The position numbers were made by a program, and so were the translations under genes. DNA of 64,000 nt from the IMG/VR virus record IMGVR_UViG_3300022885_000007, one strand, 5' to 3'. Below the pieces are notes generated by a model that saw nothing but the letters and a program-made list of their open reading frames with translations, searched no databases and was not told the DNA's origin. Below, piece by piece: positions 1 to 64,000 of this stretch; positions within the stretch are counted from its first letter, which is position 1, and the number at the start of each line of letters is the position of its first letter. Origin of the DNA: an uncultured virus (IMG/VR IMGVR_UViG_3300022885_000007). Lineage: Duplodnaviria; Heunggongvirae; Uroviricota; Caudoviricetes.

Positions 1-301
1 TGATTATGTGCCTGATTGGAATGACAAGTGGGAGACAAAACACATTGCAACATTTCACCCCAGTTTGGGCAAAAGGGGAGAATGGATGCCTTTGCCTAGC
101 CTACGTTTTGATTTTAACTCTATACCGCAATCATCTACCCAGCTTTGCCAACAAGTCTGCGACATCTTGAATGACATTAATTTAAAACCAGTTGGGGTGA
201 AGGCAACCACCGAGAAGCTAGAAGTAGATTGTACTGACTATTATAGCGAGGGAGAATGTAATGACATGCTCTTGCACCAGACCAGAGAAAACAATAAGTA
301 A
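1..301 (+). CDS. Hypothetical protein of the repeated 'CQQVCDILN..LKPVGVK' family (probably 5'-truncated by the window edge)
   Basis: Reads ..DYVPDW..CQQVCDILNDINLKPVGVK, as in ORFs 23528-24088 and 57015-57365. Confidence 0.7.
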   Translation, partial: DYVPDWNDKWETKHIATFHPSLGKRGEWMPLPSLRFDFNSIPQSSTQLCQQVCDILNDINLKPVGVKATTEKLEVDCTDYYSEGECNDMLLHQTRENNK

Positions 302-352
302 ACTAACAGCAGAGCAAGTTACATTACTACAAGAGATAATAGAGGTGAAACA

Positions 353-883
353 ATGACTAAAGAACAAGAGTTACAGAAAGCACTACAAATCGCACAAGAT
401 GCACTAACTGCTTATCAATCTGGGCCTCAGCCGCCTGAGGTGTGGATACCTGATTCAAGGGAAAAATACTACTCAGTTGCGCAGTCTGGGTATCATGTGA
501 ATTTTGCTAACGAGAATAAGAGAACCGACCGGGCGTTAGCTATTAGAGGCAACTGCTATCAAACAGAAGAATTATCACGGAAAGCGGCAGAGTATATGAG
601 AGTTCATGGGTTAATACTTCAAGCTTCTCTTAATGTCGAGGGTGATTTTGAACATCAACTGAGGGATACTACTGAGTGGAAGTGGTCGCCGGGATATAAT
701 AGCGAGGATTGTCGATGGATGCCGATATTTTCACAGATGGTATACCATGGTGAACCGGTACAATCTACAAAATTTAAATGCCAACAAGTCTGTGACATTT
801 TAGACCACATTAAGCTAAGACCAGCAGAATTTTATAATGGTCGGCCCACTGAACCGTTCACTGGAACAATGAGCGTTCGATGA
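353..883 (+). CDS. Hypothetical protein, same repeated family
   Basis: GLILQASLNVE..QSTKFKCQQVCDIL motif; GAGGTG SD upstream. Confidence 0.75.
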   Translation: MTKEQELQKALQIAQDALTAYQSGPQPPEVWIPDSREKYYSVAQSGYHVNFANENKRTDRALAIRGNCYQTEELSRKAAEYMRVHGLILQASLNVEGDFEHQLRDTTEWKWSPGYNSEDCRWMPIFSQMVYHGEPVQSTKFKCQQVCDILDHIKLRPAEFYNGRPTEPFTGTMSVR

Positions 884-1110
884 TAGATTTAAAGTGCAAA
901 GAATGTAAGGTGGGTACGATGCAACGAGTAGATGATACTTGGTTTGTTAAACACAAAAGCAAGAGACTAAGAGTAACAACTCCTTATGACCTATGTGATA
1001 CCTGCGGTTTTGACATAGTTTCATACGAGTATATGAAAGAAGCAGATATTAGTATCAAGAAGGCAAAACTGGCGGCAGATGCCGAAGAAGATTTAAGTGA
1101 TACCGAATAA
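880..1110 (+). CDS. YgiT/MqsA-type zinc-finger protein lacking an HTH
   Basis: CKEC..(~30 aa)..CDTCG followed by a helix, like the MqsA N-terminal domain. Confidence 0.55.
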   Translation: MIDLKCKECKVGTMQRVDDTWFVKHKSKRLRVTTPYDLCDTCGFDIVSYEYMKEADISIKKAKLAADAEEDLSDTE

Positions 1111-1307
1111 CCTATATAGATGTGGTTGGTGTGGACTGCCTACAGATAAAGAAGGTCGAGTGACTTCCATGTTTGAAGTTGGGCGCATATCGGATATTGA
1201 TGAGGTTTGGAAAGACGCAGAGCATGTACATGGTGAGTGTTGCAGAAATGATATGCAAGACGCAGAAGATTATTATAACAGAAGGTTAAGAGAAGAGGAA
1301 TAATGAT

Positions 1308-1670
1308 ATGAGACCAACTTTAAGTATAGCCATAGTCGGAGGCAGAGACTTTGATGACTACCCACTACTAGAATCTACGATGGATTTTTACTTAGGTGGT
1401 GAAGAACTTGACGTATGTATTGTGTCGGGCGGTGCCAAAGGTGCAGATACTCTTGGGAAACGATATGCAGATGAAAAAGGCCTGACAACTATAATCTTTG
1501 TTGCTGACTGGAATACTCATGGTAAGAGTGCAGGTTATAAACGTAACGTAAGTATCGTTAAGAACTCTGATGCTGTAATAGCCTTCTGGGACGGTAAGTC
1601 CAAAGGAACCAAACATACCATAGACCTTGCCAATAAAGCTGACAAGCCGGTATTGACAATTAACTACTAA
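1308..1670 (+). CDS. SLOG superfamily protein (DUF2493/YspA-like)
   Basis: IVGGRDF, SGGAKGAD, AGYKRN and FWDGKSKGT motifs. Confidence 0.8.
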   Translation: MRPTLSIAIVGGRDFDDYPLLESTMDFYLGGEELDVCIVSGGAKGADTLGKRYADEKGLTTIIFVADWNTHGKSAGYKRNVSIVKNSDAVIAFWDGKSKGTKHTIDLANKADKPVLTINY

Positions 1671-2450
1671 AAGAGGAAGAGGAAAAGTAAATGACTGAGA
1701 TTAGCGATTTAACAGCAAAGGGTGAACCTTTTGAGCATCCCAATATAAAATTCTGTCCAAAGGACGGCGATGCTTTGATGATAGACAAGATAGGATTTCA
1801 TTATCGAGGGAAAACAATAACTGATGCTGGTAAAGCATACACCATCTTTATGGAAGTTCTGAATGGTATGAAGGATGAGATTGATAACCGTGATTGGTTA
1901 CCAGAAAAAGAGGAGAAAGTTAAAGATGGATTCTAATAAAATTGCAATGTTGCTTTCGGTTCTATTTGTTCTAATTTTAATGGCGACAGTTATGGGCGCC
2001 AAATCCGGAATAGCGCAAGAGAACAGGCGGTGGGAAATTAAAACAGCACAAACAGAGTGTGCAAGGTATCATCCTGATACTGGGGAATTTGAGTGGATAA
2101 AGGAGACTTTAAATGAGTAAGATTGATTACAGAGAACTCGCACACGTATTGACAACTCCTCGACAAACAGGAGTGACCACTGCGATGTGTCGCCAAGCAA
2201 TTTCGTTAGATGCAACTCTTATCGTACACAACTACTCAGAAGTAGTACGATTGAATGTGGCACACGGAGTAAAGACGGTCACATTAAATCACTTAGAAAG
2301 ACTCATGGGGCTAGGGAAACCAGTCCTAATAGATCATAACGCCTTAGCGATTGTTATACATCGAATGCAAGACGAAATAGATGAGTTGAAAGAAAAGTCA
2401 GAACTCGCAGATAAACTCAAGTTTAGATTAAAAGAAGTATTAGGAGAATA

Positions 2451-2621
2451 ATGAAGAAGAATCCCAAGATAGCCTTAAAGGGTGGTGCTGAGTTGGATGC
2501 ACTTACCAAGTCGAGGAGATGGTACTCATATTTAACCAAATCAACTGTAGCCAAGAAGCTCAAACGACAGTACAATAAACGATTCAGGCGAATCGCCAAG
2601 AAAGAGATAAGAGACGAATAA
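2451..2621 (+). CDS. Small basic hypothetical protein (56 aa, below the ORF-track cutoff)
   Basis: TAATG overlap with the upstream gene, AGGAG SD, reads MKKNPKIALKGGAELDAL..KRQYNKRFRR. Confidence 0.6.
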   Translation: MKKNPKIALKGGAELDALTKSRRWYSYLTKSTVAKKLKRQYNKRFRRIAKKEIRDE

Positions 2622-2634
2622 TGATCTTAGGTGC

Positions 2635-2663
2635 TTGACTTTTAAACGAGTAGCATGTATAAT
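2635..2663 (+). promoter_or_regulatory. sigma70-type (early) promoter
   Basis: TTGACT-N17-TATAAT. Confidence 0.8.
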
Positions 2664-3089
2664 AGACGAATGAGTTTCTTACTACAGTTTAATTCCTTGC
2701 GTATACGTAAGTATAAGCCAGCAATGACCAAAAAGAACATTGCTAAGTGGAAACTTGGTATGGTGGTAAAGAATAAACAACTCAAAAAATTAGGTCAGTC
2801 TAAGATGAACTTTGAGCAGTATGTTGACTATGCACATGGCATCGCACCAAAAAGAGACTTAAAACGAGACAGAAGTGTTTATCAACCACCACAAGAAACA
2901 CATCGCACAACGATAGACTATCCAAGTGTACCAATGTCTACTAAAGGTAACACGACCAAAAAAGACTCGTTATATTATACGGGTGAGCGTAAACTGTTAG
3001 GTATTGCAACAATGCACAAGAGTAATGCCGTGCCTATTTTTGAAGATGATAAACAACATGCAATTGATATTGCCAGGATGAGACGATGA
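2655..3089 (+). CDS. Conserved T4-like phage hypothetical protein (true start probably downstream of 2663)
   Basis: C-terminal GIATMHKSNAVP..DIARMRR motif; the listed start overlaps the promoter. Confidence 0.6.
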   Translation: MYNRRMSFLLQFNSLRIRKYKPAMTKKNIAKWKLGMVVKNKQLKKLGQSKMNFEQYVDYAHGIAPKRDLKRDRSVYQPPQETHRTTIDYPSVPMSTKGNTTKKDSLYYTGERKLLGIATMHKSNAVPIFEDDKQHAIDIARMRR

Positions 3090-3488
3090 ACAGGAAAGCA
3101 AGCCATGTTGATAGCCGAAATTATGATGCTGAAGCAAAAAACTTATTGAAAGAAGTTAAAGGCAGCCAAATCTATGCTTTGTATGATTTGGCTATTACAC
3201 AATTAAAGAAATCGTGCAGTGACGAAAGACGCAGGGAATTAGAGGCTGTTAAAAAAGCCGTTGAAAAAATACCACACATTGATAGGCCACGACTAGCAAA
3301 GATTATTCGAGGGTATCGAAGTTCTATGGCCCAAGATGCCAGAGCCGTTGATGGTAATACCAAGAAAGAACGAAAAAAAGGATAAAAGAACATTTATCAT
3401 GAATCTCAGATTTTATGATAATGTATTATGTGGCAGGGTTATTTGGGTTTCTAACAGATGCGATAGGTTTCGTGTTTGCCCAAAATAC

Positions 3489-3517
3489 TTGCATTCAATA
3501 CTGAATTGCCATATAAT
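3489..3517 (+). promoter_or_regulatory. sigma70-type promoter
   Basis: TTGCAT-N17-TATAAT. Confidence 0.6.
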
Positions 3518-3575
3518 AGCGTCACGGTAAAGGGGTTCCTTTACTGACACACAACAAAACTAAGAGGAAACATGC

Positions 3576-3854
3576 ATGAAAACTTCAACAACTTTTGTAC
3601 CAAAAGGCAAGAAACTTGTAACAGCTTTACAAAAAGGTGAAAATCTTACTGCAAAGCAAATTGCCGCACGATTTGGAATCGGTAACCCAACAGCTTGTAT
3701 TAGCGACCTACGTCTAAGAGTAGGATACGCAATTTATGGCAATCCTACTAAAAACTCTAAAGGAGTTTCAGTAACAAAGTATCGTTTGGGTACACCAACA
3801 CGTAAGGTCGTAGCCGCAGGTTACAGAGCGTTAGTAGACGCTAAATCAGCCTAA
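3576..3854 (+). CDS. Small helix-turn-helix DNA-binding protein
   Basis: LTAKQIAARFGIGNPTACISDLR..YRLGTP. Confidence 0.6.
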   Translation: MKTSTTFVPKGKKLVTALQKGENLTAKQIAARFGIGNPTACISDLRLRVGYAIYGNPTKNSKGVSVTKYRLGTPTRKVVAAGYRALVDAKSA

Positions 3855-3932
3855 TTAACTAGTTGATTCGGTTTGGGGTGAGCCTTGCAGGAAGCAAAAT
3901 CTCCCCAATTTTACTTCTCGTGGTAATTTCAC

Positions 3933-4361
3933 ATGAATAATTTATTTCATTCTATAATGATAAAGTTAGATAGATACAGGCTAATTCCTGATCGATTCTC
4001 TGGTGCAGATTATATGCATCGTTATTATCTTTTCTTAAAAGACCGCAATACATTTCCTTTTAACCTCACACTTCACAAGATTGTTAAAAGTGACGAACCT
4101 TTTTTACATGATCACCCATGGTCGTATATAACAATTATATTGCGAGGTGGTTATTGGGAAAATACTATCGATGGGAGAACTTGGAAAGGTCCTGGTAGTA
4201 TTATCAAACGTAAAGCAAAAGACTATCATTGGCTTGAATTAGACAACGATAATCCTGCCACCACACTGTTTTTTATGGGTCGCCAACAAAGAAATTGGGG
4301 ATTTCTAAATAATAAAAATGAATGGATTGAGCACGAGGAGTTTTTGGATGAACGGATTTAG
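3933..4361 (+). CDS. Cupin-fold protein
   Basis: HDHPW..LRGGYWE..YH motif. Confidence 0.7.
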   Translation: MNNLFHSIMIKLDRYRLIPDRFSGADYMHRYYLFLKDRNTFPFNLTLHKIVKSDEPFLHDHPWSYITIILRGGYWENTIDGRTWKGPGSIIKRKAKDYHWLELDNDNPATTLFFMGRQQRNWGFLNNKNEWIEHEEFLDERI

Positions 4362-5188
4362 AGAGTTAGAAGAGAAACTGACCAACGAAGGTTGGTATGT
4401 GGGCTGGGGAGAACCCTGTTGTTCGAGTTGTGCATGGTCATGCCTTCCCGATGAACACGAGACTGGTCCGTTCAAGGGACAAGAAATAGACCTTTGCAAA
4501 GTGTTGTTCAATCACGAACAAGATTGTGAGAACGAGGAGAACGTCGAAGTGTATGGGCGCGATTATGATTTAGAGGATGAAGAGGATGAGGAAGAGTACG
4601 AGGGCCCTATGCTAACATACACTCCCGAAGAACAAGACTCTAGTTCATTTTGTTTTGCAGGTGATAAGCAAGGTGTTAAGAACTTAAAAGCAATCATACC
4701 TATTATCACGAAATGTGGATGTAAAATTAATTGGAGTGGGGAAGGCACTGAGCGTCCTACCATCTCCTGGGAGTTATTATAAATGGAAGATACTATTATA
4801 TTATCAATATGCACGTTTTGGTTAGGTTGGTTTCTCAGTAAAAAATATCGGGACTTCAAAGCTAACCTTCTGTTAACGCGCCTACTGGAAAAGATTGACG
4901 AAGAGGACAAACCCGAAGACAAAATTCATACGAGTTTTTCTATGTGCTATATCGAAGAAGACCTGAGTAAAATGCTTCGGTTGTACAATGAAGATACCCA
5001 TAAATATATGTGCCAAGGTAAATCATATGAGGAACTGGCAGAAAAAGTGTACACAGATTTAAAAATGGAGGTGTGTTTAGCGAAGGCTGGTGACACGGTA
5101 ATGTGGTTTATTAGAGGTGAACCGCGAGAAGCAGAAAGAATCAGCTAATAGCTTACTTGGCTAAATATACATATATTAGGAGATTTAA

Positions 5189-5542
5189 TTGACACACGTA
5201 GTAACTGAAGCATGTATTAAGTGTAAACATACGGATTGTGTGGTTGTATGTCCCGTAGATTGTTTTTATGAAGGTGCAAATTTTTTAACAATCAGTCCTG
5301 ATGAGTGCATAGACTGTGGTGTCTGTATTCCAGAATGTCCAGAAAATGCCATCTTTGCTGATACTGAAAAGAACATAGTTGAAAAAACTGGTCAAGACAT
5401 GGAGTACTGGGTTAAGTTAAATGGTGATCTTGCAGAGAAGTGGGAAGACGCAAACATCGTAGACAAGAAAAATGTCCTTGAAGATTATGCTAAGTGGCAA
5501 AATAGGCCGATCGGCGAGAAAATTTTTTTATTGGAGATATGA
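5189..5542 (+). CDS. fdxA: 7Fe ferredoxin (FdxA family)
   Basis: [26 protein letters not shown] and [15 protein letters not shown] start with AGGAG SD. Confidence 0.92.
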
Positions 5543-5546
5543 TACA

Positions 5547-5774
5547 ATGAGTAAAAAATACATACATGTTAATCAACATAAAATTCGTGATAACAAGAAA
5601 AATGGCACCAATGAACCAGTGATCACTATCAAAGAAGGCAGAAAAAATACTTACTGCCACGAAGTAGAGATACTTGGTCCTAGTAAAATGTTTTATGGAG
5701 GCAATGACAAGCCAATATTACCTTGTGGCGCCCGAGTGGTAATAGAAACGGAAGCAGAAGTGGCATTTAAATGA
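5547..5774 (+). CDS. Conserved phage hypothetical protein
   Basis: IHVNQHKIR..CGARVVIET. Confidence 0.6.
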   Translation: MSKKYIHVNQHKIRDNKKNGTNEPVITIKEGRKNTYCHEVEILGPSKMFYGGNDKPILPCGARVVIETEAEVAFK

Positions 5775-6193
5775 AAGCGAAATTTATAAATTACTTTATG
5801 TCTATGGCAGAATTAACGTCTACCCTCAGTTATGCTAAAAGACTTAAAGTGGGAGCATTGATTGTTAAAGGCAATCGCATCGTTGGTACAGGTTACAATG
5901 GTATGCCGACGGATTGGGACAACGATTGTGAGGTAGTAACGGGTGATACACTCACAACCAAACCAGAAGTTCTCCATGCTGAAACAAATGCTATCGCAAA
6001 GGTAGCACAAAGTACAGAGACTAGTGAAGGCTCTACTATGTTTTGTACTCATGCACCTTGTTTAGATTGTGCAAAACTTATCTATCAATCTGGCATAGCC
6101 ATTCTCTATTACAGAGACACATACAGGGATGATACTGGATTAAAGTTTTTAGAATTGAGCGGTGTTGAGATACATCATCACGGGACAACATGA
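5771..6193 (+). CDS. dCMP deaminase
   Basis: GYNG, HAETNAI and PCLDC zinc motifs. Confidence 0.93.
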   Translation: MKAKFINYFMSMAELTSTLSYAKRLKVGALIVKGNRIVGTGYNGMPTDWDNDCEVVTGDTLTTKPEVLHAETNAIAKVAQSTETSEGSTMFCTHAPCLDCAKLIYQSGIAILYYRDTYRDDTGLKFLELSGVEIHHHGTT

Positions 6194-6780
6194 CATTAAA
6201 ATGTATCCCTAAGGAAGAAATGATTGATTTAAAATTACATATAAGGACTGTGCTAGATTTCCCCATCAATGGGATAGAATTTAGAGATATTACCAGCCTA
6301 TTAGAAAATCCTAAGGCATTCAACCTGGCGTTACTGGATTTAGGATTGTTGGTTATCAATTTTGACACAACTAAAATTGTTGGTATAGAGAGCAGAGGAT
6401 TTATTTTTGGCGCTCCACTCGCAAGAGACTTAGATTATCCATTTATAATGGCAAGAAAGCCAGGCAAGTTGCCTAATCCTACTTACAAGCGAGATTTTGA
6501 TTTAGAATATGGAAGCACAAGTTTAGAGATACAAAAAAATACTGAACTTTTTGAAAAGGACAGGGTAACAATTGTAGATGATCTGATCGCTACTGGTGGA
6601 ACAGCAATAGCATGCGCAGAGTTGATACACGAGAATTTTCTTATACCTAAAGAAAACATCAGTATAATTGCAGTTATTGATTTACCTAGTCTAGGTGGAA
6701 GTGATGCCATTAGAAATGCAGGATACACAGTAAACACACTAATTGAATTTAAAGGAGAACTATCAGATGAACCTAATTAA
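6190..6780 (+). CDS. apt: Adenine phosphoribosyltransferase (start may be 6220)
   Basis: DFP..GIEFRDI, GIESRGF, RKPGKLP, LEYG and the IVDDLIATGGT PRPP motif. Confidence 0.93.
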   Translation: MTLKCIPKEEMIDLKLHIRTVLDFPINGIEFRDITSLLENPKAFNLALLDLGLLVINFDTTKIVGIESRGFIFGAPLARDLDYPFIMARKPGKLPNPTYKRDFDLEYGSTSLEIQKNTELFEKDRVTIVDDLIATGGTAIACAELIHENFLIPKENISIIAVIDLPSLGGSDAIRNAGYTVNTLIEFKGELSDEPN

Positions 6781-7361
6781 AGATAGATTTGAGCATAAAG
6801 CAGGCACTGTTGTGTATGAATTCATCGGACATGATTATGGGTGCAGAAGGGACGATGAATGGTGTACTAAAACACCTCATTCTGTAGTAACATTAGAGTC
6901 AGATGGGTCAGGAGCATTCTTCACTGTACCAACAGAGGATTTATCATAAAACACGATCATGGACCATGGCGTAGATTTAACGAATGGATAGACGATCTAC
7001 CTTGGCAAGAATATGGTGGTGTTCTTGTCGAAACAAGAACCGTACCCGTAAGTGGTCCTTTTCCAGAGGGCCACGGAATGCATGGGTTGAATGAGTGGGA
7101 TGAAGTTCAATGTACAACAACAAAAATGCTTTCGTATCGTCCTATAGAAAGACGGGTGATATGGGAGGCTAAGACTTATTGTGGAGTAGGCGTACCCACC
7201 GACCATCTGGAGAGGGTGCATATAAGAGAGTTTGAGAATGCGATGGAAGTAAAGAAGAACAAGGGAAAGAGGGTTTTGAAAAAGATACAGCCCATGACCA
7301 TAGAGCTTGCGCCCGAAGGTGGATCACCTTACCCACCCGACTTTTATGAGGAGATTTAAGA

Positions 7362-7889
7362 ATGAAAGACCTTATTTTAATGGCATTAGCACATGAAGCG
7401 CCTCATATGGCTAAATGGGACAACGTATTCTTTACTGGAGTAGGTAAAGTCAATGCCGCACTTACGGCCGCAAGATTAATCGAAATATACAATCCTAGGA
7501 CTGTTTGGAACTTTGGGACAGCAGGTGGTATTAAGTTAGACAAGGGATTGCATGAAATGAAGAATTTTGTTGAACGAGATAGAGGCAAGTGTCCCGAATC
7601 TATTCAACTGGTTCTTCCAACTGATCCGGTTGTATTATCTTTTGGCATAGGATATACTTGTAGCACAGGAGACAATTTTGTCACTGATCCTAATTTAGAA
7701 ATACCTGCGCATGTGGTTGACATGGAAGCATATGCAATTGCAAAAGCATGCAACAATCAATACCTTGAATTTAAGTGTTTTAAATACGTGAGTGATAGTG
7801 CTGACGAAGGGGCTGATACTGAATGGTTAACCAACATACAAGCAGGCGAAAATCATTACATAACAACATACCAAAGCTATGTCTCTTAG
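7362..7889 (+). CDS. MTA/SAH nucleosidase-like protein (PNP/UDP family)
   Basis: GVGKVNAA, NFGTAGG, TGDNF, DMEAYAIA and KYVSD motifs. Confidence 0.85.
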   Translation: MKDLILMALAHEAPHMAKWDNVFFTGVGKVNAALTAARLIEIYNPRTVWNFGTAGGIKLDKGLHEMKNFVERDRGKCPESIQLVLPTDPVVLSFGIGYTCSTGDNFVTDPNLEIPAHVVDMEAYAIAKACNNQYLEFKCFKYVSDSADEGADTEWLTNIQAGENHYITTYQSYVS

Positions 7890-8114
7890 AGGAGGGATAA
7901 ATTACATGAAAGATAAGTATCACACATTTACAAATGATAACAAAAAAGCAGAAGTCTTTTTAGACACAACCGCAGGCCCTAAGGGAATTTGGATAGTTGA
8001 GTGTTCGGAAAAGAAAGAACTGGTGAAATTATTTACAGTGGCCAATGAAAAAGCCGCAGAACTTTTGTCAGATGAATGGGTTATGGGCGAACTAAAAATT
8101 GATAGGTAGAAGAT

Positions 8115-9221
8115 ATGATAATTAAAGAATTACTGCGCGAAGACGAGAATGTTTCTCGCCATAAACCACATCTATATTTAGATATGGATGGAGTCCAGGC
8201 TGACTTTGATAAATCATGGTGTGAGTTTGAAGGGGTTAGTGATTGCGAAGACATAGCCAACCCAGAGCAGTCAATACAGCGTTTGGCAGCCGGCGGATCT
8301 GACGCTGTATACGAGTTTTTCCGCGATCTGGAGACCCTAAGGGGAGGCCTAAGCGTTATTAAGTGGCTACAACAACATAATATCAACTATACAATACTTT
8401 CTGCACCTTTAAGGTATGATCCTGAGCCAAGTATCAAAGGCAAGCAAGAATGGCTTGATAAACACCACCCAGGAACGTCTGAGGACGCCATATACACATC
8501 TAACAAGTACAAGTATGCAACTGACAAAAATGGCAATCCCAACGTGCTAATCGACGATTACAGCAAGAATATAGTCCCATGGGACAACGCAGGGGGCATA
8601 GCAATCACGCATGATCCAGCTGATGCAGGGCCCACAATCAAAGCACTTGAGCAGATATATCTCAAAGATGAGATAGATGAAGCAAGTCCTGACACATTAG
8701 AGGGTAGTTTTACCCCTGATCTACAGTATAGTAAAGTCTGGTTACTAGATGAGGTACAGAAGATACTAAAGAAAGCCAAAGTACCAAATTTAGATACTAT
8801 CTATAACTTAGGTAGTTGGTACAGTAACATGGGATTGTTCTTAGTTGCGAACAAGTTAGGGTTTAACAAGTTAATCAACGTTGATATAGATGAGAATACA
8901 TTGACAACAGGAGCAAAACTACTAGATAAACTCGGTATATCTGATAAAGTAGAACATATGCACAAGGATGCCAATACAATAGACTACAGACAACTTAAAT
9001 CTCCTGGACTAGTTATCAATACATCGACTAATGACATTGATGGAGATGATTGGTTAAAGAATATCCCTGAGGGGACATTAGTTGCAATGCAAGGTAGACA
9101 CGGAACACTAGCAGAATTTGACAATCAATTCCCATTGAGGAAAACATACTTTTTAGATGAAGTTGAACTGGAAGATCCAGAGACTGAATATGAAAGGTTT
9201 ATGAAAATAGGTGTTAAATGA
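8115..9221 (+). CDS. Fusion of a HAD 5'(3')-deoxyribonucleotidase-like domain and a class I SAM-methyltransferase-like domain
   Basis: LDMDGV, ILSAP, LIDD; then NLGSWY..VDID..DAN..INTS. Confidence 0.7.
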   Translation: MIIKELLREDENVSRHKPHLYLDMDGVQADFDKSWCEFEGVSDCEDIANPEQSIQRLAAGGSDAVYEFFRDLETLRGGLSVIKWLQQHNINYTILSAPLRYDPEPSIKGKQEWLDKHHPGTSEDAIYTSNKYKYATDKNGNPNVLIDDYSKNIVPWDNAGGIAITHDPADAGPTIKALEQIYLKDEIDEASPDTLEGSFTPDLQYSKVWLLDEVQKILKKAKVPNLDTIYNLGSWYSNMGLFLVANKLGFNKLINVDIDENTLTTGAKLLDKLGISDKVEHMHKDANTIDYRQLKSPGLVINTSTNDIDGDDWLKNIPEGTLVAMQGRHGTLAEFDNQFPLRKTYFLDEVELEDPETEYERFMKIGVK

Positions 9222-9871
9222 TTTATTTTGAAGATGACTTCTTACCAGAAGATCAATTTTTAGCACTAAAAGCGCAAGTTGAATCTAAGTATAAGCCTAT
9301 AAAACCTAGAAAGTTATTCGCTAACTATGACTACAGACTAGAACCAGACAAATTTATTCTGCCTGTAGCACGAACAGGTAACTGGATGGATAGTTGTACA
9401 CAAGCGGTCGAATGTATCCCTGCTTTGCAAAAAATGGAAGACACACTGAAGTCATTGGGCATACAAGAATTAAAGAACTGGTCATCTTGGTTTCAATATT
9501 CAGTAGATACAATGTCTCTTCCTGTCCACAGAGATCAATCAGTAAGAAAGAGTTTACCTAAAGATACTTACACTGCTGTTATCTATACAAGTGATTGGAA
9601 GCCTAATTGGGGAGGAGAATTTGTTGTAGGCAAGCCAGTCTTTGATAGACCAGGCGGAAATGTAAAATCATTAACAAACTTTACTCACACTATCGAGCCT
9701 AAACCAAATCGTATGACTATATGGAGCAGAGAAGAATGGCATATGGTCAATGCACTAACTGTTAATGATCCTGACTATGTTAGATCATTCATGGGTACTA
9801 GCTGGAGTTCAGTAGAAAACAGTGAATATGAAAATAACCCATATCAACGTTTTTACTTTACTGAAAGATGA
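9218..9871 (+). CDS. 2OG-Fe(II) oxygenase (prolyl-4-hydroxylase-like)
   Basis: EDDFL, HRD, WKPNWGGE, PNR, WH..R. Confidence 0.85.
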   Translation: MIYFEDDFLPEDQFLALKAQVESKYKPIKPRKLFANYDYRLEPDKFILPVARTGNWMDSCTQAVECIPALQKMEDTLKSLGIQELKNWSSWFQYSVDTMSLPVHRDQSVRKSLPKDTYTAVIYTSDWKPNWGGEFVVGKPVFDRPGGNVKSLTNFTHTIEPKPNRMTIWSREEWHMVNALTVNDPDYVRSFMGTSWSSVENSEYENNPYQRFYFTER

Positions 9872-10524
9872 TATACTACCAAGATAATTTTTTACCCCAA
9901 GAACAGTTTGAAGCCTTAGCGAAAAGAGTACAAGGAAGATTTGGAACTGGAGACACACGTAGCTTAGTTGAAGATTCTGATGAGCCAGTAAGATTAACTT
10001 ATCACGACCACACTGGGAATTGGCGTGAAGGGTGTAATTTTCTAGGACATGAATGTATTCCAGCTATAGAAAAAATCATTGCGACTATGGAAGAGAACAA
10101 CATTGAAAATATAAAAAACTGGTCTGTATGGTTTCAATATATTATTGACACCATGACTTTGCCGCCACACCAAGATACAGGTTTGCGTAAAAGTGATCAA
10201 GCAAATACATACACTGCGGTTATCTATACAAGTGATTGGAAGCCGGGATGGGGCGGCGAGTTTATCGTAGGTGAACCAGTCTACAAAGAACTAGAGCCAT
10301 CACTAGCTAAATCAATGATTCATGCCAGAGCAGACTCGCTTACTAATTTAACGCATGTAATTGATCCAGTACCAAATCGGATGTTGATGTGGAGCAGAGA
10401 AGAATGGCATGCAGTAAACAAAGTTACTGTTAATGATCCGAAATACATGAGAGCGTTCTTTGGAACTGGTTGGAGTTCGATAGACGTAAATGCTATAGCC
10501 CGCAATGCAACAGAGCACGGATAA
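9868..10524 (+). CDS. 2OG-Fe(II) oxygenase, paralogue of the upstream gene
   Basis: HQD, YTAVIYTSDWKP.WGGEF, PNR, EEWH. Confidence 0.85.
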   Translation: MIYYQDNFLPQEQFEALAKRVQGRFGTGDTRSLVEDSDEPVRLTYHDHTGNWREGCNFLGHECIPAIEKIIATMEENNIENIKNWSVWFQYIIDTMTLPPHQDTGLRKSDQANTYTAVIYTSDWKPGWGGEFIVGEPVYKELEPSLAKSMIHARADSLTNLTHVIDPVPNRMLMWSREEWHAVNKVTVNDPKYMRAFFGTGWSSIDVNAIARNATEHG

Positions 10525-11134
10525 TAATATGATATTTAAAGAAGACAATTTTTTACCAATCGATGTGCTTGACAAGTTAAGTGACAAAACAGCATATCTT
10601 TATAAATTGGCTAAAGTAGAAACATCCTTTCTGAATATCACGGTACCAGTGATAGACGATGATAATGGTGTATACGAAATTACTCAAAGTAAGCAATTTT
10701 GCAAACGATTTAGATTTTTCTGTAACGGCGATGATGTAATGAAAGAAACAGTGGATTTCTTTGGAGAAGACATAGAAAAAGTGATACTGTGCACCAAGCA
10801 ATACATCATTGATCAGGGTTGGAAAGACATCAAGTTAAGTAATGTATGGTTTCAGTACGGAGATACCGAATCACTGATGCATAGACACACTGACGGACAA
10901 ATACGCGGTGTAGAATATCAAAATTGTCTTACGTCTATGATTTTCTGTCACAAAAAATGGGATGATGATTGTGGAGGTATCTTCAGAGCAGTAGATGGCG
11001 ATACTACCAAATCATTCGGGCCCACGCCTAATCGTTTAGTTGTATGGAACAGAAATCATGCTCACTGGATGACGCCTATAGTCAAGGAATGCCCACTTAG
11101 AATGTTTATCGGAATGTCTTGGTATGCAAAATAA
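10505..11134 (+). CDS. 2OG-Fe(II) oxygenase
   Basis: EDNFL, HTD, WDDDCGG, PNRLV, H..R. Confidence 0.8.
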   Translation: MQQSTDNNMIFKEDNFLPIDVLDKLSDKTAYLYKLAKVETSFLNITVPVIDDDNGVYEITQSKQFCKRFRFFCNGDDVMKETVDFFGEDIEKVILCTKQYIIDQGWKDIKLSNVWFQYGDTESLMHRHTDGQIRGVEYQNCLTSMIFCHKKWDDDCGGIFRAVDGDTTKSFGPTPNRLVVWNRNHAHWMTPIVKECPLRMFIGMSWYAK

Positions 11135-11678
11135 TTTAGCAGAATTAAGATCAGTTGATATCGATATCGGAGTGCTTCGAACAGAATGGGAAGCACAAGT
11201 TGTTTATCAATTTGATCATGCATGGGAAGCACGTAATTATGTTAGTTTCGAATTCTTTACTGCTTACTATAAGCAATTGCTACTCGACATTGAAAATAAA
11301 ATAGGCGAGACACCACTTAATTATATCATTCAGATGCACGACCCCAAGTTAATTACTGATAAATGGTATCTTAACATAGCACACAAAGATGCAGATCGAT
11401 TGGCATGCATTACCATACCAGTATACTATAATCGCATGGAACCTATCAATTTTTATGACGATGTATTTGAAAAAATGCCCGAGCATGGCAAGCCTATCAC
11501 AACAAGACCCAATCAGGTTGGACAGTACAGCGAGTGTCATCCAACACTGGTCAACGTAAACAATTATCATAATGTCAGAATATTAGACGAGGTAGAACCT
11601 AGAATTTTTATTCAAATGAGTTACAACATCCATTTTGACGATCTAATAGAGAAGAATAAAAACATGTATGTATTATAA
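11124..11678 (+). CDS. Divergent 2OG-Fe(II)/DSBH-fold oxygenase
   Basis: HKD..ITIP..HNV..R spacing. Confidence 0.55.
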   Translation: MQNNLAELRSVDIDIGVLRTEWEAQVVYQFDHAWEARNYVSFEFFTAYYKQLLLDIENKIGETPLNYIIQMHDPKLITDKWYLNIAHKDADRLACITIPVYYNRMEPINFYDDVFEKMPEHGKPITTRPNQVGQYSECHPTLVNVNNYHNVRILDEVEPRIFIQMSYNIHFDDLIEKNKNMYVL

Positions 11679-11692
11679 GGATAAATACTATA

Positions 11693-11869
11693 ATGTCAGA
11701 ATCAGATAAAGTTAGATACGAAGTAATTACACAAGAAAACACGGACGGTGATTTGATTATTCCAATCCCTGCTCCGTTACTTAAATCATTGGGCTGGACA
11801 GAAGAAACAGAACTAGCTATCGGTGTTAACGAAAACGGCACTATATTTTTAAAGAAGGCTGAACAATGA
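11693..11869 (+). CDS. AbrB/MazE/SpoVT-type small DNA-binding protein (58 aa, not in the ORF track)
   Basis: GDLIIPIPAPLLKSLGWTEETEL..NENGTIFLKK. Confidence 0.7.
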   Translation: MSESDKVRYEVITQENTDGDLIIPIPAPLLKSLGWTEETELAIGVNENGTIFLKKAEQ

Positions 11870-12438
11870 GCAAAACGAAAGAAAAGAATTACAGACTACA
11901 TCCAAATTTCGCGGCAGGATACTTGAACCAACCGTTCGAACCGATAACGCCGCCCTACGCACCATCCAGCCACCTAAATGCAGTATCAAATACAGGTCCA
12001 AAACGAAGTCTTAGTAATTTAGGCTTAACTTCAGGTCACAGTTCACCAGGCTTAACTTCAGGCAATCCGCCTAATCCCAATGGTAATGGTTTCACTGGTA
12101 ATGGTACTAGTTTCACCGTTACGGATGGTACCACGACTCAACTAAACGGCATGAATTATGGTACCATAACTAGTGTTGGTGATTCTTATGGTATCGGTAT
12201 CGGTGAAACCAAAGGACATCTCGCAGTTGATGGTGAGATCCTCACCGCAGAAAAAATACAAATATTAGATGGTTTAAAAGACTGGCAAAAAGAAATAGAT
12301 GCTAAACTTGGAATCCTGCGGCCCAATCCTAAGTTAGAAGCAGAATGGGCTGAGTTAAAAGAACTCAGAGAACGATACGAGGAACTTGAAAAAGAGTTTA
12401 CAGAGAAAAACCTGGCGTGGGATATTCTTAAGAAATAA
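11866..12438 (+). CDS. Hypothetical protein with a low-complexity N-terminus and a C-terminal coiled coil
   Basis: ORF coupled to the upstream gene by ATGA overlap. Confidence 0.6.
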   Translation: MSKTKEKNYRLHPNFAAGYLNQPFEPITPPYAPSSHLNAVSNTGPKRSLSNLGLTSGHSSPGLTSGNPPNPNGNGFTGNGTSFTVTDGTTTQLNGMNYGTITSVGDSYGIGIGETKGHLAVDGEILTAEKIQILDGLKDWQKEIDAKLGILRPNPKLEAEWAELKELRERYEELEKEFTEKNLAWDILKK

Positions 12439-12455
12439 CGAGTTAGGGGAAACCA

Positions 12456-13070
12456 ATGATCGATGTTCAACGCGGGTTTCTTGTCAATGATCGAGAAATC
12501 GATGCATCATTCAATTCAATAGGTCATCGATGCCCTGAGATCGATGATGTTCTTGGTAAAGATTTAAATTGGAAAAGATATTTTATCGTTTTGGGTGATA
12601 ATGCTGGCCTGCACATGCATTTACCACTAGAAGATACTTGGCCATATCTATTATCAAAAAATATTGGCCATACATATTATAATCTGTGTGTTATAGACGG
12701 CGGGACAGAAGCAGTCAGATTTAACTTAATGTCTTGGCTTCATAAATATCCGACACCTAAATATATCTTTGTTTCGTGTGAATGGGCTAATCGATTCTTC
12801 GGAGTAAATTATGAAGACGACACCCACGACATTAACAAAGCATCGACTCTTGCAGATGAGGTAGGATATTTCTCAGGTAGACAAAGATTGTTAAGTACAT
12901 TGGTCGAACATATAGATATACCTATCTACCAAATCATGCGTTCCACCGACATTCCTGTGCTTATATCAAATAATGTAACTAATATTATAGTTGATCACAC
13001 AGACGATCAATTAGTCGCTGAAACGCTCGCCAGGGGCTTTAGGCAGAAGCAGAGAGCTATATCTGTATGA
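12456..13070 (+). CDS. SGNH/GDSL-like protein, catalytic residues apparently degenerate
   Basis: FNSIGHR, LGDN in place of G.S, YYNL..GG; paralogue of the next gene. Confidence 0.5.
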   Translation: MIDVQRGFLVNDREIDASFNSIGHRCPEIDDVLGKDLNWKRYFIVLGDNAGLHMHLPLEDTWPYLLSKNIGHTYYNLCVIDGGTEAVRFNLMSWLHKYPTPKYIFVSCEWANRFFGVNYEDDTHDINKASTLADEVGYFSGRQRLLSTLVEHIDIPIYQIMRSTDIPVLISNNVTNIIVDHTDDQLVAETLARGFRQKQRAISV

Positions 13071-13699
13071 AGCAAATGCTGTTTAGTCATGCGGCTATTG
13101 CTGAAGATCCTGAATACAACTCATATGGTCATCGATGCAAAGAGGTAGCAGACCTTGACAAAGACAACTATGTACTTTTTGCAGGATGTAGTCATGTCGT
13201 AGGCGTCGGTGTTAAAATAGAAGAATCATTTCCCTACCTGATAGCAAAAGAACTAGGATGCGATTACTACAACTTAGGTGTGGGTGGTGGTGGATTAGAT
13301 GCACTAGAACACAATTTACTTTTATGGGGCGCATTAATACCGAACCCACCCAAATACATATTCTGTGAATGGCCGCCAGAGCAGAGATTTATGAATCAGT
13401 TGCCAGGCTATGACAATATGCTTCCATGTGGATCATGGCATGGGGGCAAGAACCAAGAATTTTTAATAGAGGCTTACTATCCTTTAAAGGTTAAACAACA
13501 GTTAGTATATCAGTTGGTCAGAGAAGTCATTGATGTACCTATCATTGACATAAGATACGGTCCATTGGCTATAATGGGGCGTAATGCGTATACTATCTGG
13601 CATCAGAAATCTGATGTGGGAACTGATGGGAAGCATCCAGGTCCACTTTCTCATCAAGAAACCACCAACAAAGTAATGGAGTATCTTAATACTAGATAA
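13067..13699 (+). CDS. SGNH/GDSL-like hydrolase
   Basis: FAGCSH block I, YNLGVGG and DGKHPG block V. Confidence 0.65.
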   Translation: MKQMLFSHAAIAEDPEYNSYGHRCKEVADLDKDNYVLFAGCSHVVGVGVKIEESFPYLIAKELGCDYYNLGVGGGGLDALEHNLLLWGALIPNPPKYIFCEWPPEQRFMNQLPGYDNMLPCGSWHGGKNQEFLIEAYYPLKVKQQLVYQLVREVIDVPIIDIRYGPLAIMGRNAYTIWHQKSDVGTDGKHPGPLSHQETTNKVMEYLNTR

Positions 13700-13707
13700 A
13701 TAAATAT

Positions 13708-14280
13708 ATGATAAAACAATATAAACAAGCAGTAACCGAAGGGAAAAGAGTAAATAGACCGGCCGACATCGAGATCATTCCTCTTAACTTTGATGCTAAG
13801 GAAGTAAAGCCAGTAATGAGCCAAGACACCCTAGATTTACATTATGATAAGTTAGCGAAGGGTTATGCGACACGGTATAATAAACACGAAGGGAAGGCTG
13901 AATTTAATTATGCAGGAGCTTTTTTGCATAATATTTATTTCCCGCAGTTTAGAGAAGTAATAAACAATAACAAACCCAATGGGCCTATCAAAGGCTTTAT
14001 TGAAAAGAAATTTGGATCGTTTGAGTTGTTTCAAAAAGAAGTCGAAGTGAAAGCAATGGCAATCGAAGGATCAGGTTGGGTATACCTTGCAAAAGACGGC
14101 AAGGTCAAGATAATAGAAAACCACGAAGTACGAGATGATATATTGCTATTGATTGACTGGTGGGAACATGCATTTATTTTAGACTATGGCGCTGATAAGA
14201 AAAAATATCTTAAAGAAACATGGAAGATTATTAACTGGAACGTAGTTTCAACACGATGGGGGCATACTGCAAAAAAATGA
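13708..14280 (+). CDS. Fe/Mn superoxide dismutase-like protein
   Basis: LHY, LHNIYF, GSGW and DWWEHA motifs. Confidence 0.85.
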   Translation: MIKQYKQAVTEGKRVNRPADIEIIPLNFDAKEVKPVMSQDTLDLHYDKLAKGYATRYNKHEGKAEFNYAGAFLHNIYFPQFREVINNNKPNGPIKGFIEKKFGSFELFQKEVEVKAMAIEGSGWVYLAKDGKVKIIENHEVRDDILLLIDWWEHAFILDYGADKKKYLKETWKIINWNVVSTRWGHTAKK

Positions 14281-14597
14281 TAACAATAACTGAAACCGCA
14301 CAAGAAAAAATAACAGAAGTACTATTAGAAGAAACACCAGAAACTCGTTTACGCATGTATGTAACTGGGGGCGGTTGTTCAGGATTCCAGTATGGATTCT
14401 CTATCGAAGAGTCGCAAAGTGAAGATGATTTTGAAATACCTGCAGGGACAACTAATGTATTAGTTGATTCATTATCTATGCAATATTTAGAAAATGCAAT
14501 TGTCGATTTTAAAAATGATCTTAACGGTGCGCGATTCTCTATCAGTAATCCCAAAGCCAAAACCACATGTGGTTGTGGAAGTTCTTTCTCACCTTAA
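14277..14597 (+). CDS. erpA: A-type Fe-S cluster insertion protein (ErpA/IscA)
   Basis: GGGCSGFQYGF, VDSLSMQYL and TTCGCGSSF motifs. Confidence 0.9.
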   Translation: MITITETAQEKITEVLLEETPETRLRMYVTGGGCSGFQYGFSIEESQSEDDFEIPAGTTNVLVDSLSMQYLENAIVDFKNDLNGARFSISNPKAKTTCGCGSSFSP

Positions 14598-14620
14598 TAA
14601 CCTGGTTCTTTGTTTTTCGC

Positions 14621-15256
14621 TCAAAACCGATAATAGGTTTTCAGAACGTCATTATTTAGACCTAAGTCAATAATGACTGGGCCACCTTTATATACGCCCC
14701 AGTTTGCCAGTCTAGCAAAATCACCAATTGGTATATCAAAATTTCCTACAAGGTCAACAAGAGCATCTATATTTTCATTATCCTCTTGTAGTTGTTCGTA
14801 ACGAGACTCATCTGATTCCGAAGCCCCGCGTCGGCCAATCAAGTATTCTAGCACTCCCTTTAGTTCATTATGACTGATACCACCAAAGAAATTTTTGAAA
14901 TCATTAGGTTTCATTTTATCAGCAAACTCAACGTGAATCCATGTTGGCATATCATTCTCTTCATCAAAATCAATCATTGGTATCGTTATTCCTAGTCTCG
15001 AGGCATACGCATCGTCTAACATCTGGGCCTCATGACCATTTTGGGCTAAACCCTTTTGATTCTTGGCAATTTTTAAGACCGTCTTACGACCTTCAAATTC
15101 AATAATGAAGGCTACACGTGATGAACCTACTCCAATTTGTTTTGCATGCTCCTTAGCATGTCTAATGCGTTGAGCAAACGGTACATTGCTTTTAAATTTA
15201 GATTTATCAAAATGATTGGGCAGTGGGACTTCAGTAATAATGTGCTTAATTTTCAT
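14621..15256 (-). CDS. Protein-kinase-like fold protein
   Basis: IGVGSSRVAF, VLKIA..QN..E, D..N (GDFARLANWG) and IIDLG; start placed at MKIKHIITE. Confidence 0.65.
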   Translation of the reverse strand: MKIKHIITEVPLPNHFDKSKFKSNVPFAQRIRHAKEHAKQIGVGSSRVAFIIEFEGRKTVLKIAKNQKGLAQNGHEAQMLDDAYASRLGITIPMIDFDEENDMPTWIHVEFADKMKPNDFKNFFGGISHNELKGVLEYLIGRRGASESDESRYEQLQEDNENIDALVDLVGNFDIPIGDFARLANWGVYKGGPVIIDLGLNNDVLKTYYRF

Positions 15257-15316
15257 AGATGTATTTATCGGTTTTTCACCCCAGAGATAAATATAAGATA
15301 AGGAATAAAGATAACT

Positions 15317-16237
15317 ATGGCTATAACTGGAAAACAATCAATTAGCGTTGGTCTACCCAACGAATCTGTGGGCAGTGACTCACTTTACTCTGCATTTACT
15401 AAAGTTAATGTAAACTTTGATACGTTGTTTGCTAATGCAAGTAACTTCAGCACTTTTACTCCTGGCGATGGCATAGGCATAACCGCTAATGCTAACACAG
15501 GCACGGTAGTTGTAACGAACACCGGTGTTTCAAGATTGCTTGCTGGCACAGGCGTTACTTTAAGTGGTACAACTGGTAACATCACGATTTCCACTGTCGG
15601 TAGCGGAGGAGGAAGTGGCACTGTTACTAGTGTAGGCATTTCCGCAAACTCTACTCGATTGACAGTCACTGGAAGCCCTATAGTCTCTTCCGGGACAATG
15701 GCACTAGACTTAGCAACAACTGGCGTCACAGCAGGTGCATACGCGCAGGCGAACCTTACAGTAGATGCATACGGTAGAATCACAGCAGTTGCAAATGGTA
15801 CTGCTGGTGGCACTGTTACCAGTGTAGGGTTAACTCCTAGCACAGGCATCTCGGTATCAGGCGGTCCAATTACTGCAAGCGGTAATATCACAGTTACAAA
15901 TACCGGTGTCACTCGATTAAACGCAGGGGCAGGTATTTCAGTAAGTGGTTCAAATGGAAATGTCACGGTAAGTTCAACAAACTCATCGGATGGTACAGTA
16001 CAGAGTGTCAATGTCACCAGTAACACATTGTCCGTTACAGGCGGACCAATTACCACGATTGGATCAATCAATTTAGAAGTAGGTTCTATACCAATATACA
16101 CAATAGCCGCGAAACCAGCAACCGGGGCCGTAGGACAGATGATCGCTATCACAGATGCTCCAGTCGCAGGACAACCTGCTTTTTGGGACACAACAAATAC
16201 TCGCTGGTCGTATACGGCCAATAATGCGGCAGTTTAA
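15317..16237 (+). CDS. Virion fibre/baseplate-associated protein with G/T/S-rich repeats
   Basis: N-terminal ISVG..N..GSDSLYSAFTKVNVNF (like the T4 gp9/gp10 N-terminus); repeated GTVTSV and TNTGV.RL.AG. Confidence 0.7.
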   Translation: MAITGKQSISVGLPNESVGSDSLYSAFTKVNVNFDTLFANASNFSTFTPGDGIGITANANTGTVVVTNTGVSRLLAGTGVTLSGTTGNITISTVGSGGGSGTVTSVGISANSTRLTVTGSPIVSSGTMALDLATTGVTAGAYAQANLTVDAYGRITAVANGTAGGTVTSVGLTPSTGISVSGGPITASGNITVTNTGVTRLNAGAGISVSGSNGNVTVSSTNSSDGTVQSVNVTSNTLSVTGGPITTIGSINLEVGSIPIYTIAAKPATGAVGQMIAITDAPVAGQPAFWDTTNTRWSYTANNAAV

Positions 16238-16269
16238 GAATAAATAATACTATTAGGGGATAATAGGCA

Positions 16270-16872
16270 ATGGCAACGAATATTAAAATAACAGAACTCA
16301 CTGATATAACAAGTGCAAACATGACCTACAACGATTTAGTCGCGGTAGTAGACATGAACGGAACACCAGAAACTAAAAAATCAACAGTACAGTTACTTGG
16401 TAATCTTATACTAAGTGGAGCAGGCGGGTCATATTTTGCTCCAGCGGCTCTCGCAACTAGTGCCGCAACAGTAACAACTGCCGCACAACCTAACATCACA
16501 TCAGTGGGTACGCTATCTGCTCTGACAGTAACTGCGGCAATCACTGGTTCAGTAAGTGGCTCAGCCGCAACAGCGGCTACAGTAACAACTGCGGCACAGC
16601 CAAATATTACTTCTGTAGGTACACTCACTTCGCTTATCGTTACAGGTAACATATCAGCATCACAATCAACTGCGACAATACATTCATCATCTTTGTATTC
16701 TAAACTGACACCAACAACAGTGTCGGGATTGCCTGTAGCAGGTACAGCAGGTGCTGGAGCAAGAGCAATGGTAACAGATTCTGGATCAACAACATTCAAT
16801 GATGTAGCATCCGGTGGTGGCGCCACCACTATTCCAGTATTTTCTGATGGAACAGACTGGCGCATAGGATAA
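16270..16872 (+). CDS. Fibre-like structural protein
   Basis: Two TVTTAAQPNITSVGTL repeats; C-terminal FSDGTDWRIG. Confidence 0.65.
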   Translation: MATNIKITELTDITSANMTYNDLVAVVDMNGTPETKKSTVQLLGNLILSGAGGSYFAPAALATSAATVTTAAQPNITSVGTLSALTVTAAITGSVSGSAATAATVTTAAQPNITSVGTLTSLIVTGNISASQSTATIHSSSLYSKLTPTTVSGLPVAGTAGAGARAMVTDSGSTTFNDVASGGGATTIPVFSDGTDWRIG

Positions 16873-16880
16873 TCTAAATT

Positions 16881-16957
16881 TGGTACACCCTGCAGGACTC
16901 GAACCTGCTACCCTTGGTTTAGAAAACCAATGCTCTATCCAGATGAGCTAAGAGTGC
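16881..16957 (-). tRNA. tRNA-Arg(TCT)
   Basis: Cloverleaf, anticodon loop TTTCTAA, encoded CCA. Confidence 0.93.
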
Positions 16958-16964
16958 ATTAATT

Positions 16965-17040
16965 TGGTGCGTCTTGTTGGGATCGAACCAACTACCAGCG
17001 GATTAAAAGTCCGATGCTCTTCCAGATGAGCTAAAGACGC
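16965..17040 (-). tRNA. tRNA-Lys(TTT)
   Basis: Anticodon loop CTTTTAA, CCA. Confidence 0.93.
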
Positions 17041-17048
17041 ATTGTTCT

Positions 17049-17133
17049 TGGTACGAAAGGAGAGACTCGAACTCTCACGGGTTGCCCCACTGGAACCTAA
17101 ATCCAGCGTGTCTACCAATTTCACCACTCTCGC
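17049..17133 (-). tRNA. tRNA-Leu(TAG)
   Basis: Loop TTTAGGT, long variable arm, CCA. Confidence 0.92.
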
Positions 17134-17199
17134 ATTTCAATTTATAATAGCATCATAACACAACTTCAGCGTCATGTACACTACTATTTGTTATATTTG

Positions 17200-17274
17200 A
17201 GCGTATACTCGGATTCGAACCGAGACTTAAAGGGTGGAAGCCTTTCGTGCTTAACCGTTAAACACTATACACGC
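17200..17274 (-). tRNA. tRNA-Gly(TCC), CCA not encoded (followed by CAA)
   Basis: Loop CTTCCAC, GCG acceptor, U73. Confidence 0.88.
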
Positions 17275-17289
17275 ATAATTCTTTTCTTT

Positions 17290-17868
17290 CTAACTCACTC
17301 CTTCACTAAAATCAATGGCCATCTGTTTGGCATCGTCCATTGTTTCAGCAACCCACTCACCACGACCTAATGGGTTAATACGATCAATAGGATAAAGTGT
17401 TCCGCCTATCGTGTTGCGTAGCTTTTTGTTTGGAACAGTGTCTGAGTAGTCCCACTTTATATCGTAATACCGTTTACCATCTTGTTCAACAATAATACCA
17501 TCACATCTACTATTTAGGTGGTATTCATTTGCCAAAAAGTCAATCGCGGCTTGTTCTGCCTCTTCATCTGAGCTTGCCACATAATGGCAATCGGCTTTAG
17601 TACATGTTGACCCAACTTTAAAACCATAAATTGTTCGATGACTCCAACCATACCATTTTTTATCTAGAGGACTATATCCTACGCCATGTGTTAGTTCTTC
17701 AGTTATTTCACGTTCAGCTAGGTGTTTTACATCATCTTCCATGCCGACATGGGTGATATAACTACCATCAAAAATACTTTCGTACACGTTAGTGGGTGGC
17801 TCACTTTTTGGGCCAATCTGTATCATTGTTTTATATGCTACCTTATCTAACCATTCGGTAGTGTTCAT
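17290..17868 (-). CDS. Hypothetical protein inside the tRNA array
   Basis: 192-aa ORF with a GGAG SD; KWYGWSHR motif. Confidence 0.75.
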   Translation of the reverse strand: MNTTEWLDKVAYKTMIQIGPKSEPPTNVYESIFDGSYITHVGMEDDVKHLAEREITEELTHGVGYSPLDKKWYGWSHRTIYGFKVGSTCTKADCHYVASSDEEAEQAAIDFLANEYHLNSRCDGIIVEQDGKRYYDIKWDYSDTVPNKKLRNTIGGTLYPIDRINPLGRGEWVAETMDDAKQMAIDFSEGVS

Positions 17869-17894
17869 ACGTCTTTCTCCATTATATAATTGTT

Positions 17895-17968
17895 TGGCAT
17901 ATCAGTGAGGAATCGAACCCCAGTCTAGGGGTTTGGAATCCCTCGTTCTGCCACTGAACTACTGACAT
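17895..17968 (-). tRNA. tRNA-Trp(CCA)
   Basis: Loop TTCCAAA, CCA. Confidence 0.9.
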
Positions 17969-17976
17969 ATTAACAT

Positions 17977-18052
17977 TGGGGTGAGCAAAGGGATTCGAAC
18001 CCTCGTTTTACAGGTTCACAACCTGCGGCTTTACCACTAAGCTACACTCACC
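17977..18052 (-). tRNA. tRNA-His(GTG)
   Basis: Loop TTGTGAA, G-1:C73, CCA. Confidence 0.92.
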
Positions 18053-18059
18053 ATTAATC

Positions 18060-18136
18060 TGGTCCGTTTATCAGGATTCGAACCTGAAGTCTGACGCTTC
18101 GTAGACGCCTGCTCTATCCAGTTGAGCTATAAACGG
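18060..18136 (-). tRNA. tRNA-Arg(ACG)
   Basis: Loop CTACGAA, CCA. Confidence 0.92.
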
Positions 18137-18143
18137 TCTAAAT

Positions 18144-18217
18144 TGGCCTGTTTATCAGGGATCAAACCTGCTCAATCTTTGCGCTGAGATTGATGTTCTT
18201 CACTGAACAATAAACAG
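18144..18217 (-). ncRNA. Non-canonical tRNA-like RNA (7-bp anticodon stem, 8-nt loop CAGCGCAA, no variable loop)
   Basis: Perfect acceptor CTGTTTA/TAAACAG plus GCCA; D stem GTTC/GAAC; TCAATCT/AGATTGA; T arm CAGG-TTTGATC-CCTG. Confidence 0.75.
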
Positions 18218-18224
18218 TCTAAAT

Positions 18225-18301
<77 letters not shown>

Positions 18302-18307
18302 AATAAT

Positions 18308-18384
18308 TGGTCTAGGAGGTAGGATTTGAACCTACGACCTCTTCGTTCCAAACAAAGCACGCTACCAGACTGCGTTACTCCTAG
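18308..18384 (-). tRNA. tRNA-Pro(TGG), second divergent copy
   Basis: Loop TTTGGAA, CCA. Confidence 0.88.
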
Positions 18385-18389
18385 ATAAT

Positions 18390-18557
18390 TTGTTATGATG
18401 AAAGATGTGGTTGTCGAATTCACAATCTTCACGGAAGTGTTCCAACTTCTACGATGTCTTACCTATTAGACGACCTTTCAATCAATGTTGGTGCAAACAA
18501 ACGAGTACTCATCGATCTACACCACATGATCAGAACGCGCATCCTGATCAAAGTCTT
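18390..18557 (-). ncRNA. Structured ncRNA family, copy A (with tRNA-like domain)
   Basis: AAGACTT-hairpin-GG..CC-AACAT-TGATTGAAAG..CTTTCATCA-TAACAA; internal D arm GTCT/AGAC and TTCGA loop. Confidence 0.7.
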
Positions 18558-18561
18558 AAAT

Positions 18562-18675
18562 TTGTTATGATGAAAGAGCATGCGTCCATACCTTTTCATC
18601 AATGTCGGTGCAAGTTAAAGGCTAGTAAAACTTTTCACCCCCCGTTTAAAGCGTTTATTCCTTAAACTAAGTCTT
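18562..18675 (-). ncRNA. Structured ncRNA family, copy B (no tRNA-like domain)
   Basis: Same termini and linker; 5' AAGACTT begins 7 nt after a -10 box. Confidence 0.7.
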
Positions 18676-18681
18676 AGTCTT

Positions 18682-18710
18682 ATTGTAATATAATGATTAC
18701 CCAAAGTCAA
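18682..18710 (-). promoter_or_regulatory. sigma70-type promoter inside the RNA array
   Basis: TTGACT-N17-TACAAT. Confidence 0.8.
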
Positions 18711-18737
18711 CCTTTTTCTCGGTTGAATTTCATTAAA

Positions 18738-18880
18738 TTGTTATGACTGAAAGGGTGTGGTATCGAACCACACTTCTTTCCGCTCCGGCGCGTCTTACCC
18801 ATAGACGACCTTTCAATCAATGTCGGATACAATCATGTATTGTACCGCTCGTTTAAAGTGCGCACTTTAAACAAAGTCTT
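18738..18880 (-). ncRNA. Structured ncRNA family, copy C (with tRNA-like domain)
   Basis: Same scaffold; TGAAAGG/CCTTTCA, GTCT-ATGGGTA-AGAC and GTGTGG-TTCGATA-CCACAC. Confidence 0.72.
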
Positions 18881-18956
18881 AAATTAGTGAGGGTCTCTCC
18901 CCTCGGTCACGATTTCACTCGTCGGGTCGGCGCCGTCTTCAACCGCGCATTAAAGT

Positions 18957-19031
18957 TGGCAGAGATGGGTGGGATCGAACCACCTCCTAGAGGGTTCAAA
19001 ACCCCCCGCCTTCCCACTTGGCTACATCTCA
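18957..19031 (-). tRNA. tRNA-Gln(TTG)
   Basis: Loop TTTTGAA, CCA. Confidence 0.9.
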
Positions 19032-19037
19032 ACTAAC

Positions 19038-19112
19038 TGGCTGGTAAGGTAGGGATCGAACCTACGACCTGGTGATTAACAGTCACCTGCACTGCCGCTG
19101 TGCTACTTACCA
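19038..19112 (-). tRNA. tRNA-Asn(GTT)
   Basis: Loop CTGTTAA, CCA. Confidence 0.93.
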
Positions 19113-19121
19113 TTTGTAAAT

Positions 19122-19197
19122 TGGCGGTCTGGACGAGGATCGAACTCGCTGATTCTCCGCAGACAACGGAGCGCATTACCACTATTGCTACCAAACC
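19122..19197 (-). tRNA. tRNA-Asp(GTC)
   Basis: Loop TTGTCTG, CCA. Confidence 0.9.
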
Positions 19198-19233
19198 TTA
19201 TTATATCTATATATCACTTTCTTACTTACAAAT

Positions 19234-19311
19234 TGGTTGCGGAGAGTTGGATTCGAACCAACGACCCTCGGATTATGAGTCCGACGCTCTGACCGACTGA
19301 GCTATCCCGCA
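19234..19311 (-). tRNA. tRNA-Met(CAT) with an initiator-like acceptor
   Basis: Loop CTCATAA; GCGGG..CCGCAACCA. Confidence 0.88.
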
Positions 19312-19315
19312 TCAA

Positions 19316-19390
19316 TGGGGGAGTAGCGAGGAGTCGAACCTCTTTAACCGTGCGGGCAACTTGTTGCATTACCGCCAATAGGACTACTCC
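19316..19390 (-). ncRNA. tRNA-like RNA with an intact acceptor and T arm but no canonical D or anticodon arm
   Basis: GGAGTAG/CTACTCC plus CCCA; GAGG-TTCGACT-CCTC. Confidence 0.65.
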
Positions 19391-19396
19391 ATAATC

Positions 19397-19472
19397 TGGT
19401 GGAGATATAAGGACTCGAACCTTAAACCGTCTCGTTGCAAACGAGATGCACTACCAATTGTGCTATATCCCC
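19397..19472 (-). tRNA. tRNA-Ala(TGC)
   Basis: Loop TTTGCAA, G3:U70, CCA. Confidence 0.93.
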
Positions 19473-19480
19473 TAAAATCT

Positions 19481-19562
19481 TGGTGGAGGCGATAGGTGTC
19501 GAACCTACACACTACTAACAATGATCAACTGTTAGCACACACTTCCATCGTGCGAAACCCCC
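19481..19562 (-). ncRNA. Non-canonical tRNA-like RNA with an Ala-type acceptor (G3:U70, A73), a 9-bp anticodon stem and loop TTGATCA
   Basis: GGGGGTT..CGCCTCC-A-CCA; GCAC/GTGT; TGCTAACAG/TTGTTAGTA; GTAGG-TTCGACA-CCTAT. Confidence 0.78.
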
Positions 19563-19570
19563 TTTGTTCT

Positions 19571-19646
19571 TGGTGGATAGTACAGGCATCGAACCTGTGA
19601 CCTATGCCTTGTAAGGGCACCGCTCTGCCGTCTGAGCTAACCATCC
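19571..19646 (-). tRNA. tRNA-Val(TAC)
   Basis: Loop CTTACAA, CCA. Confidence 0.92.
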
Positions 19647-19654
19647 TATAATTA

Positions 19655-19790
19655 ATAATATCCTCTAATACCGGCCTGCATAAACACCGAACACCAGAGG
19701 ATATTAAGTACCTCTTACAATAATAGATTGACACGTATCAACTATTATTCTCTATCATCAGATAAGGTCTTTAGAGAATTTATTATCTAA
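19655..19790 (-). ncRNA. Candidate three-hairpin ncRNA or leader
   Basis: TTCTCTA/TAGAGAA, TAATAG/CTATTA and TAATATCCTCT/AGAGGATATTA stems directly after a promoter. Confidence 0.4.
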
Positions 19791-19798
19791 TATTACCT

Positions 19799-19827
19799 AT
19801 GATATCAGAAAGATAATCCTATGTCAA
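19799..19827 (-). promoter_or_regulatory. sigma70-type promoter inside the RNA array
   Basis: TTGACA-N17-TATCAT. Confidence 0.75.
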
Positions 19828-19844
19828 CCTTTATCGCAATTTAA

Positions 19845-20102
19845 TAATCCTCTAATGGTTTCCACGTTCGAGACACTTTCACCATTAGAGGATGTCAGAC
19901 ATACAGGCAGTGATCAATCCTGCCTGGCTACACCATGTCAACTCATAGATGTCTATTACACGACCTAGAACTTACACTTTCAGTCTTCGATGCAGACTTT
20001 CCTCATACCGACCGTAGTTCGCTTTCGCAGGCTCGATCTTAAACCCTTGTTAAGACCCATGATGATCGTGGAGTCCCTCTAATATCCCTTGCAATGGATA
20101 TC
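19845..20102 (-). ncRNA. Candidate ~260-nt structured ncRNA
   Basis: Multiple hairpins, including CAGGCAG-GATTGATCA-CTGCCTG and a 12-bp terminal stem ATCCTCTAATGG/CCATTAGAGGAT; no ORF. Confidence 0.55.
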
Positions 20103-20106
20103 AAAC

Positions 20107-20183
20107 TGGTAGTTCTGGTAGGGATTGAACCTACGACCTTCCCATTATGAGTGGGATGCTCTGACCAACTGAGCTACAGAACA
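20107..20183 (-). tRNA. tRNA with CAT anticodon (Met or lysidine-type Ile2)
   Basis: Loop CTCATAA, CCA. Confidence 0.88.
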
Positions 20184-20195
20184 ATTAAATCTTTT

Positions 20196-20251
20196 AATCA
20201 GATAGAGCCGTTACCGACAAACACCTCAGCTTAATCTGATTCCACCGAGGC
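20196..20251 (-). ncRNA. Candidate pseudoknotted small RNA
   Basis: GCCTCGG/CTGAGGT crossed with AATCAGAT/ATCTGATT; GTCG-GTAA-CGGC hairpin. Confidence 0.45.
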
Positions 20252-20260
20252 TATATTAAT

Positions 20261-20335
20261 TGGTAGTTCCGACAGGACTTGAACCTATGTCTGTCGATTA
20301 TCAGTCGAATGCTCTACCAACTGAGCTACGGAACT
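20261..20335 (-). tRNA. tRNA-Ile(GAT)
   Basis: Loop CTGATAA, CCA. Confidence 0.92.
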
Positions 20336-20345
20336 ATTAAATAAT

Positions 20346-20448
20346 AAAGACCCCCAAGTTTGCGGATAGTAAACCATAGCCTCTGGGGGTACAACAGACA
20401 GTGATCAACTCTGTCTGGCTACACTGGGCGAGCCTTTGTGTAGTCTTT
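20346..20448 (-). ncRNA. Candidate ~100-nt three-hairpin ncRNA
   Basis: CTACAC/GTGTAG, CAGACAG-AGTTGATCA-CTGTCTG and ACCCCCAG/TTGGGGGT. Confidence 0.6.
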
Positions 20449-20450
20449 TT

Positions 20451-20541
20451 TGGAGGAGAAAGAGGGATTCGAACCCTCGATACGCTATTAACATATAAAC
20501 CCTTAGCAGGGGTTCGCCTTCAACCACTCAGCCATTTCTCC
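20451..20541 (-). tRNA. tRNA-Ser(GCT)
   Basis: Loop CTGCTAA, long variable arm, CCA. Confidence 0.92.
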
Positions 20542-20548
20542 TAATAAA

Positions 20549-20632
20549 TGGAAGAGGGAGAGGGATTCGAACCCTCGAAGCTTTCGCGGTGGATTTGCAA
20601 TCCACCTCCTTTGACCGCTCAGAAACCCCTCT
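20549..20632 (-). tRNA. tRNA-Cys(GCA) with a Tyr-type variable arm
   Basis: Loop TTGCAAA, U73, variable arm CGCGAAAGCTT. Confidence 0.85.
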
Positions 20633-20638
20633 AGCATT

Positions 20639-20727
20639 TGGCGGAAGATGAAGGATTCGAACCCTCGAAGCTTTTTACACTCTCCTGTTTTCAAAACAGG
20701 CGCATTCGGCCGCTCTGCCAATCTTCC
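20639..20727 (-). tRNA. tRNA-Ser(TGA)
   Basis: Loop TTTGAAA, long variable arm, CCA. Confidence 0.92.
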
Positions 20728-20928
20728 TGAAGCTTTATTTATCCCAACGAATTTATTTGTATTAATTGGGTTGTCCCTATTCAGAGTGTCACAACTCCAT
20801 TCTTGTCATCGAAGGGAACACAACGACTAACCTAATTTCAAGAGGTTCGCAGTAAACGTCTGGGCCTTAACTCCCCCGACTGTCGTTGATTTGCTACGCT
20901 GGCTCAACTGACCTAAGCCATTTCAATA

Positions 20929-21003
20929 TGGTACCCTGTAAGAGACTTGAACTCTTATTGCTGGGTTGAAAACCAAGTGTCCTAACCTTTGGACGAACAG
21001 GGC
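20929..21003 (-). tRNA. tRNA-Glu(TTC)
   Basis: Loop TTTTCAA, CCA. Confidence 0.9.
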
Positions 21004-21079
21004 AATAAATGGTCGCCTATTATCAAACCGGACGATACGGTCACCTCTTTCTACTGAATAGTAGGTGAGCATCTTACAT

Positions 21080-21165
21080 TGGTGAAGAGAGTTGGATTCG
21101 AACCAACGAAGCTTTCGCGTCAGATTTACAGTCTGATCCTTTTAACCGGACTCAGGCACCTCTCC
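21080..21165 (-). tRNA. tRNA-Tyr(GTA)
   Basis: Loop CTGTAAA, variable arm, CCA. Confidence 0.92.
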
Positions 21166-21171
21166 ATTGTT

Positions 21172-21247
21172 TGGTACCGAAACTTGGAATCGAACCAAGG
21201 ACACGGAGGTCTTCAACCTCCTGCTCTACCAACTGAGCTATCTCGGT
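21172..21247 (-). tRNA. tRNA-Phe(GAA)
   Basis: Loop TTGAAGA, CCA. Confidence 0.92.
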
Positions 21248-21254
21248 GTTAATT

Positions 21255-21330
21255 TGGAGCCCAAGATAGGATTTGAACCTACGACATCCTGATTACAAAT
21301 CAGGCGCTCTGCCAACTGAGCTACTCGGGC
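21255..21330 (-). tRNA. tRNA-Thr(TGT)
   Basis: Loop TTTGTAA, CCA. Confidence 0.93.
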
Positions 21331-21339
21331 GCTGTATAA

Positions 21340-21708
21340 TTAGTTATTTATCGCCGCCAGTACCGAATCTAAAACTTCATCATCTGCCACTGCTTGGGCT
21401 CTGCCGCGTTCACGAATTGCATCAAGTGAAAGACTAACTTTGTAACCTTTGCCTGATTGCTTTTCTTTATCTACAATAGTATCAGCAATGGTTGCCTGAT
21501 CTGCTGGTGATGCGAACAATGGGTCGGTCATCATATACTTGAGACCATCAAGTTTGGTCATTGGTTCCGGGAGCGAAATAAAATCGCATCGAGTACCTCT
21601 GTTCTTACCAAATATCTTGACTCTACGTACCATATCATTAGTGAAGCGAACTTTATTAATACCATTTAAATCAGCTATACCAATTACCGTAAAAGTTTGT
21701 GTTGTCAT
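21340..21708 (-). CDS. Hypothetical protein heading the tRNA operon
   Basis: AGGAG SD; TTGACA-N17-TATTAT promoter at 21767-21795. Confidence 0.7.
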   Translation of the reverse strand: MTTQTFTVIGIADLNGINKVRFTNDMVRRVKIFGKNRGTRCDFISLPEPMTKLDGLKYMMTDPLFASPADQATIADTIVDKEKQSGKGYKVSLSLDAIRERGRAQAVADDEVLDSVLAAINN

Positions 21709-22111
21709 ACATGATTCTCCTAAAATTTAACTACATTTATCGTGTAATTCTCATTACACACTTACCATAATATCGGGCATAAATGAGTTTGTCAATTCAC
21801 TTATTACCCAATATCACAATTCCTTTCTACACTCGCTTTGGTTATTATTGATCTGCTAAGTGTTTTTCCATTACAAGATTTTGCTTGAGTCTATCAGCAA
21901 GTGTAATTTGACCAGTGAAACAGCATGCTAAGAAATCAAACTGATCGAAAAAAGTTACCGAATGATCTTCGCCGCTATCCATAAAAGCATCAGCTTCAGC
22001 AAAGTTCCAGTTAATAGAACCATTAGTTTCAATGTTCTCTGGATTAGTAACTGCCTTGTTAAATGCTCTTGCTACTGTGTCTGAAATAATCATGTAAGTT
22101 CTGCCTTTTTG

Positions 22112-22872
22112 CGTTAATATACTATATTATAATGAAATGTTTACCCAAAGTCAACCTTTTTCTTTCTAATCTGCTCTGGATGACATATACGCTTTAACGC
22201 CATGAGCCGTTAGTACATTAGCATAAGCTCTTGCACCTACTTCTTTCACGTCCATACTCTGAGTAGGGCTACCACCTGGGTTCCATAACATCAAAGACCT
22301 ATCATATGATTTCCTAAAGCCAACTGCCTGTAAGGCTTTGCCCAATTTTGAATTGGATCTAACCTTGTAGACTGATACCCAAGCAAACCCACAATACATT
22401 GGTTCACCGTACATAGCCCTATAATCAGCTTCTGCTTGTTTTGCTTGCTCAATGCCAATAAGATGGATGGTTTCTATCTGATCTATCTTAGATTGATCAA
22501 CCGTTTGATTAGTCATTACGCTTTTCCTTTATAGCCAAGTTGTCTCATAGCCGCAACAGGATTCAGATTTGCTGACAGCTCCATGTATTCTTCAACATTA
22601 CAGTTCTTAACAAGAAAGTTAATCCAAGTCTTGTATGGTTTGTAACCATATTTGAATCGAGCGACGAATGCAGGTTTGAGTAAACCGTGCCATGATGGGT
22701 GACAATCAGGAGAAACATCCTGCATCAACCTTGAACCATTAAAGTCGCCTTTGTACATTAAGTACATACCGTCCCAACTAAACATTTCTTTATCAAACTT
22801 AGTCATAACTTTCTCTCTCTTTTCGTTAATATACTATATTATAATGAAATGTTTACCCAAAGTCAACCTTTT
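22112..22872 (-). repeat. Two identical ~50-bp promoter cassettes (22112-22161 and 22824-22873)
   Basis: AAAAGGTTGACTTTGGGTAAACATTTCATTATAATATAGTATATTAACG, i.e. TTGACT-N17-TATAAT. Confidence 0.9.
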
Positions 22873-23394
22873 TTACCCTCCTAATCTAACGTAAGTTGAA
22901 GTCATGTGCATACACTCAAGTAAACTTTTGGTCTCTGTTCTAAACAACTCAGCAAACTTCGGATCGTGTTCTGCGATACTTCCACTGTTGTGGTGTAGAT
23001 CACAGGTCTTTACCACTTTAACAATCCAAGGTGCTCGTGACAATCTTGCTTCACACAATCCCTTACGAACCTCTCTGTTACCTACAAAGCTCTCGGTCTT
23101 GGTCAAGTACCAAACACCAGACGCAATCTCCTTACCAAACAACTCTACTATTTCGTCATGAGTCGCATCGGTATCTTCTACAGTATCGTGCAACACCGCG
23201 ACACACTTAGCAAACTCGACCGTATCTATATCGGCTGTTCGGCCGAATACATGTACATCTTCACACAAAAACTTCTCAACTTTCTCGGCAACTGCCAACG
23301 GATGGGTAATGTAGGGTTCATGGGTGTACTTTCGAACCTGACCTTCGTGCTTCTCAGTGGCATATCGAACTGCCTTTTCGTATAACTCACTCAT
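22873..23394 (-). CDS. HD-domain hydrolase, SpoT/Mesh1 (small alarmone hydrolase)-like
   Basis: H.GQ.RK..PYITHP, LHDTVEDT and K..D..HN motifs. Confidence 0.85.
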   Translation of the reverse strand: MSELYEKAVRYATEKHEGQVRKYTHEPYITHPLAVAEKVEKFLCEDVHVFGRTADIDTVEFAKCVAVLHDTVEDTDATHDEIVELFGKEIASGVWYLTKTESFVGNREVRKGLCEARLSRAPWIVKVVKTCDLHHNSGSIAEHDPKFAELFRTETKSLLECMHMTSTYVRLGG

Positions 23395-23527
23395 AGCAAA
23401 CTATCCTCAATTAAGTATATATTATAACTTACATGTGAGACACATTATTTCATTTTTAATGTCACAGCTTTTTGATCTTCATACTGCATCAAACAGTACC
23501 ACCCACTACAACTATAGTCTGAAGTAT

Positions 23528-24088
23528 CTACTTCACCCCCACTGGTTTTAAATTAATGTTATTCAAGATGTCGCAGACTTGTAAGCACTTGGCCTCCGTG
23601 GATTGGCTGATCTCTGACCCTGCATTGCTATAGGCGGTTAGGGGAATCCAATTGGCAGTTAAAGCGTCATACAAGGGAATCCATTTTGTAGTATTGTCAA
23701 ACCAATCAGGCACATAATCAGACTCAACATTCAAACACGCTTGGTTAATTAGCCCTTGAACCTTTGAATACTCTGAGGCTTTGAGTGCTAGTTCCTTTGT
23801 TTGCCAGATGTTTCCTATCGCCATGCGTAGCCGCGCAATATCGTCAGGACGGTAGCACACTTCTCCTACCCCACCAAGGTCACTCACCATGTAATGCCAC
23901 TCCTCCCCTCCAGATTTAGGCACCCACACCGCAGGCAAAGAGTCAAAATCTTCCAGTGCCTTGGTGGCTTTATCAAACTCCTCTTCTGCACGGGAGGTCT
24001 GTCTGAGAGCGTTCTGAAGATTCTTTGCTGTCACACATAGGTCGTTCTCTAGCTTTTTTCTTTTTGCTTCAGTCATAAATTGCCTCAT
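23528..24088 (-). CDS. Hypothetical protein of the 'KPVGVK' repeated family
   Basis: Blocks near-identical to 57015-57365. Confidence 0.75.
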   Translation of the reverse strand: MRQFMTEAKRKKLENDLCVTAKNLQNALRQTSRAEEEFDKATKALEDFDSLPAVWVPKSGGEEWHYMVSDLGGVGEVCYRPDDIARLRMAIGNIWQTKELALKASEYSKVQGLINQACLNVESDYVPDWFDNTTKWIPLYDALTANWIPLTAYSNAGSEISQSTEAKCLQVCDILNNINLKPVGVK

Positions 24089-24896
24089 GTCGTTGTATCG
24101 TCCAGTACACTATCGCGGCCAAACTTCCGTATCCTATAGCCTCATAAGGCCATGTCCAAATAACCCAAATAACCCCACAAATAAGAATAAGACAAGGTAC
24201 ACCAATAATAATGCCTGCTATGCCTCTTGCTAGATTATCCTTAAAATCATCAAGGCTCATATCAACTTCCCCTCTGCCGCCATTTGTGCGCGATAGTCCG
24301 AATACGATTTCTTCTCCATTTCTTCCAACTTTGCTTTTGACGCTACATCGGCCTCATCGCTTAACCTTTGTCCTACGGTTGAGTCCATAACTTCTACTTC
24401 TAGCCAGTCGTCCAGAGTTTTTGAAGGGACTAGTCTAGAAACATCTGCCCACTCGCGCATTAAATATCGTTCTCTTTGTGTGATCATTTGTTCTCCCTAT
24501 TCTGTGTTGCGAGTAAAGACCCTGCCTCGTGTAGAGCCTCGTATAGATCGTTATAAAAGATTTTAAGGCTCTCGGTCATATCGTGGTGGAAATTACCTAC
24601 ATTGGTTAGCTGTCCCATCTCACCTAGATTATCCCACTCAAGTTTGCGGTCATGAAGAAGAGCATTAATTTCCTCGGTACATTTTGAAAGATTCTTTTCA
24701 ATTAGTGCTAAGGATTCCGTTGTTTGGCTCATGAGATCCACCAATACAGAAGGCACCCACACCGCAGGCTTAGATTGATAATCGGAGAGTTCTTTGCTTA
24801 CTCTATAAAACTCATCGCGAGCCAACGTAAACATTGTGTAGGCCGCATTCATATTGTTCTCTAACTCTTTTTTCTCATTCATCTCTTGTATATTAA

Positions 24897-25553
24897 TCAT
24901 ACCGTCCACTTCCCTTTGTCGTGATCGAACGTTTGTTTATAGTAGGTGCGTGAAGCATGATGATACACACAGATACCTTCAGGTTTATTGAACTTTTCAA
25001 CCATACTACCATCGCGCATGAGCATTTCCATAGCAACATCTGGATCACCACCGCATAACTCAGTAAGGTCTGGAACAACATGACAACACTTAGGTGTATT
25101 AGGATTGTGAACACCCCATCGTAGCACGTTGAACAATGCAAAGCGTTTCTCTGTTAGTCCATATCCTCGTTGAATCCCCAAACCCATCCACTCACCGAAG
25201 TGGCGACCTTCACCCATCTTGAATAACTCTTCTGAGTTGTCATACACCCATCGAGCAAACCCAAAGTTGTCAGTTCCTTTTACTGCGACTCCATCACTAT
25301 CATTAATATGACCGTTCGTAGCAATCCAACGCTTGCGACTTCCCGCATACATAACGAGTGCGGGATCAGATTCTGTGTCACCATACAGTACATCGATACA
25401 GTACGGATCTTGGTTACATTCATCATGCGCTTCGTGATTAGACATTTCAAATATTGATACTTGTGCATTCGTCCCATCTAGTTTCTCGGTGATCGTTTGA
25501 TCACTCTTTAGTCGTGCAATTTTCCCGAAGGATTCAAATTCAAACTGACTCAT
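24897..25553 (-). CDS. RNA ligase (ATP-dependent nucleotidyltransferase family)
   Basis: TEKLDGTN motif I, GSRKR, FGEW.G.GIQ and PEG..K. Confidence 0.8.
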   Translation of the reverse strand: MSQFEFESFGKIARLKSDQTITEKLDGTNAQVSIFEMSNHEAHDECNQDPYCIDVLYGDTESDPALVMYAGSRKRWIATNGHINDSDGVAVKGTDNFGFARWVYDNSEELFKMGEGRHFGEWMGLGIQRGYGLTEKRFALFNVLRWGVHNPNTPKCCHVVPDLTELCGGDPDVAMEMLMRDGSMVEKFNKPEGICVYHHASRTYYKQTFDHDKGKWTV

Positions 25554-25790
25554 TAGATTTCTCCTCTATACAATTCGCTAGCCTTCACGGGCGTCGCATA
25601 AACCCATTCACCATCGTGGTCAGTATAGGGCTTATCTACTTGGGGCATCTTCTCGGTGATCATCCGTGCCTCATCGCGTGGGTTATTTTCAGGCCCGTAA
25701 TCCCAGACCCAACACAGTATAGCTTCAGTATCCAATCGCTCCTCCCACTTATTCATCTTCATTCTCCTAATTTTTAAGTGCAGTTCCTTA

Positions 25791-26981
25791 CTATCCTTTG
25801 ATACAAAGAACTTGCTTTATTTCGTGGACTATCTCCACAAGGTCGCTTTGCGCTTTCATTACATCATCGATAGGCTTATATGCACTTGGTGTTTCGTCGA
25901 TAATATCTTCATCAATTCGACATTCAACTCCCTTTACGTCCTCTTCATGTTGCTGTAGTGTCACTAGTTTTTTTGCTTGAGTTCTGGACATCACTCTTCC
26001 TGCCCCGTGACTGCAACTATTGAAGGATTCTGGATTTCCAAGACCTTTCACTATGAAGGATCTCTGACCCATACTACTAGGGATTATCCCATACTGTCCA
26101 CGTCTTGCAGATACAGCACCTTTACGAGTTACCCACACATTTTCGTTGTAGTGATGTTCTTTTTGCACGTAATTGTGGTGGCAGTCAACTGTCAACTCAT
26201 CGATACTGAACTCTTTCGTGTGCTTTCGTAACACCTTGAGTGTGTTCTCCATCATTAGTGCGCGGTTCATCTTAGCGAACTCTTGTGCCCAGTTAACAGA
26301 TTCTATGTACTGATCAAAGTAAGCAGAGCCTTCTGGTAGGTAAGCTAGGTCAGCATCAGGTAGAGAGACAAAGTACTTTTCCATTTCTTTTTTTGCTTTC
26401 TCGATGAAGTATCTTCCTATAGCATTTCCAACTCCTCGACTACCAGAGTGTAGCATCACCCATACTGAATCATCAGCTTTCTCAATACAAACCTCTATGA
26501 AGTGATTACCACCCCCTAGCGTTCCAAGGTGAGCTATGTTGTTTGTGTTCTCAACAGGACAAAAATCAAGTATCCATTTAAATCCAGGCTCTAGTTTGTT
26601 ATTCCACAAATCTGTCACAGCTTTAGGTAGCTGTTGTATGTCATGCTTACCTTGCCCTACTGGGACAACCGATTCGATATCAAGACGCAATGCTTTGAGA
26701 TTGTCTGGTAGGTCTGCCGCATTTAAAGATGTTTTTACTGCTTGCATACCACAACCCAGATCAACTCCTACGGCAGACGGTATGATAGCTTTCTTTGTTG
26801 CTAATACAGTTCCAATAGCACAACCTTTACCTAAGTGTGCGTCAGGCATTGAGGCTACCCATTTGTGGATGAAGGGCATATCTGCTAAGTTAAGCAGTTG
26901 CTCTTTTACGTTATCATCGAATTGAACTCCATCAGACCACGCTTTGACTATATTTCTTTTACCTTTTAATACTTCCATCAC
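25791..26981 (-). CDS. rtcB: RtcB RNA-splicing/repair ligase
   Basis: MPDAH, GVDLGCG, GGGNHF, HSGSRG, HHN, RKGA, HGAGR and DETPSAYK motifs. Confidence 0.95.
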   Translation of the reverse strand: MMEVLKGKRNIVKAWSDGVQFDDNVKEQLLNLADMPFIHKWVASMPDAHLGKGCAIGTVLATKKAIIPSAVGVDLGCGMQAVKTSLNAADLPDNLKALRLDIESVVPVGQGKHDIQQLPKAVTDLWNNKLEPGFKWILDFCPVENTNNIAHLGTLGGGNHFIEVCIEKADDSVWVMLHSGSRGVGNAIGRYFIEKAKKEMEKYFVSLPDADLAYLPEGSAYFDQYIESVNWAQEFAKMNRALMMENTLKVLRKHTKEFSIDELTVDCHHNYVQKEHHYNENVWVTRKGAVSARRGQYGIIPSSMGQRSFIVKGLGNPESFNSCSHGAGRVMSRTQAKKLVTLQQHEEDVKGVECRIDEDIIDETPSAYKPIDDVMKAQSDLVEIVHEIKQVLCIKG

Positions 26982-27020
26982 TTTTATCCCATTATTTTAT
27001 TTTTAAAGTCAACCGTTCCC

Positions 27021-30000
27021 TCACATAATTTTGTAAAGAACATGCTTTTTGATCTGCCATTTCTCTACTACCGGCAAACCGAACTCGTCCTCGTCAGTGC
27101 AGATATATGCAACAGTCTTCTTGACCAGACCATAACGATAACGAGAGCCAATAGTATCTGCTACCCATATCTTATGGGGGAAGTCTTCACAGAACGCCAT
27201 AGAGTCATCATTTAGTGACCACTCGAAATAGTGATTGTATTTTGTTTCAGTGAACTCACCAAGTAGGCCTGGAGTATTGAACGGTGCAAGTGCCATTAGT
27301 AAGCCGCCTGCGCTAGGTCGAATATAACATCAGTCTCTATCAGTTCAACAATACGTTTGGTCATCTCAGCTAAGTCGTCCTCTGAAAACTCCCAATAATG
27401 AAGTCCTTGACAGTAGCTACCAATGATGTTCGCAACCTGTTTTTGGCGATCATTCATGTCTTCCATGTCTTCTATTTTCATGACGCTTCTCTCTTTATGC
27501 TTGAATTAGATATACATCATACAACTTTTTGTGGTAGAAGTCAACCAATGCCCATCAATACTTTTAATTTCTTAAACCTTATCTTCATAAACAAACCATT
27601 CTATTTTATGTTTTGTGTCAGTTTCAAACCTTGATATCAACTGCTTGTATGTCAGTAGAGTCTCGGAATTGAACTCCCATAAGTAATTGCTGAGTTTATT
27701 CCAGCTCTCTTGGGTCATCATTCCGACTCCATACTCAGATTTACCATCGTAATATTCTTGTTCATCCAAACCATATATGTCAATCCGACCACAAGCATAT
27801 TTGACACTTGGTGTTCTTGAAATATAGGTTTCTCCTGCCTTCGACTTCACAAAACTACTATATACATGTTCCTCTTCGATCATTGGGATATTGTTATCTT
27901 CGTACCAACGAGTTGATACTGGGCCCATCCAGTTCGTGCTATAGGATATACTACTCATAATAAGAAATCACTCAGAGTATTGTCCGCTGACATAATTATC
28001 ACGATCTTCTGAAACACCTTTTTACGGTATGCCGTTTGAACCTCATTGAGGTTCACGTAAATTCCTGTTTCTGATCCATTGAAATTATCTGGATTGTACC
28101 ACCAAAGGAAACCAAAGAGTCTTTTCTGTAACACAAAGTATTTGTCGTGTACACCAGTACCATAGACCACACATTTGACTCGCCACAGTTTCATTAGTTT
28201 GTCTCCTCATACCCATCAGGACCGGCTATCTCAAGTTCACCAGTCGTATTAATATTCAATATTCGGTGGCCTACACTACCACCCTTTCGAGCAATATGTA
28301 ATGGGGTATGTTCTCCCATCAGAAACTCGCCGCCCTTCCACCACCGGTACCATCTGAAATTTTTCATCATTTGTTAACCTTTTTTATGTAGGGGATTGCG
28401 AAATCATATTCATATAGCCCGCAGGGAGTGAGAAACAGCTTTCCAGTATAGTTGCAGATAAGTCTCCTTTGTTTACTTCCCCCCGTGTCCCACGCTTCAC
28501 AGTCGAACCAAGTATTTGGATTTTTCGGGTCTAGCTCGTCGAACCACTGGGGGACTTTAGCCTGTAATTTAGCCAACACGTTTTCCACATTTTTAAGATC
28601 AACAAGGGATAAGTCCACCTTGTATGAATGCTCAACTAAAAATGCCTCTAGCACTTCTATAGCCTTAACGGTGTCGTCAATGACTCTGATCATGACTTTT
28701 CTCCTTATCTACCATTACCTTAGCCCTCTCACTATCGCCAATGCCTCATCATCAATTGCTCGGCTGGGCCTAGAATCCCGGCGGCGATAGTTTGGCGCGG
28801 GTGGTGGGTGAGTTGGTCTTGGACTATCAGACAGACCTGGCTTAGTTGCATGATGAACATTACCTTCGGTTAATGGGGTTTTTACTGGCGGCATTTTCGG
28901 CGCAGTTCCGACTGGCTCTGGGTTGAAAGTTTCTGTCAGGATTCGATAATCATCATTCCCATCATGCGGCTGGTTGTTGATCCAATCCTGTGCTAATGCC
29001 TCCGAGGAAAAAATACCATTGACATTATACTCACGGCCACCACACCAACAATTCTGTACAACAAACACTGATTTACTCATGATACGTCCTCTAAGTTCAA
29101 AGCCTTAAATAAAGCACCGGGTTGCATGATCTCACTACAAAGCGATGCCGACGGTGTGTGATCCTCAGGGTCTATACCATCCCACCATTTAGGGGTTTCT
29201 TCTCTCAGCTTCCTTAACAGCCATATAGACTGTCCCATAGTAGTCTGGCAAATCTCCATCACTAGGGGTATAGCCTTAGCATCATTATCAATTACTCTAG
29301 GCATTAGTTCTCTCCTCTTTTAAATCCTCTTTAAAATCGTTTAATAAATCAAACTGGTGTATAGCATTGCTTAAAGCTATTAAAGCTTTCTGGTATTGAA
29401 TTTTTATTTTTGTTGTTGGCTCATCTACATTCAAGTAAACTTCCCCGTACAGCCTTGCTAAAGTATTTTGTACATCTGTGGTTTCTTTCATGATAAGTCC
29501 TCATGAAGTTGATTCTGTTCGATCTTTGACATTGATTCTGTTCGATCTTTGACACGTGCATCGACCGCCAGGATTAGATTATGTACTGCCCTTGAAGTCT
29601 CGATATTGCCCGTATAAATGTTAGAAGTACTAATCATTGTTTGAATGGCAAGCAGTTGCTCTTTGAACCACTCACACTCAGCTTTTGCGGCTTCATTAAA
29701 TGCACCGTTGGTGTAGGTCATAAGCTCTGCTACTGTTAATTGCATGATAATGTTTCCTTATTTTTATCTCTCACCCATGATCATGGATTAATAGAGGTAT
29801 CTAACTCAAATTCGGTAAAGGCCTTGTGCAAGTCTGATTTGTCATAGACAGAATCCATTGTGATATTGATCACTGGGTTATGCACAAACCCGTCGCCGTA
29901 ATCTTCGATGGTCATCTCGGCACCGTGATCCACAAGTAACTGTCTTAATGCGTCAGTGAATGCGGTTCGACGTTGCACAGAGGCTTGGTAGTCATTAGTT

Positions 30001-33000
30001 ATCATAGTCTTTTCGCTTATTAATGTATTGTAGCGTAGAATAACACATTAGCAATGCCATGTCAATGCCTATTAACCATTTTCCCATCCTGTTGTATCGG
30101 GCAGTGTTATTAGAGCAGGATGTTCCACTTTTAACTGTACCATCCAACTCGACGGTACATCAGAGAATTCAAATCCCATATTCCATGCACCAACCTTGTC
30201 TTGGCTCACGATTTGACACACAATGCTTTTGCCCTGCGGCAATGTCAGTAACTGGGCAATTAGTTCTGATACAATCATTGCTTCACCCGACCTGTATTGA
30301 CGATAAAATAACCGTCCGACTCCATCTGTTTAAACCGCTGTCTAGCTTTATTATTAACGGCTTTATAATATGGAGTCTGTTCAGGTTTAAACATATCACT
30401 ATAGGTGTCAATGTCGTCTAGTATCATCCACAGCGCCTCTGCTTTTTTCTTCCACTCGTCTAGCGTCGCAGGCACTTCCGTCAGCGGCCCATCCCTGTTC
30501 GCATTCATTCCCATTAATTCGTCACTCATTATACTTTCTCCTTTGGTATTTTCTTGCAGATATTACCCCTAACAATGTCCCTCGCCTCTCTAGTAAAATC
30601 TGGGTCAGGGTCAAAAAATCCCGCTCATGTATTGCATCTTTTCCATGAGATCAGGGAAATTTCCTAATTGACTTTCCATTATTTCTACTTGTCTTGCAAT
30701 AGTCATCTTAATCATCACTACACCCCCATATCATCGCCATAGCGTTTTATGGCGTCCATTCCAGTTAACTCAGGAACAACAGTTTTTTCGTGTTTCCCTG
30801 TGGTACTATGCACCATTACATGCATGAAGCAAAAGTACACTACTGTCTTTGGTAGGCATGCTACTAACCAATACCAAAATTTAGTATTTGTTACAGTTCT
30901 ATTTTGATTCTTCTTCATATTTCTCCATCCTTTGTTGTTTGATTTACGTATTGCTCTTTTTCGAACAGAGTTGCGATTACAGTTTTAGGCTCTTTTGGCG
31001 TATTCTTGGTTTCAAAGGAAAGGGTTATCTTCCATCTTTTCCAAGATATAGTGTATATTCGAGTCTTAGTCAGCATCATCTTCTCCTGGTTCCTGGTGTC
31101 GTGGTGCCCATATTTCCGACTACCGACATATAGGTTTCGTAGGCTTTACCAGCATCAGTTATTGTTTCTCCGTTGTAGTGAAATCCGTCACGGTCTATTC
31201 TTAACGCTTCTACGTTATCAAAGTAAAAATAAATACTTTGATCAATAGTGCCATTAAAGACGAACTCATTCAATAGTGTTTTGGGTAGGTCGTTCGATTC
31301 TGTCATAAAAACCACCATAGATATCTTTCTATATAAACGCCAATATTGATTGCGATGAACAACCACCATGGTTTTGTTACCCAGTACCGTGCGAGCCAGT
31401 GATTGTACTCTTTCTCTAGTTCTACCAGCTCATGAAATCTCGCTCTGGACACAACTCGATCTTCAGGTTCAAGTCTGATCCTTTCTGGCCCATGCACTTT
31501 GAAATCAGATGTCGATACCATTATACTTTCTCCTTGGTTTCGGTTTTCATGTGTTTTCCTCATCAACAATGGGTACGTCTTGCCACTCGGTATAATTCTT
31601 TTCTGTTGGATCCGCAGGACAGTAATCAAGTGGCGGTTTAATCTCTTCTCTAAACTGCAAAACACGGATGCGATGCCTTGCCGCATCATAAAATCCACTA
31701 GGGCGACTCTCTGCTGACAACAACTTAGAAAAAGGATCTCTTTTAAGTGGAACACTGAGCCATCTTACTTTGTCCATTATCCTTTCTCCCTCAACATTTC
31801 AAATTGTTGTGTGCGTGGGTTGTACATGGCACACTCAGATTGTGTTGTGTCTGCTTTCCACTCACCTGTAGAACGCGCATCTTGAATCACGCTTCCTGTA
31901 AGAACTCCCGCCACAAACAAAGCAACTAAGAAGGTGCCAACGGCAATTATTCCTTTCTTATCCTTCTTCTTTTTATAATCAGTAAAGCTATTCATCACTT
32001 CACCCCACTGGCTTGAATGTCTTTTAGCCCACTCTTAGCTTCAAATGAGAGGGTTACCTTCCATCTTCTCCAAGCTATCGTGTATATTCTGGTTTTAGTC
32101 AACATCACTTCTCCTCCTTTGGTGGTGTTAGGTCTACTGGCGTGTCCAGTTGCTGATCCATAATGTTATTCAATAATTCAAGCCTAGTATCCGGCGTCAT
32201 TGATAAGTAGCCCAAGACATTCTTGGTCAAGGTATCTTGCAACAGATGCAGAAGTAGGTGCGCTTGCCTAGATGTTAGTATCATTGTTCTTTCTCCATGG
32301 ATTTAATCGCCCGTTCAAGGCTCTGGCTTGGATTTTGGTTATTGCTGATAATGCTGTATATAACGCTCATACGGTACTCGTGATTGACCCTCCGAGAATC
32401 TTTGTTCTCGCATCCTTTAAACATAAGGTGGAGTATATTGACTCCTTCGGAGGTAGTTGAAAACACCCCTCGGATTTCAGTTAGGTCTACAAAATCATTT
32501 TTACCTATTTGAATTAGGTACATGTTATTTCTCCTTTACCCAGCGATTACCCAAGATTAAATACTGCATCCCCTAAGCGTTCTCATACAATCCGTTAAGG
32601 CTAACGGCCAGCCATATTATATTTAAGATAAAAAATGGCGCATCGTTGCTGTTAGCTGAGTGGACCAATAAGAATAACGACCCCCCTCCATTTAATCCGT
32701 AGTATATCGCGCTACGCTCTTTGTACTCTCCCCATAACATAGCAGACAGTATAAAAGTTGCGCCTATATAGACTAGCATTACTCTTCGTCTACCCTCAAG
32801 AAGTGCGCTATAGCCTCGGGGTTTACATTTCTCCAAGTGAAGTTTACCGCCGCTAGTATCAGCTTAACGTCTTCGACCGTCTTAACCTTGTCGAAGTCAA
32901 TGCTCCTAACCACCCCTTTTTTGAACACGAGTTCGCCACTAGCAAGTGTATTTTCTTTTGATCCGTCCATTACTCTTTCTCCTTTACCCAGCGATTGCCG

Positions 33001-36000
33001 AGTATCAAATACTGCATTTTTCGCCAAAACCAATTAGGCTCTTTACCCTTATATGGATTCCAAGTAATATCCATGGCCGACCCACCAAACAGGTAACACT
33101 TCCAATCAGAATACTCTGGCTGTGTTGAACTGCATAGCTCTGGCGGTGGTAAATCCGCAGGGTCTAGGTAGACTGAGCCACTTGTAACCTTTTCTTTCAA
33201 TTGTTCTGCCGTGTAAAGGCTTGCCACATCTTCTTCAAAAGTGCTTTCTTTGTTCATCACTTCACCCCCACTGGCGTTATTTCACCACAAAGTATTTTTC
33301 GCGATTCTTCGATTTGTTCTCTGCTGAAAAACACTTCTAATTTGTCACGTAACTCACTAGGTCTTATTTCTGCCGTTTTCTCGTTTGACCACTCACAATA
33401 ATGCATCATTTCAACACACAATCTTAGCGGGTATTTAATATCTGAATAATTCATACCTTCACCTCTCCTCCATTAATCTAACTCTGTTGACTCAATGCAA
33501 CCCAGTATTGTTTCTTCATACATTTTATTAGCTTTTTCCTTAGCTTCATTTAAAGAACCACAACCATAAAAGTCATTAAAACCCTCTAGCGGCCCCACTA
33601 TGTCAAAACTAGGAAACTTTTTCCAACCCTTCCATGTAATCAAAAATTCACCGAGTCCACTTGTCCCTCGAACATGGTTATACCTACAACTTTCGTCACA
33701 ATCTTTTTCGTCTGACCATATAATATCTTTTATCATTACACTACCTCAAATCCGAATTCCATATAAAGTATGTTGAACCTTAGATAGCCTTCTTCCAAGT
33801 GAACACCGAACAAACTACGAAGCCCGTCCTCCCAATTATTAACGGACAAAAGCCAAAAGCCATATATTGAATCCGAAGGTATCCAATCTATTCCAAATAA
33901 GTCAAAACTCATCACTTCTTCTCAGGTATTGGGTTAAAGTCTTCTTTTAGAACATCGTAATCATCAAACTCGCCTTCATCTTGCGCTTCGATCCACTGCT
34001 GTGCTAAGGCTTCTGTAGAGAACACGGCGCTGACATTATACTCATGACCGCCACGCCAGTAGTTCTGTACTACATATACTGAGTTACTCATAACTTCTTC
34101 TCCTGTTCTTTGTTTAGTTTAGTCTCGTGTCTAGCTACGACATCAAATAGCTCGTCCTCTAGTTTCTTTTGTACTTGAAGATGCTCTGTCTGTAGATCAG
34201 CTAGTAGCTCCTTCTCACTATAATCTCTTTCATCACTGGAAGCCCAGAGTTTTATAAACTGCATAGCTAAAGCATCATCATCAATCACTCTCATACATCA
34301 CTCCAAATATAGTATAGCACACCAGAGGCCATGTAGACTGAGTCACTTGCTTATTCATCATGCGTACTCTTCTGTTAACCTATTAATATTATAGCACGTT
34401 TACCTTGCTTAAGCAAGTGTTAACTTGCATCTGAAAAACCATACGTTGGTGCGGGATTCCCCATCGCTATCCAAGAATCTCTTACCAGTTTACGCATTCG
34501 TAAAACTAGTTGTCTGTAAATCTCTCGTTCAGGGTGCTCCGTAGCGCCATAAAACAAATCATCAGCTACACGAATAATCTCTTTTTCGTAACCCAAATAT
34601 CTTACATCATTTTCCTTATCCATCTTTCTCCTTAATTGATTAATGGTGTTATGCGGTGTCGGGTATTAACCACCACTTACCTACCTCATTCCAAGGAATC
34701 TTTAATTCGTCATACTCATCCTCAAAGTCATACGGCCCGAACCAATCGTTTTCGTCGCATTCATCATCTTCATCTGCGCCATTCAATGTGTATGTAATAT
34801 GCTGGGGCGTACTTCTGTAACATATAAGCAGTGGTAACCCATATGGGGGTCGCTCCTTTGATGTTTCAGTCCATTCTATATTCATACCTTTCTCCTTAAT
34901 TGATTAATGGTGTTATATTGATACCATTTCTAGTTGCGCCATTGCTTCAGGCAGTGTGTTGCAGAAACTATCTAAAGTTTCTTCACCGCCAAACATTGGA
35001 ACGTGATAGACATTGAACCCACAAATGCATTCTTCATCGTCATAGACAGGCCGTATAAACCCGCCGCTATCACCAAAATGCCAGTGTATTGCATCGTTCT
35101 TTTTGTCGTAGTAAACCTTCAACATAACAATTCAAGCTCCCTTTTCTTTTAGTTGATTAATTACTAATTTCAAATGCATGAAATACCAAACCGTTTATAA
35201 ATCCCGTTCCAATGTAAATGTAATCAACACCCATGACTCTCGGTATTCTGTGCCCAGTTCCAAATAGCTCGAACTGTCTTGTTTCTGGTTCGGCTTCAGT
35301 ATCAACCTTTGCCCATATACAACAATCATTTCCTTGGTACGCCACTGTTAATATTTCCGCGTTTGCCGGCATCTCTATTTTTGCGCCATAAGGGCTAATA
35401 ACATACTTGTGTACTGTAAACATAATTACACCCGCCCATTTCTACAATCATAGGGCCCATAGAGTTTATTTTTTCCATATTTAAAATATCTGACATTTCG
35501 GTTACCCTCTAAACTCGTTGATACAACTGTCCGTTTTGGATAATCATATCTCCACCGCCCCAGTATAAAGACGTGGTATGAAAGTCACCATCGTTGGCCA
35601 TATCAACCCAGACTGCCATTTCTGGCTCGCTACCATGTTCGAGATCAGCCATAAACACGGGTTTGTATTCCTCCCATAACTTTTCTGCCTCGGTTCGAGT
35701 GATTAATTCAGTATCCTCTTTCATGGTTCCGTTACCTAATGCGTATTGAAATGTACAGTCTTTCATTATTTTTTTTCTCCTAGTTCCAGAACAGCGGTCA
35801 ATCTTTCTAAAAATCTGTCCCTCCAATCCTCAAAATTTAGGGGTGTTTCTCCCTTGTCTTTTAGTAAATCCACATAATAATCATAGTGTTTTTTTTCCTG
35901 CTTGCTCGTAAAATTAATCACGTATACAACCACCCGCGTCCAGTATTGCTATCTCCTCTTCTGACATATCCACTAGGGCGAGACAAATCAGATCAACCTC

Positions 36001-37143
36001 GCTAAAAATAGTTTGCTGTCTAGCGTCATGTTCATACTTGAAAGATAATCCCTCTTGGCTGTCTCGCTTATAAACCTCCCATACTGGCACTATCATTAGG
36101 TCTCCTCCTCCTCTTCATATTCACACCACTCTCCGTTAGCATCAAGTTCTTCCATTACAAACATATTCGAGTAATCTTCCATGAGTGCATGTTTATGTAC
36201 GAATAGTAGCAAATTTGCGGCGGTGTTACTGGCGGCGAGCATTTCTTCAGCCGTCTCATATGTATGAGTGACTACATGGTTTACCCCTCCTGTTACGCCC
36301 AGTTCTAAACAGGGATAGATTGATAGTTTATATTTCATGTCTTTCTCCTAATATCTGTGTCCGTCAAAATTACACGCGGGACAATGAATGGTATATTGCG
36401 GTGGTGATGATAACAGTATCACTCCTGGATCAGAATCCATTAATTCCTGTTTACAAACAGGACACTCGATTCCATTTGGAACTGGCTTCGTGCTATTCAT
36501 AACAAAGTCTAGCACAAGTCGTTTGTCTCTGTTATGTTCATCTAATGTTTTCATTGGATTTTGCCCTCTCCTTTTTGTAAGCCTGCTCGCCAATAAAGTA
36601 GCCAGCATAAACACAAATCGCCCACTCCATTAATATAGTGGCACCTGTCACTGCGCCAATAAATATCACAATAAGTACCACACGTAAACAGGTCGAGAAC
36701 GATTTATTATTATCCATTATTCTGTCAACTCCTCAACAACTGCTTCGTCTTCGTTGTTCTGAACAACTACTTCACGACCTTCTGCAAACAACATCAACTC
36801 TGATGCAACTGCTCGGGCTTGTTGACGGGTCAACTGTATTGAATCAAAGAACCGGTCTGGAACACTAAAGTCGTTCCACTTGGCCTGTGTTATTTGGATG
36901 CAGGTTTCGCGTTCAAGTCCGCCCCAGAACCTAGTCTGCGTTATCTGTTGCTCTATACGCGGAACGTTTCTCAAATCAGTACTCATGACAATTTCCTTTT
37001 TGTTAGTTAATTAGTTGTTTCGTTTAGAATCTCGATCATCTAAACGATCCTTAAGTTCGTCAACAATGTCGATTACTTGTTCAACTAGTTCCTTGTCGTT
37101 TGGATCATCAGTGTCCATTACCACTTTAATTTCTATCTTCACT
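27021..37143 (-). other. Array of about 40 short, translationally coupled hypothetical ORFs (early accessory region)
   Basis: 60-130-aa ORFs with ATGA/TGATG overlaps; promoters TTGACT-N17-TATGAT at 27516-27544 and 37178-37206. Confidence 0.7.
33825..33912. repeat. ~88-bp near-identical repeat of 63015-63102
   Basis: Shared ccatatattgaatccgaaggtatccaatctattccaaataagtcaaaactcat and flanking sequence. Confidence 0.9.
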
Positions 37144-37216
37144 GCATTCTCCTAAATTCCTAATTAATTAAGTTGCCATCATACAAGATTCGGTATCCAA
37201 AGTCAACCTTTTAAAA

Positions 37217-38098
37217 TTACAGATTGTCGAATAAGCTAATAATATGGGCAGGTGTTTTACCAGGTTTCTCTACGAAAAACTCCTTATTGCCATACTTGCT
37301 ATTGACATTCTTGTAACTTATCTTCTTGTCCTTATAAGGTAAATTGTGTTTTTTTGCTAAAACTTCTTTTCCTGTATTATGAGATACCCCTCTTGCCTGA
37401 GTCCAAGTACTGTTGCCTCCAGCAAATTCTTTCAGAATAATGTTGGTAAGTTGCAAACAACTTAGTCCAAGTAGTGCTATCTGAACACCGAAGTCAACAT
37501 CTTCATGGGAGATCATTTCGTTGTTTGCCGTTACAAAATTGATCTCATCATAGTAGACTTCGAGACCATAATGTTTCTTAAGATTTTTAAGTACGGCAAA
37601 ACTCCCTTTGCTATCATAGTTGCGTTTAAAGATAAAAAACCTATCATAGGCTGATTCTTGTTCTTTAAATGTCTTATTGAAAGGAACCTTGCCTGGATTG
37701 GTTGGGAAAAAGAAGTCTATGTCCTTAAGATCACTCACTGGAATCATATTGAATATGTCAACAAAATCCTTACTGTCACAGTGTTGATCTCCTTCATGTA
37801 AAATAGAATCGTTATCTGCGATGATTGCAAAATCATCTGGTTGAGAATAAAAATGCTTTAAGCATTCATTTCTTGCTTCTGCAGGTAACAGTAAATGCCC
37901 ATGCATATTATTTAAATATGTAACTTTGTTATTCTTTTCAGCCTCGTCATAATCTTGTGGAAACACGATAACTTCCAACCCATTACAAAAACACCAATCA
38001 AGCTGTGTGTTATGTTGCTTGATACGGGTGTCTCTGTTTTTATCGCCTCGTTTACCAAACCAAGAAATGATATAGATTTTACTAAGATTTTTCATCAA
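37217..38098 (-). CDS. GT-A-fold glycosyltransferase-like protein
   Basis: ARN..L..F, IIADND (DxD) and HEDVDF motifs. Confidence 0.55.
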   Translation of the reverse strand: MMKNLSKIYIISWFGKRGDKNRDTRIKQHNTQLDWCFCNGLEVIVFPQDYDEAEKNNKVTYLNNMHGHLLLPAEARNECLKHFYSQPDDFAIIADNDSILHEGDQHCDSKDFVDIFNMIPVSDLKDIDFFFPTNPGKVPFNKTFKEQESAYDRFFIFKRNYDSKGSFAVLKNLKKHYGLEVYYDEINFVTANNEMISHEDVDFGVQIALLGLSCLQLTNIILKEFAGGNSTWTQARGVSHNTGKEVLAKKHNLPYKDKKISYKNVNSKYGNKEFFVEKPGKTPAHIISLFDNL

Positions 38099-39177
38099 TG
38101 ATTAATGACGCCACAGTTTAATAAAGGCCCGTGTGCATCTATATTTGATCAATCTCATCACAGGCATGATAATTCCCAATTTCCGTGCCCATAGAAAATC
38201 CATAATAAGCATGCCCATCAGGACACCAATCATATAAATCATAAAGAAATCCATTACTTACACTCCATTATAGTGTATCGCCTTAGGTCAATTCCTAGAC
38301 GTTTTTTTAACATGTCATCAAGCAATGTCATGTACCCATTGAATAATGCCGTTGCTTCTTCAAAGTTCAATTCTATATCAAAGTTAGCAACTGTTGATGG
38401 TCTTGTATCAACGCCACTGGTGTTATTGAGCCAGTCAGATGTAAAAGAATTGCCTGGGACTGGCTCACTGCGTTTTACTGACAGTGTTGTCATTATTCTA
38501 CCCCTTCCAAAGTTACTTTATCGCTTGCTATGTTCATTTCGTTAGCACTGCGATGTCCTCTAATATGTTTTGTAGTGGCTTCGGCTATCTGTCCATTGCT
38601 CAGACGAATATGCATTGGTCCTAGAACGTCTACTACTTCTAACCAGTTTGCGTTTATACGTGAAACACTTAAACTTACAAAATCACCTTTAAAAATCATC
38701 ATGATACTAACTCCCCAATTGTTTGAATTTCTTCAAATCCGAATACGTTAACTATATGAAATGTTCCTTCGTTGGCATTCTCAACAATGTCACCAACTGA
38801 CAAGGAATGCATATCTCTCACCATATCACCGGTCTCAACTATTTTTTTCATTTTGAAACCAGTAACTAGACTATCGAACCAAGGATCACAACCCTGTTCA
38901 TCATCCCAGTAGTAACCATTAAGAACTTTGAACACATCTTCCAAAGTACTACCTCCAAAGTTGTCAACAACACACACCTTAGTGTAATGCTCAAACATCT
39001 CAGGCTCATATTCGTCACTACCATGCCTAGTTTTCAAGCAAGTATCGTATATTGGAAATTTCTTAGCAGTTTCGCTATGTCCACCTTCGGGGCTATTTGC
39101 AAACTGAGTGATTTCGTCACTGATTCTAACTTGATAGATGTTATACATATAGTTCTCTTTTTGCGTGAATATACCAT

Positions 39178-39206
39178 ATTATACTGGATTGTTAACCCAA
39201 AGTCAA
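39178..39206 (-). promoter_or_regulatory. sigma70-type promoter
   Basis: TTGACT-N17-TATAAT, same TTTGGGT spacer as the 22-kb copies. Confidence 0.8.
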
Positions 39207-39307
39207 CACTTTGTTAACTTATTTTTACGTACTAATATCAATGATTTGCGATTTAAATTTGGATCGTGTCGAAAATACTAAATATTTATACACACAGGAG
39301 AATTATC

Positions 39308-39535
39308 ATGACAAATAAATCAGGTTTCGAGATCAGAGCAGGCTTGCTGGTTCAAGCACAAAGCCTATTAGAGAATAATATTACTAGAAAAAACTTTGGA
39401 ATCGAAAGCAAAAATACCAGTACTGGAACCGACGACCCACTTATTAGAGAGGAGATTTCAGTAGCTGATGTCATAGCAGCCGCAAAGGCGCTTTACGAGT
39501 TTGTAAACGACAAGCAATGTGATACAAAGACATAG
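39308..39535 (+). CDS. Conserved phage hypothetical protein
   Basis: TAAATA plus AGGAG SD; FEIRAGLL..VIAAAKALYEFV. Confidence 0.65.
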   Translation: MTNKSGFEIRAGLLVQAQSLLENNITRKNFGIESKNTSTGTDDPLIREEISVADVIAAAKALYEFVNDKQCDTKT

Positions 39536-39543
39536 AGAACTTT

Positions 39544-39561
39544 AAACGGCGCAAGCCGTTT
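39544..39561. terminator. Hairpin terminator between convergent genes
   Basis: AAACGGC-GCAA-GCCGTTT. Confidence 0.7.
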
Positions 39562-40151
39562 TAGTCACGGTTCTGAATTATTTCATCAACTAAGCCATAC
39601 TCTAAGGCTGTGTTAGCATTCATGAAATTATCACGCTCCATATCGGCGGACAATATGGCAAATGTTTTGCCTGCTGAATTGTGATGGACATAGATTTCAG
39701 TTAAAAACTGTTTCATCTCTAGGATTTCTTTAACTTGAATTTCCATATCGGTGGCCTGACCTCTTGCGCCACCCGAAGGCTGATGAATCATGTGCCTAGC
39801 ATGCGGAAGTATTTTACGTTTGCCTTTAGCACCTGCTTGTGCTAGTAAACTACCCATTGACGCCGCTTGTCCCATAACAATCGTGTTGATGTCTGGTTTA
39901 ATAAATTGCATTGTATCATAGATGGCCATACCTGCTGTTACACTACCACCAGGGGAGTTAATATACAAAGAAATATCGGCATCGCTGTTTTCACTCTCCA
40001 AGAATAGCAACTGGGCTACGATTAAATTAGCCATAGTGTCATGCACTTCGCCCTCTAAGAGGATCACACGATCACGCAGTAATCTACTGTAAATGTCGTA
40101 ACTACGTTCACCACGACTTGTTTGTTCTAAAACTATTGGTACCAGTGCCAT
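39561..40151 (-). CDS. clpP: ATP-dependent Clp protease proteolytic subunit
   Basis: [21 protein letters not shown] (Ser), MIHQP (His) and ERD (Asp). Confidence 0.97.
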
Positions 40152-40230
40152 AAAATTTCCTCTGTAAATATATTTAGTTGTTGATTCTGTGCAGTATACA
40201 GGTTAGGTAAACTACATGCAACACTTTCGG

Positions 40231-41136
40231 TTAAACTACTTTAATATTACTAACAAATTGTCTTTGTTTAATTCGTTCTGTTATTTCATTTGGTGATAAA
40301 TGCGATTGTATTTTTGCTAACGGTATGTTGCCTGCCCTATTATAGATATGACTATAATTATATCTCGCATCATAAAATTCTTGGTTGCTATCATAATGTT
40401 TTTTAAACAGTTTACGATATATATTCCAACTCTCGTGTGATGTTCCCCAATATCTGATAATAAAATCACTTGCATAGTGTCTGAAGGGTTTCCATGCTTC
40501 ATCGCCAATGTGGTCATCGTCATCAATTGCCATATCTTGGAGTGTCTTTCCAATCTCTACATATAATAGATAAATTGTTCCGAACTCATAAAAGTCGGTG
40601 AAGTGTGCATAGTCATCATCTTCTAATGTTCTAATATGTGGGCCACGTGGTTGATCATAATAAGTTACTAGGTGCGATGGCATCATCTTTCTAACTGTGC
40701 CTTCAGCCATAGATTCGCATCTATGTACTTCTAAGTTTAATTGTCCTAATGCACACTTAACTTCTTTGGGTGCTTCTAAGTAGAATTTGTGCGGTTCGTT
40801 AAGCATTCCATGATATATTTCAAAAATATGATGCAAGTAATTAAGATCATCTTGTTTTAGTTCCAGTGTCATTCGGCGCTTGATAAATCCTGATTTATAG
40901 TCATTAATCGTATCTACGCATTTATTGATAGCATCAACTGCTCTATGACGTTCTAAAGTCTCTGTATCGAAGCCGTAGAGTCTCCTAGAGTCATTAATGG
41001 TGTATATGTCAACTGATTCTGATAGTAAGGTAGCCCAACGTTGGGCAATGCTAGTGCTGTTGATGTTGAAATTAAAGGTGAGCGGTTCCAATTGATCAGA
41101 TGGGTCTGAATAAGTAATGTGTAGTTTTGTATACAT
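40231..41136 (-). CDS. Hypothetical protein
   Basis: 301-aa ORF with a TAAATA-N5-ATG start. Confidence 0.7.
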   Translation of the reverse strand: MYTKLHITYSDPSDQLEPLTFNFNINSTSIAQRWATLLSESVDIYTINDSRRLYGFDTETLERHRAVDAINKCVDTINDYKSGFIKRRMTLELKQDDLNYLHHIFEIYHGMLNEPHKFYLEAPKEVKCALGQLNLEVHRCESMAEGTVRKMMPSHLVTYYDQPRGPHIRTLEDDDYAHFTDFYEFGTIYLLYVEIGKTLQDMAIDDDDHIGDEAWKPFRHYASDFIIRYWGTSHESWNIYRKLFKKHYDSNQEFYDARYNYSHIYNRAGNIPLAKIQSHLSPNEITERIKQRQFVSNIKVV

Positions 41137-41154
41137 GTATGTATTTAAGTAATA

Positions 41155-41541
41155 TTATTGTGGCCTAACTAATTCCCATGGTCCGTAAGTTCCATGCTTT
41201 TCAACTTTCTCTATCATTTCGTCTCTATTATATTTTTTGTATTCAGCTGGATTATCAGGATTAATTTGTCCTGCTTTGTAATAAACTTCTTTCCGCATCA
41301 CAATGTTATTGCCGTTGCTCTTATCGATAACAACATCGCCCACTTCGACCCAAGCATGTACATGACGGATGCCTTCGATAGGTCCTTGACCAGTGACTAC
41401 TGCGTGTACCATTGACATATCATTCATATGTGCTTTTTCGAATGGATTAGAGTCCATTAGTTCTTCTAAGGCAGCTATGAAACAATCACCGCCACCGTTC
41501 TCATCTTTCTTACTTTCTATTACAAGTTCAAATGCTCTCAT
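41155..41541 (-). CDS. Transglutaminase/papain-like Cys-His-Asp fold protein
   Basis: GDCF..HAWVE..VID; start placed at MRAFELVIE. Confidence 0.5.
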   Translation of the reverse strand: MRAFELVIESKKDENGGGDCFIAALEELMDSNPFEKAHMNDMSMVHAVVTGQGPIEGIRHVHAWVEVGDVVIDKSNGNNIVMRKEVYYKAGQINPDNPAEYKKYNRDEMIEKVEKHGTYGPWELVRPQ

Positions 41542-41650
41542 GTCTATATTTATCAAATCACAAGATAAAAGTTATCAATCTACATATAAACACTAAATAC
41601 ATACACTGACTCTTATATGGGTCTTAACATAAAATATAAAGGAGCTACAA

Positions 41651-42040
41651 ATGAAAAATATACAAAAAGGTTTTACATTAGTTGAATTAGTAATTGCCGT
41701 TGCTTTAGTTGGGGTGCTATCTGTTGTAGCAATTCCCAAGATAACAGGCGTATCTGATGATGCACGTGTGGCCGCTTTGAAAGGGGTTGCAGGAGCATTA
41801 TCATCTGCCAGTGTTCGTAACTATGCAATACGTGGTGCAAACAATGCTAATGGTTATGAAGTTACTCAGTGTGAAGATGTAGTAGATATACTTGAAGGTG
41901 GGGTGTTGCCTCAGGGATTTGAACTTGCAGGAACAGATGGAGTCGATCCAGTGGCTGCTGAAGCAAAGGTTGAATGTACATTAAGTACTACAACTACCCC
42001 AGTACAAACCACAACATATACTGCTTACGGTATCGCCTAG
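41651..42040 (+). CDS. Type IV pilin (MshA-like)
   Basis: Class III signal QKG^FTLVELVI with E5, a hydrophobic helix, P22 and a C-terminal Cys pair. Confidence 0.88.
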   Translation: MKNIQKGFTLVELVIAVALVGVLSVVAIPKITGVSDDARVAALKGVAGALSSASVRNYAIRGANNANGYEVTQCEDVVDILEGGVLPQGFELAGTDGVDPVAAEAKVECTLSTTTTPVQTTTYTAYGIA

Positions 42041-42130
42041 ATTTAATATTCGAATCGGGCTAGAAACACTAAATAGATATGATGATCCTTATTTAAGGAT
42101 CCAAACATAACTTACATAATGGAGTAACAA

Positions 42131-42529
42131 ATGAAAAATATTAAACGATCTAAGAAAGGTTTTACATTAATTGAATTAGTAGTATCAGTTGCAGTAGTTG
42201 GTGTGTTGGCAGTTGTTGCCGCACCAAAGGTTGCAGGAGTTGCAGGCGATGCTCGGACTGCGGGAATCGATGGTATGGCTGCTTCATTGGCAACTGCATC
42301 AAGCATGAACTACAACGAACGAAAGAAGTTATCAACAAACGGTAATGCGGTAATTACTTGTACCGATACTCCTGCTTCACTAGCTGGTGGAACTCTGCCA
42401 GGCGCTTATGTATTCACATTGGATGACGGAGATGTTGAAATTCTGCCAGGCGAGACAGGACTTTGTAGAATCAGTACCCTTAGCACACCAGTTGCTACTG
42501 CTGAATATTTAGCATACGGCATAGAGTAA
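42131..42529 (+). CDS. Type IV pilin (MshA-like), paralogue
   Basis: KKG^FTLIELVV, P22, Cys pair and a shared AYGI C-terminus. Confidence 0.88.
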   Translation: MKNIKRSKKGFTLIELVVSVAVVGVLAVVAAPKVAGVAGDARTAGIDGMAASLATASSMNYNERKKLSTNGNAVITCTDTPASLAGGTLPGAYVFTLDDGDVEILPGETGLCRISTLSTPVATAEYLAYGIE

Positions 42530-42542
42530 CACAAGCAAGAAC

Positions 42543-42571
42543 CTGAGGGCCAGATCGGCCCTCAGTATTTT
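42543..42571 (+). terminator. Intrinsic terminator after the pilin pair
   Basis: CTGAGGGCC-AGATC-GGCCCTCAG-TATTTT. Confidence 0.75.
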
Positions 42572-42592
42572 AACAATACTTAGGAGTTAAAC

Positions 42593-42796
42593 ATGGAATA
42601 TCTACTAATTGGTTTAGTAGTCGTGGTCACCGTTTTGTTCTTTATCAAGAGAAACGATGAAAAAACAGCCAGTGAGCTACAACCGAAAGTTAAAGAGAAA
42701 GCCGCAAAACCAGTAAAAAAAGCACCCGAGAAGGCGCCGGCAAAGAAAGCACGTGCTAAAAAAACAACAGCTACGCCGCTGAAAGTTCTTAAGTAA
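42593..42796 (+). CDS. Small membrane-anchored protein with a Lys/Ala-rich tail
   Basis: N-terminal TM helix, KKAP/KKAR repeats, AGGAG SD. Confidence 0.65.
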   Translation: MEYLLIGLVVVVTVLFFIKRNDEKTASELQPKVKEKAAKPVKKAPEKAPAKKARAKKTTATPLKVLK

Positions 42797-42812
42797 AGAG
42801 CAATAATAAACT

Positions 42813-43544
42813 ATGGTTGATATCGGATTTGATGTAATCGGTGACCTTAATTTAGAACCAAACGATTCGTTTAATTGGGAATCCAAAACTACGAGTTTGT
42901 ATTGTATTCTAAGTGGGAACATTAGTTCTGATATGAGAACTGTGATTCAAACCTTAGTCCATCTCAGTCAATTGTACCAGGGTGTATTTTTTACACCTGG
43001 TTTATTAGAATATGAAACTAGTAAACTTGATATAAACAGGCGAACTGCTGAACTCGTGAGTTTGGCCGAGAAAGTCCCCAACATTATTATATTACATCAC
43101 AATATCATTATTGTTGATGGTGTTGCCATTATTGGTTCAAACTGTTGGGAAAATGCTCACGAGCCTGGCATGTCTGTCTCTATCGAAGATTTAAAGTACA
43201 ACCAATATCGATTAGACGATATGGGTTTCTTACACAAAACTATAGAAAAATTACAACGTCACATGGATGTTAAAAAGATTGTCCTTGTTACCAACGGTGT
43301 CCCTAATTCCAACTGCTATTTCGGCGAAGTGCCTGATTACGCAGAGAGTCAAATTCCATTAGATACAGTATTAAATGCCGATACTGAAGGCAAGATAACT
43401 CACTGGATATATGGATCGTACAGCAAACCAGTAGAAGCAACTCTGCTTCTACCTAGAAAAAATGACTTGATTGCGATTAGTAATCCACTCGTAGAAAAGG
43501 ACATGAAACACTATCATCCAAAACGTCTTACTGTTTCGGTTTAG
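42813..43544 (+). CDS. Calcineurin-like metallophosphoesterase fold with substituted metal ligands
   Basis: GDLN, SGNI, PGLLEY, VTNGVP and HWIYGSY at the positions of DxH, GD, GNHE, H and GHxH. Confidence 0.6.
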   Translation: MVDIGFDVIGDLNLEPNDSFNWESKTTSLYCILSGNISSDMRTVIQTLVHLSQLYQGVFFTPGLLEYETSKLDINRRTAELVSLAEKVPNIIILHHNIIIVDGVAIIGSNCWENAHEPGMSVSIEDLKYNQYRLDDMGFLHKTIEKLQRHMDVKKIVLVTNGVPNSNCYFGEVPDYAESQIPLDTVLNADTEGKITHWIYGSYSKPVEATLLLPRKNDLIAISNPLVEKDMKHYHPKRLTVSV

Positions 43545-43855
43545 GCTTCTGCTTCCACTTTAATTTGTAAGGGGAATCCCTTAGATCGTGCATCAAGTGT
43601 TACCTCAATACCCTTTTGTTCTGCGATTTCATATGGTAAGACTGCTACAATAGCACTGCCCTCTGCATGGATATCACTCGTAATAGTAGATGCGGTATCT
43701 GGATTATAACTGAAAAAATCACATAGAGATTCTACCACAAACTCCATAGTCGTGACTTCATCATTGATATAAATCACCTTAAATAACGGTGGCTCTTGTA
43801 ATGCAAAATTGGGTTTGATCTTACCTTCGGTTGTTACATTAAATTCTTCTGACAT
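43541..43855 (-). CDS. clpS: N-degron adaptor ClpS
   Basis: FKVIYINDEVTTMEFVV, IHAEG, YEIAE.K and FPL motifs. Confidence 0.92.
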   Translation of the reverse strand: MSEEFNVTTEGKIKPNFALQEPPLFKVIYINDEVTTMEFVVESLCDFFSYNPDTASTITSDIHAEGSAIVAVLPYEIAEQKGIEVTLDARSKGFPLQIKVEAEA

Positions 43856-43958
43856 AATAATTACCCATTGTGATAAAGTTAAAAAGTGTGCGTAGTGGTA
43901 TCGATCGGCTGTCTATTTCGATTTTTTTCTGTCACTACACACACTATACCCTATAATA

Positions 43959-44465
43959 CTATTTAGCGGAGGAAATGTCAATCTTTCTGGGTTTTAACTC
44001 ATCCGGAAGTTGACGTTCTAAACTAACTCTTAATATGCCATTAATCATATCAGCACCAGTCACAATAACGTGATCAGCAAGTGTGAACGCTCTGGCGAAC
44101 GTTCTATTACTAATACCCCTGTGCAAATACTCTGGCTCGTTTATAGAACTGGCTATTTCTGTTACGTCCACCTCAACTTTTCCAGCGCCAGTTAAGGAGT
44201 CTCCTTTTGTTGTAGAAATGGTTAATTGGCTTTGATCTACTTCAATGTCAATTGCATCTTTATCAATACCAGCAAGTGCTAGTTCAATAAAAAAATGATC
44301 ATCGTCGATTTTAATAACATTGTACGGAGGATAATTATCCTTGCCCGCTATTGTTGCTAGTCGATTGAGGTCTGCAAGCATAGAATCGAAACCGATTCCG
44401 AATTTGTGGATTGAGGGGATGTCTAAATGATTTAGGCGGATGCCTAGTCTGTTGCTATTGCTCAT
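43959..44465 (-). CDS. Small heat-shock protein (IbpA/Hsp20)
   Basis: IGFD, YPPYN, IELALAG, YLHRGI and NGIL..P..KPRKI motifs. Confidence 0.93.
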   Translation of the reverse strand: MSNSNRLGIRLNHLDIPSIHKFGIGFDSMLADLNRLATIAGKDNYPPYNVIKIDDDHFFIELALAGIDKDAIDIEVDQSQLTISTTKGDSLTGAGKVEVDVTEIASSINEPEYLHRGISNRTFARAFTLADHVIVTGADMINGILRVSLERQLPDELKPRKIDISSAK

Positions 44466-44545
44466 GGTGTTCTCCTTTAATAAAGCAAGTTTACTATTTG
44501 GACCCTTTCGGCATCCATGTGATCAGAAACCTATCTTCTCACATA
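44466..44545 (-). promoter_or_regulatory. ROSE-like structured 5' UTR of hsp20
   Basis: CTTGCTTT-ATT-AAAGGAG pairs over the SD with a bulged G; two upstream hairpins; TAAATA at 44548-44553. Confidence 0.65.
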
Positions 44546-44568
44546 ACTATTTATCATTATACAACGAG

Positions 44569-44856
44569 TTAGTATTTTTTGGTACCACGTGATCCTGGCT
44601 GTAGAGACAATCTTTTTTGTTCTCGTTTGATTGCGGCGGCCTTTTTAAGTTTGCGTTTTGAGGTAGGTTTCTCGAAATACTCTCTTTCTCTAACTTCGAT
44701 AAGCAACCCTGAATTAGAAACTTTTTTCTTAAATTGACGTAATGCTTGTTCCACATTGCCGTTTATTACCGTGACAGCGTTGCCAATTGGTTGTTGGGTG
44801 TATGATTTTTTTGATGAATTAAAATTATTTTTGTAGTCAGTATTTTTATATGTCAT
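44569..44856 (-). CDS. rpsU: Ribosomal protein bS21 with an N-terminal extension
   Basis: VEQALRQFKKKV..G..EVREREYFEKPT.KRK. Confidence 0.9.
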   Translation of the reverse strand: MTYKNTDYKNNFNSSKKSYTQQPIGNAVTVINGNVEQALRQFKKKVSNSGLLIEVREREYFEKPTSKRKLKKAAAIKREQKRLSLQPGSRGTKKY

Positions 44857-46049
44857 ATAATTGTTTTTGGGTTTATTATTAAGTCCTTATCTATATTTAG
44901 CTCGGTAATACCCTTTCTTTTATATTTACCAACGTTAAACATATGAGGCATTAAAACTCTCTCGATTTCCGATTGTAATCCTCTTGCACCAGTTTTAGTG
45001 TTGATGCAATTAACCACCATCTCTTCAATGGCATCCTCGGTAAAACTTAGTGTAATGCCATCGATACCAAGCAAATAAATATATTGATCGATGAAGTTGT
45101 TTTTTACTGAAGTAAGTACTTTTATTAATTCATTCTTGGATAACTCTGCAACACTAATTGATGTAGGGAATCTACCGATAAACTCTGGAATCATTCCGTA
45201 TTTCATCAAGTCTTTGGGTGTCACATCAATGAAGTGTTCAGCTTGATCTTCTTTGAGTTTTGATACAAAACCAATACTTGTTCCTGTAGTTCTGGATTTG
45301 ATAACATCTTGTAAACCATCAAAGGCTCCACCTGCAATAAAGAGTATGTTTGTTGTGTCAATCTCAACGAGGGGTTCCTGCGGATGCTTACGTTTACCAT
45401 TAGGAGCAACTCGACATATAGTACCCTCTACTATCTTCAATAGTGCTTGTTGGACGCCCTCCCCGCTAACGTCACGTGTTATAGAGGCGTTCTCACTCTT
45501 ACGTGCGATTTTGTCTATTTCATCTATGAATATAATACCACGTTCTGCTTTCTCGACATCATCACCAGCTTTTGATAACAGGACGCCTAACATGCTCTCT
45601 ACGTCATCTCCTACGTATCCTGCTTCTGTTAAATTAGTGGCATCAGCAACGATAAAGGGAACATCTAAGTACCTTGCTACAGTTTGTGCAAGTAATGTTT
45701 TACCACACCCAGTTGGACCAAGTAACAGAACATTACCTTTATGTATTGTTAGCCCTTTTGGCGGTGGATTAAAAACTCTTTTGTAATGGTTTGATATCGC
45801 GACCGCTAGAACTTCTTTAGCAGTAATTTGGCCAACAACATACTTGTTTAGGTGTCGCATGATAGATTGTGGATCCATGCTCTTTGGAGGGTCGTTGGCC
45901 TTTACAGGTACTTGTTCATCCTCTATTAGTTGCTGACAAAGCGATACGCATTCTGAACAAATCGCGACATTTTCTCCAACAATTAATTTAGTAACAATTT
46001 CCTTAGGATTGCCGCAAAACGAACAGTTTACTTCTGATTTATCACTCAC
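44853..46049 (-). CDS. clpX: ATP-dependent Clp protease ATPase subunit
   Basis: CSFC..CSEC zinc finger, GPTGCGKT, GYVG, FIDEIDK, RDVSGEGVQ, RKH and IGF loop. Confidence 0.97.
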   Translation of the reverse strand: MSDKSEVNCSFCGNPKEIVTKLIVGENVAICSECVSLCQQLIEDEQVPVKANDPPKSMDPQSIMRHLNKYVVGQITAKEVLAVAISNHYKRVFNPPPKGLTIHKGNVLLLGPTGCGKTLLAQTVARYLDVPFIVADATNLTEAGYVGDDVESMLGVLLSKAGDDVEKAERGIIFIDEIDKIARKSENASITRDVSGEGVQQALLKIVEGTICRVAPNGKRKHPQEPLVEIDTTNILFIAGGAFDGLQDVIKSRTTGTSIGFVSKLKEDQAEHFIDVTPKDLMKYGMIPEFIGRFPTSISVAELSKNELIKVLTSVKNNFIDQYIYLLGIDGITLSFTEDAIEEMVVNCINTKTGARGLQSEIERVLMPHMFNVGKYKRKGITELNIDKDLIINPKTII

Positions 46050-46074
46050 TAAATACGTTTCCTATTTTTCTTTA

Positions 46075-47001
46075 TTAGCAATCTTGCGATCCCTTAATTG
46101 ACAATTTTATCTGGGACATCTCTTGAAGTTGCTTTGCAAGGTCCTGATCGATCTCGTACTTAAAAACATTGTCAACTGTATTATTTATATAAAAACGTAT
46201 ACCTGCATTAATATTGGTATATAACCCTGTATAATATCTTTGCCTGTGTGATATACCCTGTACACATGTATTTAGTATAGGTACGCCCAGCAATGTAGTT
46301 GCTGTCATTTCTACCATACTACCACGCAAGAAAGTTTGATTGATCTTTTTGTGAATAATATTGTCACTAAAATACAGAGTAGTATCTTCAAAATCTAAAT
46401 AAGTAACTGCACCGTGAGCATTGGTTGCAAACAACGTCATAAGTTCTTTTAACGAATCCAAATATGCTTTATTCCAAGTTGCAGTATAATATACTTTAAG
46501 ATGGTAGTTTCTATCTGGGTCAGTGATTACTTCATAACTCCGCATTTTGATATTGATTGCGATAGACGGAAAGTATTTAAATGTATTGTCTATTAGTTTA
46601 TCACCATCGGCTTGTTGTTTCTGGTAGGACTCTAGTTGTTTAGAGATATTCTCTCCATCAAACCTCTCTGAGGAGATATAACTACTCAATACAAAGTCTT
46701 TTAATAGAGACTTGTCAACCGTAACATCTACCTTCACATATTGTAAATTACCAATTGGATGATGTTCTAATATGTTATATGCAAGAATATATCCTGCACT
46801 ATAAGTTAGGATTTGATTCCGCGTGAGTTTGTTGTTGATAACACTCCGTTCAGCGTCTATGATAACACCGACTTCGAAATCGACTGCTTTCTTAAATGCG
46901 TTGTTAAGTGCTGTGGTAAAAGAATTACCTTCTCCTGTTACCGTAGTCGCTAGTGCAGGAGAAGCTATAAAAATAAGAAGTGAGAAAAGAAGATTTCTCA
47001 T
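46075..47001 (-). CDS. Secreted hypothetical protein
   Basis: Signal peptide MRNLLFSLLIFIASPALA. Confidence 0.6.
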   Translation of the reverse strand: MRNLLFSLLIFIASPALATTVTGEGNSFTTALNNAFKKAVDFEVGVIIDAERSVINNKLTRNQILTYSAGYILAYNILEHHPIGNLQYVKVDVTVDKSLLKDFVLSSYISSERFDGENISKQLESYQKQQADGDKLIDNTFKYFPSIAINIKMRSYEVITDPDRNYHLKVYYTATWNKAYLDSLKELMTLFATNAHGAVTYLDFEDTTLYFSDNIIHKKINQTFLRGSMVEMTATTLLGVPILNTCVQGISHRQRYYTGLYTNINAGIRFYINNTVDNVFKYEIDQDLAKQLQEMSQIKLSIKGSQDC

Positions 47002-47011
47002 ACGAGAACTC

Positions 47012-47653
47012 CTAGTTTTGATTTAGTGTTTGAACGAGACTTTGGTTAAACAAACTCCATGTTGCAGTAACTTGAATGAGTTGATCATCTATTTTCTTAT
47101 TACTAAATTCTATGCCTACTAGTCTACGTTTAGAAAACGCTGTTGCTGTACTAGTTACCACACGATCCATTTCGTTAGAGTTGACCCGTACTGATGTATC
47201 TCTTGAGGCCTCTTCATCGGTGATCTCCACAGATCCTTTCATCACATTGTTAATCGAGTCTTCACCCTTTTCAATATTTTTGACAATGGTTTTTACAACC
47301 CTATCGGATGTAACATCTACACCATGAAAGTCCGACAGTTTTGCAAGTGCTCCAAGTTCTCCAACTAAGATAGCGGACTCTGCTAATGCATTTGTGCCAC
47401 CATTTGAATTAACAGTCACTATAGCTGTAATAGATTTGATTGAAAATTCCTTACAACCAAGTATGAATTTTCTTTTTGCACATTCAGACTTGACAGTGAT
47501 ACCGTCTTTGTTGAATTTACTTGTTAATTCCTGTACCATGTATGGATCAGTTTCTGGTCCTTTTGGTCTATCGACTGAGTTCTTAGAACCCATCATTGAA
47601 CAACCACTCATTGTTATAATTGCTACCAGTACTAATATAATTTTATTATTCAT
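47012..47653 (-). CDS. Lipoprotein
   Basis: Lipobox MSG^C after a hydrophobic stretch. Confidence 0.65.
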   Translation of the reverse strand: MNNKIILVLVAIITMSGCSMMGSKNSVDRPKGPETDPYMVQELTSKFNKDGITVKSECAKRKFILGCKEFSIKSITAIVTVNSNGGTNALAESAILVGELGALAKLSDFHGVDVTSDRVVKTIVKNIEKGEDSINNVMKGSVEITDEEASRDTSVRVNSNEMDRVVTSTATAFSKRRLVGIEFSNKKIDDQLIQVTATWSLFNQSLVQTLNQN

Positions 47654-47736
47654 GATTCTCTCCTATTAGGATTATTTAATTAACGTAAAGCGAGTATAAC
47701 GAATTTATGGGTTAATCTCAAGAGTTTTGGGTAAAA

Positions 47737-49668
47737 TTACTCAGGAATGTCAGTGAGGTATAGCTCTATTTGTTGACGTTCGGATTCGGAAAGTAAATCG
47801 ACATCATACTCCCCAGATTGAATTTGGTCAACTAAATGCCTAATGTAAGCATCATCAAACAAGTAACTATCAGACTGATTTTTGTTGATTTCGATCCAGT
47901 GCTTGCCCTCAAATTTATATACTCGGTTCGGCATCTGATCAACTCTGACAAAGATGTCTCCTTTAACCGCTATCCTTGGAAAGGCAGTTCCGAAACTCGT
48001 ATGTGCCGCCCTGCTTCCTTCATCTTTTTGTAAAAATAATTCAGGGTGCGTTGATTTAAGTGCATTTTCATGTATTGATTTGCCTTCAAGGTCAATAATG
48101 TAATCACTGTTTTCTATCTTCTGATATGTTACTCCAGACTCCATAATGCTAAGTGGCTCGGTGATAGTTAGTTCTTCTTCAACTGGTTCTTCAACTGCCT
48201 CATCCTGTGTAACCAAGAATTCTCTATTACCCATTCGTTGTTGTCTGTGCCATTCAGACAATGCAAATCTTGCGTCGGCTATCGAAGGTTCTAATTTCTC
48301 AAAATTTAATTCGTGTGGCTCATCATCGTCAAACGGTTGAGGGTCAAACCCAGACGGTGGCATGTCCACCGGCGGCTCTGGGTACTGCTCTTCGTCAGGC
48401 TTTTTCAAGTCTGGCTCTTCGCTTGGAATTGTTTTGCGTTTACGATGTTCGAATGTGTATTGACTGGCAATCAACAACAATACTGCCAGTGGATCGAACA
48501 CAAAGATGATGATCATAATCAACCATGATACGGCTGTCTCTAATAGAGTGGCATCTGCATTTTCTGTGCCAGTAAAAAATTCAGCAATATACCTAATTGG
48601 ACCAACTTCGCTTTCAACCAACCTAACTGCTTGTTCAGATTCAAATTTTTCATCTTTAAGTGTATCTATGGTAGTATATATACCATCTATTTGCACGTTC
48701 CATTTGTCAACTTGAGCAAGGTCATCGTCTTGGGATGAATTGCTTTGTTCTCTTAAACGATTGATTTCTGTAGTAGCATTATCAACAGTGGTTTGTGTTT
48801 GGCCGCGATAGTTGTTGATGTTTCCTTGTGCCTCACGAATAGAACTGCTCGCGCCTAGACGCAAGACTGCTTCTCTGTCTCTTGCAACTTTATCTATTCG
48901 TTTTATCTCTGTTGAAATAGCATCACGTTCGGTCTTCTGTGCTAATCTTATTTTGTTTGCTTCAGCAACATTGTCTATTGTTTCAACAGTAGCACTTCTA
49001 AATAGACCACCTGCCTCTAGTTGATTTGTGGTAGTTCCTTGATTGGCTTTAGTAGCGACAATGTTATCTAATGGGACGAGTTTGTCTGTTTGTACTTTAA
49101 CATCTGCGGTACGAGAAGTCTCTAACGCTTCCAAATCTGTTCTAAGACCTTCATTTATGGTCGTGATATTGTTTTGATTATAATCAATGTCTGCTTGTAC
49201 AGCACCGCGAGCGCCAGTGATAATCTCTTGTTGTTGATCAATAGACGATGATACATCAAAGCCTCCACCAGACGATACATCACCAATCCTTTCTTGGAGA
49301 ATAGTGATTCTGTTTTCTTCTCTAGCTATTTGACCATCAATTCGTTGCACTGTCGCTACAGCTTCAGTAGCATTGCCAGATACAGTATCATGTGCCTTAG
49401 ATAAAAAGCCGAAGATGCCAATGGAAGTGATAAGCATCAATACTACAACAGCGATACTTAAATAGATTTTTAGCCACCACGCGGCGATTCTCCAGTATTT
49501 ATGGAGCCAAACTGCGGTGACAAGTTTACTAACTTCTAGCACACCGCCCATTACAATAATTGGGATAACGGCCGCAGAGAAGATAGCGGCTAAACCCGAG
49601 ACCGAATAATAAATAGCTACAGCACTAATAGTAAGAGCCGTAAATAAAGTTAAGTATGCTAAAAACAT
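47737..49668 (-). CDS. Membrane protein with a long coiled coil (T4-like conserved hypothetical)
   Basis: Three N-terminal TM segments, a coiled coil and a VGPIRY..FVFDPLAV TM segment. Confidence 0.7.
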   Translation of the reverse strand: MFLAYLTLFTALTISAVAIYYSVSGLAAIFSAAVIPIIVMGGVLEVSKLVTAVWLHKYWRIAAWWLKIYLSIAVVVLMLITSIGIFGFLSKAHDTVSGNATEAVATVQRIDGQIAREENRITILQERIGDVSSGGGFDVSSSIDQQQEIITGARGAVQADIDYNQNNITTINEGLRTDLEALETSRTADVKVQTDKLVPLDNIVATKANQGTTTNQLEAGGLFRSATVETIDNVAEANKIRLAQKTERDAISTEIKRIDKVARDREAVLRLGASSSIREAQGNINNYRGQTQTTVDNATTEINRLREQSNSSQDDDLAQVDKWNVQIDGIYTTIDTLKDEKFESEQAVRLVESEVGPIRYIAEFFTGTENADATLLETAVSWLIMIIIFVFDPLAVLLLIASQYTFEHRKRKTIPSEEPDLKKPDEEQYPEPPVDMPPSGFDPQPFDDDEPHELNFEKLEPSIADARFALSEWHRQQRMGNREFLVTQDEAVEEPVEEELTITEPLSIMESGVTYQKIENSDYIIDLEGKSIHENALKSTHPELFLQKDEGSRAAHTSFGTAFPRIAVKGDIFVRVDQMPNRVYKFEGKHWIEINKNQSDSYLFDDAYIRHLVDQIQSGEYDVDLLSESERQQIELYLTDIPE

Positions 49669-50023
49669 TGCGTGATGAATTTCCTCTTCAGTGTTATATA
49701 GTATTTATCAGATTTCATGTGCCCAAAGAAGTATTAGTCATGCTTTCCAGTCATTGCCACAAATAAATGACCATATGTACCAAGAAAGTTATTATAAGAC
49801 ATAGTTTGTCTTCTTGGTATACCTGGACCCTGGTAAATATTATAAGTTATGAAGGGAGTGATACCCTCTCTGCCTTCACCTTCAAGCAATCTATCTCTTA
49901 ATTTGACATCCGTAATTTCGATAGAATCACCATCTGGAAAGGTGTGTTTTACACCTACTAAATTTTCTGGTACAAGCCTCTTCATCTCTTCTGGCCAATG
50001 ATTGTATTCTTGATCGAGCGCCA

Positions 50024-51355
50024 TTATTTATCATCCCTAAATCTTACGAATCTAGGGAACCTTAAACTATATGTGCCATCTTGGTTTTGACTAATAGCAT
50101 CACAGAGTACCTCAGCAGTCTGTCCAATTAATTCGTGTTTTGCTTCCCAGTATGAATCTCTGTCTTTGTCAGAAAAGCCAGAACCGACATTCACTTTAAT
50201 AAATTTACCATCATCTGTGCCTTCACAAACAAGGGCGCCTAATCTACTTGCATTTCTTCCCGTACCTTCTTCTAAGTCAACAACGGTTAAGTCTACAGTA
50301 ATTGTAGGTTTCCACTTCATCCAAAATAGATTTCTCTTGCACTCATATGGTGCTTCTAACTCTTTGATCATTATGCCTTCAAAGCCTGCTTCAACCATGT
50401 CGTTGGCATACGTCTTAAGTGCTGTCTTGCCGTCGTCAGTATCTAAATCAACCATGATGTGTGGTAGCATATCAAGTGATGGGATGGTGTTGAACAAACT
50501 TCTTAAGTTTTCTAACACTTCGATGCGTTTACGCAACTGAGCATTACAATGTCCTCTGCGAAAGTCAGCAAGTGACATGACATCAAATACATTGAACACT
50601 GTGTCAGTAGCATTAACATCAGTTTTTCTACGGGCTTGTTTCATTAATTCGTTGAACGATGCTCCGACCACTTCACCGTCAAAGACGTAACAACTAGTGT
50701 CTCCAATAGAGTTACCTAATCTAGCAATGATCGCGTTGTGATTTAGAAATACTTGTTCTTCAATATGCCCGAAGTTCTCAAATACTTTGCCGTTACGACT
50801 ATAACATGTAGCTACTCCTTCATCGACTACCATTAGGACTCTAACGCCATCTAATTTAGGCTCAAGTCGTTTAGTACCCGACATTTCAGGTCGACCTTCT
50901 GAGTTAGTAGCAAGTTGACATTTAAAAATAGGGACTTCAAACTCTGTGCCTTTGCACACTTTGTTGATAGTCGAAGATGAGAAGCCTGCTCTTAAATCTC
51001 TGCGAATGACAGGAGCACAAAAGTTGTCCCATTCGTCACTAGAAAATCTGTATGACATTTTTTCTACAGCATCGATTGCCGCATTACCTGTCAATGACCG
51101 ACCAGACAACAAATGAAGCAATTCATTGAAAACTGCCCAAGGATTCTCAGGATTCTCGTCTGATGACGATGTTGAACTTGGTACCTTTCTGACGCCATAA
51201 GTAATATATGGATTGTATGTTGCTTTAGCCAATTGCAAAAAGTTGATAGCATTGGTGCTACCCAATCTTGCGGCCTCAAGTGCTTGTCTCAATACATCTT
51301 GTTTATGTAGTTTTGAGTTGCTTTCTTGTAATTTTTTAATCCAACTTGCAGACAT
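50024..51355 (-). CDS. ATP-dependent DNA ligase
   Basis: EPKLDGVR, SRNGK, FDGE, EGIMIK, W.K.K, VGSGF and SLRFPRF motifs. Confidence 0.95.
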   Translation of the reverse strand: MSASWIKKLQESNSKLHKQDVLRQALEAARLGSTNAINFLQLAKATYNPYITYGVRKVPSSTSSSDENPENPWAVFNELLHLLSGRSLTGNAAIDAVEKMSYRFSSDEWDNFCAPVIRRDLRAGFSSSTINKVCKGTEFEVPIFKCQLATNSEGRPEMSGTKRLEPKLDGVRVLMVVDEGVATCYSRNGKVFENFGHIEEQVFLNHNAIIARLGNSIGDTSCYVFDGEVVGASFNELMKQARRKTDVNATDTVFNVFDVMSLADFRRGHCNAQLRKRIEVLENLRSLFNTIPSLDMLPHIMVDLDTDDGKTALKTYANDMVEAGFEGIMIKELEAPYECKRNLFWMKWKPTITVDLTVVDLEEGTGRNASRLGALVCEGTDDGKFIKVNVGSGFSDKDRDSYWEAKHELIGQTAEVLCDAISQNQDGTYSLRFPRFVRFRDDK

Positions 51356-51376
51356 ACTTTCTCCTAAATATTAATC

Positions 51377-51405
51377 ATTATACTACCGATCAACCTCAAT
51401 GTCAA
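51377..51405 (-). promoter_or_regulatory. sigma70-type promoter for the ligase gene
   Basis: TTGACA-N17-TATAAT. Confidence 0.85.
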
Positions 51406-51910
51406 CCATTAATGTTTCTCGAAGCCCATTCGCTTATCTGCGTGAATGTTTCTTCGACAAAGGTTACAACTGCTTCGGCGCCACCATACATGTAGACACA
51501 CACTAAATATCCTACTATAAATCCTATTGCTAAATTTTTCATTCTCGTATCCCTTATTTTATTGTGTTAGTTGCTGGACCATATTCATCATAACAGCAGT
51601 ACCACTAATTGCACTACCAATCATAATTGCTCTATCGCTCCAACTCATTCCTACGTACACCCAACCGCAACTGCTTAACACATACGCAATTTGACCATAT
51701 GTTATAAAACCTGCACTCATGACAAATATACCAATAACACCCATTCCCATACTAAACCACTTAACATACCAATCTGGTGTACCGGTTGGAGTCATGGGTT
51801 TTACTTCATCATACTCATGTTGCAGTTCAGCGAGGTCTTGTTGAAGACGTTTCTTTTCGTTACGTAGATCAGCGGCCATCTTTCCTATTTTGCTAGGTAC
51901 GTACGGATCT

Positions 51911-51964
51911 TTAAGGTCTTGGTCGCTCTTAATGTCTTGATCGCTCTTAATGTCTTGATCGCTC
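51911..51964. repeat. 3 x 18-bp in-frame tandem repeat (SDQDIK) in ORF 51559-51966
   Basis: ttaatgtcttgatcgctc twice plus one variant copy. Confidence 0.9.
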
Positions 51965-53069
51965 ATATAAGTTTTACTCTATTCAATTGCGTTACCATAC
52001 CATTGCCATTTGATAGATGACGTTTAACTGTGCCCCTAATATTAACTACAGTAGATACCTTAGGACAAAATGAAGCAGATGCAAAACTCACCATTTCTTT
52101 TTGGTCAGTCGTTCCTGTTGTAAAACGACATTCCCATTTTGTTGACCAAACAGACTTGAGTATGGTAACGACAAGATCAAGTCTGTCTTTAATAGCACCA
52201 ATTGTTTTCAATGAAGCGGCCTCCTCCATCATAACATCTTCGGCCTTTCTCATTCTTGATCTTTTATAGACATGCGGTAAACTAGCAATAATAGCTAAAT
52301 CATGGTGCTTAGATATGACATCTTTGTTAGCAATTTCCATGGCTGACCGGTCGAAAGTACTCAAGTATTGATTAGCCAACACTTTAAAAGTCAATGCTTG
52401 GAAATGTTGACGAATTTTGACTCCTTCCTCCCTGTCCTTGGCAGTAAGATTTGTATTGCCTTTTTCTAAAAGTTCAAGCATGATAGTCTTGTTGGTCTTT
52501 TTTTCGGGAAAAAAGATTTGCTGGCTAGCACTCATGTAATATTTGTTAATGCGCTGAGCCTTACAAGAAATCATAAAAACGTCACTTGCGGGATAACTAA
52601 ACGTCTTTTTAGACTTATGCATAATTAACTGCTCCAGTAAGATTCACTTAGTGGGCTTAAGTAGTAAGGCATGTTGATGCCTTCAGTAACTGTGATTATT
52701 TCGCCAGTGCCAGGGCACCTACCAGTTCGAGTGATCATTGGTTCATCATAATCAGCAACTGCTACTATCACATAAGAAGAAGCAAATTGCTTGTGAACTT
52801 TTTTGAAGTGTGCTTCAGTAGCATCACGATATGCATTATACATCCTAGCCTTGTGTTCAGGTTTCCCTTCAGCAACTGCTTCAGCAACTTGATCAAATGC
52901 TGTTTGGTAGAATTTAACAGTTCGAGTGATACCTGCTTTAGCGGCACCGGCTGTTTTATACCGATCACTCTTATACGAAGCTCTACCAGGTTCATTGTGG
53001 ATTGAGTTGTCTGTGATATCGATGATATGAAACATAATTTTTCCTTTGATTAACTTAATTTGTACAGCT

Positions 53070-53098
53070 ATTATACTGCTTTGGGTATCCGTTGTCAA
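53070..53098 (-). promoter_or_regulatory. sigma70-type promoter
   Basis: TTGACA-N17-TATAAT. Confidence 0.85.
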
Positions 53099-53116
53099 TC
53101 TTTTTACCCATTATTT

Positions 53117-54811
53117 TCAGTTATTTAACTTAAATGTCGGATTATATGCTTCATATTCGCCTGTATACCAGTATTTAATGATCTTTTCTGCTGGTTTCCC
53201 TCTAATTGACTGTGATATGTTAGGGAATCCTTCACGTGGTGTCTGGGTGTGATGCTGATTAGGCTCTGCATACAGTGTGTCAGATAACCAGTATCCAGTG
53301 GTTGTAGTTGTACCTAAGGTCTCAAACACCACTTGATTATGTACTGCTCTCATTACTGCTTCTGTAAGGATTGCTTGAGCCGAGAAATCAGTTTGTATCT
53401 CATATTGTGTACATTCATAATAGACACCATCGAGTGTTCCTTCTGTACAGAATCCATCTTCCCACCAGCCCTTTGACAAGTATCTTGTATTACTTTGACT
53501 AAAAAAGTTGAAGATGACTTTGGGGATAGTCGTACTTGAATTATGCCAGCAAGGGTAATTATCTAAGCAATTCCATTCTTCATATGTTCTTTGTATCGAC
53601 TGCGCCGCTTTTTCTTGCAGTAACTCAACTGTTGCGGTTGCAACTTCTTCATCAGACAGCCTCATATCGGGTGATATTCCAACACCATCTACTTTATCAA
53701 AAACACGTTTATCATTCCAGATCACCCCTTCAGCAAGATAGACTTTCCCTGAGAATTTTTCTCTGATTTTGTCAATAAGAATTCCCATCCTTTCCATGTA
53801 ATAGTCTTTGAGTGCATCGGTTTCTACTTGACTGTGTCCTTGATCATCTACCCCACATGAAAAACACATCCACATCGCACTCCAATCTGCTGACACAGAC
53901 TCAACACCGAGAGTCTCCAATCGATCTGCTTCCCATATCATATGTTTTTCATGTGCATCCATAATTTTTATTAACAGTGGCATGTCAAGCCTAACGTTTC
54001 CGTTAAACGGAAACAGTAATTCATCAGTATTTGCGATACGCATGTTAAATTGCCATGCATAATGCACATCTAATCCTAGATCATGTGCTATTGCAGTAAT
54101 CATATCAATATCAGCATCAGACAAATCTTTGGTATTATGATTTACTTCCCATGCCCCATCATTAGTCACGTCCCAATAACCATAGTTATAAATCGATGCA
54201 GTATTCACGCCATGATCTTTAAGTCTACGTAAGGTCATCCTATACATGAGTTTTTTGTATTCGATTTCAGTACAATCAGCTATCCAACTAGTACCAGCTC
54301 TTTGGTGGGCGCCGTAAACTTGTCTTACTGAATAATCCTTAAATCCTATGCCTTTATAAAGGTGATCATCACCAAATGAGTTTTGTGCTATCGGCACTTC
54401 ATATTCCCCCAGGTATGACTGTGGGATATCTGCATTATGTGGATTAACACACGAGCCTTCAGAGTCTTCTGTATTGACTGTAATTTCGACACTTGAAGAG
54501 GCATCTCCGCATGTAATTGTAAAGACTTGATCACCATAGCTAGTAATAATAACCGTTTCGCTTCCAGATGTGGATTTAGTACCAGACCAATACCCTGATG
54601 CCGAGCAAGAAGATGCGTTAGCACTGCTCCATGAGACTATAGTGGACTCGCCCAGAAATACAGTAGTTGGATTTGCTGATATAGATGCAGTTGCTGAATT
54701 ACTCAGAAGAGAAGTACTGGATGTTGTTGGTGCGGGTGTTGCATCTGAGCCTCCACCTCCACCACATGCTGAAAGGAGTAAAATACTCGAAATTAGTATT
54801 AGATTTTTCAT
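53117..54811 (-). CDS. Large lipoprotein with an Ig-like domain and a possible glycoside-hydrolase-like barrel
   Basis: LSA^CGGGGGS lipobox, S/T linker, Ig-like W/C pattern; own promoter TTGACT-N17-TACAAT at 54843-54871. Confidence 0.6.
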   Translation of the reverse strand: MKNLILISSILLLSACGGGGGSDATPAPTTSSTSLLSNSATASISANPTTVFLGESTIVSWSSANASSCSASGYWSGTKSTSGSETVIITSYGDQVFTITCGDASSSVEITVNTEDSEGSCVNPHNADIPQSYLGEYEVPIAQNSFGDDHLYKGIGFKDYSVRQVYGAHQRAGTSWIADCTEIEYKKLMYRMTLRRLKDHGVNTASIYNYGYWDVTNDGAWEVNHNTKDLSDADIDMITAIAHDLGLDVHYAWQFNMRIANTDELLFPFNGNVRLDMPLLIKIMDAHEKHMIWEADRLETLGVESVSADWSAMWMCFSCGVDDQGHSQVETDALKDYYMERMGILIDKIREKFSGKVYLAEGVIWNDKRVFDKVDGVGISPDMRLSDEEVATATVELLQEKAAQSIQRTYEEWNCLDNYPCWHNSSTTIPKVIFNFFSQSNTRYLSKGWWEDGFCTEGTLDGVYYECTQYEIQTDFSAQAILTEAVMRAVHNQVVFETLGTTTTTGYWLSDTLYAEPNQHHTQTPREGFPNISQSIRGKPAEKIIKYWYTGEYEAYNPTFKLNN

Positions 54812-55503
54812 ATATACCCATTATTAATGATAATAGGTGTGCATTGTACTGTGGAATGGATTCAAAGTCAATAAAAAAATGCCAAAAATTTACATTTCGG
54901 GCATTTTACGTGTTTTCTAACGATTTGTTAGTTTAGATTTGTGATATGGAAAAAGCCATAACGTAGAATGATGCTGAAAACAGAATCACCATTCCCAAAG
55001 ACTCACTATCTAAATCTAACTTCTGCTTTATGCTAAGAAGTTTTTTCAAGTTATTCTCCGTGTGTAATATAACGTGTGTTATTAGTATACTATGTGCTTT
55101 ATGCATATTGGTTATGACAAATACGCATACTATGCTAATATCGTAGGACCCTCCTACGCCTCTATTTATACCTACGGAAAGATTATGTTATTTTTTATTT
55201 TCTACTCTTTCTTTTCTTTCAAAGCCTCTCGTCGAGCATATTCGTCTGCTTCCTTACTCAGTATTTCTCCTTGCGTTTCTCCAAAATCAATCTCTACCAG
55301 ATCAAGCCAGCTCAAATCCATATTCCAATCATCTGTATTAAAAGACTGCACTTGAGCCATAAGATATTTTTCTCTGTTAGTAATCATAACTCCACCCATT
55401 CCTCTTTGTGACCACAAGGGAAGCATAAAGCACTCGCGTTAGGGCGATTATCCTTGTTCGAGACCACGAGGTGTGCGAACGTTGAAGCCTGCGCAGAAAA
55501 CCC

Positions 55504-55733
55504 CAAGGACATCGCTAAATGCATCACCATTTCTTTGCCACAATTAGGGCAGTCCATCATACCCCTTCCATGATTCCGCAAGGGTAGCAAGACGCAGTTG
55601 CGTTGTCCCAGTCAATCCCGCAAATTTGAACCTCTTTACTGCGAAGCACTTTCTTGGTCACACCGTGAGCATATTTTGCAGGAAGCCGCAAGGACATCGC
55701 TAAATGCATCACCATTTCTTTGCCACAATTAGG
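55504..55733. repeat. 45-bp direct repeat (55504-55548 and 55689-55733) giving two ORFs the same CPNCGKEMVMHLAMSL start
   Basis: Identical caaggacatcgctaaatgcatcaccatttctttgccacaattagg. Confidence 0.9.
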
Positions 55734-55932
55734 ACATTTCATCCCTTCACCTCTTCACGTTCAACTAGCATCATCGCCAGTTTAGGCATTTTTAATTTCA
55801 TCAGCCAATATGGAGCGTACCCAACCTCAATCAATTTATGCTTTGGCATTGCCAGCTTGAGAAGGTCTGCGGCTTTGCGGTTGGGTGTACTAGCAGTTAT
55901 TCGTACATCTGCATCATCGTATATAAAATAAA

Positions 55933-56430
55933 TCACACTTTCACTCCCTCTGGTTTATTTACAGGCATGTTAATCATATGAGTCCAAGCCACCACATTTT
56001 CATTTTCGTAACACATAGTACCATCTTCGTAATACCACGTTATCTCAGTGCCGTCATGACCATCTACTTCTGCATAACACGAATCCTCCGTCATATACAT
56101 TACTACGGGGTAATCACTGCCCACATTTCCCACCACAAAAACATCCTCGCGCTCTTTTGGTCTCTTCTCCGTCGGACAGTACCATTCATGTGTGTATGTC
56201 ATCACATCTTTTGGGCGTTTAAGTTTAGGCACCCAATGCGACACGCTATCAAAATCCATCTGCAAGGCATCGTCCAGAACGACCCACAAATAGTGTATCC
56301 AAGCCTCTCCCAGAGACTTTTCCTCAACGCAAAACCTTGCACTTGCTTGCCCATTAATAGCGGGAATGTAAATGAGAACCTCATCCCCCACTTCAGGCGT
56401 CTTATCTTCAAGACTAATCCAGTCATTCAT
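55933..56430 (-). CDS. DUF551-like protein with two domains
   Basis: WISLEDKTP..VSHW.P, repeated. Confidence 0.65.
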   Translation of the reverse strand: MNDWISLEDKTPEVGDEVLIYIPAINGQASARFCVEEKSLGEAWIHYLWVVLDDALQMDFDSVSHWVPKLKRPKDVMTYTHEWYCPTEKRPKEREDVFVVGNVGSDYPVVMYMTEDSCYAEVDGHDGTEITWYYEDGTMCYENENVVAWTHMINMPVNKPEGVKV

Positions 56431-57014
56431 TTGTAGACCACGCTAAACTTTACTTTTGTGATGCCCGCAGTGCAGACCGTTTCGCTAAGGGCGCCGTATT
56501 GATTCATCCTTTCTATGCCAGTATCTTGATCAAAGTTATAATCAATCAGCCTTTCAGATGCTTTTATATTCTCAACCATATTCAGCAAAACAGTAATTAA
56601 TTGTTTTTTGTCGCTTTCGTTGCTCTGTAATGAAAATTTCATGATACATCTCTGTTTAGTTGTGGCTCTACGATATAATGCCAATCCAGTCCCGGCGTTG
56701 GGAATGTCGATCCACCACATTCACCATTATACCACTTCCAGCCGTCTTTCACCTTTTCCCAATGGCCGCCACCAAGATCGTAAACCTTTGTGCCTTCTGG
56801 ATGGTGTGCCCATCCTTTGCTTCTCTTAAACTGCTTTTTAATATTCATCACTTCACCCCAACTGGTTTTAATTTATTCAATCTGTGTCCTTCGCTTTTCG
56901 CGTGTTCTTTAGACTCAAATGCGCCAGATACATATTCTATCGTTAAAGCGCCAACCTCACTCTGCCAGAAAATACACCAGCCACAATATTCCAATCTGAA
57001 ATCGCAGATATACA

Positions 57015-57365
57015 TCACTTCACCCCCACTGGTTTTAACTTAATGTCATTCAAGATGTCGCAGACTTGTTGGCACTTGGCTTCTGTGGATTGGTATATAA
57101 TCCCTGTAGGAGTCTCATGTCCGCCCTCGGTAATCTCCCACTCTCCCCCAATGCGGCAGTAAGAAGGCCACCACACTTGACGGAATCGACTCCAATCAGG
57201 CACATAATCACTCTCGACGTTCAAACACGCTTGGTTGATTAGCCCTTGTACTTTTGAATACTCTGCGGCTTTATTTGCTTTCAACAACCGTTCTGTCGCT
57301 CTCTCATGGATACTCTCGGCTATTAACAGTTTGTCCCTCAACTCTTGTTCTGTGTGTTCATCCAT
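57015..57365 (-). CDS. Hypothetical protein of the 'KPVGVK' repeated family
   Basis: EYSKVQGLINQACLNVESDYVPDW..QSTEAKCQQVCDILN. Confidence 0.75.
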   Translation of the reverse strand: MDEHTEQELRDKLLIAESIHERATERLLKANKAAEYSKVQGLINQACLNVESDYVPDWSRFRQVWWPSYCRIGGEWEITEGGHETPTGIIYQSTEAKCQQVCDILNDIKLKPVGVK

Positions 57366-59474
57366 CGCTCTGCTCCTGTCGCTAAAGAATTATTGTGGTA
57401 TACTCCATACCAGGATTATACCTGTTACTGGTGTGATTATGAACCAACCAAAGTTTATAAGATCAACTATAACCCAAAGCATCGATGGCGGAACTTCTAC
57501 CATACACCCTTCTTCGTCTTGAATCTGCTCTGGTTCGAATCGGTAAAGTCCTGCGACTATCGCATAGAATACTGCTATGATAGTATACGATGCCCATATT
57601 TGACATACTGTTTGTACAAATAATTCATTTATCAATTGATGTTCCTCCAATGAGTAAATAGTCTACTAATGAGAAGAAGCCTACAATAATACCACAGTAT
57701 AATATAAACAACAGTATGTTGAATGTCCATGCTCCTATGAACCGTCGTCGTTCTCGTTTAAAGTATTCGTGGCGATTCATATTGAGTCCTCTTTTTTTCT
57801 TGGCTCTGTTCTTTGGTCATATTTAAACGCCCCTGTGGCGCTCTCCATCGATGGATACTTGTTACATTTATAACACTTATGTAACTGAAATGGCAATTCT
57901 TTCCGAGGAATGAGAATGTATCCTCTATCATGGCACTGCATACATTCTTCATGCTCAGGGTCTGGGCCCTCCATCGTCAACTGCACATCTTGTACGATTG
58001 TTTTTACAATAGCTAAATTGTGGGCATGCTCTTCAGCTTGTTCTAATAGATCGTTTTCTGCCGTGATCAACAGTGCTTGCACACATTCCAATTTCTTTAT
58101 TGCCCTTTCCAGTTGTCCATCATCCATCATGTAATCTCCATCCAGTATATCCAGCTTCATAATGTATCATAGTTTCTTCGACATACCTAGTCGAATCAAT
58201 TAAGAACATATCTCCAGACTCGGACTTAAATGGTAACAACGTTTTGGTTTTCCACATTATTTTACTCCTTAGACCGTCTATTAAGTTAGTTATGTTGCTT
58301 ATCCATTTACTCATTCATCACATCACCAGGGGGCTTAGGTGTTTGTTCGGCACCCGCTGTATGTGGCGTATAGCCTGCATGTTGCATCATGCCAACCTTA
58401 GTAGGGTCTTTATACTCAGTTATCGTGTCATGTGTGTCGTGTTTACGGTTCAGTTTTGGATGGTTTAACGCTTCATACAAAACGAAGCGGTGCTTAAAGT
58501 CTCCAGTATAGGGCCTCTTAACATTATTAATGTATACTCCCCTTTCGTTGTAATCCTCTACCCGACCCTCGTGGTTTGGGTTAGTTGTGGATACACCATG
58601 GATAGTGACATGATCACCTATATTATAGGTCCTATCGGCTGAACTCGGCTTTAGCTGTTGTTTATCTTCCAATTCACTCATCTTATAGGACATCTTATAG
58701 GATTCTTGGTGATCACCAATCAGACGCACACCGTTTGGTGAGAATTGCATAAGAAATTCTTCAATAGTCATGGCTAACAACTCTGCACGAGTCGATCTAC
58801 CGCCACAATTGTTTGTTGCAGTATAGACACTGAATAAACTCTCGTAATAATTCTCTAATGCTTTAGGGTCTGTAAGTTTTTTCATACTGGTATCCTTGTT
58901 AATAATTCATTTTGCATAACCAGTAACATCATCTCATTATGCTTTGGGTACCCAAAGCTTGGGTCTGTCTTTAACAATAGATCATAGACAGCTTGTACAT
59001 GCTTTGTTGTCATGTCCATCACCCGAACATAAGTTACTGGTTGATCACCGTTTATCCCATAACTGCCCCAACGAACCTTTGATCGTATCAAGTCGTGGTC
59101 GTCGTCGTTATTCAGAGACAACATTGTCTCATCACCATTATTAGAACGCCTAAGGAACGTAAGACCTCCATCGATCATATACCACTTACCATTAGCATCA
59201 ATGTACTCATTGTAATCATGACGATATCGAGATTCCAATACAGTACCATCAGGTGTACGTAGTGCACTGTACACAACTCTTGTTCGGTGTTCTGTCTCGG
59301 GGTGTTTAATACGTTTAGTGTACCACATGTGAATCCTCCTCCTCTTCTTCATCTTCAACAATGTCACAACAACCATCTTCGTCGCCGTGCAACCAGTCCT
59401 CGCAACTACCATTCCATCCATCAATATTCATATACAGAGTATATCATAGTTTTGGATACAATGCAACACCTTAA

Positions 59475-59684
59475 TTAATCTAACACTGGAGGAAGGGGTT
59501 GAGGCATCCAGTGAGTAACATCGTCTGTCAAGAACCCATGTCTCCCACCAAATTGATGACAGGTGTAACCTTCCTCAACGAAAGTTCTATATGTACCAAA
59601 GTGCATACCCACAAATTCAAAATAGTATATAACCCTTTGATCCTCAGTTGGGTATCTGTCTTTAACACTGATCCATTCACTCAT
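59475..59684 (-). CDS. DUF551-like protein
   Basis: WISVKDRYP..VTHWMPQP. Confidence 0.75.
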   Translation of the reverse strand: MSEWISVKDRYPTEDQRVIYYFEFVGMHFGTYRTFVEEGYTCHQFGGRHGFLTDDVTHWMPQPLPPVLD

Positions 59685-60165
59685 GATCCTTCTCCGTATT
59701 TAAAGTTGCTATGATTTCATCTGGGGTAAAGTAGCGCCAATATCCATAATGAGGGGAGTCCTTAGGTAATTTACCATGCATATCCTCATCTTCATGTTCC
59801 ACAATTGCGGCGGTACTTCTGGATCTTTTGCGATATACAAATCCATTCACTGCGAATAATGTGCCAAAAGGGGCTACTTTAAAAACCATATCAGTTGAGT
59901 ATTTTGTTTCCCATTCGTAATATCCACCATCATATATAAATTCTTTCGGCGGTGTTGGTAATGGCATCCAATGCGATACATCATCGATTTCTATCTGATC
60001 AATATCATCTAGTACTATCCACCAAGTCTCAGTAGGATTAAAATAATTCCCATTATCAACATAAAGACTTACACTGGCATAACTCTTGCTACAATGAATA
60101 TATCCAAGAACGTGTTCGCCTTCTTTTGGTAATCTATCGTTGATGCTTATCCATTCACTCATCAC
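59677..60165 (-). CDS. DUF551-like protein with a C-terminal extension
   Basis: WISINDRLP..VSHWMPLPTPP. Confidence 0.75.
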   Translation of the reverse strand: MMSEWISINDRLPKEGEHVLGYIHCSKSYASVSLYVDNGNYFNPTETWWIVLDDIDQIEIDDVSHWMPLPTPPKEFIYDGGYYEWETKYSTDMVFKVAPFGTLFAVNGFVYRKRSRSTAAIVEHEDEDMHGKLPKDSPHYGYWRYFTPDEIIATLNTEKDHE

Positions 60166-63105
60166 TCACCTGCACCCATTAATTTTCTTGTTGCTCGCTG
60201 ACTGGCGCTCTCGCATTCCCTGTAGGATATTGCTTTAGTTGAAATGCTAAATAGATTGTCCGTTATTGGTGTAGCAACTATCTCGCGCAAGTGTCCACAA
60301 CAAATTACAGTCCCGCTATATTCACCGAACAGGAATTCAACTTCCCCTTTGTTTAGAGTTGTCTGTCCACCTGGGGCAGAGCTAAGATAATTCAATACAT
60401 GTGTGACGTTTTTCATCATTTCATCCTCGTCTAATAAATTTTAAATTCCATATGGCATCCACATAAACCAACACATAACCAATACTATGGCAATCATGTC
60501 TCCGGTATCCAAGAATAATCCAGTAAATGATGGCACTGGGTTCTTTGCGGCTACGTACCTGTCAGCCGCATTACTAAGCGCCTTTTCTACAGTGTCATCT
60601 CCATAATCAGATTTTAGCCATTGGTTAAGTTCGATCTCGGTGGCCGGTTCGGAGGCCCAAGCTTCCATCAAATATTTTTCTCTTTCAGTAATCATAACTT
60701 CCCCTTTGGTCTCTTGCGAGCCGTAACCTCCTTAGCCTGAACACTTTGCTCAATGTTAGAGAAATCGAAATCAACAAGATCCTCGTTTTGCTGGTCGATA
60801 ATTTCGTTTAGGAGTGCGTATCGTTGATGTACGTTTTGATCGGTTGAACTAGTCAAATAATGTATTAGTAATAATAATTGAGAATTTGATATTTTCATTG
60901 TAATTTCCATAGTTGTTTAGTTATAAGTATTCGCATTCAATCGGACAAAGAGGGCTAACGCTGAACAACATCTTCCCAGTATCCGAACGCCCTATATATG
61001 TTGAATAGGGGTCGCCAGTGTAATGCAGGAAATCATGCTTGATTCCCGCCACCACGCCTCCTGCAAGTTGCTGACCTACAAAGTAAGATTTAGCGCCTGC
61101 TTCTGTTACAATTGAAAGTGTTTTAATACTCGCGCTTGAGTCAGCGGCGGCTGTCGTAACCATCAATTCACCGCCAATGAATAGCCAATTATCCATCCTA
61201 TTACCAATAAACACACGCTTAAATACAAGCTAATTCGTATAACACGCTTTACCATTAGTTTACCTACCTCATTTCCAAAACCCGGTCCCATCATCACTTC
61301 TCCTCCACTGATTCAGTGGTGTTGTTAATATCCTCCGCATTGATGCGGGCCTCTATAGCGTCCCAAGTTGGTTCATACTCAGGCCAGTCATGCTCGACTA
61401 CTACCGCCTTTAAAGATTCCTTTTTATGTAACAATCGGCTTTGCTCAACCCGAAAGCATATGTTACTTAACTGTATTTTTTGACTCTCGTTAAGAAACTC
61501 TTCTATATCTGACATTTTAAGTACTACATATCTTTGTTCTTTGTTCATCACTTCTCCTTTGCCGGCCAAAAATCGCAACGGCATGTCACAGTATAGTTTT
61601 CCCCTTTTCGGCGGGATTCAAATACAGACCAGTACCCTCCATAACACCTCTCCACCTCATCTATGGTTCTATCATGGAACCACTCTGCAACTCCTTTGTG
61701 GGCAGGCGGACTATCTCTACGGAGCTGTTCACTGGGAACATGATAAATTCTTGAGAACTCTCTTATGGGTTTGTTTGCCTCAACGATTGCTTCCATATTC
61801 ATTTGAATTTCTTTCCTAGCCAGTTATGAACAGTGCCTGTTTTATTTTTATTTTTGTTTTTGGTCTTTTTATGTGTTTTTTCTATTTCTTCAAGCTCATC
61901 AAAAATAATCCAATCCGCTTGTAAGCCGTTCACCTTGCCGGTATATTTCACTTCACTTTCCATAAAAATGCAGTGAGACCCTTCTCCGATCCCAAGCCTT
62001 AAAATAGTTACTAGCCAAAAATTCTTTTCTTGCCTTTATAAAATGACCCCGATAATCGCATTTGGCACATTCAAAAGGGCCGTACACGTAGCTTTTACGT
62101 GCATTTTCGCGTGGTAAACGGCCCTCTTCGTATGGGCCTTCACATTTGTGGCATATAATTTTCATAACCTTTCCTCATTCTTCACCCTCGGCCTATTCGG
62201 CCTATTCGGTAAGCATTAATCGACATAATAATAACCGCATACACCCATGACAGTAAAAACGCCGCTAGACAATACCAGAGCATATTTTCGTAAGGCGCTT
62301 CGTATGTGATTAATCCAGTGAGTACCACTATGCCCTGAGTAAGCAGAACAGTGCCTGTTATATTTGTTAACATTGTTGCCCAAAAATAGCTTAATTTTTT
62401 CATCACTTCACCTCTGTTTAATCTTCATTCTTCTTTCGTCTTTCTCGTTTATCTTTGATTTCAGAGAAGATGTAAGACTCCCCCGTTAGGATATCCCAGC
62501 TTTCAGAGTAGAAGGTTTTTATCTTTTCTCTCTCCTCTAATATAATTACTACAGGTATGACAATAGGCGAGAATATTAACATTGTTATAGCTTTGAGCAC
62601 TAGTTTGATTTCATCAAATCTTAGTAAGTCTTTCATGCGTACTGCGTTTTGCAAATCTGTTTCTTTTGACATGTCTATTATCCCTCTATTTCCATTGATA
62701 TAGCCGACATACGGTCCCTATGGGATTTGGTCAATACTAACGCAATGGTGGTCCATAAAGAAATAGCCACTGCTCCACACAAATACCAGTGTATGTGTCT
62801 GTAAGAAGATGTGGGCACAATCATGTCATTGAGTACAAAAATCGCATAAGTATAGAATGCAGTTGCTGTAACCTTTGTTATTTCGATTGATCCCTTGATA
62901 CTCCACTTAAGGTTCTGGTCGCTTAGTCTTTTCATTAAAATACAAACGTCATAAAAAATATGTGGACTCTTATGTAGCCTGCTTCCGAGTGAACGCAAAA
63001 CAAACAACGTGCCTCGTCCTCCCAATTATTGACGGACAAAAGCCAACACCCATATATTGAATCCGAAGGTATCCAATCTATTCCAAATAAGTCAAAACTC
63101 ATATA

Positions 63106-63370
63106 CTCCACTCCTTGTTAATCCAATCAATGTTTAGTCTTTTCATTCGAACGAGAAAAAGAATTTCATAAAAAATATATCGAGGAGTATATAGTCCGCG
63201 CACCAATCAGCGCCCAACAAACAACGAACCTCGCCATCCGGCCCCCAAATATTAATGGCCCCAATTAAAACTGAATATAGTGAATCCTTAGGTACCCAAT
63301 TTATTACAAATAAAATAAAACTCATGTGCTCCACTCCTTGTTAATCCAATCAATGTTTAGTCTTTTCATT
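63106..63370. repeat. 42-bp direct repeat (63106-63147 and 63329-63370) with a degenerate third copy near 63591
   Basis: ctccactccttgttaatccaatcaatgtttagtcttttcatt. Confidence 0.9.
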
Positions 63371-63583
63371 ATACCGAGATAAAGAACTGCATATAAAATA
63401 AATCGAGGGTTATATAGGCACCGCCATACAAGGGCTGGCCTGTATGCATGTCCACGCCTGGGTCCCAGGCAACGCCTAACAAACAACGAATATCCTCATC
63501 CCAATTATTAACGCCCATAAAATGAAACGCATATATTGAATACTTGGTTACCCATTCTATTTCAAATAAAATAAAACTCAAAT

Positions 63584-63892
63584 TCACGTACTCCACTCCT
63601 TAATAATCCAATCAGTATCTTTGTCTAATAATTCCACACGGTCTTTTATTTGATTATATAAACCAGACATACTCATGCGCATGGCGTATCCTTTTTTGTG
63701 TACTACATAGCAACTGCCGCTCTCTCCATAAAAGCGCCAATGTTTTCCTGCATCCTCTACTCTAGTAATACCACTGTTCAGCCTCCAACTGCCGCCAGTA
63801 GTATATCCACCACTCCATCCGCCTAGTACTTTGTAAAGACCTGCTTCCATCTTTACGACGACCCAACTGTCTGGATAATAATCATTGTTCAT
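63584..63892 (-). CDS. Conserved phage hypothetical protein
   Basis: YYPDSWVV..GWSGGY..SWRLNSGI..GESGS.Y. Confidence 0.7.
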   Translation of the reverse strand: MNNDYYPDSWVVVKMEAGLYKVLGGWSGGYTTGGSWRLNSGITRVEDAGKHWRFYGESGSCYVVHKKGYAMRMSMSGLYNQIKDRVELLDKDTDWIIKEWST

Positions 63893-64000
63893 AAATTGTC
63901 ACCTTTTTTCGCGTCGATAAACACTTTTAGGGTACGGTCTGCATCTTGCAAACTATATCTAATGCTTTCATTTTTGTCAAGATAGTGAACATACGAACGA

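Follow-up and report, generated by a model that had tools for sequence, protein, structure and literature searches.

Three paralogous structured RNAs with a tRNA-Gln-like acceptor end in the tRNA cluster of an uncultured phage

Introduction

Unexplained stable RNAs in the tRNA clusters of phages T4 and T5 have been known for decades. They include rnaC and rnaD of T4 (AF158101) and RNA1, RNAI, RNAIII, RNA2, RNA2H, RNAIV, and RNA3 of T5 (AY543070), which are structured RNAs of 100 to 170 nt located amid tRNA genes, some of them tRNA-like, and are annotated as being of unknown function (PMC9697503). GOLLD and ROOL are likewise phage RNAs found near tRNA islands, with the GOLLD linker sometimes holding a tRNA (bioRxiv 10.1101/2024.12.08.627333). 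Among bacteria, the Y RNAs YrlA and Yrn1 combine a tRNA-like domain with a second module; YrlA has its arms in the order T-acceptor-D, contains the motif GNCGAAN0-1G, and is encoded at most 4 kb from Ro60 in nearly every case (PMC4201824). Phage tRNAs are further described as countering tRNA-cleaving defences (PMC11555353), and the tRNA elbow and acceptor end as being read by many enzymes (PMC4810234).

Here, we describe three related predicted RNAs encoded in the tRNA cluster of IMG/VR record IMGVR_UViG_3300022885_000007, within a stretch of 64,000 nucleotides (the window) that is part of a large uncultured phage. They are real, structured, uncatalogued RNAs, known from this one phage.

Genomic setting and architecture of the three copies

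We scanned 58 window proteins, comprising nearly all open reading frames of at least 120 aa plus four shorter ones, and obtained PHROG and Pfam matches that include DNA ligase, dCMP deaminase, ClpP, ClpX, Hsp20, superoxide dismutase, RtcB, RNA ligase, and Tad6. The RNA ligase gene adjoins that of RtcB (24897-26981, minus strand), a possible tRNA repair pair, and the two lie 6 to 8 kb from the copies. The gene of the Tad6 (Thoeris inhibitor) family (17290-17868, minus strand; 124 bits) sits inside the tRNA cluster. Three tandem 2OG-Fe(II) oxygenases (9218-11134, plus strand) and two tandem pilin-like genes (41651-42529, plus strand), whose neighbours are encoded on the other strand, were also observed. 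Salt-lake metagenomes are the sequencing runs that hold the window best, with at least half of its words present in 13 of the 24 listed rows.

The cluster spans 16881-21330 on the minus strand, with 25 tRNAs called by ARAGORN. All three copies lie between tRNA-Gln(UUG), which ends upstream at 18957, and tRNA-Pro, which starts at 18384, all on the minus strand. Copy A (18880-18738, 143 nt) follows the working tRNA-Gln by 76 nt, copy B (18675-18562, 114 nt) comes next, and copy C (18557-18390, 168 nt) is followed after 6 nt by the start of tRNA-Pro. These ends and lengths agree with those given in an earlier note drawn up from the sequence. Assembled contigs from runs X8, X12, and X14 match the stretch letter for letter, over its whole length or over parts of it; a single X8 contig spans 18128-19000. 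Coverage of the stretch in X16 is minimal. Since the X8 contig has no differing letter and the X12 and X14 pieces agree, the locus is not an assembly artefact. No strain variants of the copies were seen in the contigs aligned to the stretch from the sequencing runs.

The three copies share one layout: an unpaired 5' heptamer, hairpin 1, hairpin 2 a few bases on, an ACAU linker, helix 3, and an unpaired 3' UAACAA. In copy A, hairpin 1 (18875-18848) and hairpin 2 (18847-18824) are followed by the linker (18823-18820), an 11-bp helix 3 that opens into a tRNA-like domain, and the 3' tail (18743-18738). Most of its pairs have probabilities between 0.8 and 1.0, the exceptions being the initial pair of hairpin 1 and the pairs of the middle arm, which score lower. 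Copy B consists of hairpin 1 (18667-18644), hairpin 2 (18639-18607), and a helix 3 (18601-18568) of 15 positions closed by a 4-nt loop, and has neither a D arm nor a T arm. Copy C has hairpin 1 at 18550-18527, a long, G.U-rich hairpin 2 at 18526-18486, and helix 3 from 18484, beyond which lie a D arm (18471-18456), a middle hairpin (18449-18434), and a broken T arm (18424-18406). The combined pattern of the 5' heptamer, CCRACAU-UGA(U)UGAAA, and UUUCA(G)UCAUAACAA occurs three times in the window against none in 100 dinucleotide shuffles, which bears out the shared scaffold that had been proposed; the heptamer alone is at chance (15 in the window against a shuffle mean of 12.3).

Fold statistics differ among the copies. 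Copy A is more stable than its shuffles on both strands, nearly symmetrically (z -4.5 to -4.8, reverse strand -4.0), and copy B on its own strand (z about -4.1 to -4.2, reverse strand -0.5). The whole of copy C folds weakly (z -1.7), its 5' domain reaching -4.5 against -0.7 on the reverse strand and its 3' domain, at +0.35, doing no better than shuffles. Many G.U pairs are present in copies B and C. Together with the strand asymmetry of copy B and the copy C 5' domain, they indicate RNAs and not DNA palindromes, and argue for selection on the RNA. None of four tested open reading frames overlapping the copies matched a Pfam family over its cut-off, and the longest complement to the copies elsewhere in the window is 12 to 13 nt, a figure from an antisense check that has no shuffle baseline.

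A sigma-70-type promoter (TTGACT, 17 nt, TACAAT; 18682-18710, minus strand; 10 of 12 matches) lies where it had been reported, and the first base of copy B is its predicted +1, 7 nt after the -10 box. Taken alone this is weak, as a promoter scan gave 11 sites against 9.6 expected. The upstream element of this promoter (family D8) also recurs before two genes, at 22099-22161 and 22811-22873, which lends the promoter weight. A window scan found no minus-strand terminator-like site between copy B and the downstream tRNAs.

Other structured elements surround the copies. Directly 5' of copy A lies a separate three-hairpin RNA motif, element D (18881-18950, minus strand), which falls outside the family; its cores are GUGAAAUC and GGGAGAGACC, and its first and third stems visibly compensate. 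The element D core turned up in Rhizobium phage B1VFA and at 17 IMG/VR loci from a variety of phages, so that this element is far commoner than the three-copy set, and no Rfam family covered it in the 12 loci scanned. On the same strand, 18220-18143 is a CCA-ended tRNA-like gene similar to the tRNA-Arg beside it; its anticodon stem has 7 bp with a loop of 8 nt, and it lacks a variable loop. A CCA-ended tRNA-like sequence with a T arm lies at 19390-19316, and neither of the two is called by ARAGORN or Rfam. Structured non-tRNA stretches of the cluster (20105-19870, 20450-20345, 20925-20735, and 19795-19645, minus strand) gave no credible Rfam match, and the first two of these share a hairpin (nhmmer E 0.02-0.08).

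Compensation in hairpin 1 and an invariant junction

The earlier note had stated that the stems differ among the copies yet still pair. This is so for hairpin 1. Copies A and C align there without gaps, and although 10 of 18 stem positions differ, all nine pairs are kept, an outcome reached in 37 of 200,000 trials with 10 randomly placed substitutions. In the three-row alignment, four of the nine pairs have changed on both sides and two on one side, a level of compensation reached in 13 of 500 pair shuffles. This covariation comes from three related sequences, for which, as the tool warns, kinship alone can give such a signal without structure. In copy A, hairpin 1 is a perfect palindrome. Countable compensation is confined to hairpin 1: hairpin 2 differs in length among the copies and aligns only at its GG/CC base, and in helix 3 the outer 8 bp are invariant, with no covariation at all, as are both tails.

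The invariant bases thus gather where three helices and both tails meet, which suggests that this junction is the working surface of the RNAs. Conservation centres on the junction where the acceptor end is sealed, while the elbow, absent from copy B and damaged in copy C, is dispensable.

A tRNA-like domain related to tRNA-Gln

In copy A, fold and position inspection delimit a tRNA-like domain at 18744-18815 (minus strand). Its 7-bp acceptor stem (U1-A72, G2-C71, A3-U70) is extended by 4 bp in helix 3. U8 comes next, then a D arm of 4 bp (GUCU/AGAC) that includes A14, G18, and G19 (18806-18792), a middle arm of 3 bp with a 4-nt loop (18790-18781), and a T arm with a 6-bp stem and a UUCGAUA loop (18773-18755). 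G73 is followed by UCA in place of CCA, paired to the 5' leader. The pairs between the leader and positions 73-76 are predicted with probabilities of 0.8 to 1.0 in copies A and B and 0.57 to 0.71 in copy C. If the T stem has 6 bp, position 15:48 is U.A in copy A and A.U in copy C by inspection.

An elbow of D arm and T loop had been described for both A and C, and it is intact in A. In copy C, by contrast, A.C and A.A occupy the two T-stem pair positions that border the UUCGA loop, no T-arm pair has a probability above 0.35, and the cloverleaf lies 1.9 kcal/mol above the best fold. The absence of a canonical anticodon arm and of CCA holds throughout: no copy has a 5-bp anticodon stem with a 7-nt loop, the middle hairpin of copy C having 5 bp and a 6-nt loop and copy B having none. 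Copy B was said to replace the domain by a short hairpin, which is accurate as regards the missing D and T arms, but it keeps the acceptor start, with a helix of 12 positions running from the equivalent of U1-A72 to the tetraloop.

We compared the first 25 nt of the domain (its 5' half) with the 108 tRNAs called in the collected loci. For copy A, tRNA-Gln sequences took ranks 1, 2, and 3, with three others at 10, 13, and 100; for copy C they took ranks 1 and 2, with others at 8, 12, 14, and 94. A set of 85 tRNAs gave the same top ranks. Glutamine identity elements include U1-A72, G2-C71, G3-C70, G10, and G73 (PMC9976931). Copy A carries U1-A72, G2-C71, G10, and G73, as well as G18, G19, and C56, and has A-U instead of the listed G-C at 3-70; copy C has neither G73 nor the G53-C61 pair. 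Judging from these sequence likenesses, the tRNA-like part appears to descend from tRNA-Gln. On the predicted fold, the RNAs should be neither chargeable nor decoding, since the (G)UCA in the CCA position is base-paired to the leader and the anticodon arm has been reshaped.

Search for relatives

No homologue outside this phage was recovered by pattern scans of viral, metagenome, and genome sequences, by covariance model, or by BLAST. The middle motif alone matched at least 116 viral loci, and among those listed its partner strand was present downstream in one, which was not scaffold-like. Both helix-3 strands together matched 15 viral loci, none of which showed the fold or a nearby tRNA. The 5' heptamer with the junction pattern matched 38 viral and two genome loci, with a top model score of 13.6 bits, and the T loop with the 3' end matched 41 viral loci in nine distinct contexts, the best reaching 17 bits; copies A, B, and C themselves score 103 to 167 bits. 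Seven viral loci, all of the Ackermannviridae type, matched the T-arm pattern, and the metagenome scan returned two loci, both 100% identical to the window. Diverged homologues can escape such scans, because the patterns demand exact conserved letters.

Building a covariance model from the three copies had been put forward as a way to find homologues; the resulting model, R2, matched none of 32 records, among which a single complete relative by protein was present (G004). Another model, R1, matched two of 19 records, both ordinary tRNAs, and gave a weak match to the tRNA-like sequence at 19390-19316. BLAST against phages returned T-arm, D-arm, or chance pieces only, and against plasmids nothing. 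Two window proteins matched no cultured phage and one neighbour protein had no viral relative. With one complete relative in the set and no cultured phage matching the two window proteins, the lineage appears thinly sampled.

Rfam gave no match at the gathering threshold over the window, nor any over 18380-18960 when E values up to 10 were admitted, so that no described family accounts for the copies; on narrower stretches, only chance-level matches were seen (three in one scan, two in another). We found no description of such an RNA in literature listings, and two motifs of the copies gave no hit in six supplementary files of PMC10690425. The suggestion of an undescribed RNA class therefore stands in so far as no Rfam family matches, but a class is not established: with no outside homologue found, the family consists of three paralogues.

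Possible origin and function

Probably, the copies are structured RNAs under selection. In the explanation that we favour, the three paralogous small-RNA genes would trace to local duplication of a single chimera, in which a 5' module of two hairpins is fused to a tRNA-Gln-descended domain. Copy B would be transcribed from its own promoter, and A and C would be cut from the tRNA-cluster transcript at the AU-rich spacers, yielding discrete RNAs with a common 5' end. The invariant junction would most likely bind a protein, and the distal parts would represent variable cargo, namely, a full elbow (A), a damaged elbow (C), and a plain 12-bp minihelix (B). The RNAs may serve as decoys or scaffolds for a host protein that handles or attacks tRNAs, for example, a tRNA-targeting defence nuclease or toxin. 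We favour this role, to which we would give somewhat less than an even chance, because phage tRNAs blunt tRNA-cleaving defences and enzymes read the elbow and acceptor end; RtcB, RNA ligase, and Tad6 in the window were also counted towards it. Counted against the favoured explanation as a whole were the lack of an outside homologue, covariation drawn from three related sequences, helix 3 without covariation, the 3' domain of copy C at chance, the palindromic hairpin 1 and strand symmetry of copy A, and A-U in place of G-C at 3-70.

Part of this evidence would also suit decaying duplicates of a tRNA-Gln pseudogene and its leader, in which palindrome-forming mutation produced the hairpins and no function was selected. 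Such decay would accommodate the missing homologues, the broken T arm of C, the loss of the D and T arms from B, the location of copy A just past a working tRNA-Gln, and its palindromic hairpin 1. It does not sit well with a hairpin 1 that pairs entirely in register despite 10 substitutions, with the G.U pairs and strand asymmetry, with junction and tails that stay invariant beside diverging stems, or with copy B starting exactly at the promoter +1, and we hold it to be doubtful. A role as RNase P precursors, in which a cut at U1 releases a two-hairpin RNA and either a tRNA-like RNA (A and C) or a minihelix (B), perhaps then gaining CCA, is unlikely. Copy A does offer an exact 7-bp acceptor stem from U1, with U8, A14, G18, G19, and a T loop, and copy B 12 helix positions from U1 to the loop; moreover, the YrlA of Mycobacterium smegmatis, whose acceptor stem is 7 bp long, is an RNase P substrate and acquires CCA (PMC4201824). 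However, positions 73-76 are predicted to be base-paired to the leader in A, B, and C alike, through invariant pairs, which disfavours a precursor; the acceptor and T helices are 7/6 instead of 7/5, the T stem of C is disrupted, and a T loop is missing from B.

The start of copy B at a promoter +1 and the absence of a minus-strand terminator-like site before the downstream tRNAs could also be read as signs of leader or processing structures acting in cis to stabilise or mature the transcript of the downstream tRNA-Pro, Arg, His, and Trp. We consider this quite improbable, given that copy A lies upstream of the promoter and that three copies, a shared 3' tail, and tRNA-like cargo exceed what a leader needs. 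It is very unlikely that the copies are a new self-cleaving or otherwise catalytic RNA with the conserved three-helix junction as its core: invariant unpaired bases do gather at one junction and RtcB and RNA ligase are encoded 6 to 8 kb off, but no Rfam ribozyme matched even at E up to 10 and inspection revealed no pseudoknot partner. Least of all do we expect the copies to have diverged from a decoy family already described, either the Y RNAs, which likewise carry a tRNA-like domain, or RNA anti-CRISPRs, here as mimics of a repeat with AUUGAAAG at its end. Rfam CRISPR-DR6 aligned weakly to hairpin 2 and the 5' strand of helix 3 in copy A (13.4 bits, E 3.4, cut-off 39), but this score is at chance, and the octamer AUUGAAAG is paired inside helix 3, is not the same in copy B, and is accounted for by the acceptor stem of tRNA-Gln; neither a YrlA motif nor a TROVE gene was found nearby.

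Returning to decoys or scaffolds, a rather doubtful extension would be a modular phage RNA class, in which the junction binds a specific host protein and interchangeable cargoes adjust the choice of tRNA-targeting defence or processing enzyme to be titrated. The three RNAs could also assemble together through the self-complementary 5' heptamer and the GCGC loops that inspection reveals in the copies. If the copies do titrate tRNA-targeting defence enzymes, RNA-based counter-defence would extend beyond the supply of spare tRNAs and the mimicry of CRISPR RNAs to uncleavable, unchargeable tRNA decoys. Three paralogues with one fixed junction and three cargoes constitute a natural structure-function series, and their small size suits transcription, probing, and pull-down.

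Comparison with known RNAs

Like YrlA and Yrn1, the copies combine a tRNA-like domain with a second module. They are not Y RNAs, as the earlier note had argued: no Y RNA match came from Rfam, whether at the gathering threshold or with E values up to 10, the Rsr-binding motif GNCGAAN0-1G occurs in none of the three, and the arms follow the ordinary D, middle, T order instead of that of YrlA. The proposed search for a Ro60/TROVE partner gene came back empty among the 58 window proteins and in both records scanned (G001 and G004). GOLLD and ROOL share with the copies their position near tRNA islands in phages and were rejected as being several times longer, with no Rfam match in the window; as a positive control, the same tool detected GOLLD in locus L190. 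A tmRNA, including permuted and tRNA-like-domain (TLD)-only forms, was rejected for want of an ARAGORN or Rfam call and because 3-70 is A-U and not G3.U70; the tmRNA model gave a 7-bit match to the T arm only (E 1.9), and the TLD-only phage tmRNAs of PMC11915505 and PMC4131195 do not fit the copies. The 8/4 and 9/3 tRNAs have other frames (PMC5389517). RNA anti-CRISPRs (Racrs) were set aside with the 13.4-bit repeat match as the best, the repeats compared being those of Rfam, and the copies matched neither the Racrs described in PMC10651486 nor the viral sgRNAs described in bioRxiv 10.64898/2026.06.01.729453. Known self-cleaving ribozymes were rejected likewise, with no Rfam match.

The strongest lead from BLAST is an unannotated tRNA-like gene of Ackermannviridae (FJ373894, LR811968, and MN478483), which like the copies has a 7/6 acceptor-T helix and a stunted middle arm, and which contains a T-arm stretch of 26 to 29 nt near-identical to that of copy A. 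It differs in standing alone, with a changing upstream context, a 5' half that is tRNA-Leu-like and not Gln-like, and no shared scaffold, and we therefore regard it as an analogue and not as a family member. The gene (L003 2461-2533, L001 2500-2576, and L161 708-782) is conserved and mostly unannotated; BLAST matched the region around it in 251 records, 163 of them covering at least 80% of the query. In some members it is replaced by a CDS or by another tRNA-like RNA, and a weak permuted-tmRNA match follows it.

With phage tRNA-Gln (e.g., L174 1512-1585 and 1864-1938), the tRNA-like domain has in common U1-A72, G2-C71, A3-U70, UC at positions 8-9, the GUCU/AGAC D stem, and G73. The copies depart from it in having no 7-nt anticodon loop, a 6-bp T stem, a leader-paired UCA for CCA, and two extra 5' hairpins, and neither ARAGORN nor Rfam calls them as tRNAs.

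Finally, like the T4 and T5 small RNAs, the copies are structured RNAs of comparable length amid tRNA genes, and T5 also encodes three small RNAs in a row (144, 107, and 106 nt). Comparison by nhmmer of copies A, B, and C gave no match to T5 and one match of B to T4, at E 1.7 and outside rnaC and rnaD; the best score of model R2 on T5 was 10.2 bits (E 0.73), and the whole T4 record gave none. In the seven T5 small RNAs the two ends are paired, whereas the copies have about 60 to 70 nt 5' of the acceptor helix, and, unlike the T4 and T5 RNAs, they are paralogues. On sequence and predicted fold, the copies resemble the stable RNAs of the T4 and T5 tRNA clusters in kind, without homology; the novelty lies in three paralogues, differing in cargo, in each of which a module of two hairpins is attached to a sealed tRNA-Gln-like end.

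Follow-up and report, generated by a model that had tools for sequence, protein, structure and literature searches.

The tRNA array of a large phage raises the question of why three different RNAs encoded among its tRNAs should present the same loop, UUGAUCA, at the tip of a hairpin. The array lies in a stretch of 64,000 nucleotides from an uncultured virus (IMG/VR IMGVR_UViG_3300022885_000007), referred to here as the window. The window is part of a phage of salt-lake metagenomes, with at least half of the sampled words present in 14 of the 24 listed runs, six of which may be sources of it. The relatives of the phage are distant and reach up to 352 kb; 25 loci were found through ORF 21340 (38–61% identity) and six through Tad6. 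The Rfam gathering score is reached by 23 of the 25 ARAGORN calls in the array, and the region 18100–21100 contains, besides tRNA, no Rfam family at its cut-off. Elsewhere in the window there are three endonuclease V (denV)-like genes in tandem (9218–11134, plus strand; PHROGs E 4e-5 to 4e-7), a superoxide dismutase gene (13708–14280, Pfam), and genes for a phage-encoded ClpP-like protease and ClpX-like ATPase (39561–40151 and 44853–46049, minus strand). The three RNAs that carry the loop, here termed E1, E2, and M, are predicted from their sequences to be separate expressed RNAs. Their coordinates are collected in Table 1.

Table 1. Features of the tRNA array and its surroundings, and look-alikes of M in other elements
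Feature	Position	Strand	Description
tRNA array	16881-21330	minus	25 ARAGORN calls
Tad6 (anti-Thoeris) gene	17290..17868	-	within tRNA array; Pfam PF25188, E 6.7e-36
tRNA-Arg-derived mimic	18144..18217	-	7-bp arm, loop CAGCGCAA; z -2.6; CCA-ending
ncRNA-like copy A	18388..18560	-	two 5' hairpins (loops GCGC, GUAC) and tRNA-derived 3' module
Copy B	18561..18680	-	shortened paralogue; hairpin 1 loop non-palindromic
Copy C	18735..18885	-	hairpin 1 loop GCGC, hairpin 2 loop ACAUG, tRNA-derived 3' module
Third mimic	19316..19390	-	acceptor, T-arm and CCA, no D-arm; long arm, loop not palindromic
tRNA-Ala(UGC)	19397..19472	-	
M, tRNA-Ala-like mimic	19481..19562	-	82 nt; G3.U70, A73, encoded CCA, T-loop UUCGA
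Sigma-70-like promoter	19799..19827	-	between E1 and M; 11/12, extended -10; consensus match only
Possible larger RNA around E1	19883..20084	-	bracketed by 9-bp long-range stem
E1	19903..19933	-	GUGUAGC leader and 7-bp hairpin 19904-19926; 9-nt loop GA-UUGAUCA 19911-19919
tRNA-Ile(GAU)	20261..20335	-	directly downstream of E2; loop CUGAUAA
E2, whole element	20345..20448	-	between tRNA-Ser and tRNA-Ile; three hairpins, tRNA-like spacing
E2, module copy	20394..20424	-	7-bp hairpin 20395-20417; loop AG-UUGAUCA 20402-20410
RNA ligase gene	24897-25553	-	upstream of array
RtcB gene	25791-26981	-	upstream of array
L191 mimic	1501-1605	-	105-nt cloverleaf, G3.U70, A73, CCA, UUGAUCA loop
L221 mimic	501-570	-	in prophage-like element

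E1 and E2 are identical at 27 of 31 nucleotides, as the first-pass annotation had stated, and each forms, on the minus strand, a 7-bp stem with a 9-nt loop of two purines followed by UUGAUCA. All 14 stem cells of their alignment pair, and the four differences consist of one swapped pair and the two 5' loop purines. The compensatory swap claimed for the stem was found at one of its seven pairs, which differs on both sides (G-C to A-U). The covariation score of the two sequences was matched by 266 of 500 shuffles, so this pair does not amount to statistical covariation. The repeat itself is not due to chance: among the non-tRNA segments, with copies A, B, and C excluded, the best ungapped 31-nt match had 27 identities, compared with no more than 23 in any of 100 shuffles. 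As paralogues, E1 and E2 stem from a single duplication, and the UUGAUCA loop of the three RNAs therefore represents at most two independent occurrences.

The E1 hairpin has a folding z of -4.1, and its sequence is invariant across two contig pieces (contigs from four sequencing runs); none of the pieces listed covers the hairpin of E2. In the model a 2-bp GA/UC pairing closes part of the E1 loop, with unpaired probabilities of 0.3–0.5 at the U and the C. The larger fold around E1 (19883..20084) is no better than that of shuffles (z 0.06) and has no Rfam match. For E2, the whole-element fold has a z of -1.8 and a weak closing stem. Its UUGAUCA hairpin is the second of three, preceded by 1 nt and followed by 4–5 nt, and E2 can be modeled as a cloverleaf in which this hairpin would take the place of the anticodon arm. 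Neither E1 nor E2 has a T-loop or a CCA, and the 9-nt loops of both can be read in another register. The interval 19650–19895 contains two similar long hairpins (about 19655–19710 and 19850–19893) that flank an imperfect inverted repeat, which includes the promoter at 19827 and a degenerate copy facing it. A third half-site, at about 20084, is able to compete for pairing with this repeat. The two hairpins are possibly RNase III-type processing stems or a switch.

The loop had also been reported for M, and it is indeed present there at 19522–19528, at the tip of a 9–10-bp arm. M has all parts of a cloverleaf (acceptor, D-arm, T-arm, and CCA), and its D-stem is the same as that of the adjoining tRNA-Ala(UGC), the probable parent of its body. 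The UUGAUCA occupies the position of the anticodon loop, as U32 U33 G34 A35 U36 C37 A38. Compared with a canonical decoding tRNA, M has an anticodon stem of 9–10 bp instead of 5 bp and a C instead of a purine at position 37, and the Rfam tRNA model RF00005 does not match it up to an E value of 10. G3.U70 and A73 are identity elements of alanyl-tRNA synthetase, and the Ala-type G3.U70 of M is at odds with its isoleucine anticodon, GAU.

Read in this register, UU-GAU-CA is an isoleucine anticodon loop in which A37 has become C. The loop of the phage's own tRNA-Ile(GAU) differs from it by two substitutions, at positions 32 and 37. The palindromic hexamer UGAUCA, which had been pointed out as self-complementary and is so, arises in positions 33–38 from the A37C change in the isoleucine loop. 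When a covariance model was built from E1 and E2 only, M scored highest of the new matches among 298,442 bases, at 17.3 bits (E 0.5); the runner-up was barely below it, at 16.1 bits. The four apical base pairs of M and E2 agree except for one wobble. The likeness of M to E1 and E2 is modestly beyond chance.

The word itself is frequent in this DNA. TTGATCA has 33 matches in the window compared with 16.7 expected, and TGATCA, with 42 sites, is its third commonest palindromic hexamer. Some loop 7-mer was common to two segments in 304 of 2000 shuffles and in 22% under a second null, and a shared loop 7-mer that contains a 6-nt palindrome was obtained in 19 of 2000 shuffles and 0.9% under the second null. 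These figures bear on a neutral explanation, in which the loop has no special function. A stable hairpin in processing spacers or decaying tRNA copies would recently have been duplicated locally to give E1 and E2, and M would match them since any loop derived from tRNA-Ile lies one or two steps from UUGAUCA. The abundance of TGATCA and the ease with which some 7-mer is found in two loops agree with such an origin. By a hand calculation, the four differences between E1 and E2 would leave the 7-mer untouched about one time in three anyway. Related arrays, none of which has the module, often contain non-canonical T-arm elements whose loops vary. However, all four differences preserve the stem, M retains its acceptor, D/T elbow, and CCA, the sharing of a palindromic loop is expected at about 1% by chance, and three other elements show the loop again on long arms. 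We regard neutral duplication as somewhat unlikely.

The loop could alternatively be a mimic of the 16S rRNA 5' end, or of a DNA operator, and titrate a ribosome-assembly factor or nuclease that reads positions 13–19. UUGAUCA occurs once in the 16S rRNA of Escherichia coli (13–19), which may not be the host, and not in the 23S rRNA, and M matches eight nucleotides at the 16S site. An 8-mer is, however, shared with 16S rRNA at 93 of 4460 array positions, so the match of M is of a common kind, and the stems differ. Such mimicry is very improbable. A CRISPR repeat mimic, an HDV-like ribozyme, and a group I intron were rejected by inspection against their consensus.

No orthologues of E1, E2, or M were found in IMG/VR, GTDB, metagenomes, cultured phages, or related arrays. 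Exact E1/E2 patterns had no matches in IMG/VR or GTDB, and a looser pattern matched at least 117 loci in metagenomes, with no tRNA-array module among the matches listed. When the region, the surroundings of E1, E2, and M were compared with cultured phages by blastn, tRNA parts or short chance matches were the only results. The E1/E2 pattern and the covariance model R1 matched 0 of 16 virus records, which are mostly fragments, in a run without a positive control, and the module is absent from the related arrays searched.

The loop is nevertheless found on other tRNA-shaped RNAs. In IMG/VR, 14 loci were found with the loop upstream of a T-arm and CCA: one mimic (L191), four tmRNAs with the word elsewhere, one tRNA-Tyr-like element with the word in the variable arm, and eight loci without a cloverleaf. 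Like E1 and E2, the long arm of the L191 mimic has a 2+7 loop on a terminal 7-bp stem. The phage that carries this mimic is small and unrelated; the mimic stands alone in its early region, and no relatives of it were found. In GTDB, 32 loci yielded one clear case (L221), four tmRNAs, and two doubtful hairpins (L216 and L234). No relatives of the L221 mimic were found, and the loop is carried by none of the four mimics in three elements related to L221. The four elements (L221, L370, L371, and L372) are Oscillospiraceae prophage-like elements that have a small membrane-protein gene and one or two mimics with an aberrant anticodon arm near a homologous gene; by inspection, without PHROGs support, they are inovirus-like. 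Related arrays were also scanned, without use of the motif, for T-arms that lie outside tRNA calls, and this revealed a 106-nt mimic (L183) with a long arm tipped A-CUGAUCA-A. Position 32 of this loop is C and not U, a variation that tRNAs allow, and the long arm may be a variable arm. No relatives of L183 were found beyond three identical records.

A control pattern, TTG-NN-CA, gave at least 117 loci in IMG/VR, at least 95 of them distinct and at least 47 with a T-stem. Of the matches listed, 47 have a T-stem. Among these, an arm of at least 5 bp is tipped by the heptamer in L191, one of four with UUGAUCA, and, in a shifted register, in three ordinary tRNA-Ala, but in none of the 40 others. 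L191 is the only non-canonical long arm with a heptamer tip among the matches listed (Fisher p 0.09 against the control), and L221 has no control. Related arrays contain one UGAUCA-tipped hairpin in 103,251 bases, whereas 180 permutations averaged 3.3, a figure inflated by a few canonical tRNA loops. The recurrence of YUGAUCA-tipped long arms on tRNA-shaped RNAs of three unrelated mobile elements is thus suggestive and not established, and closeness to the isoleucine loop could explain it without shared function. No description of this loop class was found in the open-access literature; supplements could list such RNAs.

Other structured RNAs were observed in these loci. Two different large phages (L052, about 3235–3320; L181, about 7010–7100 and 7270–7360) share a conserved tRNA-like RNA that ends in CCA, contains a second, internal T-loop-like hairpin, and has no ARAGORN call. 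A structured non-tRNA segment of ~55 nt after tRNA-Ala is common to the arrays of related phages (L049 and L051). A GOLLD RNA adjoining tRNA-Lys (L199, 924–1386, minus strand) was a chance match of the pattern scan. An element called as tRNA-Arg(GCG) in L278 has C37 and a weak anticodon stem, and a perfect palindrome of 10 nt spans its anticodon loop.

Within the array, the copies A, B, and C (18388–18885) have common 5' and 3' ends. In A and C, the 3' end is a cloverleaf resembling tRNA-Gln, closed by a 10-bp stem and lacking CCA; this cloverleaf is lost in B. The second-hairpin loops of the three copies contain three different 4-nt palindromes, and the last loop of B is GACG. The GCGC loops described in the first-pass annotation were located in hairpin 1 of A (18537–18540), in hairpin 1 of C (18860–18863), where the loop is the center of a long perfect inverted repeat, and in the mimic at 18144; the paralogue B is without one. 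The A/C motif had a single match in IMG/VR, in unrelated coding DNA, and the model R2 over 16 sources found only A and C themselves and tRNA-Gln at an E value of 4.6. The mimic at 18144–18217 is a copy of tRNA-Arg(ACG), in tandem with it and diverged from it. Together with the third mimic (19316–19390) and the copies A, B, and C, it indicates that the phage makes non-coding RNAs from tRNA copies.

It had been proposed that these loops assemble the RNAs with each other by kissing. Self-pairing of UGAUCA would then produce homo- and heterodimers of E1, E2, and M, and A and C would pair separately through GCGC, comparable with OLE, GOLLD, and the retroviral DIS. Palindromic loops are indeed enriched. 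In this phage's non-tRNA segments, palindromes of at least 4 nt are present in 11 of 29 non-T loops (E1 is not among these loops, and E2 is counted as negative), about twofold the 17.6% of shuffles, and 0 of 150 shuffles were as high; seven loci of related arrays have 29 in 204 (Fisher p 0.003). The palindrome lies off the hairpin axis and so is not simply the center of a perfect inverted repeat. UGAUC is predicted to be unpaired in M and mostly unpaired in E2, the L183 loop has the 2+6+1 layout of DIS, and other mimics carry other palindromes (UUAUAA in L372, UGCGCA in L278). GAUC is described as one of the covarying palindromes in the symmetric kissing bridge of OLE (PMC12286853).

The energetics and the distribution of the palindromes count against kissing. 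The UGAUCA self-duplex, at -5.0 kcal/mol, ranks 37th of 64 palindromic hexamers, compared with -7.9 for GUGCAC. Five of the eight GC-containing palindromic loops come from the paralogues A, B, and C, of which B lacks GCGC, and the enrichment is weaker when 6-nt palindromes are counted (4 of 29 loops; 9 of 150 shuffles). Ordinary tRNAs have palindromic loops as well: 2 of 24 have 6-nt palindromes in the anticodon loop (tRNA-Ala and tRNA-Cys), and UUCGAA occurs in many T-loops (six T-loops in the fold). On cofolding, homodimers as extended duplexes were 9–11 kcal/mol better than monomers, and mixed pairs gained at most 0.4. Any hairpin gains as an extended homodimer, so cofolding is not evidence on kissing.

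HIV-1 DIS, OLE L9.3, and GOLLD L21 likewise carry a self-complementary word in an apical loop, and GOLLD, too, resides in tRNA arrays. The 9-nt loop of E1 and E2, with two variable 5' purines, resembles these, and the palindrome is identical in the two paralogues. In the RNAs studied here the 6-nt palindrome is exposed apically, with the E1 loop predicted to be partly closed and the last A paired in M. The DIS palindrome is described as GC-rich (PMC7357161) and as requiring unpaired flanking purines (PMC7357161, PMC5874298). In contrast, UGAUCA is AU-rich (G/C at two of six positions), E1 and E2 read RR-U-palindrome with no purine on the 3' side, and M has only a U. The part of the proposal that stands is the enrichment of palindromic loops and the GAUC bridge as a precedent; the pairing itself would be weak, and the palindrome follows from A37C. 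A single RNA network, as had been suggested, is unsupported, because with one palindromic loop per RNA (M, E2) only dimers could form, and GCGC cannot pair with UGAUCA. Dimerization through kissing loops is unlikely.

Comparison with other known RNA classes did not provide an assignment: E1, E2, and M do not qualify as decoding tRNA, tmRNA, YrlA, GOLLD, or DIS. The acceptor with G3.U70, A73, and CCA and the T-arm are common to tmRNA, tRNA-Ala, M, and the L191 mimic. Unlike tmRNA, M is only 82 nt long, has a D-stem, and has no tag frame or pseudoknots; no tmRNA was called in the window by ARAGORN or Rfam. GOLLD, ROOL, and OLE had no Rfam match. YrlA (RF02553) scored only 19 bits against a cut-off of 69, in a match that spans two ordinary tRNA-Pro genes, and no Rsr/TROVE gene was present among the 30 of 131 ORFs scanned against Pfam.

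We tentatively prefer a different explanation, that the hairpin of M, E1, and E2 is a non-decoding isoleucine-loop decoy for host effectors that target tRNA. The hairpin would be a disabled tRNA-Ile(GAU) anticodon stem-loop (Y32-U33-GAU-C37-A38) placed on the over-long stems of tRNA-derived RNAs. The array would be transcribed and then cut by host tRNA-processing enzymes. M would be released as a stable tRNA-shaped RNA, since it retains the acceptor, elbow, and CCA; it could be charged with alanine, and its long arm and C37 would block decoding. The module would have been copied into E1 and E2. A single partner would meet the loop on all three RNAs. This partner would most likely be a host effector recognizing the anticodon arms of tRNA-Ile, and the RNAs, as decoys or poor substrates, would soak it up and spare the real tRNA-Ile. 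The palindrome would be a by-product of A37C. A shared protein or nuclease ligand, which the first-pass annotation had offered as another possibility, is plausible and would fit the anticodon-arm position of the loop.

Several observations argue for the decoy. The loop is in the anticodon position of M and, as modeled, in the same relative place in E2, and two substitutions would turn it into the loop of the phage's own tRNA-Ile. The E1/E2 model ranks M first, long-armed look-alikes are found in L191, L221, and L183, and Tad6, RtcB, and the RNA ligase provide an anti-defense context. HepS, an anti-phage nuclease, is described as cutting tRNA-Ile(GAU) as a secondary target (PMC13043305). P2-OLD is described as cutting at paired CNG motifs in anticodon stems, with A37 invariant in its substrates (PMC12445682). 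The E1/E2 stems have two paired CAG/CUG motifs; paired CNG motifs are common, so this match to P2-OLD is a weak lead. ItaT-type toxins were rejected as the partner of the loop because they are described as reading the amino acid and not the tRNA (PMC6125619).

Other observations argue against the decoy. M is barely above the next model match, the outside cases are few, UGAUCA tips are not enriched in related arrays, and the loop is absent from the mimics related to that of L221. The alternative register of the 9-nt loops in E1 and E2 and their lack of a T-loop and CCA also count against it. The phage tRNA counter-defenses described in PMC12445682 and PMC10264068 (anti-OLD, anti-PARIS, anti-retron) similarly involve altered anticodon arms in an anti-defense setting, but these nuclease-resistant tRNAs are decoders that replace the cut host tRNA and are not decoys. 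M differs from them by its 9–10-bp arm, C37, and acceptor misfit, and, as it could not decode, it could not act by replacement.

A broader form of the decoy explanation is that non-coding tRNA-shaped RNAs with an A37C isoleucine loop at the tip of a long arm have arisen repeatedly, in phages and prophages that are unrelated. The loop would be a portable anti-defense module, present here in three copies, that traps effectors targeting tRNA-Ile, possibly as self-kissing dimers suited to HEPN or Toprim tRNases, whose active sites are two-fold, and it would provide an RNA-only counter-defense by decoy and not by replacement. This broader form is distinctly doubtful.

E1, E2, and M are most like the unexplained tRNA-cluster RNAs of the T4 RNAC/RNAD type, to which they are not homologous. 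RNAC and RNAD (species 1 and 2) are likewise small non-coding RNAs within a phage tRNA cluster (PMC3014915, PMC9697503). RNAC has a T-arm-like 3' hairpin, as do A and C. Neither T4 RNA has the UUGAUCA hairpin, and expression has been shown for them, whereas E1, E2, and M are predicted from sequence. The models R1 and R2 had no match in the T4 region, and no sequence or structural homology to RNAC or RNAD was found. Non-coding RNAs of phage tRNA clusters such as these have gone without an assigned function for decades. The 7-nt loop, present on three RNAs here and on mimics of three other mobile elements, offers a small and cheap handle on their function. If the decoy explanation is true, phages would counter tRNA-cutting immunity by RNA sponges as well as by replacement tRNAs and ligases.
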